The notes: generated by a model from the sequence alone, not told the origin. A DNA stretch of 64,000 nucleotides from Mustelus asterias (GCF_964213995.1 NC_135819.1:8618001-8682000), one strand, 5' to 3'; numbered from the stretch's first letter, positions 1 through 64,000 are shown. Translations and numbers: made by a program.

Positions 1-1419
1 CATGATCGGTTGGGTTAGATTTGCGGTCTTTTACATTTTAACATAGTGGTCAACACAACTTCACCCAATTGGGGTTAAAATTACTCTCAATGTATTTGTT
101 TTACTCTCTTTTCCTTTTGGTTTCACTCTATGGGGGCAATTTTCCAGCCTTGCTGTGCCTGGCGCAGATCGTGCCGATCCTGGAAAATTTTGTGTGGGCC
201 TAAAAATGGGTTTCACACTCAGCGCCAAACAGTTTGCAATTGTCCAACTCCTTTGCTACTGGCACAAACTGGATCGTGCCCAGAAAGGGCACAAGGCAGA
301 TTAGCATGAGATTGACTTGATTTCAAACTCATAATCGAGTTCGGCACGCGATCATCCCCCCTACTGGAATGTTCCCAACCACCCCAGCAGGAAGTCACAT
401 GGGCGCAAATCATTACTGGTCCCTTGAAGTGTGGTTCAGGCGCCACAATTGTGAGGGTGGGCGAGGAGGTGAGTACCACTTAGCACTAACCTCTAGGGTG
501 CAAAAGGGAGAGTCAGTGAGCCATGGTGCAGGGTATGGGGACATTCAAGGGTGCAGGGACTTGGGGGGGTGCTCGGGCTGGGCCATACATTCCATCCACT
601 AACCGTTACAAGAACCAGGTCTGGCAGCTGTTACCCCAATCAAGGGAGCTTGGCAGATACTAACACGGCTCTTCACACTGTATGAACTCCGCAATATTCC
701 TTACAATGGGCACCCGTCGCATAAAAGTTAGGAGGGTGCTTTTCTGTCTGAACTGCACGCCATTTCTGGAAGCTAGTTTGTACCATATATCCAAGTGGGT
801 GCATGTAGGTTTATACTGCAAGAGTTCCTCATTGAGCACCTTCTCACAGCCATCCTTATGCTCTACATGAACGCCAGAGCGCTGAGCCCAGCCTGTTATA
901 TGCTGCCGCCATTGGCCTGTGGTATGGGAGTCCGTATCTGGAGAGGTTGGCTTTCCGAAGAGGCAGCTTTGTGCCTCACACCAGTGGCCACATAACTGCA
1001 CTGGGGGTGCAGAAGGCATCATGCCACATTATGTGAAGGGATGTTACATGTGGAGGCCATTAGTAACCATGTGGAGGCATAAGCAATGCCCATGGGTGCT
1101 GAGGCGATGATGTGTAATGGTTCGCAGCCAATTGAGGTGGCGCATGGCAATGGGATTGTCGGGTTGTCAGCTTTTGAGGATCATGAGGACGTGGGGTGCT
1201 GGCCAGAGGAGCCATTAATCTTGGGATTGGGCCAGTAGAGCTGGCAGTAATCCTCGTTGCTGCTGTCAGCAGGTGGCTGACAGACATCGCCACCTGCGGT
1301 AAGGCCAATCCAGGCTGGAGGCCACACCAGAATGATAGGGGACCACTGGCCAGGCTCAGGACCTGGCTGCCCATCGGTCCGAGGAGGTGGCCAGAAGATG
1401 GAGGAGTAGTTGACCTCTG

Positions 1420-2262
1420 AACTACAGGACACGCATTTCCTATAACAAACTGCCGGGCACCATGTGCCACCAAAGACTCCACATGAGCAAGGAGACAGTG
1501 CGGATCCTGTGCACATCCATGTGGACCTGGCACTTCATAGGGGAGGAGGACACCGGCCCCCAGTGGCCGTGAAGGCCACGGCAGCCCTAAACCTTTTTGC
1601 CACCAGATCGTTCCAGGGTTCGAGAGGGGACCTGTGTGGCATCTCTCAATCTTCAGCCCACAGGTGCATCTGGGAGGTCACAGTGGCCTGGGCATCCCAC
1701 AACATCATTTTGACCTGGGCCAGGCCCAACAAGATGCCTAGGCTGCAGGCTTTGTCGCATTGCCGGCATTCCTCAGGTGCAGGGGGGTATAGATGGCACG
1801 CATGTCACTTTATGAGCCCCATGGCATCAGGGAGTGCCCTTCATCAAGTGCCTCCACTCCCTGAATGCCTAAATTGTGTGTGACCACATACTAAACATCA
1901 TGCGCATGTGTGCATGCTATCCGGGGAGTGTGCATGACAGCTTCACCCTGGGGCACTCAGATATCCCTGGAGTCTTCGAGGACCACCCCAGGCTGCATTG
2001 GCATCATCAGCCATGACCTCAGCAGGAAAGACTTCCTGCTGAGGTCATGGCTGATGATGCCAATGCAGAGGCCTGAGACCAAGGCGGAGACCGCTATGAT
2101 GAGGCCCACGCTGCCACCCAATCTATCATTGAGCGGTGCATTGGCCTGCTGAAGATGCAGTTCTGCTGCCTGGACTGCTCTGGAGGTGCTCTGCAATACA
2201 GCCCCAGAGAGTCTCTTGCATCATGGTGGTCTGCTGTGCACTCCACAATCTGGCATAGCAGT
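1420..2262 (+). pseudogene. Harbinger (HARBI1-like, DDE_Tnp_4) transposase remnant, frameshifted
   Basis: Motifs spread across frames: AVKATAALNLFATRSFQ..DLCGISQSSAHRCI, PQVQGGIDGTHV, HDSF, IERCIGLLKMQFCCLDCSGGALQYSP. Confidence 0.85.
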
Positions 2263-2718
2263 GGGGTGACATCTGGCTGGCCTTGTCAGCGAGTGACTTG
2301 TCCAGGTAAGAGTGTGATGATGACTCACTGTGAGGCCTGCTGTGATGCTGTCCTGGTTCTGCCGAAGTCTGACTCCTGCCTGTCTTCTGACTGCAAATAG
2401 ATGCCTGTCCCATGTCTGCATGAGTCCAATGCTCTGGACCTAGGATAAGTGGGTGAGGAGGCTGCCATTTCAGGCCATGTGGGTCTCCATGGCCCTCATT
2501 GTTGGAATTGCTTGGGGGGACCGATAGGAGATGCTGAGTAGAGATGGGGTAAGGAACTCCCTGTGGGAAATGGATCAAAGAGGAGTTGCGGCTTTGAGGT
2601 GCAATATGCTTTAATGTTGCTTATTTACAATGCCAATAATCCTGCCTCTAACTATGGTGTCTGCCTTCACCCGTGTCCCTTAATCATCTTAATCTTATGT
2701 GGCCTGGCACTATGTGCC

Positions 2719-3053
2719 GGCACGGTAGCACAGTGGTTAGCACTGCTGCTTCACAGCTCCAGGGTCCCGGGTTCGATTCCCGGCTCGGGTCACTGTCTGT
2801 GTGGAGTTTGCACATTCTCCTCGTGTCTGCGTGGGTTTCCTCCGGGTGCTCCGGTTTCCTCCCACAGTCCAAAGATGTGCGGGTTAGGTTGATTGGCCAG
2901 GTTAAAAATTGCCCCTTAGAGTCCTGAGATGCGTAGGTTAGAGGGATTAGCGGGTAAAATATGTGGGGGTAGGGCCTGGGTGGGATTGTGGTCGGTGCAG
3001 ACTCGATGGGCCGAATGGCCTCCTTCTGCACTGTAGGGATTCTATGATTCTAT
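2719..3053 (+). mobile_element. V-SINE (HE1-like, tRNA-derived) with CR1-type tail
   Basis: Head with A box and B box GGTTCGATTCC, V-domain GTGTGGAGTTTGCACATTCTCC...CCGGTTTCCTCCCACAGTCCAAAG, tail ending in (ATTCTATG)n. Confidence 0.9.
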
Positions 3054-3149
3054 ATCTGGTTTAACGCCTAACCCCAGGATGCACATCGGAGGCAGAGGCA
3101 GTCTGCAATGTTCCGCACCCCATGGCCTATGATGCCCTTGGTGGCATGG

Positions 3150-3748
3150 TTGCAGTGTGTCCTTGTCCACCAGTCACTGAAGGTAAGCATGCAGGTGCAG
3201 CAGGCGGTAAAGAAGGCAAGTGGTATGTTGGCCTTCATTCCGAGAGGTTTTGAGTACAGGATGTGTTGTTGCAAATATGCAGGGCCTTGGTGAGGCCACA
3301 CCTAGAGTATTGTGTGCAGTTTTGGTCTCCTTTTCTGAGGAAGGATGTTCTTGCTCTCGAGGGAGTGCAGCTGATTCCGGGGATGGCGGGACTGATGTAC
3401 GAGGAGAGATTGACTAGGTTAGGATTGTTTTCGCTGGAGTTCAGAGGAATGAGGGGGAATCTCATAGAGACTTGTAAAATTCTAACAGGACTAGGCAGGG
3501 TAGATGCAGGGGGGATGTTCCCGATGGTGGGGGTGTCCAGAACCAAGGGGTCACAGTCTGAGGATTCGGGGTAGACCATTTAGGATGGAGATGAGGAAAC
3601 ATTTCTTCACCCAAAGAGTGGTGAGCCTGTGGAATTCATTACCACAGGAAGTAGTTGATGTCAAAACGTTGAATGTATTCGAGAGGCGGCTGGATATAGC
3701 ACTTGGGGCGAACGGGATCAAAGGTTATGGGGAGAAAGCAGGATTAGG
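3150..3748 (+). mobile_element. CR1 LINE 3' fragment
   Basis: ORF2 C-terminal peptides LVRPHLEYCVQFWSP, LGLFSLE, FFTQRVVSLWNSLP. Confidence 0.9.
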
Positions 3749-3932
3749 TGACAAGTGGCATATGTCAGCACCATACATCAACAAGCAGGGGTTGTGACGA
3801 GGAGTGCCAGAAGATTTGAGGATGAGCCGGGGGGACGGGGGGGGGCGGGGGGGCGGTCAGGTGCTGGAAGTCTGTGTGGTGTCAGGGAGTGAATTGATGT
3901 GGACATTCCAGATGTGACATATAGACACTCAC

Positions 3933-4177
3933 CCTTGCAGCTCGAATAACGTCATTCATTTTCTTGCGGCATTGGACGCCAGTCCTCAGTGTCAGGCCGC
4001 AGGCACTGCCTGCCATACAGCCACCGCATCCCATTCCGCATTCACTTCCCTGCTCCTAGGTCGCCTACCCTCTCGGGGATTCACGTTGGCCCGTCTCTCC
4101 TGTACTCCACCTAAGAGCCTTCCAAGAAATGCCTCTGAGAAGTGTAGCTCTCCACGCTGTCGTCCTCCTGGCATGAC
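3933..4177 (-). pseudogene. Myb/SANT-like (trihelix) DNA-binding protein exon of the Harbinger
   Basis: Peptide FSEAFLGRLLGGVQERR...EWDAVA...RK.NDVIRAA resembles Harbinger Myb-like proteins and ends at a canonical donor AGG|GTGAGT (3932-3927). Confidence 0.65.
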
Positions 4178-4394
4178 TGGCTGTGAGTGCAGAGGGAGCA
4201 TTTAAATGCAGCTCCCCCTTGTTAACAGTATACAGCTGCAACCCAGTTCGGGTGAGTCTCACGCCTGCAGACTCCACGCCATCATGTTTCACGTGGGAGT
4301 TCATTCAGTGTACTAAGTGTGGGGCGATTGCAGTCCAGTCTGCGCCGGACAGACCGGCATGGATCACACGGATTTTCTTACCGTTATGACAATT

Positions 4395-5501
4395 GGGACG
4401 CAATCTTATGAAAAAAATTTGAAATGACGTATGAGTGAGAAAACGGGAGAGAATTGTGCTGTTTTCTTCGGCGAGCTGCAAGTCGCAATCTTATGGCACT
4501 TAGTGCAAAAAAAGAACCAGGATGCGATTCTTGCTAGTAAGGGGGGGGAGCAGAGCCTAAGCTCTAGGGGTGCCATTGTTCACGTGCCCTGATCTCCTGA
4601 TGTACTGGGAGATCTTCTGCCCCTCCCCCACTGCCCTCATGGACGTCAGAACCCAAACCTGCCAAACATGCTGATCGCTCCCCGTGCTGGTCTCCGCACC
4701 ACCCGCTGATCAGCCCCTGCGCTAGTCTCCCAGCATCCCCTCCCGCCGATCACTCCCTGTGCCAGTTCCCCCCCCCCCCCACCCTACCGATCACCCCCAT
4801 CTACAGAGATCTCTCCTCCCAATCACCACCCCTTCAGAGCTCCCCTTCCCGTCCCAATCACCACACCTGCAGAGCTCCCCTTCCCTCCCCTGTCACCACC
4901 CCTCTAGAGCTCCCCTTCCCCCCGATCACCACTCTGCAGAGCTCCACTTCCCTCATCCCTTTGGAGCTCCCCTCTTGTCTATCTGCCTTTGTTGCCCCAC
5001 CCACACTCAGGCTCCACCCCCCCACTCAGGCCCTAGTCCCTTGGTGCCGCCCTGGCACAATTATGGTGCCTAATGGGCAGTGCCATGGTGTCCAGTGGGC
5101 ACTGCCAGGGTGCCAGGTGGACACTGCCAGGCTGGCAGTGCCACATGGGCACTGCCCGGTCCTGTCCCTGACCACCTTCAATGGCCTCCGATTATCCCAC
5201 CGATGAAGCCATCAAGTCTGGTCTCCTCTGATGGAAACTAGCTGTGATTCTCGCTGGTCAGAGGCTTGACCTCACGTGGGGTTAAGGTTTGTGAGCCCGG
5301 ACAAAAGCGCTTGGGACTCGCTAATGACATGTTAAACATGTCATAAATATTTACATTAGGTTTTGCCGGCAGAACAGGGCTGGTAAGATTGGGGGGGGGG
5401 GGGTGAGAAATTGGGCATGAATCTGATTTTTCACCTCTCACCCAACCTTACCACCTGGCCTCACAGAACAATGAGTGGGAAGAGGTCGTAAGACCATGCC
5501 C
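4395..5501. mobile_element. Non-autonomous Harbinger-type element nested just inside the host's right end
   Basis: Imperfect TIRs GGGACGCAATCTTATG / CGTAAGACCATGCCC. It splits ACCGTTATGACA from the terminal GGAAAATT motif, which lie close together at 46346-46384. C-rich internal repeats. Confidence 0.55.
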
Positions 5502-8219
5502 AAAGTCAGTTTTTGGGAAAATTCTGCCCAACGTTTCTCAATCTCTATGTTTGCTCACTTACTCTCCATGATTTATTTTTACCCTCTGCATCCTTCTATA
5601 AATTTTGTTTCTCTCCCCAGACCTCTCTGCATCCCTTACACTCTATTTATTCCCTGATGTTGCTCTTGGATTATGTTTTCTCTTTTGTTGCGCCTCCATC
5701 TCAATCTCTCAATCCTGTTTACTATCTTTTTTCTCTGTATTTTTAAAATCTCTCTAAATTTATAGCCTTGCAGTCTTGTAATGATTAGATTTTGCTTTCC
5801 CCAGTAAGCAGATTAAAACCATCTTTTAGAATCTCACATCCTCTTGTACCAGCACACACTGAGTTTGCTCCTGTATTCTACCATCCTCTAATTACAGGCA
5901 GTGACGCACAGACAAGAAGCAGTATCTCAGTCCTGAATCTTTCATGCTTCACCTAAATATGGGACTGCATGGATATTCCTTTCCCATGAAGAGCCACAGC
6001 TCTGCTTTAAATGTCTCGTCCTTGCAGCAAATCTCTGAATCTCTGAACTGCATGCTTGGAGTGACGCAGGCAGCTAATATGTGCTGTGTAGGTTTTTTAA
6101 AAAATCTCTTACATTCACCCTTAGAGATTCATTTATAAATTATACCTGTAATTTTAGTAACAGATTGGTTATTCAAAAAGACACATTTGTTTCTTGTCAG
6201 GAAGGCATGACTTAATAGAAAGTATCCTGGTGCACTTGCTGTTCCTTGCTGGCATTCAGTCTACGTGACCAGAATAATTATTAATAGTAACAGTAATAGC
6301 AAAGCACAATACTGCGGATGCTGGAAAACTGAAATAAGAAAAAAAAAATGCTGGAAATACTCAGCAGGTGAGGTGGGCGTGATTTTCTGGTCCTGGTAGC
6401 AGCAGGCATCGTGGCGGGTGGACTGGAAATTTCAAAGTGCGGCCAAAAGCCAGTTTAGCGCCGGCGTAAAAACAGATTGCAATTTTCTGCTCTTGACTTT
6501 GATGGTGGATCGGATTGCCCACCGTGCCATGTCAGGAAATGTATTTGCATCTCAAGAATGCTCATTAAAAGCCCAGCTCACCGGAATCATGATCCCACTC
6601 CAGTGGGAGCATGATTCAAATAGCCATGCCGATGGCTAATTAGACTGCTGTGAATCACAACCGAATAACTGACATGCACCTGGAAAACTGAACATCACTT
6701 GCGACTTTGAGCTTTGTGCCTGCAGAGCTTGCCTGTCTTTCACTGCCCTGCGCTCACAGCTGCTCCAGCTCTGATTCCATGCCAAGGCTGCTCGGGCAAG
6801 ATCAGTGGGAAGAGAAGAGCTGGGAGGCACACGCTTGACTGGCTGGGGGGTTGTGACTGGCATCTGATGGAGGAGGAAGGGGTGAACAGAGAACATGATT
6901 GAAGGGAGTGGAACCCTGGGCAGTGCACACCATGATACAAGGATGTGCCTGGCACACATGTCCATGTCCCTGTCCAGAGACTGCGTGCTGTATCAGTCAT
7001 GCACAGCATGGCGTGGTTATCCCTCACATTTGTGTTCTGGGCGTTGGTCGATTGGTACTGGGCCGCAGATGCCACAGTCAATGGAGGCACCTGCAACTTG
7101 TAAATGAGGAACTAGTAGATAAGGGAACGGGTCTCATGGGAGGGGAGGGTCTTAATAGGTTACTCTGTATAGGACCTCAAGATGGGGAGGGGTGAGGTTG
7201 ACATGAGACATTGGGACATCAACAGATATGTTTTGGGGGGTAGGACAAAGATATTATGATGGGCTCCAGGGTTAAAGGGGGAGGCAGGAGAGTGATCGGA
7301 GGGAGGGAAACTTGCAAATGATGTCCTTCCAGGATGATAGGTTGATGATGGGACATGGTCAGGGTGCTGTTGGAAGCTGGTGTCATAGAAGAAGCAGAGC
7401 AGCTGATGGAATAACGGAGTTGGAGAATAACATTGGAAATAAAATCAGCAGGGGAGAGATCTGAGGGCTTGTGGGAGGAGTTAACTACTGCATTTTTAGG
7501 CTGATTGAAGGAGCACCCTAATGGCTTCCACATCAGGATGTGGCGAACAAGGCTCATTTGACACATCAGGAAGACTCGAATGCCAATTGAAGGATTTGGG
7601 CAATCGTTGCAACAAACCATTACATCTTGGGGATAGATGTCGAATGGGTGTGAATGACCATTTATCCATTCCATAGGAATGCTGAAAGGTCAGAAGGGTC
7701 CAACTGTAAAATCCTTCAAAGACCTCTAGACATTGCAGTTGAGATGTTAAGGCATTACAAGACTTAACGATTAGTCATTTACTCTACTCCAAAGGAGGTA
7801 GCCTGACAATGCTATGACTGATGTTTATAATACCTGTCGGTACTCAGCCAGATCCAATCCAGTCATGCCTTGGAGGTGGTTTTAGGGTGATGGACACAGC
7901 TTCCAGTGATCCTTAAGGTTGTGTCACAGCTGCAAAGGAAGGTCTGGTGGTGGAATGCCTGGAGTGAGGGTAGCCCAAGGGTAATGTTAAATCATGTCTT
8001 TGTTCAATTTTTCCACAATGACGAAGAGGAGTGTACAATTGAGGCAACAGGCATCACTGCCTTTTTCATGGCTCTCATGCAAATGAGAAGAAGAAGAGCC
8101 TATTGCCATTAGGCAAGGCAGAGGGAAGAATCTCGCCTTGTGGAGCATGAGCCAACGGGGCCTCAAGGAAGACCCAGAAGTTGAGGCAGAGAGACCAATT
8201 CCATGGAGACATTTCGCCC

Positions 8220-9060
8220 AACCCACTGTGTGCCAAAGACGCCTCTCATACTTATAGATGAGCAGGAGACAGTGCTGAAGATGCCTTCACTTATCAAGGA
8301 ATGTGGTGGCTCACACCTGCCATATTCTTGAGAGGATCGGATGCTGCAGGGCCTGAAAGGGCCTTGTCAATGGCTCTAAAGGTGACTGTTGCACTCAACC
8401 TTTTTGCAAGTGGCTCATTCCAGACCTCCACAGTGGACCTCTGTGGACGATCACATAAATGCATCCGAGAGGTGGATGCCCAATTCAGCAAGGCACACAA
8501 TTACATCTAGTTCTCCCTGGGTGAAGCCACCCAGAGTAGTGGGATTTGCTGTGATCTCCAGTTTTCCACAGGTGCAGAGTACCATCGACATGTGACATTA
8601 AAAGTTCCCTGGCAGCAGCCACAATGATTCATAATTAGAATAGTCTTCCACTCTCTCAAGTTGCAGCTGATCTATGATCACAAAAAAACAGATTATACAA
8701 GTCCATGTGAGATACCCTGGGAGCTTATATGATTTTTGCATCTTGAGACGCTTGCAGGTGCCATAGATCTTTTAGGGCCATCGATGCATTCAGGGTTGGC
8801 TGATTGGTGACAAAAGCTACTCCTAAAAGATGTGACTAATGATGCCCGTTCAACGGTCACGGAGTGCTTCAGAGGAGAGGTGCAACTTTGCAAATCTGTA
8901 GCACACTCCTTGAATGAGCAGACCATTGGCATGTTGAAGATGCATTTCAGATGTCTGGACCAGTCAGGTGGTGCCCTCCAGTACTGTCCCCAGAGGATGT
9001 CCTACATCATTGTTGTTTGTTGCGCTGTACACAACCTGGCACTCCAAAGGGGGGAATGAG
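8220..9060 (+). pseudogene. Harbinger transposase remnant
   Basis: ALKVTVALNLFASGSFQ..DLCG, FPQVQSTID, EQTIGMLKMHFRCLDQSGGALQYCPQRMSYIIVVCCAVHNLAL. Confidence 0.85.
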
Positions 9061-10242
9061 TTGACAGATGGAGGAGCTGCACGTCTCCTCCAATGAGGAG
9101 GATGTCAAGAGAGATGAGCTTGATGAGGGTGGGGATTTTGAGGCCTCAGATGAAGGGGCCATAGAATGGGTCAGATGTGACTGACATGCCCCTGAGACTC
9201 TTACAACCATAAGGTACCACTAGCTCATACAAGCTTTCACCTGTGTCCTCTATGCAGGCTGACATTAGCACCTTATTTGCTGTCCTCAGCACCTCAATGA
9301 AGGACATTAATCTCAGAGTAGTCACAATCTTGCAACGTGATGGCCTCATCTTTGGAAGGATAGACAGCCTCGACACCATGTGGCCATTCTGTTATGGGAT
9401 AACTCACTATGAAGAAATTGGACATGCCTCAGTCTTTTTAAGCATTGCACCAATATTTTGCTGCCTGTGACAGCCTTCATCAAGCAGGAACAGCATTGTA
9501 AACCTCAGGCATTCATGGCAGTTTGCCTGGACTTTGCAAGGCACCTCAAGGAAGACAATCATCAATCAATGGTGCTTGTGTGAACATCTGACAACTGATC
9601 TGAATCTGGACTGTGGCATCTCACCACAGGCCATCCCTCATGCAAGAATAATGTTCAGGCTACATCCTCATATTGAGCCCCAGCATGAGATTGTTTTTTT
9701 AGGATGCTGTGATCTTTCACACTCCGTCATGGATGCGAACCTGCAAGTCAGGTCACCTTTATGTGCACAGAGATAGCTTCAGCAGCACCATTGCCTGATC
9801 ATTGACAAGCACTCATGACACAGTCTTTGTCTGGAGCTTTACGGTTCACATTCAGCATTGCCTTGACACCTGGATGGGAGGTGGTCCAGTAGAGTTTAAC
9901 ACAGCATTTAAGCATTACTTTGCAACTTTGTTGACAGTAATGCACACATATCAGATGTACTGGAGCTTCACTCTAATCCCATCTGAGGTCTCCACACTTT
10001 CATTCCAAAATTTCCAGATATACACAAGTAAGCCTGGGACACTGATGGCATTGTCACATTCAGATAACCATGTCCACTGCTTGTGGGATAGCTAGCTCAG
10101 GGATTCTGTCAAACCATACTAGATAAACTTTCAGGTACAAACCACCAACCTCCCATTGAATAGCGCAGTATCATGAGCCTAGACACACTCCTCTAATTTT
10201 GCATAGTTGTGACCTCCGAGCAGACATTTCACCAAGTGCAGC

Positions 10243-10728
10243 ATGGTGGAACAGTGGTTAGCACTGTTGCCTCACAGCGCCAGAGACCCGGGTTCAATTC
10301 CGGCCTTGAGTGACTGCGTAAAGTTTGCGCATTCTCCCCCTGTCTGTGTGGATTTACTCCGAGTGCTCCAGTTTCCTCCCACAGTCCAAAGACATGCAGG
10401 TTAGGTGCATTGGCCCCTTAGTGTCCAGGGATGTGTGGGTTGGGTGGATTAGCCATGGCAGATGCACAGGGTTATGGGGGTAGGGTCTGGTGGGATGCTC
10501 TTTTGATGAGTCGGTGCAGACTTAATGGACCAAAATCAGCACCAAGGGATTCTATGCTTCTACGAAATTGCCAAATATTTTACAAAACAGTGGGTTAGGG
10601 AGATTAACAGGGTAAATATGTGGTGTTACAGGGATAGGGCCTGGGTAAGGATGTTCTGCTGAAGAATCGGTGCAGACACAATAGGCCAAATGGCCTCCTT
10701 CTGCACTGTAGGGATTCTATGATTCTAT
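10243..10728 (+). mobile_element. Diverged V-SINE followed by a second V-SINE 3' tail
   Basis: Head, V-domain and two ATTCTATG tails similar to 2719-3053. Confidence 0.8.
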
Positions 10729-12398
10729 ACTCACTAAGTCCATAGTTCTGCATCATGCAGGTGGAGAGTGGGAACTACTACAGGGGTGATGTCTAGCTGT
10801 ACACATGGTCACGACTTTCACTTGAAACGTAACCCATGCCTGACAGACATTACATGGAGGCCATTGAAAGATGTTCCAATTTAGAATGACTCCAATGTGG
10901 GTCACCATTAAAACCTATAAGATACACTTCAGTGCAGCAGCATCAGGAGAATAAACAAAACTGCAAAATCTATACTCATGAGCCCATAAGATATGATCCT
11001 CTGACTTCTAAGACATGCATTGCCCAACCGCCATGTTGATAGAGTACCAGGCTTTGCTCATGTTACTGCTACAGACAGAAAGTCGACTTGCTGTATTGAG
11101 ATTGTGCAAAACACCATAGAACTGGGGGACATGATGGGAGATAAGTGAGGGGGGGGAGCTTCTGTTACACTTGTATGACCTCTGATCATTGCATCAGATG
11201 GAAGAGCCATTGCCGATAATATGAAACTTGCAGATAAGCAAAATATATTTACAAACATGAAAACTATACCCTGTGAGTGAGCACCCGTGCCATCATCAAT
11301 ATTTGTTTTTTTTTTACCCTACCACTACAGCTGACTGCTATGCCCTGTTATCTGTAATGACCTTGGTGGGTGTTGTCAGGAGGGCCAATGCCTGGAGGCC
11401 CTTGGCCTGGTTTGAGTCCACTGCTATGGAGCAGGTGCACTCTCCTCAGCCTGAGTAGTTGGAGTTGCTTGGAGGTCACAGGCAGAGGGGACGTGGAGTG
11501 ACTGGACAGCCCAGCAGAGCCTTGGATGGGTTGACCCAAGGTGTCCAGCTGATGTTCTTTCTCCCTGACTCCTTGAGGTGAAGGGCTCTTGAAGGAGATT
11601 GAGATGTTCATCCCCCTCTCGCATAGCCACTGATGGATCCCACTCTTGGTTATAGCGGTGGTGTGCAGGTCCAAGTGCATAACCAGCACAAACTACTGGA
11701 CCAAGTTCTCCATGGCGGTTACCCAGCTTCCAATGTTGATCTTGATGCCCTGGAATGTTGGTGCCACGACAGTCTTTCAAGTGTTGGTAATGTTTATCCA
11801 TCACATTTATCCATCACTTCCTCCGTCTGCTGTTGACCAGAATCTGGGCTGTACTCACCAGATGGTGACCTTGAGCCTGCTCTAAAACTAGGTCCCATGA
11901 GGTTTTTCTGCTGGTGAAGAGTGCAGGTTAGCACAGTGACAGCTCTACATTTAGTGAGTTGTCAGGATGCTCATCCGATGAGGTCTGGGGGTAGGTGCTG
12001 ATGGGCAGGCTGGCAGTGTACGTCCTGTCCTCCCTTTCTTGCTGGTGGCTGCAATAGAGAAAATAGATAATTCGTGATTCCCTGGATCGAGACCTACATT
12101 GAAGAGCACTCACAGTTGTGTAGGGTGGGCAAAGACTACTGGTTGAAGCCTCACTGGCTTGTTGGGATGCCAATCTTTCCTTCGGTGCAGGAATGGTCCC
12201 TGTCTTCACTGGCCAGCTCTACTGCCTGTTCTTCAAAGGTGGTGAGTGGCTTGAGCTCTGGCTACCCCATCCCCTCCTCCTGTCTGGGATCTCTCCCTGT
12301 TGTTGTGGGTGATCATAAACTATGATTTTACCAAAGGGCATGGCAGGGGCTGAATGGCTGCCTCCTGCTTCTAATTTGCATCCTAATAAGCAGTATGT

Positions 12399-12737
12399 AA
12401 GCACAGTGGTTAACACTGCTGCTTCACAGCTCCAGAGACCCCGTGTTCGATTCCCGGCTTGGGTCACTGCGGGGTGTGTGGAGTTTGCACATTCTCCTCG
12501 TGTTTGCGTGGGTTTCCTCCGGGTGCTCCGGTTTCCTCCCACAGTCCAAAGATGTGCGGGTTAGGTTGATTGGCCATGCTAAAATTGCCCCTTAGTGTCC
12601 TGAGATGCGTCGGTTAGAGGGATTAGCGGGTAAATATGTGGGGATATGGGGGTAGGGCCTGGGTGGGATTGTGGTCGGTGCAGACTCAATGGGCTGAATG
12701 GCCTCTTTCTGCACTGTAGAGTTTCTATGATTCTATG
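12399..12737 (+). mobile_element. V-SINE
   Basis: Close match to 2719-3053. Confidence 0.9.
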
Positions 12738-15519
12738 AAGAGGTGAGGCAAAGGAAATAAAAATTAGAGGTGAGGGAACAGGCCGAGAATATGAGTACCA
12801 AGAGAGTGAATGAACTAAAGGAAGGATTGGAGTGGGTAACAATGGAGGGATGGATTCAAATGGCTGCTACATTTATTTTACTAACACGCTGATAATTACC
12901 TGCCACTAAAGCTAGTATGTATCACATCCCCTAGTGAACTGATGAGAGGCATTGTTAGTGCTGTTTGTAATCCTCGATTGAAGAGCTCCTCCTCATGATT
13001 CATATTTCATGGTTCAGTATGGTGAATATTTTCAAGTCAAACACTTCTCTATCACCTACTATACAGTAACAGCTTCTTGTAAAGGAACACTCAGAGTAAT
13101 AAAGAATGTTCCTTTCACATTGTGTTGCATGGTGAGTGATTAAATGGGCCTAGACAAAAATATATAAATACAAGTCATCTGTGAAGTACTGATCCTAGCT
13201 GAACCTTTGAGAATGTCAAGTTGTGCTTGTCTTATTGAAATGTATAAGGCAAAGCTTTATTTGTCATTTCAAATATTATATATAATTTTTTCTCCCTTAG
13301 TTAGTGAGCGTGTTTCTTGGCATGGTATTTAAACAAAACAGCCAGCAAAGTTTCAGGTTTCATTTGTACATGTACTGAACCAATTAGTTTTGGGTGGGAT
13401 AATATTAAGAGCAATACAATTTGTCTTGGTATTCTCGGGATTCAAAAGAACAGAAGTCACTTAGATTGCTCCTAATCATTGTCCTTGGGTCCCTTCTGCT
13501 CTAAAATTTGGGCATCAGGTGTGGAAAGAATTGAAGTTGCCAAGATGTTCCTCCAAATGCAAGTAGTCTGCTGACACTGTCTAAACCTCCAAATAAAAGT
13601 GAACACGCAGGCTTGACATTTGGCACTTGACAAGAGCTTCCTTGGATCTTTACTCAGCATGAGTCAATGGGTGTACTCCACCTCTCTGCACTCAAAGTGC
13701 TCCTGCCAGTGGGGAACCCGGAGTGTTTCCTGCTGGTGTTAGCAGCACCTGTCAGATCAGATTCATCCACCTGATGGATGCAAATTTATGCATCGCAGAA
13801 ACCACGATGGCCAGCGCCAAATTTCTCAGCGATTGAGGCTCCATTTTTAAAGAGCGTCCTGATCTCAGCGTTTAGGGTCAGGCCCCTTTCCCCCCACAGC
13901 AAAAAAGGCAAATCCCCCCTCCCCCGATGACCAGGGGCACACTCCCAGCCCCTCAGTACAGAGGGGCACCCTTCACCCACCATTGAGAGAATGGGTCACC
14001 CCACCAACGCCATGTAGGCATGGGGGTGATCCAATCCCTTCTCCCACCCACCAGTCAAAGACTTTAATATAGGGTTCCCTCAGACCAACCCCCACCCCCT
14101 TAAGACTCCCCCTCCAGGACCCGTCCAGCCCCATTTCAGGTTAGAAAAGAGGAACTGAAAACACTTCGATGCTTTGACGTTGCCTGCAGTTGTCAACCAG
14201 AACAAGAATATTTATAAACATTGTGCCATTGTACAATGTGGGGAACTTCACATGCATCCAACCATGAAGAGAAAGATAAACAAACAAAGCTTCAGCATGC
14301 TGTGTAAAAACCATTTTAAGCTCTCAATCAAGCTGGTTAGGTGCATTGACCCGAACAGGCGCCGGATTGTGGTGACTAGGGAAATTTCACAGTGACTACA
14401 TTGCAGTGTTAATGTAATCCTTACTTGTGACTAGTAAATAAACTTTAAAAACTTTTTTTAAAGGTACTGGACCATGAAATTGAGTGAAAACAAAGGTTTT
14501 CAAAGGATTTCAAGGAATTTCAAAGTTTTTCAATGGCTTTGAGCTTTCTAGGGAGGCTCAGAGACTTGAAAAAATGCAGTGTTAAGTGAAAGGAGCTGAG
14601 TGAGCAGCTGCGGAGAAGGGAATACCGCCCCCCCCCACCCCCCCTCAGTGAAACTGACCTGTCAGTCAGAGAACTTCAAAGGGGTCTTTTCACACCTACA
14701 GCTTCTGAGAGCATGGGGAATTTCCTCTGCAGAATGGAGTGTTGCTGTGTCCAGGGCACATGGCGATTAATGACTAGGCCATTCAGATTTTTCACAGTAC
14801 ACAGACAAGAATGAAGATTTTGATCAGAGAGCAGTCTGAAATCACCATGCCAAGAGTGATCTTCAGGCTTGGCGGGGCTGGTGGTCTGCAGGTTGGGGCC
14901 CCCCACTGGACTGAGGCTCGTGTGACGAGTATTCCCACTGGCTGATGAGAGGCCCTCGAGGGACTGCCTATGATGCCAATTGCAAAGCCTGCTAATGTTG
15001 CACTGGTTACCCTGCTTGAAAGGCTCTGTGGTTTATTTTTGACATTCTATCTCAGGCCCCACTAACAGTTACAAGCACTAGGTATGGCCGTTGTTGCCTC
15101 AATCAAGAGAGTTTGTCAGCACAACTCTTCACACTGTATAAACTCTGAAATGCTTCCTACAATGATCACCATAATGTCTAATTGCATGCAAGCTAGGAGG
15201 ATTCTTCTTCCATCAAAACGGTATGCCATTCCTGGAGGGTAGATTGCACAAACATCCGGGTGGCTACACCCAGAAATCATACTGCAAATGTTCCCCAATG
15301 AGGACCTCTCACAGCCATGCTGATTGTCGACATGAGCACCACAAAGCTCAGTCCAAACTGCCACATGCTGCTGCAATGGCCAGGGGTTCCACGTTTTCCA
15401 TATCTGAGCGGGAGAGACTCCAGCACAAGCAGGCACGTTGTATGTCACTCAGAGAGGGAGAGAAATCAGGACAGACATCCTGAGGGCTGGGGAGGGAGTT
15501 AACATCTGACTTCCCGTCA

Positions 15520-16015
15520 GACTACAATCATGTACTGATTGCCCAGGTGCATTGAGTATGATAGCATGGGGCACTCGGATATCCCCAGGGTCTTTGAGGA
15601 CCATCCCAGGCTGCTGGGGTAGCTCATGGCGGACAAGAGCTACCAGCTGAGGTCATAGATGATGACGCCAGTGCGTAGGCCTGACACTGAGGTGGAGACC
15701 CGCTACAATAGGGCCCAGGCTGCTACCCGATCTGTCATTGAGAGGTGCATTCGCATGCTCAAGATGTGTTTCTGCTGCTCTGACAGTGCTCTTCAGTACG
15801 ACTTCCAGCAGGTCTGACACATCTTGGTGGTCGGTTGTGCCTTGCTCAGGAATGGGGCGACATTCTGGAGGAGGACCATGCAAGTTCTCCAAGGAGGAGG
15901 CAGACCAAGGGGGAGTGGAGGGAGAGCTAGAGGAGGACACGAGGATGGAGGATAGGTGGCAGCAAGGGTACAGCATGCTAGGAGGTTGAGGGAGGCCCTG
16001 ATTGCTGCCAGATGC
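15520..16015 (+). pseudogene. Harbinger transposase C-terminal remnant (third element, roughly 13660-16070)
   Basis: DNA similar to 1915-2260, retains an ADKSY-like (GDxGY) motif and VIERCIRMLKMCFCC. Confidence 0.75.
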
Positions 16016-16074
16016 TCCGATTAGGAAGCTTGGTTTCTGGCAGCTCCAGCCATCTCCTCCCCCCCGACCCCTGA

Positions 16075-17100
16075 GGAGAACGAAGAACAAAGAAAATTAC
16101 AGCACAGGAATTATGGCCCTCCAAGCTGCACCGACTATGCTGCCTGACTGAACTAAAACCCCCTACCCTTCCGGGGACCATATCCCTCTATTCCCATCCG
16201 ATTCATGTATTTGGCAAGATGCCCCTTAAAAGTCACTACCATATCCACTTCCACTACCTCCCCCGGCAACGAGTTCCAGGCACCCACCACTCTGTAAAAA
16301 ATCTGCCTCGTACATCTCGTTTAAACCTTGCCCCTCGCATCTTAAACCTATGCCCCCTAGTAATTGACTCTTCCACACTTGGAAAAAGCTTCTGACTATC
16401 CACTCTGTCCATGACTCTCATAATCTTGTAGACTTCTATCAGGTCGCCCCTCAACCTCCGTCGTGCCAGTGAGAACAAACCAAGTTTCTCCAACCTCTCC
16501 TCATAGCTAATGCCCTCCATACCAGGCATCATCTTGGTTAATCTTTTCTGTACCCTCTCCAAAGCCTCCACATCCTTCTGGTACTGTGGCGGCCAGAATT
16601 GAACACTATATTCCAAGTGCGGCCTAACTAAGGGTCTATAAAGCTACAATATGACTTGCCAATTTTTAGACTCAATGCCCCGGCCGATGAAGGCAAGCAT
16701 GCCGTATGCCTTCTTGACTACCTTCTCCACCTGCATTGTTACTTTCAGTGACCTGTGTACCTGTACACTCAGATCCCTCTGCCTATCAATACTCTTAAGG
16801 GTTCCGCCATTTACTGTATATTTCCTATCTGTATTAGACCTTCCAATACGCATTACCTCACATTTGTCCGGATTAAACTCCATCTACCATCTCTCTGCCC
16901 AAGTCTCCAACCGATCTATATCCTGCTGTATCCTCTGATGGTCCTCAGCGCTATCCGCAAATCCACCAACCTTTGTGTCGTCCACAAACTTACGAATCAA
17001 TCCAGTTACATTTCCCTCCAAATCATTTATATATATGTTACAATCAGCAAAGGTCCCAGCACTGATCCCTGAGGAACGCCACTTGTCACAGCCCTCCATT
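16075..17100 (-). mobile_element. CR1 LINE 3' fragment
   Basis: YINDL..KFVDDTK, MEFNPDKCEV, EYSVQFWPPQYQKD and a short-repeat tail. Confidence 0.9.
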
Positions 17101-18669
17101 CAGGGCTGCAATCCTGCACCCTCATTGCCACGTTTCTCTGTTTGTTGCTGGCTGCTGTCTTGATTCATAATTACCGGAGTGATGAAATCTTCATCTGCCA
17201 ATGTCTTGCTTCCTTGACATGTATCAAATGTGACGACGAGAACCTGTCAACCTAAGTGAAAGCAGGCCTTTAATACTATTGGGGAATTTTTAAAAACTGT
17301 TGAATTAAATATATTAGAATTCATGTCAATGCAAACTTACAAGTTAATTATTAGTTATTATGTGGATAAGGGACTCTTTTATTGATATAATCAGCATATT
17401 GACAATGAGTTCAACACAAGTAGATAGGACTGCATCTCTTTTGGCTTGGCATTAATTTTTATCTCATTCCACTCCTGTGAACTGCTTGTGTAAATGTAGC
17501 CGGTTGTTGGTTTCATTGCAACATCAGTTACAAGTGAATCAAATCAAAATCCTGGTGCATTATCGTGGTATGAAACACCAGTGATTATTGTTTAAGTGTA
17601 AATAACTAAAACAAACAATTTAAAACAAAGCTGGTTGCAGAACTAAAGTTCGAATGTTTTCTCTTTGAAACTAAATATTGGAAAATACTCTTAAGGCTTT
17701 AGTAAAGGTGTTTTGAAACTCAAGCTACACCCAGTTAACTGACTACAGCCTTAGAAACTATCTCCATCCATTCAACGAATGCAACATGATGTCTGACCAT
17801 GGGACAGCAGTTAATATTCAAGGCTGTCAACTTAGCAGCGTGCTGATAGAACATTCGTTTGTACTAGTCATATCCTTCAGTCCTTCCACATGTAGACACA
17901 TTAAAAGCAAAAAAGCATTAGGAATCTACTCAGACTACTTGACTGTTCTGGACTCCCAAGGCTGGAATCTTCTGCCCGTGCAGGAGATGAGGAAGGAGGT
18001 GAGCGGACCTGAACACTTCGAGGGTTGGTATCAGGACTGATATCCAGTGCCTTCCCATCTCCACCAAAAGTAGTTCTGGGCGGTGGAGCCTATGATCGAC
18101 TTTCCTACCAAGCTTCCGCTTGACTCCTTTTAAGTGACTCCCTTGACTCACTTAAGGGCCTCTTCCGATCCCTGCTGCAATCTTCCCAGCTTTAGGTGGC
18201 CTACACGACTAGTTGTGGGCTGCATGTCAGATGGGGGGAGAACAAACCAAGTTTCTCCAACCTCTCCTCAAAGCTAATGCCCTCCATACCAGGCATCATC
18301 TTGGTTAATCTTTTCTGTACCCTCTCCAAAGCCTTCACATCCTTCTGGACTAATGATCGGGGGCATGGGCAATACGTAGGAGAGTGGCTACTGATAGCCA
18401 CCCCCCTCATGCCCTTGATGTTGACCCCGATGGCCCCCCTCATCAACAGCACTCACCTTTTTCTTGGTTGCTCCATGATCCTGGAATCTGAGAGCAATCT
18501 TCAAGAGACTGTGTCATGCAATAAGCAGGGCATGCACAGCAAGGACAATTTTGAGGGAGTATTGCTGAAAACAGAGGAATTTATGGTTATGAGGTAAGTT
18601 TATAGGGTAGATGCAGAAAGGATTGTAGAGCAAGTAAAGATGGCCACCATATATTATCTGCAAATAGTG

Positions 18670-19000
18670 TGATCGCCACACTATTGGAAGGACATGATTG
18701 CATTGGAGAAGATGCAGAGGAAATTCACCAAGATGTTGCCTCGGATGGAAAGTTTCAACTATGAGATGAGACTGGATAGACTGGGTTTGTTTTTCCTGGA
18801 GCAGAGGAGGCTGAGCGGGGATCTGATAGCGGTATACAAAGTAATGAGAGGCATAGATAGGGTAAATTGTAAGAAACTTTTCCCCATGGCAGAGATGTCT
18901 AAGGCCAAAGAGGACAAGTTTAAGGTGAGGATTAAGTGGTTTAGAGGGGAGCTGAACAAAAAAAATGCTTACCCAGAGGGTGGTGGAAAAGTGGAACGCA
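18670..19000 (+). mobile_element. CR1 LINE fragment
   Basis: ALEKMQRKFTKMLP...RLGLFFLEQRRLSGDLI. Confidence 0.8.
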
Positions 19001-19055
19001 CTACCCTATTTCCATCATCCCTTGCATTTACCATGGCTAATCTTTGGACACCTAA

Positions 19056-21323
19056 GGGCCCGATTTTAACATTTTCATTCTAAGTGCTGAATCTGGGCGC
19101 AATTCAGATCCGACTTGGAAATCTGCTTTCAGGTGGCCCTGCACTTAGCCTGAAAAAAAAATCGCGAGGCTGAATCGCACTGTGGGCGGGGCTTATCGCG
19201 GCTGAAACGATCGGAGCTCTGAACTGCGCATACGCAGTGAGAAAATAAAATTGAAAATCGCGCCGCAGTCACAAAAAGCGGGGCCGCAAAAAGCGGATAA
19301 AGCGGTCCGGGAGCGATGGCCCCCATAAGCATCACCCCCGCACCTACAACATTACTATCCCCCTTATCCACTCACCGCCCCCCCCCCCCGCTACCCAGAC
19401 CGATCGCGGCCCCCTCCCCACTTTTCCCCACCGATCGCCCACAGAGTGGCAGCGGACCCCCCCTCAGAGATACATCTGACCTGCCTCCTCCTCCCTCCCC
19501 CCCCCCCACTAGAGAATGATCAGGCCCGCCTTCCCCCCCCACTCCCCTCATCAGATGACAATCTGGCCCACCTCTGCCCTCTTCCCCCCCCGATCTGTCT
19601 CCCTTCACCCCCCCCCACCAGAGAGCGAACTGTCGTCCCCCCCCCCCATCCCCCCACCACCACCAGAGATACATCTGACCTGCCTCCTCACCCTCCCCAC
19701 CAGAGAATGATCAGGCGTCCCTTCTCCCCCCACCCCCCCACCCCACCAGAAAATGATCAGGCGTCCCTTCTCCCCCCACCCCCCACCCCACCAGAGAATG
19801 ATCAGGCTTGCCTCCCCCCCCCCCCCCCCCCCCTCCCCCTCAACACCAATCTGAATCAGAGAGCCGTTGGAAGCTCTGAACTTACCTCTTCAGCAGCTGG
19901 AGCGCTTGAAACAGATCTTGCCGAGCAGTTCTGTTTCGCGCCCAATCCGGACGTCCGAATGTGATGGTAAAGGGGGAAATAGAGTCATAGAGGTTTACAG
20001 CATGGAAACAGGCCCTTCGGCCCAACTTGTTCATGCCGCCCTTTTTTTTAAAAAACCCCTAAGCTAATCCCAATTGCCCGCATTTGGCCCATATCCCTCT
20101 ATACCCATCGTATTCATGTAACTATCTAAATGCTTTTTAAAAGACAAAATTGTACCCGCCTCTACTACTACCTCTGGCAGCTTGTTCCGGACACTCACTC
20201 TGTGTGAAACAATTGCCCCTCTGGACACTTTTGTATCTCTCCCCTCTCACCTTAAACCTATGCCCTCTAGTTTTAGACTCCCCTACCTTTGGGAAAAGAT
20301 ATTGACTATCGACCTTGTCTGTGCCCCTCATTATTTTATAGACCTCTATAAGATCACCCCTCAGCCTCCTACGCTCCAGAGAAAAAAGTCCCAGTCTATC
20401 CAGTCTCTCCTTATAACTCAATCCATCAAGTCCCGGTAGCATCCTAATAAATCTTTTCTGCACTCTTTCTAGTTTAATAATATCCTTTCTATAATAGGGT
20501 AACCAGAATTGCACATAGTATTCCAAGTGTGGCCTTACCAATGTCTTGTAAAACTTCAACAAGGCATTCCAACTCCTGTATTCAATGTTCTGACCGATGA
20601 AACCGAGCATGCCGAATGCCTTCTTCACCACTCTGTCCACCTGTGACTCCACTTTCAAGGAGCTATGAACATGTACCCCTAGATCTCTTTGTTCTGTAAC
20701 TCTCCCCAACGCTCTACCATTAACTGAGTAAGTCCTGCCCTGGTTGAATCTACCAAAATGCATCACCTCGCATTTGTCTAAATTAAACTCCATCTGCCAT
20801 TCATCAGCCCACTGGCCCAATTGATCAAGATCCCGTTGCAATTGGAGATAACTTTCTTCACTGTCCACTATGCCACCAATCTTAGTGTCATCTGCAAACT
20901 TACTAACCATGCCTCCTATATTCTCATCCAAATCATTAATATAAATGACAAATAACAGTGGACCCAGCGCTGATCCCTGAGGCACATCGCTGGTCACAGG
21001 CCTCCAGTTTGAAAAACACCTCTCTACAACCACCCTCTGGCTTCTGTCAAGAAGCCAATTTTGTATCCCTTTAGATACCTCACCCTGGATCCCGTGAGAT
21101 TTAACTGATGCTGATTAAGTTGGGCGGGCAGTTCATTAATTCAATTTAAATGCATGCAAATGCATTTAAATCGCTGTTGTGTCCATTTCGGGCGCGAATT
21201 GGATCGCGGCCATTTTCGGGCCTTGGTAAAGTGGGCATCTGCGCTGATGCGGGCGCAGATCGCGTTAATGGCCTCATGCCGACTACCATGTTTCGGGCGC
21301 GACGCAATGGCAAAATCGGGCCC
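19056..21323. mobile_element. Harbinger-type MITE copy A, interrupted by a CR1
   Basis: TIR GGGCCCGATTTT / AAAATCGGGCCC with 3-bp TSD TAA (19053-55 and 21324-26). It splits a minus-strand V-SINE. Confidence 0.85.
19981..21105 (-). mobile_element. Young CR1 LINE 3' part (RT C-terminal half)
   Basis: 298-aa ORF 20137-21033 with VPQGSALGPLLF, KFADDTK, LVRPHLEY. Confidence 0.93.
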
Positions 21324-21494
21324 TAAGTTGCAATTTAGCATGGTCAATCCATCTCATCTGCACATCTTTGGACTGTGGGAAGAAACTGGAGCACCTGGAG
21401 GAAATCCACACAGCCACCCAAGGCCAGAATCAAAACCAGGTCCCTGGCACTGTGAGGCAGCAGTGCTAACCACTGTGCCACCGTGCAGCCTCAA

Positions 21495-22190
21495 CCAATG
21501 GTGCTGTCAAAAAAGGCTTGGCAAGTTGCTGCTATGCATCTTACATATGGTACACAATGCTGCAACTGTGCATCGGTGATGAAGGGATTGAATGTTTAAA
21601 ATGGTGGATGGGATACAGATCAAGCAGGCTGTTTTGTTCTGGAAAGTGTTAACCTTCTTGCGTATTGGAGCTGCAAGCAGAGAGTATTCCATCACAGCCC
21701 TGACTTGTGCCTTGTAGATAGCTCTGGGGAGTCAAGAGGTGAGTTACTTGCCACAGAATTCCCAGCTTCGGACCTGCTCTTGTAGCCACAGTATTTATAT
21801 GGCTGACCCAGTTAAATTTCTGATCACTGGTAACCCACAGGCGGTTGATGGAAGGGGATTCGGTGATGGTAATGATGGTCAAGAGAAGATGGTTAGATTC
21901 TCTCTTGTTAGTGTTGGTCATTTCCTGGCACTTGTGTGGCTATAATGTTACTTGCCACTTATCAGGCCAAGCTTGAATGTTGTTTAAGTCTTGTTGCATT
22001 TGGTCTCAGACTGTTTGTATGTCTAAGAAGTTGTGAATAGTGCTGAACACTACTATCATCGGTGAACAACTCCACTTCTGACCTTAGGATGGAGGGAAGG
22101 TCATCGATAAAGCCTAGGACACAACCCTGAGGAACTTTTGTAATGATGTGTTGAGGCTGAGGTGAATGGCCTCCCAACAACCACAACCGC
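21495..22190 (-). mobile_element. CR1/L2-group LINE RT fragment (same family as 22993-27426)
   Basis: VPQGCVLG.FIDDLPSILRSEVELFTDD. Confidence 0.8.
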
Positions 22191-22194
22191 TTTC

Positions 22195-22508
22195 TAAAGT
22201 TTAAAAGGTTTATTTATTAGTGTCACAAGTAGGCTTACATTATTAACACTGCAATGAAGTTACTGTGAAAATCCCCTAGTTGCCACACTCCGGCGCCTGT
22301 TTGGATACATTGAGGGAGAATTTAGCATGGCCAATGCACCTAACTTCTTTCGGACTGTGGGCGGAAACTGGAGCACCTGGAGGAAACCCATGCAGACTTG
22401 GAGAAAATGTGCAGACTCCACAAAGACAATGACCCAAGCTGGGAATCGAACCTGGATCCCTAGCGATGTGACGCAACAGTGCTAACCACTGTGCCACCAT
22501 GCTGCCCC
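22195..22508 (-). mobile_element. V-SINE variant with a non-CR1 tail
   Basis: Same head and V-domain, but the tail reads ...GTAAGCCTACTTGTGACACTAATAAATAAAC on the minus strand. Confidence 0.8.
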
Positions 22509-23362
22509 AACGTTGTGCTAGTACGACTCCAATCTATGGGGAGTTTTCCCCCACTTCCCATTGACTTTAATACCATGGTGCATGTTTAAGTACGCATGAC
22601 TCAGTCGATAACTTACGATACATGGTGATAATTTATTAGCACTGTATTTTTTTGTTTGCAACAATGATCTTTGCGAGACTTCCAACGAGTAACAATCTGT
22701 GGATACATTTCTGCTATATATTCATCTGAGCTAAGAATTGAATAGAAACTTCACATTTCACTTAGGATCCCTGACAGAGAAGAAGCTTTCATCCCATCAG
22801 CCAAGGCTAAATTTGAACCCAAATTCCATGGGGAAGATAACACTGTCATAATCTGCTTCCACTTATAAAAGCATTGTGCTTTTATAAAATCAGCATTCTG
22901 CCCATGAGTTTTAAATATATGCCGATATATAGCTCATATGGCTTAAATAGTGAAATGTATGGATATATGTGAGAATTGTATGTATGTGTATAGGGGGAGG
23001 TAATGGTGTACTGGCATTGTCACTGGATCAGTGATCAGTGACCCAAGTATTGCTCTGGGGATCCAGGATTGAATCCACTATGAATTTGAATTCAGTAAGA
23101 AGAAAATCTGGAATTAAAAGTCCAACGATGATGATGAAACCATTATCGATTGTTATTAAAAACCCATCTGGTTCACTAATGTCCTTTCGGAAGGAAATCT
23201 GCCATCCTTACCTGGAATGGCTTACATATGACTCTGTGACTCATTCCTTCAAAGGAATGAAACTGGATGGACCACTTATCATCAACCTAGGAACCAGAAC
23301 TGGAAACGACAATGGCAAGCTCAGCTTTGTCGACCCTACAAAGTCCTCCTTACTAACATATA

Positions 23363-24278
23363 GGGCCTGATTTTACCATCAAGTTGCGCCCGTTTCTGGG
23401 TGCGAAAACTTGGTAAAGTCGGGCATGAGGCAAGTAGCGCGATTCGCGACCACCTCTGCCCCCGTTCCCCCTTTACCAAACGCCTAAAATGGCCACGATA
23501 GGGACCGCACTCAAAACGCGCATGACGGCAATTTAAATGCTTTTGCATGCATTTAAATTGACTTAATGGGCTGGACGCCCAAACTTACTGGCACTTCCCC
23601 CTTTACCACCGCGTTCGCCCATCCAGATTCGGTGCGAAACAGACATGGTCTGCAAAGGTCCGATTTGGGTCAGATCAGTGATGGGGGAGGGGAAGGCAGG
23701 TCAGATCACTCTCTGGTGAGGGGGAGGAGGGAGGCTGGTCAGATGGCTCTCGTGGGGGGGGGAGGAGGGAGGCGGGTCAGATGGCTCTCTGGTGGGGTGG
23801 AGGGAGGTGGGTCAGATGGCTCTCTGGTGGGGGGGAGGAGGGACGCAGGTCAGATGGCTCTTTGGTGGGGGGGGGAGCAGGGGGTGTCCGCTGCCACTCT
23901 GCGTGCGATCGGTGGGGGGATGGGGGGCAGGGGGCCGCAATCGGTCTGGGTGGTGAGCGTGTGGGAGGGATAAGGGGATCATTAATGTTGTGAGGGTGGT
24001 GCAATGTCTGTGGGGGCCGGGGGAGGGTGGGGGGAGGCATTATCCGACCCGGGAGCGATTTTCTATTTTTTTTTATTACGCATGCACAGTTGGAGGCACT
24101 GATCGGAGCTGCAGTGTTTCGGGCGCGATAAGCCCCACCCACAGGCTTCTGCAGCGCGATTCAAAATCACTACTTTTTTTCAGACTGCATATGGAGGTGC
24201 CTGAGAATGGGTCTAAAAGTCGGATCTGAAACACTCCCAGATTCAGCACTTAGAATCAAAATGGTAAAATCGGGGCCC
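23363..24278. mobile_element. Harbinger-type MITE copy B, inverted relative to A
   Basis: TIR GGGCCTGATTTTACCAT / ATGGTAAAATCGGGGCCC and an internal G-rich minisatellite. Confidence 0.85.
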
Positions 24279-25765
24279 TAATCATAGAATCCCTACAGTG
24301 CAGAAGAAGACCATTTGGCCCATCATGTCTGCATCAACTCTCCAACAAAGCACCTTATCCAGTCCCAAAATCTGTACTCCTCCATGTTGAACATCACTTG
24401 CAGGAAGCACTGAGGGTGGAAAGGGTGCAGAATGTACTCTGAGTGGGGGACTTCAATGTCCATTACCAAGATTGGCTCGGTAGCACTACTACTGACTGAG
24501 TTGATCATGTCCTAAAGGACATAGCTGCTAATTTGGGACAGTGCCAGGTGGTGAGGGAACCAACAAGAGGGAAAAACATATTTGACTTCATCCTCAGCAA
24601 CCTGCCTGCACAGATGCATCTGTCCATGACAGTATCAGTAGGAGTGACCACTGCACAGCCCTTGTGAATATAAAGTCCCGTGTTGAGGATGCCTTCCATC
24701 TTGTTGTATGGCACTACCACTGTGCTAAATGGGATATATTTCAAACAGATCTCACAACTCAAGCCTGGGCAGCCATTAGGCACAGTGGGCCACCAGCAGC
24801 AGCAGATAGTACTCAATCACAATCTGTAACCTTGTGGCCCTACCTACCATTACCACCAAGGCAGGGGATCAACCATGGTTCATTGAAGAGTGCAGGAGGG
24901 CACACCAGGAGCAGCACCAGGAGCAGCACCAGGCACACCTAAAAATGAAGTGTAAACCTGGTGAAACTACACCATAGGACTACTTGCATGCCAAATAGTA
25001 TAAGCAGCAAGTGATAGACAGAGCTAAGCAATTCCACAACCAAGGGATCAGACCTAAACTCTGCAGTCCTGCCACATTCGGCCATGCATAGTGGTGGACA
25101 ATTTAAAAACTTATTGTTGGAGGAGATTCCACAAATATCCCCATCTTCAATGATGGGGGTGCCCAGCACATCAGTGCAAAACTTGCAACATTATGGGTAT
25201 GGGCCATGGGCCCTGACAATATTGCGACAAGAGTACTGAAGACCTGTGCTATACTTGCCGTGTCCCTAGCTTAGCTGTTCAGTACAGCTGTAACACTGGC
25301 ATCTACCCAGCAATATGGAAAATTGCCCAGGTATGTGCTTTATGTAAAAAGCAGGACAAATCCAACCCAGTCAATCAGTTTACTCTCATTCATCAGTAAA
25401 GTAATAGAAGGGGCCATTGACAGTGCTATCAAGCGGCACTTGCTCAGCAATAACCTGCTCATTTATGCTCAATTTGTGTTCCGCCAGTGCCACTCAGTTT
25501 CTGACCTCATCACAGCCTTGGTTCAAACATGGACAAAAGAGCTTTACTCTAGAGGTGAGGTGAGAGTGACTGCCCTTAACGTCAAGGCTACATTTGACCA
25601 AGTATGGCAGCAAGGCACCCTAGCAAAACTGGAGTCACTGGGAATCAGGGGAAATCTTTTTGCTGGTTGGAGTCATGCCCAGCACAAAGGAAGATGGTTG
25701 TAGTTGTTGGAGGTCAATCATCTCAGCTCCACGACATCACTGCAGGAGTTTTTCCAGGTAGTGTC

Positions 25766-26061
25766 TGTGGTGAACCATCGTTGGTTCACCACTGGGGGTT
25801 GTTATTATGTTACTGTTGGGCTAGGGTGTTGTTACTGTGGGGGTTGTACAATGTTGTTGGGTTAGGGTGTTTACCTGTTATAAGTGTTATCATGGCACAT
25901 TCCAGTGGGGTCCCGCCTCCGGTGGCGAGGTATAAGACCCTCTGCTCCGGCAGGACCCCTTCAGTCTGAACTGGTGTATTCGTGTTAGTAGTTCCATTGT
26001 TACACAATAAAAGCCTTCAATATCGAAGCCTTGGTTCCACGTGCTTAATTGTCGCGCATCA
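25766..26061 (+). mobile_element. Solo LTR (296 bp)
   Basis: TG...CA termini, perfect 5-bp TSD GTGTC (25761-65 and 26062-66), TATAA at 25931, AATAAA at 26006. Confidence 0.85.
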
Positions 26062-26499
26062 GTGTCCTTGGCCTAACCAGCTACAGCTGCTTCATCAATG
26101 ATCTGCCCTCCATTTTAAGGTCAGAAGTCAGGATGTTTGCACAATGTTCAGCACCATTCACGATTCCTCAGATACTGAAGCAGTCCGTGTCCAAAAGCAG
26201 CAAGACCTGCACAATATCCAGGCCTGGTCTGACAAGTGGCAAGTAACATTCATGCCATACATATAGCAGGCAGTAACTATTTCCAACAAGAGGGAATCTA
26301 ACATTGCAGCTTGACAGTCAATGGCATTATCATTGCTGAATCCCTCACTATCAACATCCTGGGGGTTACCTTTGACCAGAAACTGAACTGGACCAGCCAT
26401 ATAACTACTGTGACTTCGAGAGCAGGTCAGAGCCTAGGAACCCATCTCGTGACTCCCCAAAGCCTGTCCAACATCTAAAGGCACAAATCAGGAGTGTAA

Positions 26500-26976
26500 T
26501 AGAAACATTGGAACTAAAAGCAGGTATAGGCCATTTGGCCCTTCAAGCCTGCTCGGCCATTCATTGTGATCATGACTGATCATCAAATTCAATATCCTGA
26601 TCCCCCCTTCCCCCATATCCCTTGATCCCTTTAGCCCCAAGAGCTATATCTAATTTCTTCTTGAAATCAGATACTATTTTGGACTCAACGACTTTCTGTG
26701 GTAGTGAATTCCACACATTCACCACTCTCTGGGTGAAGACATTTCTAAAGGGTTTACCCCTTATCCTTAAACTATGACTCCTAGTTCTGGATTCCCCCAC
26801 TATCGGGAACAGTCTTTCTCACTGTCTAATCCTGTTAGAATTTTGTAAATTTCTTTGAGATCCCCTCTCATTCTTTTAAACTCCAGTGAATATAACCTAA
26901 CCGACTTAGTCTCTCCTCATGTGACAGTCCTGCCATCCCAGGAATCAACCTGGTAAACCTTCGCTGTACTCCCTCT
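26500..26976 (-). mobile_element. CR1 LINE 3' fragment nested in the LINE
   Basis: IEGVQRRFTRLIPGMAGL, FTQRVVNVWNSLP. Confidence 0.85.
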
Positions 26977-27947
26977 ATAGTTCCAACAACACTCAAGAAG
27001 CTAGACATCATCCAGGACAAACCAGCCTGCTTAATTGGCACCCCATCCACAAACATTCACTCCCTTTATCACCACTGCATAGTAGCAGCAGTGCATACCA
27101 TCTACAAGATGCACTGCAGAAACTCACAAAGGCTTTTTAGGCAGCACTTTCCAAACCCATACTATCATTTAGAAGGACAAAGGCAGCAGATACGTGGGAA
27201 CACCACCACTTGAAAGTTCTCCTCCAAACCGCAAATCATCCTGACTTGGTTCTATGTTCCTTCACTGCTGCTGGGTCAAAATCCTGGAATTCCCTCCTTA
27301 ACAGCACTGTAGACGTACCTACAGGAGATGGACTGCAACTCACCACACCTTCTCAAGGACAATTAGGGATGGGCAATAAATGCCAGCCTAGGCAGTGATG
27401 CTCATATCCCTTGAATGAATAAAAAGAATGTATATATATATGTGTGTTTGTCTGTATTTATACATTATTGAATGATTGGTGGATTGATGACTAAACAGAA
27501 AACTAAACAGTCACCTGTGCATTGACAAGGTACCAGCCAACTTTGTGCTGTCAATATAACTGAGAGAAGTAATGGGAAACTCTGTTCACAGTGATTTTAT
27601 TGACAGTTAAATTGAAGACGTTGTCTATTTATCATTAAATATTTGAAAGAACTAAACTTAATACTTTTTTCTGTCCTCTACTGTTCATTCATTGCTTTCA
27701 TGCCAAAGTTGACTTTGGATAAGTTTGCCTCCTTATGAATTTTATTTCAGAACCGTTGCTGGTTATGAAGCATTCATGCAAAATCTTTCTCAGGACATTA
27801 AATGGGAGGTGTGAATCTTTAATGGGGCGGATTTCAACTGCATTATAGAAGGAGGTGACCAAATGGATTGACTAGCCTTTTGCGTCTTATTTTCTTAACT
27901 TTAAAATGGATTCTGGAAATTGAGAAGTTCTGTATCTGTGAATTAAT

Positions 27948-28710
27948 GATGTGGAGATGCCGGCGTTGGACTGGGATAAACACAGTAAGAAGTCTCACAA
28001 CACCAGGTTAAAGTCCAACAGGTTTATTTGGTAGCAAAAGCCACTAGCTTTCGGAGCGCTGCTCCTTCATCAGGTGAGTGGGATTTCAGTTCACAAACAG
28101 GGCAAATAAAGACACAAACTCAATTTACAAAATTGAGGCGTGGTACATTGGGGAGACCATGCAGACGCCTACGACAACAGATGAATGAACACCGCTCGAC
28201 AATCACCAGGCAAGAGTGTTCTCTTCCTGTTGGGGAACACATCAGTGGTCACGGACATTCGGCCTCTGATCTTCGGGTAAGCGTTCTCCAAGGCGGCCTT
28301 CACGACACAGGACAGCGCAGAGTCGCTGAGCAGAGACTGATAGCCAAGTTCCGCACACATGAGGACGGCCTCAACCGGGATCTTGGGTTCATGTCATACT
28401 ATCTGTAACCCCCATGACTTGCCTGGGCTTGCAAAATCTCACTAACTGTCCTGGCTGGAGACAATACACATCTCTTTAACCTGTGCTTAACCCTCTCTCC
28501 ACGCACATTGTCTGTACCTTTAAGAGTTGATTACCTGTAAAGACTCGCATTCCAACCATTATTTTGTAAATTGAGTTTGTGTCTTTATATGCCCTGTTTG
28601 TGAACTGAAATCCCACTCACCTGACGAAGGGGCAGCGCTCCGAAAGCTAGTGGCTTTTGCTACCAAATAAACCTGTTGGACTTTAACCTGGTGTTGTGAG
28701 ACTTCTTACT
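27948..28710 (+). mobile_element. Penelope-like element: GIY-YIG C-terminus flanked by inverted pseudo-LTRs
   Basis: Peptide WYIG..LRQQMNEHRSTI...PVGEH...EQRLIAKFRTHEDGLNRD. ~150-bp inverted arms at 27984-28133 and 28561-28710. TSD GTGAATTAA (27938-46 and 28713-21). Confidence 0.88.
28618..28652 (+). ncRNA. Minimal type I hammerhead ribozyme-like motif in the Penelope pLTR
   Basis: CAC-CUGACGA-A-GGGGC(agc)GCUCC-GAAA-GC-UA-GUG. An inverted copy lies at 28042-28076. Hammerheads are known in Penelope pLTRs. Confidence 0.6.
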
Positions 28711-28980
28711 CAGTGAATTAACACAGGCATTTGAAATTGTGATAGCTATGTCATCAGTAGGTTTGTGCATTGTATTTCTGGGAGATTTGGTGGGTTAGGT
28801 GGATCATATCTGGAGTACTGTGTACAATTTATATCTCCTTATTTAAGAAAGGATATACTAACATAAGTAGTTGAGAGGTTAATTCAACTGTTTCTTGGGA
28901 TGATTATAAGGAAAAGTTGGACAAGTTGGGTCTGTATCCATTGGAGATTAGAAAAATGAGGTGTGATCTTACTGAATTAA

Positions 28981-29292
28981 TAGAATCATAGAATCCCTTC
29001 ATTGTAGAAGGAGGCTATTCAGCCCATCGAGTCTGCACCTACTCTCCGACAGAGCATCCCACCCAGATCTTATCCCCGTAACCACATATATTTTACCCCT
29101 CTAATCCCCCTAGCCTACACATCTTGGGCACTAAGTGGCAATTTAGCATGGCCAATCCACCTTACCTGTGGGGGAAAACTGGAGCACCCGGAGGAAGCCC
29201 ATGCAGACACGGGGAGAACGTGCACAGCCACCCAAGGCTAGAATTGAACCCAGGTTCCTGGTGCTGTGAGGTAGCTATGCTAACTACTATGC
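28981..29292 (-). mobile_element. Diverged V-SINE inside an old CR1 fragment (~28805-29800)
   Basis: Reverse complement of V-SINE head, V-domain and tail. Confidence 0.75.
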
Positions 29293-29304
29293 CTGAAGGA
29301 ACTT

Positions 29305-29452
29305 CGTAAGAAGTTTAACAACACCAGGTTAAAGTCCAACAGGTTTATTTGGTAGCAAAAGCCACTAGCTTTTGGAACAGGCTGTTCCTTCGTCAGGTGA
29401 GTGGGAGTTCTGATCACAAACAGGGCACAAAGACACCAACTCATCTCCACAT
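29305..29452 (-). mobile_element. Short Penelope pLTR insertion
   Basis: Matches 27985-28122 and has a 12-bp TSD CTGAAGGAACTT (29293-304 and 29453-464). Confidence 0.85.
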
Positions 29453-31234
29453 CTGAAGGAACTTGACAGGCTGTACGCTAAAAGGATGTTTGCCCTTGAG
29501 AGAAACTAAAACTAGAGACCACAGAATAATTATAAGGGGTCTCCCATTGGAGACTAAGATGAGGAGAATTATTTTCCTCTGAGGGCTATGAATCTGACAT
29601 TCTCTTCCCTAGAGAACAGTGGAGGCTGCGTCATTGAATATTTTTAAGGCTATGTGAGTTTGATTCTTGACTGACAAGAGAGTCAGTGAGAATTGGGGGT
29701 AGACAGGAAGTTACAGACCACAATCAGCTCAGCATTGATCTTATCAAATGGCAGAGCAGGCTCAAGGGGCCATTTGGCCTTCTCTGCTCCAAATTCCTGT
29801 TTTTATGTTGCTTTGGTCTTACCAGGTAATTTATTTTACAAGCCTATTATCCATAACATTTTGTTAGCCAATAGGAAAGCACATTAAAAGTCCATGACTG
29901 AAGGGGAACTTCAGGAATTGGAGTTCTGCTTCTTATTTGCACGATAAATGATTAAGAAAGGGCCAGCATATCATTGAAATTCTTAAAATTCTGAAAGGAA
30001 TGGATAGTGTGGAAGAAAGCAGATTATTTAATTTAGAAGACGGATGTAGAAATCAAAGATATAAAATTAACCAATTGATGAAATGATTGAGATTAGAAAG
30101 ACTTTGTCTCACCAGAGTTATGTGAATGTAGAACAGGTTGTCAGGCAAAGCAATTAATATGTAATTAACACTTTTTTAAAAAGTTGAATGAATACCACAT
30201 TGAGCTAGTGAACAGGCTGGGGATTAAAGGGCAAATCAAGAAAATGTTGAGACATGGTGGCTTCTGAGTGGCTGGGAAGTAGAAATATTGTGTCAAGGAT
30301 ATGTAATGTAAATATAAGATTACGCACTATGGTGAAGTACATGCCTTGGAACTGCGAGTGGTTTTATGGAGGAAGGGGTGAATAGGAAAAAAAGAAACAC
30401 CCTACATTAACCAAACGTTAATACAAAGTGCTGGAACTGCTTTTCTTGGCATGACAAAATCTGGGTCAGTGAATAATCTACATTTAAGGGACTAATAACC
30501 TGGTGTTTGACCACTTAGTGATGTTGCCAGTTGATATCTTAACATCCAATTTTGCTTCACTCTCCTCCCAAATCAGGCAATGGTGGGGTGGATCCTTTTT
30601 TTAAAAGGGGGGAATGAAAATTTGTTGGCTTTCCTCTCCCTAAGCTTTTTTGAATAAAATCTGGGTTTTGGTCCCTCATTGGGCAGTAGGAATCATGTGG
30701 CTAGCTTTGATGCTGTGGGCTGTTGGTTGGCTGCATTAATCTGATCAGATGCTCCCCATTGCTCACGCTTAGCCAGTCGATCGGGCACTTGCACCCTAGA
30801 TTCTGATTAATATAAAGACCTGAGAGAGAACGAAAAATGTTTGGCGATGCAGTATCTGAAGGAAGCCGATGAAAGGCATGAGTAGATGGTGGATGTTTGC
30901 TTGGGAGGCTGTGTGGATTTTACTCTGGGATTCTACAGCTTTGAGATGCAGATGATGCAAAGGCGATCGGGAGAATAAAAAAACTGCAGATGCAAAAACG
31001 ACCGAGAAAATATCGGATCTGATTTTTGACACAAGAGGGGGAAAATTATTTCTTACGTTTGCAAATGATCCAGTCTTATGAAGGAATAACGCGCTGGACA
31101 ATGAAAAACTGAAAAAAAAATCAGGAAAAAAAGCTAAACTAATTGCATGTGCACCGGTATTGGAACAGATGGGATGTAATGTGGAGTTGCCGTATTTCTC
31201 TACTGAATGGTGATCTTTGGCATCTGTTTATAGA

Positions 31235-31494
31235 ATGGCGAGATTTGGAGACGAGGTGCCGGCCAGGTATGGACCCGGTCAAGGAGGCGCAGGACGCGGC
31301 GGCAGCCGCCAGGGCGGACCGCCAGGGGCACCTCAGAGGATGTACAAGCAGTCGATGGCCCAAAGAGCCCGGACCATGGCTCTCTACAATCCCATTCCAG
31401 TCCGACAAAACTGCTTCACAGTTAACAGATCTCTCTTTCTCTTCAGTGAAGACAACTTTGTAAGAAAATATGCCAAAAAGATCACTGAATGGCC
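31235..31494 (+). CDS. CACNA1A: Voltage-gated calcium channel Cav2.1 alpha-1A subunit, first coding exon (86 codons + 2 nt)
   Basis: [13 protein letters not shown]...[64 protein letters not shown]. As recalled, RMYKQSM, FLFSED and KKITEW fit CACNA1A better than CACNA1B or CACNA1E. Confidence 0.92.
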
Positions 31495-31504
31495 ATATCC
31501 TTTT
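31495..31504 (+). promoter_or_regulatory. U12-type (AT-AC) 5' splice site of intron 1
   Basis: ATATCCTTTT directly after ...GAATGGCC, matching the minor-spliceosome donor consensus at the position known for Cav2 channel intron 1. Confidence 0.92.
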
Positions 31505-34500
31505 TTATTTTGTCTAATTTTATTGATATATTTTAACGTACTGCATGCCAGCAATTCTTTCAATCGATTGATAAATCAAAACGATGTTAATTTCACACTG
31601 GAAAGTACAGATGTCAGTTTCGCTGGTGTAAATGATAGCATAATGTCAGTTTCACTGGTGTAATGGCAGCATTTGCTGTGTGACTGGCCCTTCATGTAAA
31701 TTGGATGGCGATTGCACTGCCATTGCAGTCAGAGGACTATTTGCAAAAAAAAAACCCCAAAATAAAACCAAACACTAAAAATATTGCTATGCTTAAAAAT
31801 TCCTCCACATCCTGTGATGCAGGCAATTTCACTTTGAGGGAATATCTACAGCCATTTGCAAATATTTATAATTGTCATTATTCCTCTGCCCAATCGTTGC
31901 TTTTTCCTTTGAATAAATTATGGAAGCCTTTATTTGTATGTAATTGCAGACTTTGTTTTTGTAGTGATTCTGAGCTGGTTAAATGCCTGATGGGAGAGGG
32001 ATGCATTAACTGGTGTTGCTGACGTGGGACTGTACCTATTTTAAGGAACCATTCAGAGCGGTTGGGGTGATGAATAGGATTTTTTTTCATGCGTGTGTTC
32101 ACATAGTCACATGCGCTCCACTGGACACATGATCATACAGATAAGATGCACAAATTGATTAGAGTCTATACTGTACAAGATCCTAACCAGCACCTCGATA
32201 GTTTTTTTAATGCACATGCACCTTGGAGTAGAATGGGGGGGAAAAAAAACACATTTCTCTCACTGGGATTTCTAAAGGTTGGTTAAGTTTAAATTGCCTC
32301 TATTATTTGGAGACCATATTTTTTACCCATGTTCTGGAAATTGTGCACTGCCTTTTTTGGTGCAGACTAGAAATCAGTGGATGTAAGATCTGCATTTCAG
32401 ATCAGGCATTGCACAGATACTCTGCTCTAATTTCAGAAAAGCAGCCCCAATTGCACATTTGATTTCCTTCCCCATCCTTCCTCCCACATACTGCCAACTG
32501 ACCTGTGCGCTTTTTTTTCTCTCAAATTAGTTTTATGAAGAAGTAGATTGAGACCGTCAAACTGATTGATTTCACATGGGACTTTTACAACCAATAAATA
32601 GAAGAAACTTTCATCCTATCATTCTGGGCTGGATTTGAACCAAAGCCTCAGAGGTGAAAGGCCAGGTATCTAAAGCACTACATCAAACATTTCCCCCAAG
32701 TCAATTTTGTTTTATCTCTGCACAATTGCCTGCCTCCACTGTTATCCCTCATCCCCTTCATAATTAATCCATCATATTATTATTTTGGTGACTGAATTTC
32801 TCATGTTTCCTTGTAATTCCATGTTTTTACCTGCATTAAGATCGACCTCTGTACTTTGCTTGGGTTTTTGTGCCAGAGAATTAATTTTTAAGATTCCTTG
32901 TTCCCCATTCTTCTCTCCCTCTTCTCCTCCCCCACACACACACACACACACAATCCCTCATAGCCTTGGCCCTTAATTTCTCTGAGCTCTCCTCCACCAT
33001 ACCTCCAGTACATTTAGCCGCCTGCTTCTTGTTCTACTGTTGCCAGTTTCATTTTCAATTGCTATTTGTCCACCCTCTGGGCCTGTTTGCCCACATTCCC
33101 TCCAAAGTTTACACACCCGTTCAACTTCATCTTTCAAATGCCTCCTGGCTTTTGACCCTGATCCTACCTACTCGTTTACTGCTTCTCTTCTGCTAGATAC
33201 TCACTTCCTAGTCACTGACCTGTTCTGAAATATTACTTTGTAAATAGCAAGTGCTGTATAAATTGAATTGCTAATTTTGAATTGTGCCATGGCACCGGTT
33301 TAATCGGGTATACATACCTGTAATTGGGTAGCTAACTAATATCTGTGTTCCACAGGATTATATACATAGGATAAATGGCACAGAACAGGTAATTTGGTCC
33401 AATCAGCCCATGCCGGTGTTTATGAGCCTCCTCCCATCTTTCCACATCTAAATCTACTCTTGTAATCAGCTATTCCCTTCTCCATCTAATGCTTATTTAG
33501 CTTTCTCTTGAACGTGTCAATAGTATTCACTTCAACCACTCTCTTTTAAACATTGCTGATTTGCTCCTAATGTTCTGCAGTGTGATATTATATGGTCCAT
33601 CAAGATTGCAAAGGGAGTGTATGTTTTAAATTGTACTTCTGCCTCAATGCTGTATGACTTTTGGGGATTTACAAGTGTCCTTTTTTTAATAAAATATATT
33701 ATCTGTTAAATGTTCAGTTTAATAATGGAGCACAATGGTGTTACTTAAGGTAAAATGGAGTAACTGGTAGAAGTTAGTGCAATGTTTGGTGAAAGGCAGC
33801 AACATAAGTGGATAATGTAAAGTTTTGCAGAAATCACACTTCCACTACCTACTTGTACTGATTTGCTGAAAAATTTGAGCTATCTTAAAATTTGCACAAA
33901 GCACAATTTTCTAAGTATTAGTGCAAACTATATGTCGGATTATGTGTATGAATATAAATGATTTAAATTTAGTTCTGAAAAATGCTAATAGAAAGATTAT
34001 TAAGATCAACAATATTGACATTTCTTTTGATAAATTAGCCCCAATTTATACATTTTCTCATATCTTTCAATCCCATTTGTATATGACCATTAGACATATG
34101 AGCAGAATTAGGCCACTTGGCCCATCGAGTCTGCTCCGCCATTCAATCATGGCTGATATTTTTCTCATCCCCATTCTACTGCCTTTTCCCCATAACCCCT
34201 GATCCCCTTATTCATCAAGAACCTGTCTATCTCTGTCTTAAAGACACTCATAATTGCTTCACTTGTCTTATTCACTTGCTGCATCTTCCTTGATTAATTT
34301 AATTTGCAGCTCTATTACACTTGATGTGGTCTTCTATGTCCCAACTCTTGTTTTGCACTCCCTTGAATTTAAACTTTTTTTATGGAAAATTATTTTCCAT
34401 GACCAAATTTCCTAATTTTGAAAAATTAACTTGAATGATAAATTTTCTATTGAAAAGAGAAGTCCAAATTCATAGTCATGTGCAGTCTACATCTCAGAAA

Positions 34501-35136
34501 AAGATTCAATTGGTCACTACAGTGTTTATGCTCCACACAAGCCTCCTCCTGCCCCTCTTAATCTAATCCTAAAAATTTAGCCTTCTATTCCTTTCTCCCT
34601 CATGTGTTAATCTATCTTCCCCTTAAATGCATCTATGTTATATGCTCAACCCCTCCATGTAGTATCAATTTCTATAACCTTATCACCCTGAGCAAAGAAG
34701 CTTCTCTTGAACTCCCTATTGGATTTATTGGTGGCGCTTGTAGTTGTGGCTCCTAGTTTTGGACACGCCTACAAATAGAACCATCTCTTCTATGTCTGTC
34801 TTGCCTCCTTCATAACATTAACGACCTCTGCTGGGTACTTGAAATATATTGCCGTTCCTTCACTGTCACTGTGGGCCAAAATCCTGGAACTCTCTCTCTA
34901 ACAGCACTGTGGGTGTACCTACACCACATGAGCTGCAGAGGTTCAAGGAGCAGCTCACCCCCCACCTCCCGATGGGCAATATATGCTGGCCTAGCCCGCG
35001 ACATGTACATCCCCATGAATGATGAAGAAAAAAACCCTTGTGTATCAATTGATCACAGAGTTATTGCTAAATTCTGTAATTTCAGAATCATGCAGCACAG
35101 AAAGAGGCTATTCAACCCACTGTTCCTGTGACAGCT

Positions 35137-36336
35137 AGAACATAGAACATGGTGCAGCACAGAACAGGCCCTTCGGCCCACAATGTTGTGCCGAGCTTTA
35201 TCTGAAACCAAGATCAAGCTATCCCACTCCCTATCATCCTGGTGTGCTCCATGTGCCTATCCAATAACCGCTTAAATGTTCCTAAAGTGTCTGACTCCAC
35301 TATCACTGCAGGCAGTCCATTCCACCCCCCAACCACTCTCTGCGTAAAGAACCTACCTCTGATATTCTTCCTATATCTCCCACCACGAACCCTATAGTTA
35401 TGCCCCCTTGTAATAGCTCCATCCACCCGAGGAAATAGTCTTTGAACGTTCACTCTATCTATCCCCTTCATCATTTTATAAACCTCTATTAAGTCTCCCC
35501 TCAGCCTCCTCCGCTCCAGAGAGAACAGCCCTAGCTCCCTCAACCTTTCCTCATAAGACCTACCCTCCAAACCAGGCAGCATCCTGGTAAATCTCCTCTG
35601 CACTCTTTCCAGCGCTTCCACATCCTTCTTATAGTGAGGTGACCAGAACTGCACACAATATTCCAAATGTGGTCTCACCAAGGTCCTGTACAGTTGCAGC
35701 ATAACCCCACGGCTCTTAAACTCCAACCCCCTGTTAATAAAAGCTAACACACTATAGGCTTTCTTCACAGCTCTATCCACTTGAATGGCAACCTTTAGAG
35801 ATCTGTGGATATGAACCCCAAGATCTCTCTGTTCTTCCACAGTCTTCAGAACCCTTCCTTTGACCCTGTAATCCACATTTAAATTAGTCCTACCAAAATG
35901 AATCACCTCACATTTATCAGGGTTAAACTCCATTTGCCATTTTTCAGCCCAGCTTTGCATCCTATCTATGTCTCTTTGCAGCCTACAACAGCCCTCCACC
36001 TCATCCACTACTCCACCAATCTTGGTGTCATCAGCAAATTTACTGATCCACCCTTCAGCCCCCTCCTCTAAGTCATTAATAAAAATCACAAAGAGCAGAG
36101 GACCAAGCACTGATCCCTGTGGCACTCCGCTAGCAACCTGCCTCCAATCCGAAACTTTTCCATCCACCACCACCCTCTGTCTTCGATCAGACAGCCAGTT
36201 ACCTATCCAATCGGCCAACTTTCCCTCTATCCCACACCTCCTTACTTTCATCATAAGCCGACCATGGGGGACCTTATCAAACGCCTTACTAAAATCCATG
36301 TATATGACATCAACTGCCTTACCTTCATCAACACAC
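35137..36336 (-). mobile_element. Young 5'-truncated CR1 with an uninterrupted RT reading frame
   Basis: ORF 35214-36353: DFSKAFDKVPH, GVPQGSVLGPLLF, KFADDTK. (TGTTCTA)n-like tail. Confidence 0.95.
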
Positions 36337-36563
36337 TTGTTTGACAGAGCCATTTAACTACCAATCCTTGGCCTTATCTCCATTGTCTTTTTCAAGTATA
36401 AATCTAATTCCCTTTTGATAATTACTATTTCACTTTTTTCCATTATATTTCTGGTGGTCCATTCCAGATCCTAACTTGCTGTTTTGTTTTTTAAAAAAAA
36501 TCTTTGTGGTATTCGCACAGAAATGGGCCTTCAGCTATTGTGTCTGTGCCGGTCAAAAACAAC

Positions 36564-36925
36564 CGGTAGCACAGTGGGCGGCACGGTAGCACAGGGGGTG
36601 GCACGGTAGCACAGTGGTTAGCACTGCTGCTTCACAGCTCCAGGGTCCCGGGTTCGATTCCCGGCTTGGGTCACTGTCTGTGTGGAGTTTGCACATTCTC
36701 CTCGTGTTTGCGTGGGTTTCCTCCGGGTGCTCCGGTTTCCTCCCACAGTCCAAAGATGTGCGGGTTAGGTTGATTGGCCAGGTTAAAATTGCCCCTGAGA
36801 TGTGTTGGTTAGAGGGATTAGCGGGTAAATATGTGGGGGTAGGGCCTGGGTGGGATTGTGGTCGGTGCAGACTCGATGGGCCGAATGGCCTCCTTCTGCA
36901 CTGTAGGGTTTCTATGATTTCTATG
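36564..36925 (+). mobile_element. V-SINE with a repeated 5' end
   Basis: CGGTAGCACAG occurs three times before the normal body. Confidence 0.9.
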
Positions 36926-37134
36926 AACCACCTAACTATTCTAATCCCATTTCCCAGCACTTGACCCATTGCCTTGTGTGTCCCGGCATCACAAATGCAC
37001 ATTTGGTCATGAGGGTCTCTGCCTTTGCCACCCTTTCAGACAGTGAGTTTTAGACTCCCACCACTCTGGGTCAAAATGCTTTTCCTCACAACTCCTCTAA
37101 ACCTCCTGCCCCTTGCCTTAATCTATGTCCCCTG

Positions 37135-37700
37135 TTTTTATTCATTTGTGGGACATGGGCGTCACTGGCTGGCCAGCATTTATTGATGTGGAGATGCCGG
37201 CGTTGGACTGGGGTAAGCACAGTAAGAAGTCTCTCAACACCAGGTTAAAGTCCAACAGGTTTATTTGGTAGCAAATACCATAAGCTTTCGGAGCAATGCT
37301 CCTTCGTCAGATCTGACGAAGGAGCATTGCTCCGAAAGCTTATGGTATTTGCTACCAAATAAACCTGTTGGACTTTAACCTGGTGTTGTGAGACTTCTTA
37401 CAGCATTTATTGCCCAGCCCTAGTTGGCCTTTTTCAGAGGACAGTTGAGAGTCAACCACATTGCTGTAGCTCTGGAGCCATATGTAGGCCAGACTGAATA
37501 AGGACAGCAGATTTCCTTTCCTAAAGGACATTAATGAACCAGATGGGTTTTTACAACAATCGACAATGGCTACATGGTCATCAGTAGATTCTTAATTCCA
37601 GACATCTTTTATTGAATTCAAGTTCAACCACCTGCCATGGTGGGATTTGATACGTCTCAGTCATACCAGGAGACGTTCTGGTACAGTGGTAGCATCCTAA
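37135..37700 (-). mobile_element. tRNA-headed SINE (head and tail shared with LINE 22993-27426), interrupted by a Penelope insertion
   Basis: Reverse complement contains AAACCCATCTGGTTCATTAATGTCCTTTAGGAAAGGAAATCTGC and the tail GGGCAATAAATGCTGGCC. Confidence 0.75.
37186..37400. mobile_element. Penelope pLTR pair forming a spacerless palindrome
   Basis: Arms 37222-37311 and 37312-37401 with one mismatch. TSD CAGCATTTATTG (37174-85 and 37401-12). Confidence 0.88.
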
Positions 37701-37984
37701 CCCCTTGACCAAAAGCTCTGGGTTTGAGTCCACTGCCAAGACTTGTTGGCCACGGAAGGAGCATTCAGCCTGGTTCAACGCGCTGAAAACCCGCTCAGAA
37801 ATCCTTCCTCTGTTCTCCAAAAGGGTAACAACAGTCTGGGAGCGAAGATACGGTTTAAAAAAAAACGTAGAGTACCAATAGTTACTTTGACACAAGTTCA
37901 GATCTGAGTGCGAGTCAGATAGACATAACTGATGAAGTAACAAAAGAAATCCCCTCTCAGTCTCCTCTGCTCCAAGGAAAACTC

Positions 37985-38285
37985 TTAGAATGTTAGAATC
38001 TTAGAAACCCTACAGCACAGAATGAGGCCATTCGGCCCATCGAGTCTGCGCCGACCACAATCCCACCCAGGCCCTACCCCCATATCCCTACATATTTACC
38101 CACTAATCCCTCTAACCTACGCATCCCAGGATACTAAGGGCAATTTTAGCATGGCCAATCAACCTAACCCGCACATCTTTGGACTGTGGGAGGAAACCGG
38201 AGCACCCGGAGGAAACCCACGCAGATACGAGGAGAATGTGCAAACTCCACACAGACAGTGACCCAAGCCAGGAATCGAACCCAGG
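37985..38285 (-). mobile_element. V-SINE (5'-truncated) amid old CR1 fragments
   Basis: Reverse complement of V-domain and tail. Confidence 0.85.
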
Positions 38286-40122
38286 TCTATTCAATCTCTC
38301 TTTGTTGCTAAAACTCTCCAGCCCAGGCAACATCCTGGTAAATCTCCTCTGCACCCTTTCCAGTGCTATCTCATCCCTCCTATAATGTAAACTCCAGAAC
38401 TGCAGTCAATACTCTAGCAGTAGTCTAACCCAAGATTTTATATAGTTTCTAGTTATCAATCCTATGATCAATGGAAACAGTTTCTCCCTATCTTCTCTTA
38501 TCAAAGCCCTTTATAATTTTGAGCATTTACTAAATCTCCCCATAACCTTCTTTGTTCTAAAGAGAAGCAGCTTCCCCATCTCCTCCTAACTGGTCCCTCT
38601 TGTCTGCTGCCATTCTAATAAATTTCATCTGTATTCTTTCAAGTCTTTCACATTCTTCTTGTAGTGTGGTTCACAGAATTGGATGTAATGCTCCAGCTGA
38701 GGCCTAACCAGTAATTTATAAACTTTTGCTTTTGTACTCTATACCTTTATTTATAAAAACCTAGAATCCTGTATGCCTTTTTAACATAATTATCAACTTG
38801 TCTTAATCTTTAAATTATAATTACAACAATCAGAGATGGGGAGTTCTCCTGACACCCTGCAGGTGTGCTGAGTATTGTCAGTGTATTCCTGTTCTCTTGC
38901 AGCCTGACCCCTTTTTTAGTGTTATAGGATAAATGTGGAGTAATAATAGACAAAATGAGACTATGGACCAATTTTATCTAGAGATATTGAGTTGATAGGA
39001 CTGTCGAAAAGGGATTGTTTTTTTTCTATCTGTGATTATCTCATTAAAAGCCCCACAAATTCATCATTCCTGTTGTCCACTGACTCCCAATCCCCTGATG
39101 TATCTATTTCAAAATCCTCATCCTCTTCAAATTTCTACAGCACCATGGTTAACTCTACCTCGGCAATTATCTCTGATTCACAACACTGATCTTCTTTCTT
39201 CAAACCCTGATTCACTGTCCATCTCAATCCTCTGCATTCTGCAATTTTCTGCCTATTCCTTTTCTGCAACTTGCCTGTCCTTAGAACCTACCTCTTCAAG
39301 TATGCCTTTGGTCACCTTCCCTTTTTTTTGGTTACTCATTCATGTGATTTGAGCATTGCTGACAAGGCCACTATTTATTGCCCATCCCTAATGGCCCTTG
39401 AGAAGGTGGTAATGAGCCTATTTCCTGACCACTCTGCATGTAAAGCATGTCGAGGAACATTTTGTAACATGAAAGGCTCTACGTAAGTGGAGTGATATGA
39501 TAGATGTTCCCAGTGTGCTGAACCTCTCCACATGTAGTGTGGCAGTGCTTTGAGTAATTTGGTCTATTTTATGTATACAGTTTAGAGTTCAGAGCTCTAT
39601 CATGATTATTGAAACTGCTAGTCTGATTATCAATTTTTCATCTTAGTCTTATACTGTATTAATTTAACAATCCCAAAGTATCCTCCCTTGCAGATCTCCC
39701 CTTGGTGTCATTCTGTCCAGGTAGGTACTGAGCCACTTGAAATGGGATGGCCCCAGGTTTTGATATCTGTTAGTGGGCTACTCTATGTGGAGGGTAACCC
39801 TGCTCAGCCTGATAATGTTCAAAATCCACAAATGTTTATGCACCATTCATGGTTTGGATCAGTAAACAGAAATTAGGGCAGCAGCTATGGTTGTCTTACT
39901 CCCTGGCTTGCATAAGTTGAAATCAGTTAACATAGAACAGGTCAGAAAATGAACCTGGGACTTTCCAGATTTCAGTGTCTTGGATGCATGAACACAGATA
40001 TACTATTAAATTAACTACACACAGACATGTTTGATAAAGCAAGAGGTGAGAATTGTACCTGGAGAAGGAAGTGAACCGGGGGAAAAAAAAATACTTGCAA
40101 TCTAAATAAAATCAGATGTTAT

Positions 40123-40250
40123 GGGTGGGATTTTACAGCCGTGCTCATCCCAAAACCGTAAAATCCCACCCGAGGTCAACGGACCTTCCCATGCTTTGCC
40201 CTAGGCCCGTTCCAAACCCTGTGGCGGGCAGGCCAGTAAAATTCCAGCTT
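40123..40250. mobile_element. Small MITE
   Basis: GGGTGGGATTTTAC has a perfect inverted copy at 40158-40171 and an imperfect terminal copy GTAAAATTCCAGC. Confidence 0.55.
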
Positions 40251-40486
40251 CTGTTCCTTCATAAGATCCTCTGCCAGTACTACAAAGCTTAATGATAAAT
40301 GATGCATTGAAGGGAATGAAAATTACCTGAAAACCTGATTAAGTTCTCTTTTTTTTTCTTTAAAATTGAGCAATGCAGAATCTGTGGGCCCAATATCGCA
40401 GCTGCAGAAAAGTGTTTTTTCTCTGAATTGAAATCAGTTTGTTAAATTATGTCTCTACTGATCTCAGCAGAAAAGAGCCACCAATG

Positions 40487-40846
40487 ATCATAGAAACATA
40501 GAATCATAGAAACCCTACAGTGCAGAAGGAGGCCATTCGGCCCATCGAGTCTGCACCGACCACAATTCCACCCAGGCCCTACCCCTACCCCACCCCCACA
40601 TATTTACCCTCTAATCCCGCTAACCTACGCATCTCAGGACTCTAAGGGGCAATTTTTAACCTGGCCAATCAACCTAACCCGCACATCTTTGGACTGTGGG
40701 AGGAAACCGGAGCACCCGGAGGAAACCCACGCAGACACGAGGAGAATTTGCAAACTCCACACAGACAGTGACCCGAGCCGGGAATCGAACCCGGGACCCT
40801 GGAGCTGTGAAGCAGCAGTGCTAACCACTGTGCTACCGTGCCGCCC
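40487..40846 (-). mobile_element. V-SINE
   Basis: Near-identical reverse complement of 2719-3053. Confidence 0.92.
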
Positions 40847-41809
40847 TGTATTAACATTCCTTTCCCTGGTGGCTATGATAATCCTTAAGGAATTATTATT
40901 TTTTAAAAATACAATTTTTGGCAACAGCAGACTCTAAATAAAGATAACATCAGCATTGGCACACAAAGCAATATTTTGGTTCTTTTAGCATCTAGATGCA
41001 AATGCAAGTAATTTTCCTTCTGTCTTGAGTCCATTGACCCTTGTTTATCAAAAGTGGATATAGCACTGACCTTGTGGAGATAGATTTAACCTATTTTATT
41101 TTTATCCTTGCTCCCTTTAGTTAGCCCCTGTCCTTTTCATATCAGTTCATTCAGTGCTTCAATTGCTCAACTGTTGCAGGGAGTGTGCTGGAACAACTGA
41201 GGGGGGTGGGAAGAATTCAGTTAAACTGGCTCCCTGACCTGTGTCAGCACAGTGAACTGTTGTTTCTTTCTCCCTGCCTTTTTTCTCTTAGAGCTCTGAC
41301 TTCTCGCTGAGATAGTTTCACATTTGCAACCACCCTTCAGTTCAAAATTTTTCTCAAGTTATCTTTCTTTTACTGTAAGGAGGCTACTTAATTATGAAGG
41401 AATGTGATAGACAAACCCAATCTAGTCCTCACCTGACAAATCTTACAGTTGCTGGATAATAATCAGTAGCCAGAAACCTGGTAGCAGTTTTTAACCTCCA
41501 TTCTGCCTCCTTCCCCACACCACCCTCAGTCAGCATCAGTGAAACCATTGCCATGGGACCATTTTAATAGGTTACATTTCTATAGCACATTGCATGCAGT
41601 AAAACATTTCAAAGTGCTTTGCAAAGAAGAAACATGCTTAACTGAAACAGATGAATAGAATGGAGACCAAGGTGCTTTTGAAGGTGTGGAGAAAAAGGGT
41701 GTTGATGAAGGGTTTTATAGTGTCAGCCCATGATGGCAGATCCCAATAACAGTTTAAGAACTCCAGGTTCCCATCCAAATTATGCACTATGCTGACTTGA
41801 AAATATATT

Positions 41810-42590
41810 CTTTTTTATTCTTTCACGGGACGTGGACATTGTTGACGAGGCCAGCATTTATTGTCTATCCTAATTGCCTTTGAGAAAGTGGTGGTGAGCT
41901 GCTGCAATTAATGTGTAGGTACACCCACAGTACTGTTAGGGAGAGTTCCAGGAATTTGACCCAGTGTCAGTGAATATATTGCTGTTCCAAGTCAGGATGG
42001 TGTGTGGCTTAGAGTGGAATTTGCAGGTGGTGGTGTTCCTATGCATCTGCTGCTTTGTGCTTCTAGATGGTAGTAGTCACAGATTTGGAAGATGGTGTCA
42101 AAGGAAACTTGGTAAGTTGCTGCTGTGTATCTTGTAGATGGCACACATTGCTGCCACTATGCATCAGTGACGGAGGGAGTGAATTTTTAAGGTGGTGGAT
42201 GGGGTGCCAATCAATGCAGGCTACTTTGTCCTGGATAGTGTCAAGCTTCTTGAGAGTTGTTGAGCTGAACTCATCCAAATAAGTGGAGAGTATTCCATCA
42301 CACTCCTGACTCATGGTGGACAGGCTTTGGGAGTAAGATGAGTTCTCCGCAAGTATTTACAGGCGCTGAACTGCTTTTCTAGCCACAGTATTTATATGGC
42401 TGGTCCAGTTCAGTTTCTGATCAATGGTAACCCCCAGGACGTTGATAGTAGGGGATTCAGTGATGGTTCTGCCATTAAATGTCCAGGGGAGATAGTTGGA
42501 TTCTAAACTGTTGGAGATGGTCATTGCTTGGCATGAATGTCACTTTCAGGCTAAGTCTTCATTTTGTTCCGGTCTTGCTGCATATGGACA
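41810..42590 (-). mobile_element. 3' fragment of the CR1/L2-group LINE family of 22993-27426
   Basis: TTLKKLDTIQDK.AC peptide and the shared 3' tail. Confidence 0.8.
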
Positions 42591-42817
42591 TGGCCTGCTT
42601 CAGCCCATTTCTTCATTGTCACTAGGTCAAAATTCTGGAATTTCCTATCTAACAGCAATACTGGGTGTACCTTTCTGTTTGCACCCACATTCTATGAATG
42701 AATAAATAAAAGAAAGTATAGAGAAATGGAATGCCCAGGATGTTCGAATCGGAAGAACAGTGGATAGGAGCTGGAATAGGTTACAAACATTGGGTGGAGT
42801 GGGACCATGAGGATTAT

Positions 42818-43633
42818 AGCAAAGATGAAAAATGGCAAATGGAGTTTAACCCTGATAAATGTGAGGTGATTCATTTTGGTAGGACTAATTTAAATGTGGA
42901 TTACAGAGTCAAAGGTAGGGTTCTGAAGACTGTGGAGGAACAGAGAGATCTTGGGGTCCATATCCACAGATCTCTAAAGGTTGCCACTCAAGTGGATAGA
43001 GCTGTGAAGAAGGCCTATAGTGTGTTAGCTTTTATTAACAGGGAGTTGGAGTTTAAGAGCCGTGGGGATATGCTGCAACTGTACAGGACCTTGGTGCGAC
43101 CACATTTGGAATATTGTGTGCAGTTCTGGTCACCTCACTATAAGAAGGATGTGGAAGCGCTGGAAAGAGTGCAGAGGAGATTTACCAGGGTGCTGCCTGG
43201 TTTGGAGGGTAGGTCTTATGAGGAAAGGTTGAGGGAGCTAGGGCTGTTCTCTCTGGAGCGGAGGAGGCTGAGGGGAGACTTGATAGAGGTTTATAAAATG
43301 ATGAAGGGGATAGATAGAGTGAACGTTCAAAGACTATTTCCTCGGGTGGATGGAGCTATTACAAGGGGGCATAACTATAGGGTTCGTGGTGGGAGATATA
43401 GGAAGGATATCAGAGGTAGGTTCTTTACGCAGAGAGTGGTTGGGGTGTGGAATGGACTGCCTGCAGTGATAGTGGAGTCAGACACTTTAGGAACATTTAA
43501 GCAGTTATTGGATAGGCACATGGAGCACACCAGGATGATAGGGAGTGGGATAGCTTGATCTTGGTTTCAGATAAAGCTCGGCGCAACATCGTGGGCCGAA
43601 GGGCCTGTTCTGTGCTGTACTGTTCTATGTCCT
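42818..43633 (+). mobile_element. Young CR1 3' fragment
   Basis: Translation nearly identical to the CR1 at 35137-36336. TSD ATGAGGATTAT (42807-17 and 43634-44). Confidence 0.95.
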
Positions 43634-44476
43634 ATGAGGATTATGAATATGCTGCACCACTTTTGATTTGATATTAAAATATCTTGGCACCAGGAACACT
43701 TTGCTTTAAAAAAGAAAGCAGAAGATTTGACTTTAATGTCCATTTATTTTCCCCTGTTCATGAATATTTCTCTCCAATAAAACACACCTGGGTGTTTGAC
43801 TCCTGAGGATATTGATAGCGTCTGGTTTCTCATTCTTGCTTTTTTCCCATTAAAACAGCTCTAAATTCCAGTTCAAATGATATTGGAAAGTGAGTCAGCC
43901 AGGAGTAATGGCTGTGAGACACATGAAGTAGCAAGCAGGCTTGCTTGGCACGTAGCTAAGCAGGAGGTGGGAAGTTAGTGACCTGCGTAATAATGTAATG
44001 ACTTAATAGTATTATGAGTACTAAAATGCTGGAAAGATAAGGTCAAAGCATTGAAATATCTCTGATATCTATTGCCTGCTATGACATTTCAACTTTTTAT
44101 CTATCAGCAATCCACAACTATACCCTGCTCTCCCTAATTAGTACACTTTCTTTCATGGCTGCAAATGACAAGAGAAGGTTTTATTTTTCATCATATAGAT
44201 TAGGACTGAAAAGTAAGTAGGAGCAGAACATTCCAGTAAAGATTAAGTTGGTCTACTGAGTAGAGTATGTGTTGTGACAATAACGTGGTATGTTGATGCA
44301 TTACTGAGTAATCCCTCACGCCTGATTTTTTTGTTTTACAGCATTTACTAATGCTTCAACATGTCATTGTTTCCAAAACATTATAAGCAGTAGGTCTTCT
44401 GCAAGAGTGGCACAGCAAGACTTTGCATTGGAACTTTGCACCCTTTATTTCCCAATATAAAAGGACATGTTGCAGA

Positions 44477-44635
44477 AGAATTGTGAATGGACAATAATCA
44501 ACATATTATACAAGATGCATTCTGCATATTTACTGGGAGTTTGAGTGTTTTTGCTCCTTTTGTTTCTAATGAATGGACCAAATGCGCTCAGTATGCAGCA
44601 AGATAATAGTTACCTGAGGGCAAGCTTTTTTCACT
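44477..44635 (+). repeat. 159-bp segment duplicated at 45552-45710
   Basis: Direct repeat with 3 mismatches by eye. Confidence 0.9.
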
Positions 44636-45348
44636 CTGAGGGCGGAACGAGCTGTTAGAGGCAGTAGTAGAGACGGGTAGAATTTTGTGTTTTAAAAAGC
44701 ATTAGACAGTTACATGGGTATAGAGGGATATGGGCCAAATGTGGACAATTGAGACTAGCTTAGTGGTTAAAAACTGGGCGGCATGGACAAGTTGGGCCAA
44801 AGGGCCTGTTTCCATGCTGTAAACCTCTATGACTATGAGATGCACAGTGGCATGGCACTGGAAATTCCAGGTTTAATAGTCAGCCTGTGTGAATTATCTG
44901 ACGTTGGCTGATGCAACCATTTCATTCAGTGTCCCTAGGAAAAGGAGGCAAAATCAGTCCAGTTTCGGTTCCAGATCGCTGTTTAATGATGAGGAGTCCT
45001 TGTGCATGAATGTTGGGGTAAGGGAAGGATTGGACTCCATTCTGATGGTGTATAAACTGTCGACCCTGTCTTCGCTAGCATGTGATAAATAGGCACAGAT
45101 AGGATCCCCAGGGAGCTGCTAGTATATGTGGAACCACACCATAGGAACAGTCAGCAGATTCAGGACTGGGAGCATGGAGGTGAAGATTGAGTGGGTTAGG
45201 TTTAGGTTTGGGTTCAAAAAGCATAATCAGCAATTTAAGAAGTATCCATAACTAAAACAAGAATCTCAATGATTTACCGTTTTAGTTGCAAAGAGGGAAT
45301 TTTTATTTTAAGCACTAATTTCACAATGCATGTTCCTGAAGAAATAAC

Positions 45349-46384
45349 AGGGACAATTTCCTGACCTCACCGCAGCTGGTGCAGATTGTGTCAAATCCAG
45401 AAAATAGCTTGCGGGCCTAAAAATTGGTTTCGTGCACAGTACCAAACGGTTTGCAATGGTCCCAGCCCCTTTCTACTGGTGCAAACCAGATTGCGCCCAG
45501 AAAGGGTGCAAGGCGATTAGCTTGAGATTGACTGGATTTCAATCTCATTAGAGAATTGTGAATGGACAATAATCAAGATATTATACAAGATGCATTCTGC
45601 ATGTTTACCGGGAGTTTGAGTGTTTTTGCTCCTTTTGTTTCTAATGAATGGACCAAATGCGCTCAGTATGCAGCAAGATAATAGTTACCTGAGGGCAAGC
45701 TTTTTTCACTTCCGGAATTTTCCCACCTCTCTGGTGGAATATCACATGGGTGCGAATCAGTACTGGTCTCCATTAGTGGAGACCAGGCGTGATGGCTACA
45801 CCAGGGGGCTGAGACGACATTGAAGCCCTCGGGTTATTGGAGGCATAGCTGGGCAGTGCCTATCAGGCAGTGCCAGTTGGGTACTGCCAGGGATGGGGCC
45901 TGAGTTGTGGCTTTCTGGGGTTTTTTTTTTGAGGTGGGGGGTGCTGTGCAGGGGGAACCTATGCCGGTGGGGGCTGTGCAGGGGTCTCATTTAGTGGTGG
46001 ATTATGTGGCGGAACGGGGGGGGGGGGGGGGGGGATGTCAGGGGTCATGGTGGGAGGGCTCCAATGCTGACGACCCATGTCAGGAGTGGGTGGGGGAACA
46101 TGCTGCTGATTGAGGGAGTTTTGTCCTTATGTCCATGGGGGGTGAGAGGGGGTCTCCCAGTGCACTGAGAAATCGGAATGGCTCGTGAAATGGTGCCCGA
46201 GCTCTCTACAGCTGAGCTCACTGGTGTGTTTAGGCTCCGCCCTCCTCCATACCGATGTGCAACTCACCAAAAGAGTGCCTGAATGTGAGACAGTTGGAGT
46301 CTGGAGCACACCTGACGGATTGGTGCAGAGTGCTCCGGTATTCCCACCGTTATGACACTTTTGTTGGGGAGGAAAATTCAGCCT
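45349..46384 (+). mobile_element. Non-autonomous derivative of the Harbinger at 132-5529
   Basis: First ~200 bp align with 132-332, ends ACCGTTATGACA...GGAAAATTCAGCCT, 3-bp TSD AAC. Confidence 0.75.
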
Positions 46385-47462
46385 AACTTTTTCTTTGAAA
46401 ACCTATTTCAATATTGATTTTAGTGGATCTGCTGTGATGTTGCTTATGGTACATTGGAAGGAATTCTGTTTTAGCAAGGATAGAAGCATTATAATGTAGT
46501 ATTGTTAAGGTGGAGCTTTTTGTATCTTAGCCAGATCTTTAAAGCTACAAGGTCGAAGTTACTGTAATAAGAGACATTGTAAAATCAACCAGTAGAGAGT
46601 TAACTCCTCCTCAAGGTCATAAAAGCAGGAAAAGACTGTCTTTCTCTTTCCCTTTTAAAGATTGTTTTGCACCTGTAATAAAATAAAATAGACTCAACAT
46701 TGGTGTACTATAAATCCCTAACAAAAATAGATACAAGCTTGTTGGTTATGCAACTTACCAATTCTCTTCAAGTTAATTAAAAGAAAATAATTTCCTTGCC
46801 TCTCATGCAGTTTTTCTCAACTGAGAGAACACACAGGCCACCTACCCCTCCATTGCATAGCCTCATGGCAGTGTGAGAGGTGCCAAAGGGATAAGCTTTC
46901 CTATTTGGGCATTCCTTCCTCCACTCAGTTGATATAACCTGACATTCTGTCTCTCCATGAAGCTACTGTGTACTCCACTCTCTTGCCCTCCTCCTTTATA
47001 GTTCAATTATTAAAGAGAATGCTGTGAAGGAGGCATCTACATAAGAATTAAAATAAAAAACAAAAAATATTGGCAATATTCAGCATCTGTGGAAAATGTT
47101 ATAATACCAGTAATTTTATCTTGGTTAAAAGAATAAAGCTGCCTGGTTCACTGCTTAAAATAAAATTTTTACTACACTAGAATAAAAGAACATGAATTCT
47201 AATAACCACACACTATCTCAAATAGTCAGTTATGTTAAAGAAATTAAAAGTACAATGAACACAGTTACTTGTACACTAAACTTCTTAACTCAAACTTCCT
47301 TTGATAGTCACTTGAGTACACCCCCAAAACGCAAAAGTCAGAAACTGGAAGATTAGTCACTTGGCCTGAGTACTGTTTCAAAGATTCATGAAAGGATTGA
47401 AATTTCTTGGGCCTTCTCCTTACTTCTGCTCAGATTGTCCCTTTAAACGCCCCACAGTATGA

Positions 47463-47926
47463 CTCTAACACTACATTCTGCACCCTCTCCTTTCCTTCCC
47501 TATGTACGGTATGCTTTGTCTGTATAGTGTGCAAGTAATAATACCTTTCACTGTATACTAATACATGTGACAAAAATTAAATCACTTCCAGCTGCCTCGG
47601 AAAAGCAGCCAACATAGTCAAGGACCCCACACACCCCAGACATTCTCTCTTCCATGTTCTTCTGTCGGGTAAAAGATACAAAAGTCTGAGGTCACATACC
47701 AACCGACTCAAGAACAGCTTCTTCCCTGTTGCCATCAGACTTTTGAATGGACCGAGCTTATTAAGTTGATCTTTCTCTACACCCTAGCTATGATTGAAAC
47801 ACTACATTCTGCAATCTCTCCTTTCCTTCTCTATGTACCCTACGAATGGAATGCTTTATCTGTATAGTGCGCAAGAAACAATACTTTTCACTGTATACGA
47901 ATACATGTGACAATAAATCAAATCAA
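47463..47926 (+). mobile_element. Rex1/Babar-like LINE 3' end preceded by a second copy of its 3' UTR
   Basis: KAANIVKDPTHPRHSLF..L.SGKRYKSL...TNRLKNSFFP.AIRLLN and an (AAATC)n tail. Confidence 0.75.
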
Positions 47927-48450
47927 TAGTTGTAGAGTCTTCGTTCAACACCAGCGATGCTGGCATCTTGGGCTCATGTCAGAATGCTCCAATTCTAATG
48001 TTATTTACCTCTACGGTGCTGTGTCTGGGAATTTTCACTCTTCTCAGCTTGGCTATCCTAACACCTCGCTGTTAGCCTACTCCTGCTCCTTGTTCTTATG
48101 TTCTTAGTAGAGTCCTTCAGTTATCAAGAGTTTCAAACCTTTTTGCCAGTTTTCAGAATTTTAACTGAATTCTGCTTGAAAGAAACACTCCCTGCAGTCA
48201 GCTTATTCTAACCTGCTTGAAAACATAATCACACCCAGGAATTAATACCCTCCCTTTACCCCAATTACTGGGAGCGAGTTGACATTTATAATAAAGGATC
48301 TTCCAGAGAAACTTGGTTCTTAAAAGGGACCATCACTCCAACATAGACTTTTTTCCCCCAAGAGCACATGGGCCATCACAAGAGAGCTACTTAGTTAATG
48401 TTTTAGGCTAATGATGTTTCCTCTGCACTGTAAGGATTCTATCGTTCTAC

Positions 48451-48804
48451 GGATATGGCGTTCCTGGCTGGGCCAGCATTTATTTCCCATCATTAATTGC
48501 CCTTGAACTGAGTAGCATACTAGGCCATTCGGAGGGCATTCAAGAGTCAACCACATTGCTGTGGATCTGGAGTCACGTAAGCCAGACTAGGTAAGGATGG
48601 CAGACTTCCTTCCCTTAAAGACATTAGTATTCAGATGGGCTTATGACAATCGCCAATGGTTTCATGTTCATCAGTAGACTTTTTATTCCAGATTTTTTTA
48701 TTGAATTCAAATTTCTCCATCTGCCGTGGTAGAATTCAAACCCAGGTCCCCAGCAGATTACCCTGGATTACTAGTCCAGTGATAATAACACTACACCACT
48801 GCCT
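48451..48804 (-). mobile_element. Near-complete tRNA-headed SINE sharing head and tail with LINE 22993-27426
   Basis: Reverse complement AGGCAGTGGTGTAGTG...GGTTTGAATTC...CTAATGTCTTTAAGGGAAGGAAGTCTGCCATCCTTACCT...CAAGGGCAATTAATGATGGGAAATAAATGCTGGCC. Confidence 0.8.
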
Positions 48805-50151
48805 TATTGTGAAATTCTAAGAAAAACTATGCACCACCAAGCCTTTCCAAATAAAGTTGGATGCTGTTAGCATCCCCATTAAATTCTCGGCTTGTGATCT
48901 GTCTTTTAAATTAAGCTGACAAGACAGTCTGAGGGCATTTTAGTTATAGCAGTTATTGTTTTTAGCCACAAGAAATTTTAAACTGTAGATCTGAGAAATC
49001 TGAAACAAAACCATAAAATGTTAGCAATGTGTTTTTGGTGAGACTATTTCTCAATTTAATGCATTTTTTTTGATGAAACTAATCAAATCTAAAGAAACAG
49101 AAGAAAATACAAAATATCTGAAGATAATGAGGTACATTTTTGGAAGGGGACAGAGGGAGCTTAATCTAACTTGTACACCTGTGAGTGCCTAATGATGATA
49201 CTGGGAGCTAGATCCGTCACCACAACCTTGCCCAAAATCATGAGGGAGAGAAGTGGAGAATGATTGGAAACTTGGTTTGATTCAATCCCAGTCTCTCAGT
49301 TCCTCCCTGTGCCCTTGCTGGGACTACTTCTGGCTGCTTCTTTCCTATCTATCTCGTGCAGTAGTGTGAAGTATTGAGCAAGTGCTGCTGGTATATTTCC
49401 TTCTGGACTAATTTTGTTACTGCTTCCTGGGGCTGCAAAAACAGTTTTAGGTCCTCATAAATAATAATAAATCTGTGGTCCTGTTATGGAAGGATAGGGG
49501 CTCCATAATTCCTTGCTTTATAGGCTATGGTGCATGGATCTGATGACAATCCCACAGGAGGAGAATCCTGGTCTGTATATCAATGAGTGTCTGTACAAAT
49601 GAGTGCAAACCTTCTGTGCTTTTCCCTTTCTGTCAAGAATATAATAGCAAATACAGGTTTCAGAATGTTCAGTAATTTTTCAAAGCTATTTGCAAACTTT
49701 TGAGTACAAAGTTTTTTTTTTTGTCACGATCCTATGATGCTTTGTCTTTCTGTTTATTTAATCATTGGAGTTAGAGTCAGTATTAACCTATTTCTTCTGG
49801 GAGAAAGATACATTACAAAATCATGAGCTGAAACAAAAATAATTTAGAGAATGGGATTTAGCTCGGCATGGTTTAAAGGTAGAGCATTCATTGCACAATA
49901 TTTATAATTTGAAAAGGCTGCCTCTCTCCCTATCTCAGAATAACTTCTGGACAAAGGCACTTTTTGAAAAAGCACTGAAGTTTGATTTTTGGTCCGTGTA
50001 AATTTGTTGATTATCTTGGGGTCTAAGGAGGAGAAGAACCAACCAGAAGTCCCATCCCTGAATTGCTCACAAGCAATGCTTACTAGAAGGTATGATATCT
50101 GTATGGGTGGAAGTTTGGGCTTGTGGGGCGGACATCAGATGATGCTCTGCG

Positions 50152-50486
50152 ATCATAGAAATCATAGAAACCCTACAGTACAGAAAGAGGCCATTCGGCC
50201 CATCGAGTCTGCACCGACCACAATCCCACCCAGGCCCTACCCCCATATATTTTACCCACTACTCCCTCTAACCTACACATCTCAGGGGCAATTTTAAGCA
50301 TGGCCAATCAACCTAACCCGCACATCTTTGGAATGTGGGAGGAAACCAGAGCACCCGGAGGAAACCCACGCAGACACGAGGAGAATGTGCAAACTCCACA
50401 CAGACAGTGACCCAAGCCGGGAATCGAACCCAGGTCCCTGGAGCTGTGAAGCAGCAGTGCTAACCACTGTGCTACCGTGCCGCCCC
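50152..50486 (-). mobile_element. V-SINE
   Basis: Reverse complement of the V-SINE sequence seen elsewhere in the window. Confidence 0.92.
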
Positions 50487-52253
50487 TTGATGCCTTATTG
50501 AATCGCCGCCCGGCGATGCCTTATTGAATTGCCTGATGACTTATTTAAAAACATGTAGAATGCCAAAAGGTGACGGACATTTGTGGAACTGTACCCCATC
50601 ATATTCAACATTCTTCATGAGAGTTGGGGAGAAGTTGTTAGAGGGTAGGGTGGTGACAATGGTTTTCCGTGTGCTACCTGAAGGCTGAGCAATACCAGAT
50701 GAAGATTTAGTGAGAAATCAATATATAGGTCTATAGTTTCATTAGAAAATTCAAATTTACTGTATGCTTGATGAGTGAGGCAACCACTGCTCATACGTCA
50801 GTGCATAATGATGCAGTTACGCAGGTGTGCATATAGTATACATGCATTAACAGCTGTAACTTGTTTGTTCCTCAGAGTCCAGAAGTGTGATGCAGGTAGT
50901 GGTATGACGAGGGCAAAACTCATTCTAAACAAAATAAATTGGTTGAAGAAGTGAACCAAAGTTGATGGGTTAACTATTATCTGTGTATGTTTGATATACA
51001 AATCTCATTTATGTAAGATACATTATTCACTTAATTAAGAAGAGTTTGCAGTATTTAAGAGAATCATACTTCTGCAATAAAGCAATCTGTTACAATTAAT
51101 TTAAAAAGCAATTGTTTCACCTAGCAGCACGAATCATGCTGTTCAAACTTTTTGAAATTATTCAGTGCTGTACAACCGTGTTGTCTTAAACTGAAGCAAT
51201 GTACTAGTTGACCCCAAAGTTGTTGCTAATGGTAAGTTGATAGGTGTGGTAGAAGTTTGAAAGAGAGCAAATTAAATAGATAGTGGGAAAGTGTTTACAT
51301 TTCACCAGGAGCCGATTTGTAAATACACATTATGATGTGGACCAATTGAATCATAAGGTGCACTAAATCGAAAGCTTAATAAATTAAATAATCTAAAAGA
51401 TTATTCCTCCTTTAAAATGAGTTCACAAAGTGTTTAAGTTGCCTAATGAAGGCAAGCACCACTTAATGACTGGCACTTCAATTTAAACTTGTTATTTATC
51501 AGTTTTTTAAAAATGCGATGTCTATTGCTGATCATAAATGTCATTTCCAGTACTCACTCCCTCCTATGTTTCCATTACAGTTAATATAATGGGAAGGTAG
51601 TTATCATGCACAATTTTTGGACTTTCAACCTAGACATTCTCACCTTTTATATTTAACCTCTACTAACATCACCTGAAAAGTTGTGCTGCTGAAGTTGGGA
51701 CATGACATTAACCCCAAGGAATAAAATAAAACCTGTTTAGATTGGCTCATTTCCAGATATGTGAAACCCTTGGAGGAGTGGAGATGCAATATTTTGAAAT
51801 GTTGTTTCTTCGCTTTTGGGGCATTTGCATCAAACTCGAGGCAGACATTTGGGATGAATGTCTCCGATCTGTAGAGATGATAGGCCAATTTAACATGAGT
51901 TTGGAGCATTTACAATTCCATTGCCATAAGGGAAACTAAACCAACATCTGCTAATGATTTAGGATTAGTATATAACATATTGTGACCAGTATTGATGGGT
52001 TGATTTTAAAGGAACAGCAAAGGAAGCTATTGTGAACCTGACCCATACAAAGTTGACCTGGGTGGTTAAATGCTTTCCACATTTTCAGCATATACTGATC
52101 TTATTCACATTAAGAGAAAATGTTCACTCATACCACCTCTTCTACAACTGCATTTTCTTTCAGTTGTCTATGGAGCATGCTAGCATGAGAACTGGACTAG
52201 ATTTTAGCAAGAGATTAACCCTCAAGATTCCTTTACTCAACAGCTCACATTCT

Positions 52254-52919
52254 GGGCCCGAGTTTTACCATTTTGATTCTAAGTGCTGGGCGGACTTGAA
52301 TCTGGGAGTGTTTCAGATCCGACTTTTAGGCTTATTCTCCGGCGCCCCTATATGTACTCTGCCTGAAAATAAGATTCCGAATCACGCTGCAGAGCCTCTG
52401 GATGGGGCTTATTGCGCCCAAAACACTGCAGCTCCAATCAGAGCCTTCAACTGCGCATGCGCAGTAAAGAAAGTAGAAAAATGCTCGCCTGCCCCCACGG
52501 ACATTGTCCCACCCCCACGACATTACTGCCCCCCTTATCCCCCCTACCACCCAGACCGATTACCCCCCCCCCCCAGATCTGAGTCAGAGAGCCACTGGAA
52601 GCTCTGAACTTACCTCCTCAGAAGCTGGAACGTCCAAATCGGACCTTTGCGGACCATGTCTGTTTCGTGCCGAATCATGATGGGCGAATGCAGTGGTAAA
52701 AGAGGAAGTGCTGGCAAAGTTGGGTGTCCAGCCCACTAATTCAATTTAAATGTATTTAAATTGCCATCACGCCAGTTTTGGGTGCGGTCCCGATCACGAC
52801 CATTTTAGGCCTTTGGTAAAGGGGGAACGGCCGCGGAGGCGGTCGCAGATCGCACTACTCGCCTCACGCCTGACTTTACCAAGTTTTCGCGCCCGAAAAT
52901 GGGCGATAAAATAAGGCCC
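52254..52919. mobile_element. Harbinger-type MITE copy C
   Basis: TIR GGGCCCGAGTTTTACC / GATAAAATAAGGCCC, TSD TCT, colinear with copy A but lacking most of the minisatellite. Confidence 0.85.
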
Positions 52920-54881
52920 TCTCTCTCGAATTGCACCGTCACAAGCTGCTTTCTTCATGCTTGCTTTTATGCATTTAACAAGATCACCTATACTTATGCT
53001 CACTGAAATTCTACGGAGATGAGTTAGGCAATGCTGGCTAGAAGAGTCCTTTCTAACTAGTTATCAAATTAACCTACTGCAGCTGTCTCTCCAGCTTGTT
53101 TACCTGACAGACTTAAAGGAACTCAACTTTAACAGTAAATTGTAGTTAAATGTGAAATGAAAGCAGTAGATGGTACAGTATTGAAAATGAGAGTTATCCA
53201 GATCTGAAATGTGGTTCCTCTGTGGGAGCTGTTGGTGGTGCTGAAATTGGTTTGGCTGAAGGCAGCTGTCTGTTCTCACTTTAATGGAGTAACTGAAATG
53301 GAGCAACTTTAACAGAATATTCTTTAAAATAAGCACTGAATCAAGTGGAAATAAAGGTTGCCTGAGAGTGGTCAAGAGTGACTTTAATTCCCCCCTGAAG
53401 TACAGCTAAGATGCTCACAATATGAGGAAGGTTCAAAATGGGCATCCTCTGATGTGGCATGTGCAAGCTTTACAATGTCATCCATTATTAGATAATTTGA
53501 AAACCTGCTGTCACAATGCATTCAGCTAAATCACAAAGTTCATTAGTATTTTTTTTTGAACTGATGAGATTGACAGAAGAGCCTGGTTGAAAAAAGATAC
53601 CAGAACTTCAAAACGTTTTAGTCACAGCCAGAAATACATCTGTAGGTTTGAAGTGTGTGAAGATGAACTATTTTATTATAATAATGGTTTCAGATTTGAA
53701 TAAACGAGTTTCCCAGTCTCTCTGAAGTAGTGCAAATGCTTGATTTGTAATCAAACTAGAACAGTAAGCATTTTTGGAAATGGGATTTCCTTCCTCCAAT
53801 AAAAAACAATGGGGAAATAATCATAATTAAAGAATAATGATGATTCTGAAGAATTTTAGTTGGATTACTCCAAGACAGAAATGCTTTTTTTAAACGATGA
53901 AAAACTGGGCTTTTATTTTCTGGTTGTAACTGAATTAGCCGCTGTTGTGTATGGTAGTATTGATACTAGGAAGCATAGAGGGTTAAAAACTAACGGAGCT
54001 TTATTTACAAGGTGTGTTCACTACAGGCTGCTGCTTTACTCTGACAGGCCGCTAGTGCGGGGAAACTGACATCACTTCCGGTAATGACATGCATATATTA
54101 GTACACAATGCTTACTGCAGCTACTGAGACTCAATAAAAATACGTAACATTTCTTCCCCATTTAAATTTAACATCCCCAAACATTTCAAACAGTGTAATA
54201 TGAACAATAATCAGTAAGTCAATTTGGAGGTCATCGCTCTCGGAATGGTTGACAGTGAGCCTTGGTGTCTTCCTCTTTGCACTGGTTGTTACTACTAGCG
54301 TTTCTGTCTTTGTATGATCGTTATCAGTGGTTGTTTTGACTGGTGTTGATGTTGTAACTAGAGGTTAACTCTGTGTTTGGTCTGAAGTTGAGTTGTCTTC
54401 CTCAACAGTGCTGTCGGTTTTGGGAAGATTCAGACCAGGGCTTTGTACAGTTGAATTGGGTTTTTAGCAGATTCCTTTTCTAACGAACCAGTTCTTCCTG
54501 CCAACAGCTGGTACACATGTCTCCTCCAGATGGCTTAACCTCTGGTTTGAACAGTGTGAGACAGGTTCGGTCTGTTCAAGGATCACAGGAACCCTTTTCT
54601 ATCCTGTGGAGTAATTTCTAACCAACACTCCTTGTCCTTGGTGGAAGACATTGCTTTACTTTCCCATCATTCTATCTGTCCTGATTTCTGTTGAACGAAT
54701 TATTTCGCTTTTGGAAGTTTCAACATGTCAAATGCCGAACACAGTTGTCTCTTCATCATTAATAATGCAGGAGAGATTTTAGTTCTTGAATAAGTGGTAT
54801 TTCTATACATCAGTAGGAATTGATTAAGGCATTTGATCAACAAATCTTGCTCCCTGGTTGCTCTGTGTGTTTCATGGTTTC

Positions 54882-55221
54882 AGGCGGCACGGTAGCACAG
54901 TGGTTAGCACTGCTGCTTCACAGCTCCAGGGACCTGGGTTCGATTCCCGGCTTGGGTCACTGTCTGTGTGGAGTTTGCACATTCTCCTCGTGTCTACGTG
55001 GGTTTCCTCCGGGTACTCCGGTTTCCTCCCACAGTCCAAAGATGTGCGCGTTAGGTTGATTGGCCAGGTTAAAAATTGCCCCTTAGAGTCCTGAGATGCG
55101 TAGGTTAGAGGGATTAGCGGGTAAATATGTGGGGGTAGGGCCTGGGTGGGATTGTGGTCGGTGCAGACTCAATGGGCCGAATGGCCTCCTTCTGCACTGT
55201 AGGGATTCTATGACTTCTATG
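54882..55221 (+). mobile_element. V-SINE inserted in the Gypsy integrase
   Basis: Full V-SINE interrupting the frame just after RSAPYHSAMNRLAEHF. Confidence 0.92.
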
Positions 55222-56034
55222 AAATGTTCTGCTAGTCTATTCATAGCAGAATGGTACGGTGCAGACCTAACAACATGTTGAAGACCATTCTCTTTCAATA
55301 AACTTTCGAATTCTTGGGAGGCAAATTGAGGTTCTTTGTTGCTTACCAATTGCTTGGGGAATCCAAACCTACTAAACACTTCTAACTTATCAATCATCAT
55401 TTCTGATGAAGTTGACTTCATTGTGGTGACTTCTGGTGATTTTGAATGAGCATCCACCATGATTAATAAAAACATATGTCCTTCAAAGGTCCTGCAAGTC
55501 AGCATGCACCCATTGGCCATTCCCAAGCCTCCTTTGGCCATTCCCAAGGATTCAGCTGTGCTAACAGTGGCAGGTTCCATACCTTCACACATGAAGAACA
55601 AGTTCCAGCTGTCTCTTCAATTTCCACATCCACTCTAGGCCACCAGAAATTACTGGTTGCTATTTCTTTCATGTGCACAATTCCACAATGGCCCTTGTGC
55701 AATTTGTCTAACACTTATCTTCTCAATGGTGGTGCAGTGATCAATATGAGCTCTCGAAGAAGACAGCCTGACTATACAGCCCCAGTCTTCTAGTGTAGTA
55801 CAATTTCAAGTCAGGTTTTAGTTCTGAGGTCTTGCCTCGTAGTACCATATCCATTACTTTGGGGAGTACCAGGTTGCTCCTAATGCACTTCTTCATTTGT
55901 CCTGAAGTGACAGGCATACTGTCGATCTGTTCAAAGTAGAAAATACTTTTGTTCGAGTAATTTGACTAACTACTTGCTGATTCGTGATGCAGAGCAATGC
56001 CAACAGCCTGGGTTTAATTCCTGTGCCGGTTGAG

Positions 56035-59000
56035 GAGAAGGGAAGAGTAAAATTATGGGAAGTATAATGGTTAATGGGAAGCAAAGCATGGGGAGGAGGT
56101 TTCAACTACATAGAAAATTAGGAAAAAAGTTAAAAGGAAAGAGAACTCGGGAGATGTTATTAATGGAGGTGGTGGATTCAAAAAGAAGGTATAAAAACTA
56201 GCATTAGGGCACTTTACCTAAAATGCTTGTAGCATTCAAAACAAGGTAAATGAGTTGACGGCACAAATCATTGTGAATGATTATGATTTAGTGGCCATTG
56301 CAGAGACATGATTGTAAGGGGGTCACGACTGTGAGTTAAATATCCAGGGGTATCAGACTATTCGGAAGGAGAGACAGGAAGGTAAGGGGGGGGTGGTGTA
56401 GCTCTGCTATTTAAGGATGACATCAGGGCGGTAGTGAGAGATGATATAGGTTCTGTGGAGAAAAAGGTTGAATCCATTTGGGTGGAAATTAGAAATACTA
56501 AGGACAAAACATCACTGATAGGCATAGTCTATAGGCCACCAAATAATAACATCATGGTGGGGTGAGCAATAAACAAAGAAATAACTGATGCATGTAAATA
56601 TGGTACGGCAATTATCATGGGGAAATTTAATCTACGTGTCGATTGGTCAAACCAGGTTGGTCAAGGCAACCTTGAGGAGGAGTTCATTGAATGTGTCCGT
56701 GATAAGTTTCCTCGAACAGTATGTAATGGAACCTACAAGAGAGCAAGCTATCCTAGATCTGATCCTGTGTAATGAGACAGGAATAATTAATCATCTCACA
56801 GTTAGGGATCCTCTCGAAAGGAGCAATCACAGAATGGTTGAAATTAAAATACGGATGGTTGTGTGAGAAGGTCAAATCCAATACCAGTGTCTTGTGCTTA
56901 AACAAAGGAGACTACAAAGGAATGAGGGAGGAGTTGCTTAAGGCAGACTGGGAGCAAAAACTTTATGGTGGGACAATTGAGGAACAGTGGAGGACTTCCA
57001 AAGTGATTTTTCACAGTGCTCAGCAAAAGTATATACCAGTGATAAGGAAGGATTGTAGAAAAAGGGATAATCAGCCATGCATATCTAAGGAAATAAAGGA
57101 GGGTATCAAATTGAAAGCAAATGCATACAAAGTGGGAAATTAGAGGATTGGGAGATCTTTAAAGGTCAACAGAGAGCCACGAAAAAGCTATAAAGAAAAG
57201 TAAGAAAGATTGAGAGTAAACCAGCTCAAAATACAGAACAGATAGCAAACGTTTCTACAAATATATAAAATAAAAAAGAGTGGCTAAGGTCTGCGATAAG
57301 TTTCCTTGAACTGTACGCAATGGAACATACGAGGGAGCAAGCTATTCCAGATCTGGTCCCGTGTAATGAGACAGGAATAATTAATGATCTCAAAGTTAGG
57401 GATCCTCTCGGAAGGAATGATCACGGTATTGGTCCTTTAGAGGATGAGAAGGGGGATTTAATAATGGGAAGTGAGGAAATGGCCGAGGCACTGAACAGGT
57501 ATTTTCTGTCGATCTTCACAGTGGAAGATACAAATAACATGCCAAAAATTGGTGACAAGAAGGCTATGGCAGGTGAGGACCTAGAAACGATCATTATCAC
57601 TAAAAAACTAGTGTTGGGCAAGCGAATGGGGCTAAAAGTAGACCAGTCTCCTGGCCCTGATGGAATGCATCCCGGGGTACTTAAAGAGAAGCGGGGGAAA
57701 TAGAAAATGCACTAGTGATAATTTACCAAAATTTGCTGGACTTTGGGCTGGTTCCAGTAGATTGGAAAACAGCAAATGCGACACCACTGTTTAAAAAAGG
57801 AGGTAGACAAAAGGCAGGTAACTATAGGCCGGTTAGCTTCTGCAGTGGGGAAAATGCTTGAAGGAAGAAATAGTCAGACCTCTGGATAGAAATTGTCCCA
57901 TTGGAAAGACTCAACATGGGTTCATGAAAGACACGTCATGTTTAACTAATTTACTGGAGTTCTTGGTCCACTGCGCTTGTAATGCCTTCAATAGGGAACA
58001 GGTGGATGTGGTGTATCTGGATTTCCAGAAGGCATTCGACAAGGTGCCGCACCAAAGACTGCTGCATAAGATAAAGGTGCACGGTGTTACAGGTAATGTA
58101 TTAGCATGGATAGAGGATTGGTTAACTAACAGAAAGCAAAGAGTTGAGGCAAATGGGTGTTTTTCTGGTTGGTGATCAGTGACTAGTGGTGTGCCTCAGG
58201 GATCAGTGTTGGGACTGCACTTGTTTACAATTTACATCAATGATTTGGAATTGGGGACCAAGTGTAGTGTGTGAAAGTTCGCAGGTGATAGACGCTAAGA
58301 TGAGTGGTAGAGAAAAGTGTGCAGATGACACAGTCTGCAAAGGGAGATAGATAGTTTAAGTGAGTGGTCTGGAAGATGGCGTACAATGCTAGTAAATGTG
58401 AGGTCATCTATTTTGGTAGGAATAACAGCAAAATAGACTATTATTTAAATAGTAAAAAATTGCAGCATGCTGCTGTGCAGAGGGACCTGGGTGTCCTTGT
58501 GCATGAATCGCAAAAAGTTGGTTTGCAGATGCAGCAGGTAATTAAAAAGACAGATGGAGTTTTTTCCTTCATTGCTAGAGGGACGCAGTTTCGAAACAGG
58601 GAGGTTATGTATAAGTGCTGGTGAGGCCACATCTGGAGTACTATGTACAGTTTTGGTCTCACTTGAGAAAGGATATATGGAACTGGAGGGGGTGCAGAGG
58701 AGATTCACTAGGTTGATTCGGAGATGAGAGGGTTGGCTTATGAGGAGAGACTGAGTAGACTAGAACTATACTCATTGGAATTTAGAAGAATGAGGGGGTT
58801 TCTTATATGAAGGGAGTAGATAAGACAGAAGCAGGGAGGTTGTTTCCACTGGCAGGTGAAGCCAGAACTAGGGGGCATAGCCTCAAAATAAGGGGGAGCA
58901 GATTTAGGACTCAGTTGAGAAGGCACTTCTTCGCCCAAAAGGTTGTGAATCTGTGGAATTCCCTTCCCAGTGAAGCAGTTGAAGCTACCTCAACTGTTTT

Positions 59001-59168
59001 GAAGGGAAAGATAGATTTTTGAACAGTAAAGGAATTAAGGGTTATGGTGAGCGGGCGGATAAGTGGAGCTGAGTCCACGAAAAGATCAGCTCTGATCTTA
59101 TTGAATGGTGGAGCAGGCTCGAGGGGCCAGATAGATGACTACTCCTGCTCCAAGTTCTTATGTTCTTA
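56035..59168 (+). mobile_element. Long decayed CR1 ORF2 (APE + RT) nested in the Gypsy pol
   Basis: EPTREQAILDLILCN, SPGPDGMHP, YLDFQKAFDKVPH, VVNLWNSLP and a TTCTTATGTTCTTA tail. Many stops and frameshifts. Confidence 0.9.
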
Positions 59169-62085
59169 ACTTGATGGGATAAGTATGTGCAGACAAAAGC
59201 AATTCCCATCTCTGCATTCTACTGCTACCAGTGATGGAATTCCTGTGTGTGGTCCAAAAATTGTCATTAATGGACAACAGTGTGAATTCTTCCCTACAGG
59301 AATATCTTTATTCCAAAGATAATCCCTAATGCTTCTCTTTTGATTTGTGCATAGTTACTTTCAGCTTTGCTCAATGTTTGAGACGTAATGGGTCTTTCTT
59401 CACCTGACAGCATGATGTGGGATACTGCCGCTCCAACACCTTAAGGAGATGTGTCGCACACAAGTGTAGGGATTGAATAGGATTGAAATGTGTAAAGATT
59501 TCAGATTTGAACAATGCACAAAAGCGTTATTGCATTGATCCATCCACTTCCACTTCTTGTTTTGACACAACAAGTTATGCAATGGTTTTAAAATTGTTGC
59601 AAAATTTGAAACAATTCTTCCAAAGTAGTTCAACAATCCTAGGAAGGATCACAATTGCTTAATATTCTGAGGTGCAGGCGCCCGTGTGATGGCCTTGACC
59701 TTCAAAGTCGATTTGTGAAGGCTTGTGGCATCAATCACATGTCCCAAATACTCAACTGAAGACTGGAATAATTCACACTTGTCCTTGTGGATTCTCAGTC
59801 CGCAGACTTCCAATCTCTGAAGAGTGGCATCCAAATTCAGAAGATGTTCCTCGTCATCTCTTCCAGTAACTAGGCTGTCATCCAGATAGTGGACACCACT
59901 CAGTCAATTCAGGATCTGATCCATTGCTCTTTCAAACGATGCTGGCGCTGATGTGATACCAAGCAGAAATCTTTGGTACCAAACAAACCTTGGTGCACGA
60001 TTGTTATAAGTTCCTGTGACTTTTGGTCTGCATTCATCTGGAATTAATACTGGCTCAGGTTAATTTTGCTAAAACTTTGGCCTCCTCCCAAACTTGCAAA
60101 CCGGTCAATGTGGGGTTGGGGTTATTGTTCCGTACACAACACTGGATTAAGGGTGAATTTGAAGTCTCTAAGAATCCATCCTTGATGACTGGTACTATTG
60201 GTGTAGCCCATTCACTAATACTGACAGGTTCCAAGTCTCCTGTCTTTGCCAGTTGTTCCAATTCAGCCTCCAGTTTTGGCTTGATAGTGTAGGGTACCAA
60301 CCTTACCTTCAAGCATCTTGCTCAGCTTCCTTCTTTAATCTCAGTTTAACTGATTTGTCTTTCATATTTCCCAGTTCTCCAATAAAACAGCTGTATGTTC
60401 CTTTAGAATTTTGTGAGGCCTGATTCTCAATCAGCCTGACTTCAACCCAGTTCAGTTAAATCTTTTCTAACCATGTTTGACCTTTCAGTGCTGGATAATT
60501 GCCACTTACTACATGTAAAGACAAAGTTGCCGTTAGTCCATTAAAACTGCCTTTTGGTGGAACCACTTCACCAATTTATGTCTTCAACACTTCTTGAAGC
60601 TTTCAAAGGAATATGTCTGAGTCTTTTGTTATATACAGTCTCTGGTATCAGCAAGATTGCTGCCCCAGTGTCGGCTCCCATCCCTACTGGCTGTCCATCC
60701 AGCAGCAGAGTGACCCAGTATCAATTCCTAGCACCAGCAATGGCTAGCCCATTCAGTGATAAGACAGCGAGTCACTTTGATTCCCTCAAACCTTTTGCAC
60801 AGCATGAACACTTCCTCTTTTATTCTGTTTTGGTTTGCTAATATTTTTGCTCTTAGCTTGCTTTTTCTTTTTCCCCACAGCTTCTGCCCCTTATATCCTT
60901 GCACCAGCATTCTGCAGCTGAATGCCCTGGGTGATGTGCGAGTTTTAGGTGTCGATTTGGCCGACATTTTGTGTGTTTCAGTACATAAATTCAGTTGCTG
61001 ACCTTTTGCAACCAGCTTGATCAAAACAGCAATTTCCATGGCCTTTTTCAAAGAAAGGTTGTCCTTGGTTAGCAACTGTTTCTGTATTGCCTCACTCTGC
61101 AGACCAGTCTGTCCCAAATTGCATCATTCAGCACATCACCGAACTCTCAATACTCTGCAAGTCTTTTTAATATGATCACGAATTGTGCAATTCATTCCCC
61201 TCTTCTTGATGTATTTTGTGGAATCTGCAATCACCAAAGGCTTTGGCGAATAGTGTGCTTGCAGAATCTCTACAATTTATTCATATGTTTTCGTGCCTCG
61301 CTTCTGCAGCTGCTTCTGACGAGATTGAACTTTATTTCCCCATCATGTTCAAAATGCTCAGTATATGAGCCCCATCACTCCATATTATCATCAAAGGGTC
61401 CCATTGTGCTGAGAAAACGTGCCACTTCCTTCCTAATGGAGGTTTCCTGTATGCACACTTTGCCCAACGCTGTTTCAGCAGCTATCTTGTTTTTCCCATT
61501 TAAACAAGGCAGCAACCCGAGCTTCAGCCTCTTTTTTATAACCAGCTTTATAATTTCTCTGCAGAGGATCATGACTCGCATCCACCTCACCCTTTATCCA
61601 GAGCACATGCAAGAACTTTTCTTCTAAGTCTTTTCTGACTTTTTGTTAATTTTTGTTTCTCCTGCTAGCAAATGCAGTTCGAAGTCCACATCACCAGTTT
61701 GTGTTGTGTATAGTGGTATTGATGATAGGAAGCAAGGTGGATTTAAAAATGAACAGAACTTAATTTACAAAGTGTGTTCCCTGTAAGCTGCTTCTTCACT
61801 GACAGTTTCCCCGTGCTAGTGACCTGTGACATCACTTCCAGCGATGCCATGCGTGTATTAGAACACACTACTTACTGCAACTACTAAGACTCAATATCAA
61901 TACTTAACAGCTCCAGACACCACAAAACTTTACCAGCCCAACACAAAAAGCTTACTTGCAATTTAGTTTTAATCTATTTGATTTTCTCCCCTGGCTTGGA
62001 CCAATTTTATCAATGTACAAGAGCCAGACCTTCACCTGTAAGATGCGTGCGTTTCCCCATTGCAAGCATTGCATTGTAACATGTG

Positions 62086-62420
62086 GGGCGGCACGGTAGC
62101 ACAGTGGTTAGCACTGCTGCTTCACAGCTCCAGGGGCCTGGGTTCGATTCCCGGCTCGGGTCACTGTCTGTGTGGAGTTTGCACATTCTCCTCGTGTCTG
62201 CGTGGGTTTCCTCCGGGTGCTCTGGTTTCCTCCCACAGTCCAAAGATGTGCGGGTTAGGTTGATTGGCCATGCTAAAATTGCCCCTTCGTGTCCTGGGAT
62301 GCGTAGATTAGAGGGATTGGTTGGTGAAATATGTAGGGATAGGGGGGTAGGGCCTGGGTGGGATTGTGGTCTGTGCAGACTCGATGGGCCGAATGGCCTC
62401 TTTCTGTACTGTAGGGTTTC
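62086..62420 (+). mobile_element. V-SINE
   Basis: Head, V-domain and CR1-type tail. Confidence 0.92.
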
Positions 62421-63429
62421 TCTTTCTCTGAACATGCTCCATTATCTCACACAAATCAATTATTCCAGCAAATTCAATATTTGTTTTTGATATATTAGTA
62501 TTCGTAGAATGTGTTCTAAACCTGAAAGGTTACCATGAATATTGGACTGTGATAGATTTGGCAGTAGTAGGATGCAGATTGCACTTCCTGTATTATTAAA
62601 AGGAAGAATAAAAAGGACTTGTATATTCAGTAAGGTACGAGATGTTTCTGTTCCTGCACTTGTAATTGGGTATGGTTTCACAATTGGTGGATGCCTGGGA
62701 ACAAGTTGTCTTGTATCAATCAGGAATGATGCCTGATGCAGGGAGATGCAATAAATCAGAAGTTGCATTAAAATATATTATTAGGTGTCCTGCTTGTGAA
62801 AAATCTTGGTCTATGGAATCATGCAGGTAGTCCAAAAATCCCTGACTCTGATTTTCTACATATTGAGCAGTCAAGAACAGACTCTTCCTTCAGAAGGTGA
62901 GAGCAAGTCACATATAAGTTGTATATAATTCTGCCCTTTATTCAGTCTAAAATGACAAGTTGCCTACAAATGTCCACAAATGTGGCGGGTGTAGAAAATG
63001 CTGAATTATCCACTGATGGAATAGGAGGCCCTTGAGGCACATAATTGGAACAGAGAAGTTTTGCTATGAGTTTACTTGTAGTATATTTGTCCTGAGGCAT
63101 TGGATACTGATCCATTCCCTGCATAAATATCACTTGTGGTGAACACACAATGATTTGTTTATATATAAATTAGTGTAAGGGACTGAAAATCTGCAATATG
63201 TGTACTGTTGTTTTTGCCTCACAATACAAGAAACTAAACATAGATAAAGTTTGGTAGATAATGTAATTAATATGAATAAGTACAGCTATAAACATGCACT
63301 GAAATTCAAACAATTTATTTTAAATTAGATTTAAGGACTGTTAGCAGCACATGCTTTTTATCTGGGAAAGCAAGTTGCAAAATAATGGATTGACATCACT
63401 CCTCTTAATCAGCACATAATTCAGTCCTC

Positions 63430-64000
63430 TGGGTGCAGGGTGTTCTAGGAAGTTGCCAGATAAAACATTATGGCTGCTATACTCATGTTTTTACTCTTAA
63501 GTGGTCTCTCTGGGAGGGTTTTGTACTGGCCCAGGGAGCATCTGCCAGGTGGGATTCACCCACTGATGGATGCAAATGTATTCATTATGCAATTCATGCT
63601 GGCCATCCCAGCTGTTCTGAGTTTGGGGTGCCCCAATCTCTGTGTTTGCTGACATGTTTCCCTCCTCCCGTACCCATTCACAAAATGGTGCCACCCCTGC
63701 TGACCAAGGGAACACCACTTGCCCCCCAGCTAAGAGAGGCATTCTCACCTCCACCACTCCAAATAAAGGGGTCACCTACCCCTCCTCCCCCCCCCCCCCC
63801 CCACCCCCCCCCCCCCCCACCCTACGCCATGCAGGAAGAAGGGTGACCCAACGCAATGGCCCCCTCCCTTCTCAGCACCACCTCAGACCTCGTGCCTTAG
63901 CAATGCCAATGGTGCGCTGCCCCGGTACCCTGGCAGTGATGCCCTGGTGTGGAACCTTGGGCCCTGAGGTGGTCAAAGAGTTACATCCAGTGACCTCTGC
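63430..64000. mobile_element. Probable Harbinger-type non-autonomous element running off the window end
   Basis: Shares GATTCA.CCAC.TGATGGATGCAAAT with ~13760-13786 and has a C-rich interior. Confidence 0.4.

Follow-up and report, generated by a model that had tools for sequence, protein, structure and literature searches.

A shark Zenon LINE with a tRNA-like head and SINEs built from its two ends is probably transcribed by RNA polymerase III

The window, a 64,000-nt stretch of Mustelus asterias DNA (NC_135819.1:8618001-8682000), contains at 22993-27428 a dead, decayed copy of a 3.29-kb LINE of the Zenon family, with endonuclease and reverse transcriptase (RT) in a single ORF; it is a member of an abundant elasmobranch family (Table 1). 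A sequence-only reading had taken 22993-27426 as one unit, which was right for a LINE with both ends but not for its length, since the 4.4-kb span is inflated by four nested insertions of together about 1.8 kb, one MITE-like, one solo-LTR-like, one the reversed tail of a repeat and one a 3' fragment of CR1. Inspection of the sequence finds the A-box-like TGGTGTACTGG, the B-box-like GGATTGAATCC, KVLLTNI and the A-rich end near 27426 where that reading had them, with both boxes decayed. The identity of the copy to the family's old consensus is 80-85%. A deletion of about 90 nt spanning the junction of core and leader brings endonuclease motif I to 347 nt from its start, compared with nt 426-429 in the consensus; the earlier figure of about 350 bp thus holds for the window copy and not for the family. 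Some 300 nt of the endonuclease region are absent where the MITE-like insertion sits, relatives of which occur in the window at 52254-52905, 21116-21325 and 19053-19650. The longest stretch of LINE body (85% to the old consensus) carries stops and frameshifts, and an RVT_1 match at 25275-25700. For the solo-LTR-like insertion, a second copy was not found among the fetched loci.

Table 1 Features of the Zenon LINE copy and of the two related SINEs in the window
Position	Strand	Feature	Basis or remark
22993..23085	+	tRNA-like LINE head with A box (23004-23014) and B box (23066-23076), both decayed	Sharp family 5' boundary
23086..23234	+	5' UTR core common to the SINEs; next ~90 nt of consensus deleted	Self-BLAST, consensus alignment
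23250..23360	+	Basic leader running into motif I of the endonuclease (KVLLTNI 23340-23360); ATG out of frame	
23361..24280	.	MITE-like nested insertion, terminal inverted repeats (23363 to 24278), flanked by TA	
24280..24368	-	Reversed tail of another SINE/CR1-type repeat, nested	Matches 36866-36919, 40502-40555, 28984-29056
24369..25765	+	LINE body from the late endonuclease into RT, matching consensus 760-1580 and 1745-2324	
25766..26061	.	Solo-LTR-like nested insertion in RT (TG...CA, 5-bp duplication GTGTC)	Observed only
26062..26504	+	LINE body, RT; consensus 2319-2789	
26505..26978	-	3' fragment of a canonical CR1-type LINE, nested	
26979..27428	+	LINE C-terminus and A-tailed 3' end; SINE tail = last ~75 nt	
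37135..37650	-	SINE with junction B (LINE nt 77-295 fused to nt 3222 and following); markers of the young type	
48451..48804	-	SINE with junction A (LINE nt 5-317 fused to nt 3220 and following); markers of the old type	

To place this copy in its family, we searched the 3.68-Gb genome with the leader only, which gave 681 candidates, of which 40 were scored and 30 fetched. Sequence of the head or core lies upstream in 29/29 other loci, contiguously in 28 and split by an insertion in one. A second, independent query from inside the endonuclease yielded 29 other loci, 15 of which are one truncated copy duplicated on C8; the other 14 comprise six with the head, seven truncated copies, with no common same-strand sequence upstream, and one running off the locus. 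Neither an alternative 5' end nor an ORF1, either of which would have refuted the sequence-only reading, was seen among the copies from both queries, and the published elasmobranch consensuses begin with this head. The lack of an ORF1 noted in the window extends to the consensus, where the frames upstream of motif I (nt 426-429) are at most 46 codons long. In the family alignment conservation begins abruptly at the G run of the head, and exact matches to the LINE-type junction 18-mers number 1,120. Head markers co-vary with similarity in the downstream leader (15 head sites, 33 young and 11 old copies). Given this shared boundary and the 15 co-varying sites, the head is an integral part of the mobile unit.

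The young consensus, built from 22 of 39 younger loci that were chosen for having both ends and whose query contained 80 nt of core, is 3.29 kb long with one frame of 979 codons. Copies give Pfam Exo_endo_phos and RVT_1 matches above the cut-off, with both domains in one ORF, and finish in a short A run. No intact ORF was present among the fetched loci, where the longest frame has 362 codons. Between the masters, the ORF shows 94 synonymous vs 59 non-synonymous codon changes, which points to purifying selection. In a sample of 264 kb (20 arbitrary 10-kb stretches and the window), coverage climbs from about 1 near the 5' part of the ORF to 12 at the 3' end, a gradient like that of 5'-truncating LINEs, and the family with its SINEs occupies 17.5 kb. 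The possible target-site duplication (TSD) that had been taken to bracket the window copy did not hold up: it is of low complexity, and in the 24 of 39 loci with both ends, 21 are without a duplication of at least 6 nt and three have one of 6 nt, while shuffled pairings gave a 6-nt match in 7/133. Because the family rate is near the control rate, the TSD in the window is no evidence of unity, and we rejected it as proof, 21/24 full-length copies being without one.

The suggestion that the family might already be described proved right, as its consensus stands as Zenon in the supplement of Stuart et al. 2026 (PMC13343379). All seven elasmobranch consensuses there, from five species (CarCar_Zenon-1, RhiTyp_Zenon-1, ScyCan_Zenon-1, HypSab_Zenon-1 and SquAca_Zenon-1/2/3), start with the same head in their first 400 nt. 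By eye these 400 nt, those of the CarCar and RhiTyp entries included, are nearly identical to our old and young consensuses; five of the seven are 3.24-3.31 kb long, against 3.29 kb here. The main text of that paper describes Zenons without ORF1 and with A tails, as in the window family. It contains no mention of tRNA or polymerase III, and it gives no description of the tRNA-like head, the depletion of terminators, the lack of an opening AUG or the SINEs derived from the LINE. The family and its lack of ORF1 are therefore already known, whereas the head is printed as sequence and is undiscussed in that text. The Zenons of hagfish and coelacanth, compared over their first 400 nt, begin differently, with 5' ends that contain T runs. 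Homologous proteins (62-84% identity) were named from Heptranchias, Mobula, Heterodontus and Cetorhinus, and in an RT tree of 34 rows, from which named Zenon RTs are absent, the element falls in a 98/97 clade apart from the co-resident canonical CR1.

The A/B-box-like character of the head stands at the level of the family, where ARAGORN called six better-preserved heads from the fetched loci as tRNAs with a long variable arm, but not for the window copy, as ARAGORN made no tRNA call anywhere in the window. Rfam gave no tRNA match in two decayed heads, that of the window included. The old-consensus head aligns with genomic tRNA-Ser(AGA), the only tRNA compared, with a score of 38 (at most 30 in 500 shuffles); the young-consensus head is barely above its shuffles and the window head is not above them. 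As candidates for the identity of the core, SacSINE1/Deu (Deu of EbuSINE2 and SINE2-2_CM), MetaSINE (bivalve Meta sequences) and UCON3 were rejected, since the sequences compared show no resemblance to the core by eye.

Both SINEs of the window map entirely to the two ends of the LINE, its first ~317 and last ~75 nt, and carry the same young and old subfamily markers as the LINE. The common core claimed for them is borne out by self-BLAST (23081-23234 pairs with 37475-37626 and 48577-48713 at 80%), and the 3' tail of the window LINE aligns with both SINE tails, as had also been noticed; the SINE at 37135..37650 is broken by a palindromic insertion at 37222-37401. The genome gave 5,685 exact core matches, and the first 30 comprise one LINE and 29 short forms, of which 14 have junction A, nine junction B, two a third type and three a unique junction, with one interrupted. 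The unique forms retain LINE-only sequence, and one of them (L168) is joined at a 6-nt microhomology. Heads of young SINEs differ from those of young LINEs at 7 sites and from those of old LINEs at 26; old SINE heads are nearer old LINEs (14 vs 20 differing sites), and LINEs and SINEs are told apart by two weak sites only. Of the 39 young long copies, four have large internal deletions, and a fifth locus proved to hold an adjacent short form.

These data support the proposal that the SINE is an internal-deletion derivative of the LINE. The 5' part of the SINE stops exactly where the LINE tail starts, which a deletion explains automatically, whereas capture of the head by the LINE needs a coincidence; an extinct donor SINE could still have been the source of the head. 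Junction A, which is common to old and young forms and present in other organisms' runs, may have been passed on by exchange instead of arising anew by deletion. Splicing was rejected as the origin of junctions A and B, there being no AG before the 3' breakpoint in the consensus. The architecture, with a head on a coding LINE and SINEs made from its ends, is established.

The sequence-only reading had further proposed that a SINE-type promoter drives the LINE. TTTT (T4) and TVTTT are the shortest working terminators in human cells (PMC8466645), and we applied this set to the shark element on the assumption that sharks use it likewise. The sense strand of both consensuses has 0 T4 and 0 TVTTT, compared with 42 and 40 such sites on the antisense strand. 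Shuffling of synonymous codons gave, for T4 or TVTTT in the ORF, 0 vs 4.2 expected (P 0.006) and, for runs of T3 or more, 3 vs 12.1 expected (P 0.0002); T4 alone is not significant (P 0.088), which counts against transcription by Pol III. At the fetched loci, 96 frames of the family, not independent because they descend from few masters, contain 7 T4 runs in 50.3 kb with 49.3 expected, and 54 co-resident CR1-like frames contain 179 in 41.1 kb with 187 expected, a 30-fold gap (0.14 vs 4.35 T4 runs/kb). A first scan of metagenomes found nothing. Of 80 metagenome loci, 61 have a testable frame; none of these 61 related ORFs is free of T4 runs or preceded by an A/B-box pattern, and L230, the nearest of them, has 20 T4 runs. 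A few headless relatives show mild T-run deficits (L233, T4, P 0.015; L239, P 0.02; L266, T3 38 vs 50), and these also count against Pol III.

At the 3' end, an AATAAA is conserved ~45 nt before the A tail, and both also fit Pol II. Runs of T3 or more follow 16/45 ends vs 5/38 internal A runs (P 0.024); ageing A tails undergo T elongation (PMC8466645), and for this reason the terminal T run is not counted as a built-in terminator. According to Kojima 2024 (PMC10886601), non-LTR elements use Pol II and the length of an element is limited by Pol III processivity, both of which speak against Pol III here. The terminator depletion now backs the promoter type, indirectly but strongly, and as the best-supported reading we infer that the coding LINE is on balance likely to be transcribed end to end by Pol III from the internal A/B-box promoter.

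Upstream of motif I the young and old consensuses carry 11 and 13 ATGs, respectively, none of which opens the ORF. Only one of them is in frame, and its reading ends after 15-16 codons; within the ORF, motif I stands at codon 46, whereas no Met occurs before codon 182. The absence of an opening AUG would fit an uncapped RNA and internal initiation, for which R2 elements are a precedent; an alternative start route would be a shift from an overlapping upstream frame of 36-46 codons. In the published SquAca_Zenon-2 a leader ATG is in frame, by eye, within the first 400 nt.

Three other explanations were weighed. That a SINE and a 5'-truncated ordinary LINE merely lie side by side or nested would agree with a window copy devoid of a credible TSD and of the exact junction, but the same junction occurs in 1,120 exact matches and in the consensuses of five species, assembled contigs bridge it in runs X2, X7 and X11, and head or core sequence stands upstream in 29/29 loci, so that chance adjacency is refuted and we give it practically no weight. 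It is less easy to dismiss, though in our view rather unlikely, that the RNA of the autonomous element is a Pol II product, started at a promoter within or overlapping the head and core or arising by read-through from flanking genes, with the A/B boxes kept for the short derivatives or as a TFIIIC site and T runs avoided for another cause. Published accounts treat LINEs as Pol II units (PMC10886601, PMC5786205), protein is ordinarily made from capped RNA, and the A tail, the AATAAA near the 3' end and the non-significant T4 count all suit Pol II. This explanation, however, accounts neither for the 0 vs 40-42 terminator-like sites between strands nor for the 30-fold T4 gap to co-resident CR1, and the 11-13 upstream ATGs, with an AATAAA at nt 114, are ill-suited to scanning of a capped RNA.

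The two polymerases could also share the work, with Pol III making the full-length RNA that is reverse-transcribed and capped Pol II or read-through transcripts providing the protein in trans, the long element being SINE-like and carrying a gene. Such dual use would cover both the terminator depletion and the difficulty of translating uncapped RNA, and the surplus of short over long forms (4,234 vs 1,120 junction matches) makes trans action evident. Purifying selection on the ORF would, however, be easier to keep if the copied RNA were also the translated one, and an in-frame AUG would still be missing from a capped RNA; we consider dual use improbable.

If the LINE is indeed a Pol III unit, TFIIIC would bind the A/B boxes of its head and Pol III would read the 3.3 kb and continue into the DNA beyond. 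Translation of this uncapped RNA would start internally at a non-AUG codon, or else come about by frameshifting from the short frame that overlaps the ORF. The LINE protein would recognize the stem-loop at the 3' end, and its copies would be inserted by target-primed reverse transcription, most of them 5'-truncated and without clear TSDs. Internal deletions that keep promoter and tail would yield ready-made SINEs. The whole proposal, of an autonomous coding vertebrate LINE that is transcribed by Pol III, translated without cap or AUG, kept across sharks and rays and turned into SINEs by a single internal deletion, seems to us somewhat likelier true than false.

In reviews, LINEs are coding Pol II elements and SINEs non-coding Pol III elements, with long autonomous elements placed beyond Pol III. 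A coding element of 3.3 kb from which Pol III terminators have been purged would contradict this rule and would be a natural case of a Pol III transcript yielding protein. A direct route from LINE to SINE is shown, and a SINE body in the 5' UTR of a LINE bears on the open question of SINE-body origin (PMC5786205). Among the papers listed by our literature searches, no title or abstract describes a Pol III-transcribed LINE; Repbase, Dfam and Nishihara 2006, outside that search, may bear on novelty.

The closest known systems are the bipartite non-autonomous LINEs and SINEs (Bov-A/Bov-tA, RTE, Vingi; Kojima 2018, PMC5786205), short elements that likewise combine the 5' end of an autonomous LINE with its 3' end, and for which the sources listed there are RTE, Ingi, Vingi and R2 only. 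In those the tRNA head is added after the deletion, whereas here it is already on a CR1-group LINE, so that one deletion yields a complete SINE. RTE-1_DAn and relatives (PMC5786205) and the crocodilian Tx1 LINEs with U1/U2 5' ends (PMC4758252) are, as described, similar in being LINEs with small-RNA-like sequence, but belong to different clades, and Pol III transcription of a LINE is not claimed in what these papers say of them. SacSINE1, found in sharks, and other Deu-SINEs (PMC5499810), as well as MetaSINEs (PMC4824008), are tRNA-headed like the short forms here; SacSINE1, of up to 463 bp, has the L2-type tail of Deu-SINEs, whereas our short forms have that of their own LINE. The TRIMp3 elements Cassandra, Helenus and Ajax (PMC10886601) are non-SINE retroelements with a small-RNA-derived Pol III promoter, as we propose for Zenon, but they are non-coding LTR elements of 0.3-1.3 kb, whereas the Zenon LINE has 3.3 kb and encodes an RT.

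ARAGORN labels tRNA-like heads of the Zenon family as tRNA-Thr, -Ile or -Ala, both at locus L310 (2457-2551) and at five further fetched loci (L131, L174, L202, L226 and L228, whose heads were identified via the ARAGORN record number). Zenon-family heads will inflate the tRNA counts of shark genomes. About 50 tRNA-Ser motif matches were also observed within 1.89-2.30 Mb of contig C71 of the M. asterias genome, many of them spaced by ~2.9 kb; this cluster is a tandem tRNA gene array.

Besides the copy under study, the window holds four Zenon fragments, each 5'-truncated, as well as a second, young tRNA-headed SINE family, with at least eight copies of ~340 bp and 88-97% identity in a self-BLAST of the window, which resembles the shark HE1/V-SINE type. 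The palindromic short repeats of the window recur in many fetched Zenon copies and adjoin a 139-codon frame; a Pfam search of this frame gave no match, and it resembles the GIY-YIG end found in Penelope-like elements.

Features in the window and on contig C8
Feature	Location	Basis
5'-truncated Zenon fragments	21500-22188, 34837-35032, 39324-39417, 41811-42603	
Second SINE family	2718-3053, 12400-12739, 36597-36927, 37994-38287, 40497-40846, 50153-50486, 54883-55223, 62086-62432	Window self-comparison
Palindromic short repeats	27943-28710, 29306-29443, 37222-37401	Self-comparison
139-codon frame	27989-28408	
Truncated Zenon insertion, C8	L122-L129, L133-L136, L143, L145, L146	

A single truncated Zenon insertion is present in at least 15 copies at about 50.3-51.1 Mb of contig C8 of the same genome, which suggests that this region is a large gene array, either segmental or tandem.

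In the published consensus SquAca_Zenon-2, as read by eye in the PMC13343379 supplement, a deletion in the leader brings an otherwise out-of-frame ATG into the endonuclease frame. The leader ATG of a single copy, L091, is likewise in frame with the endonuclease, as in SquAca_Zenon-2.
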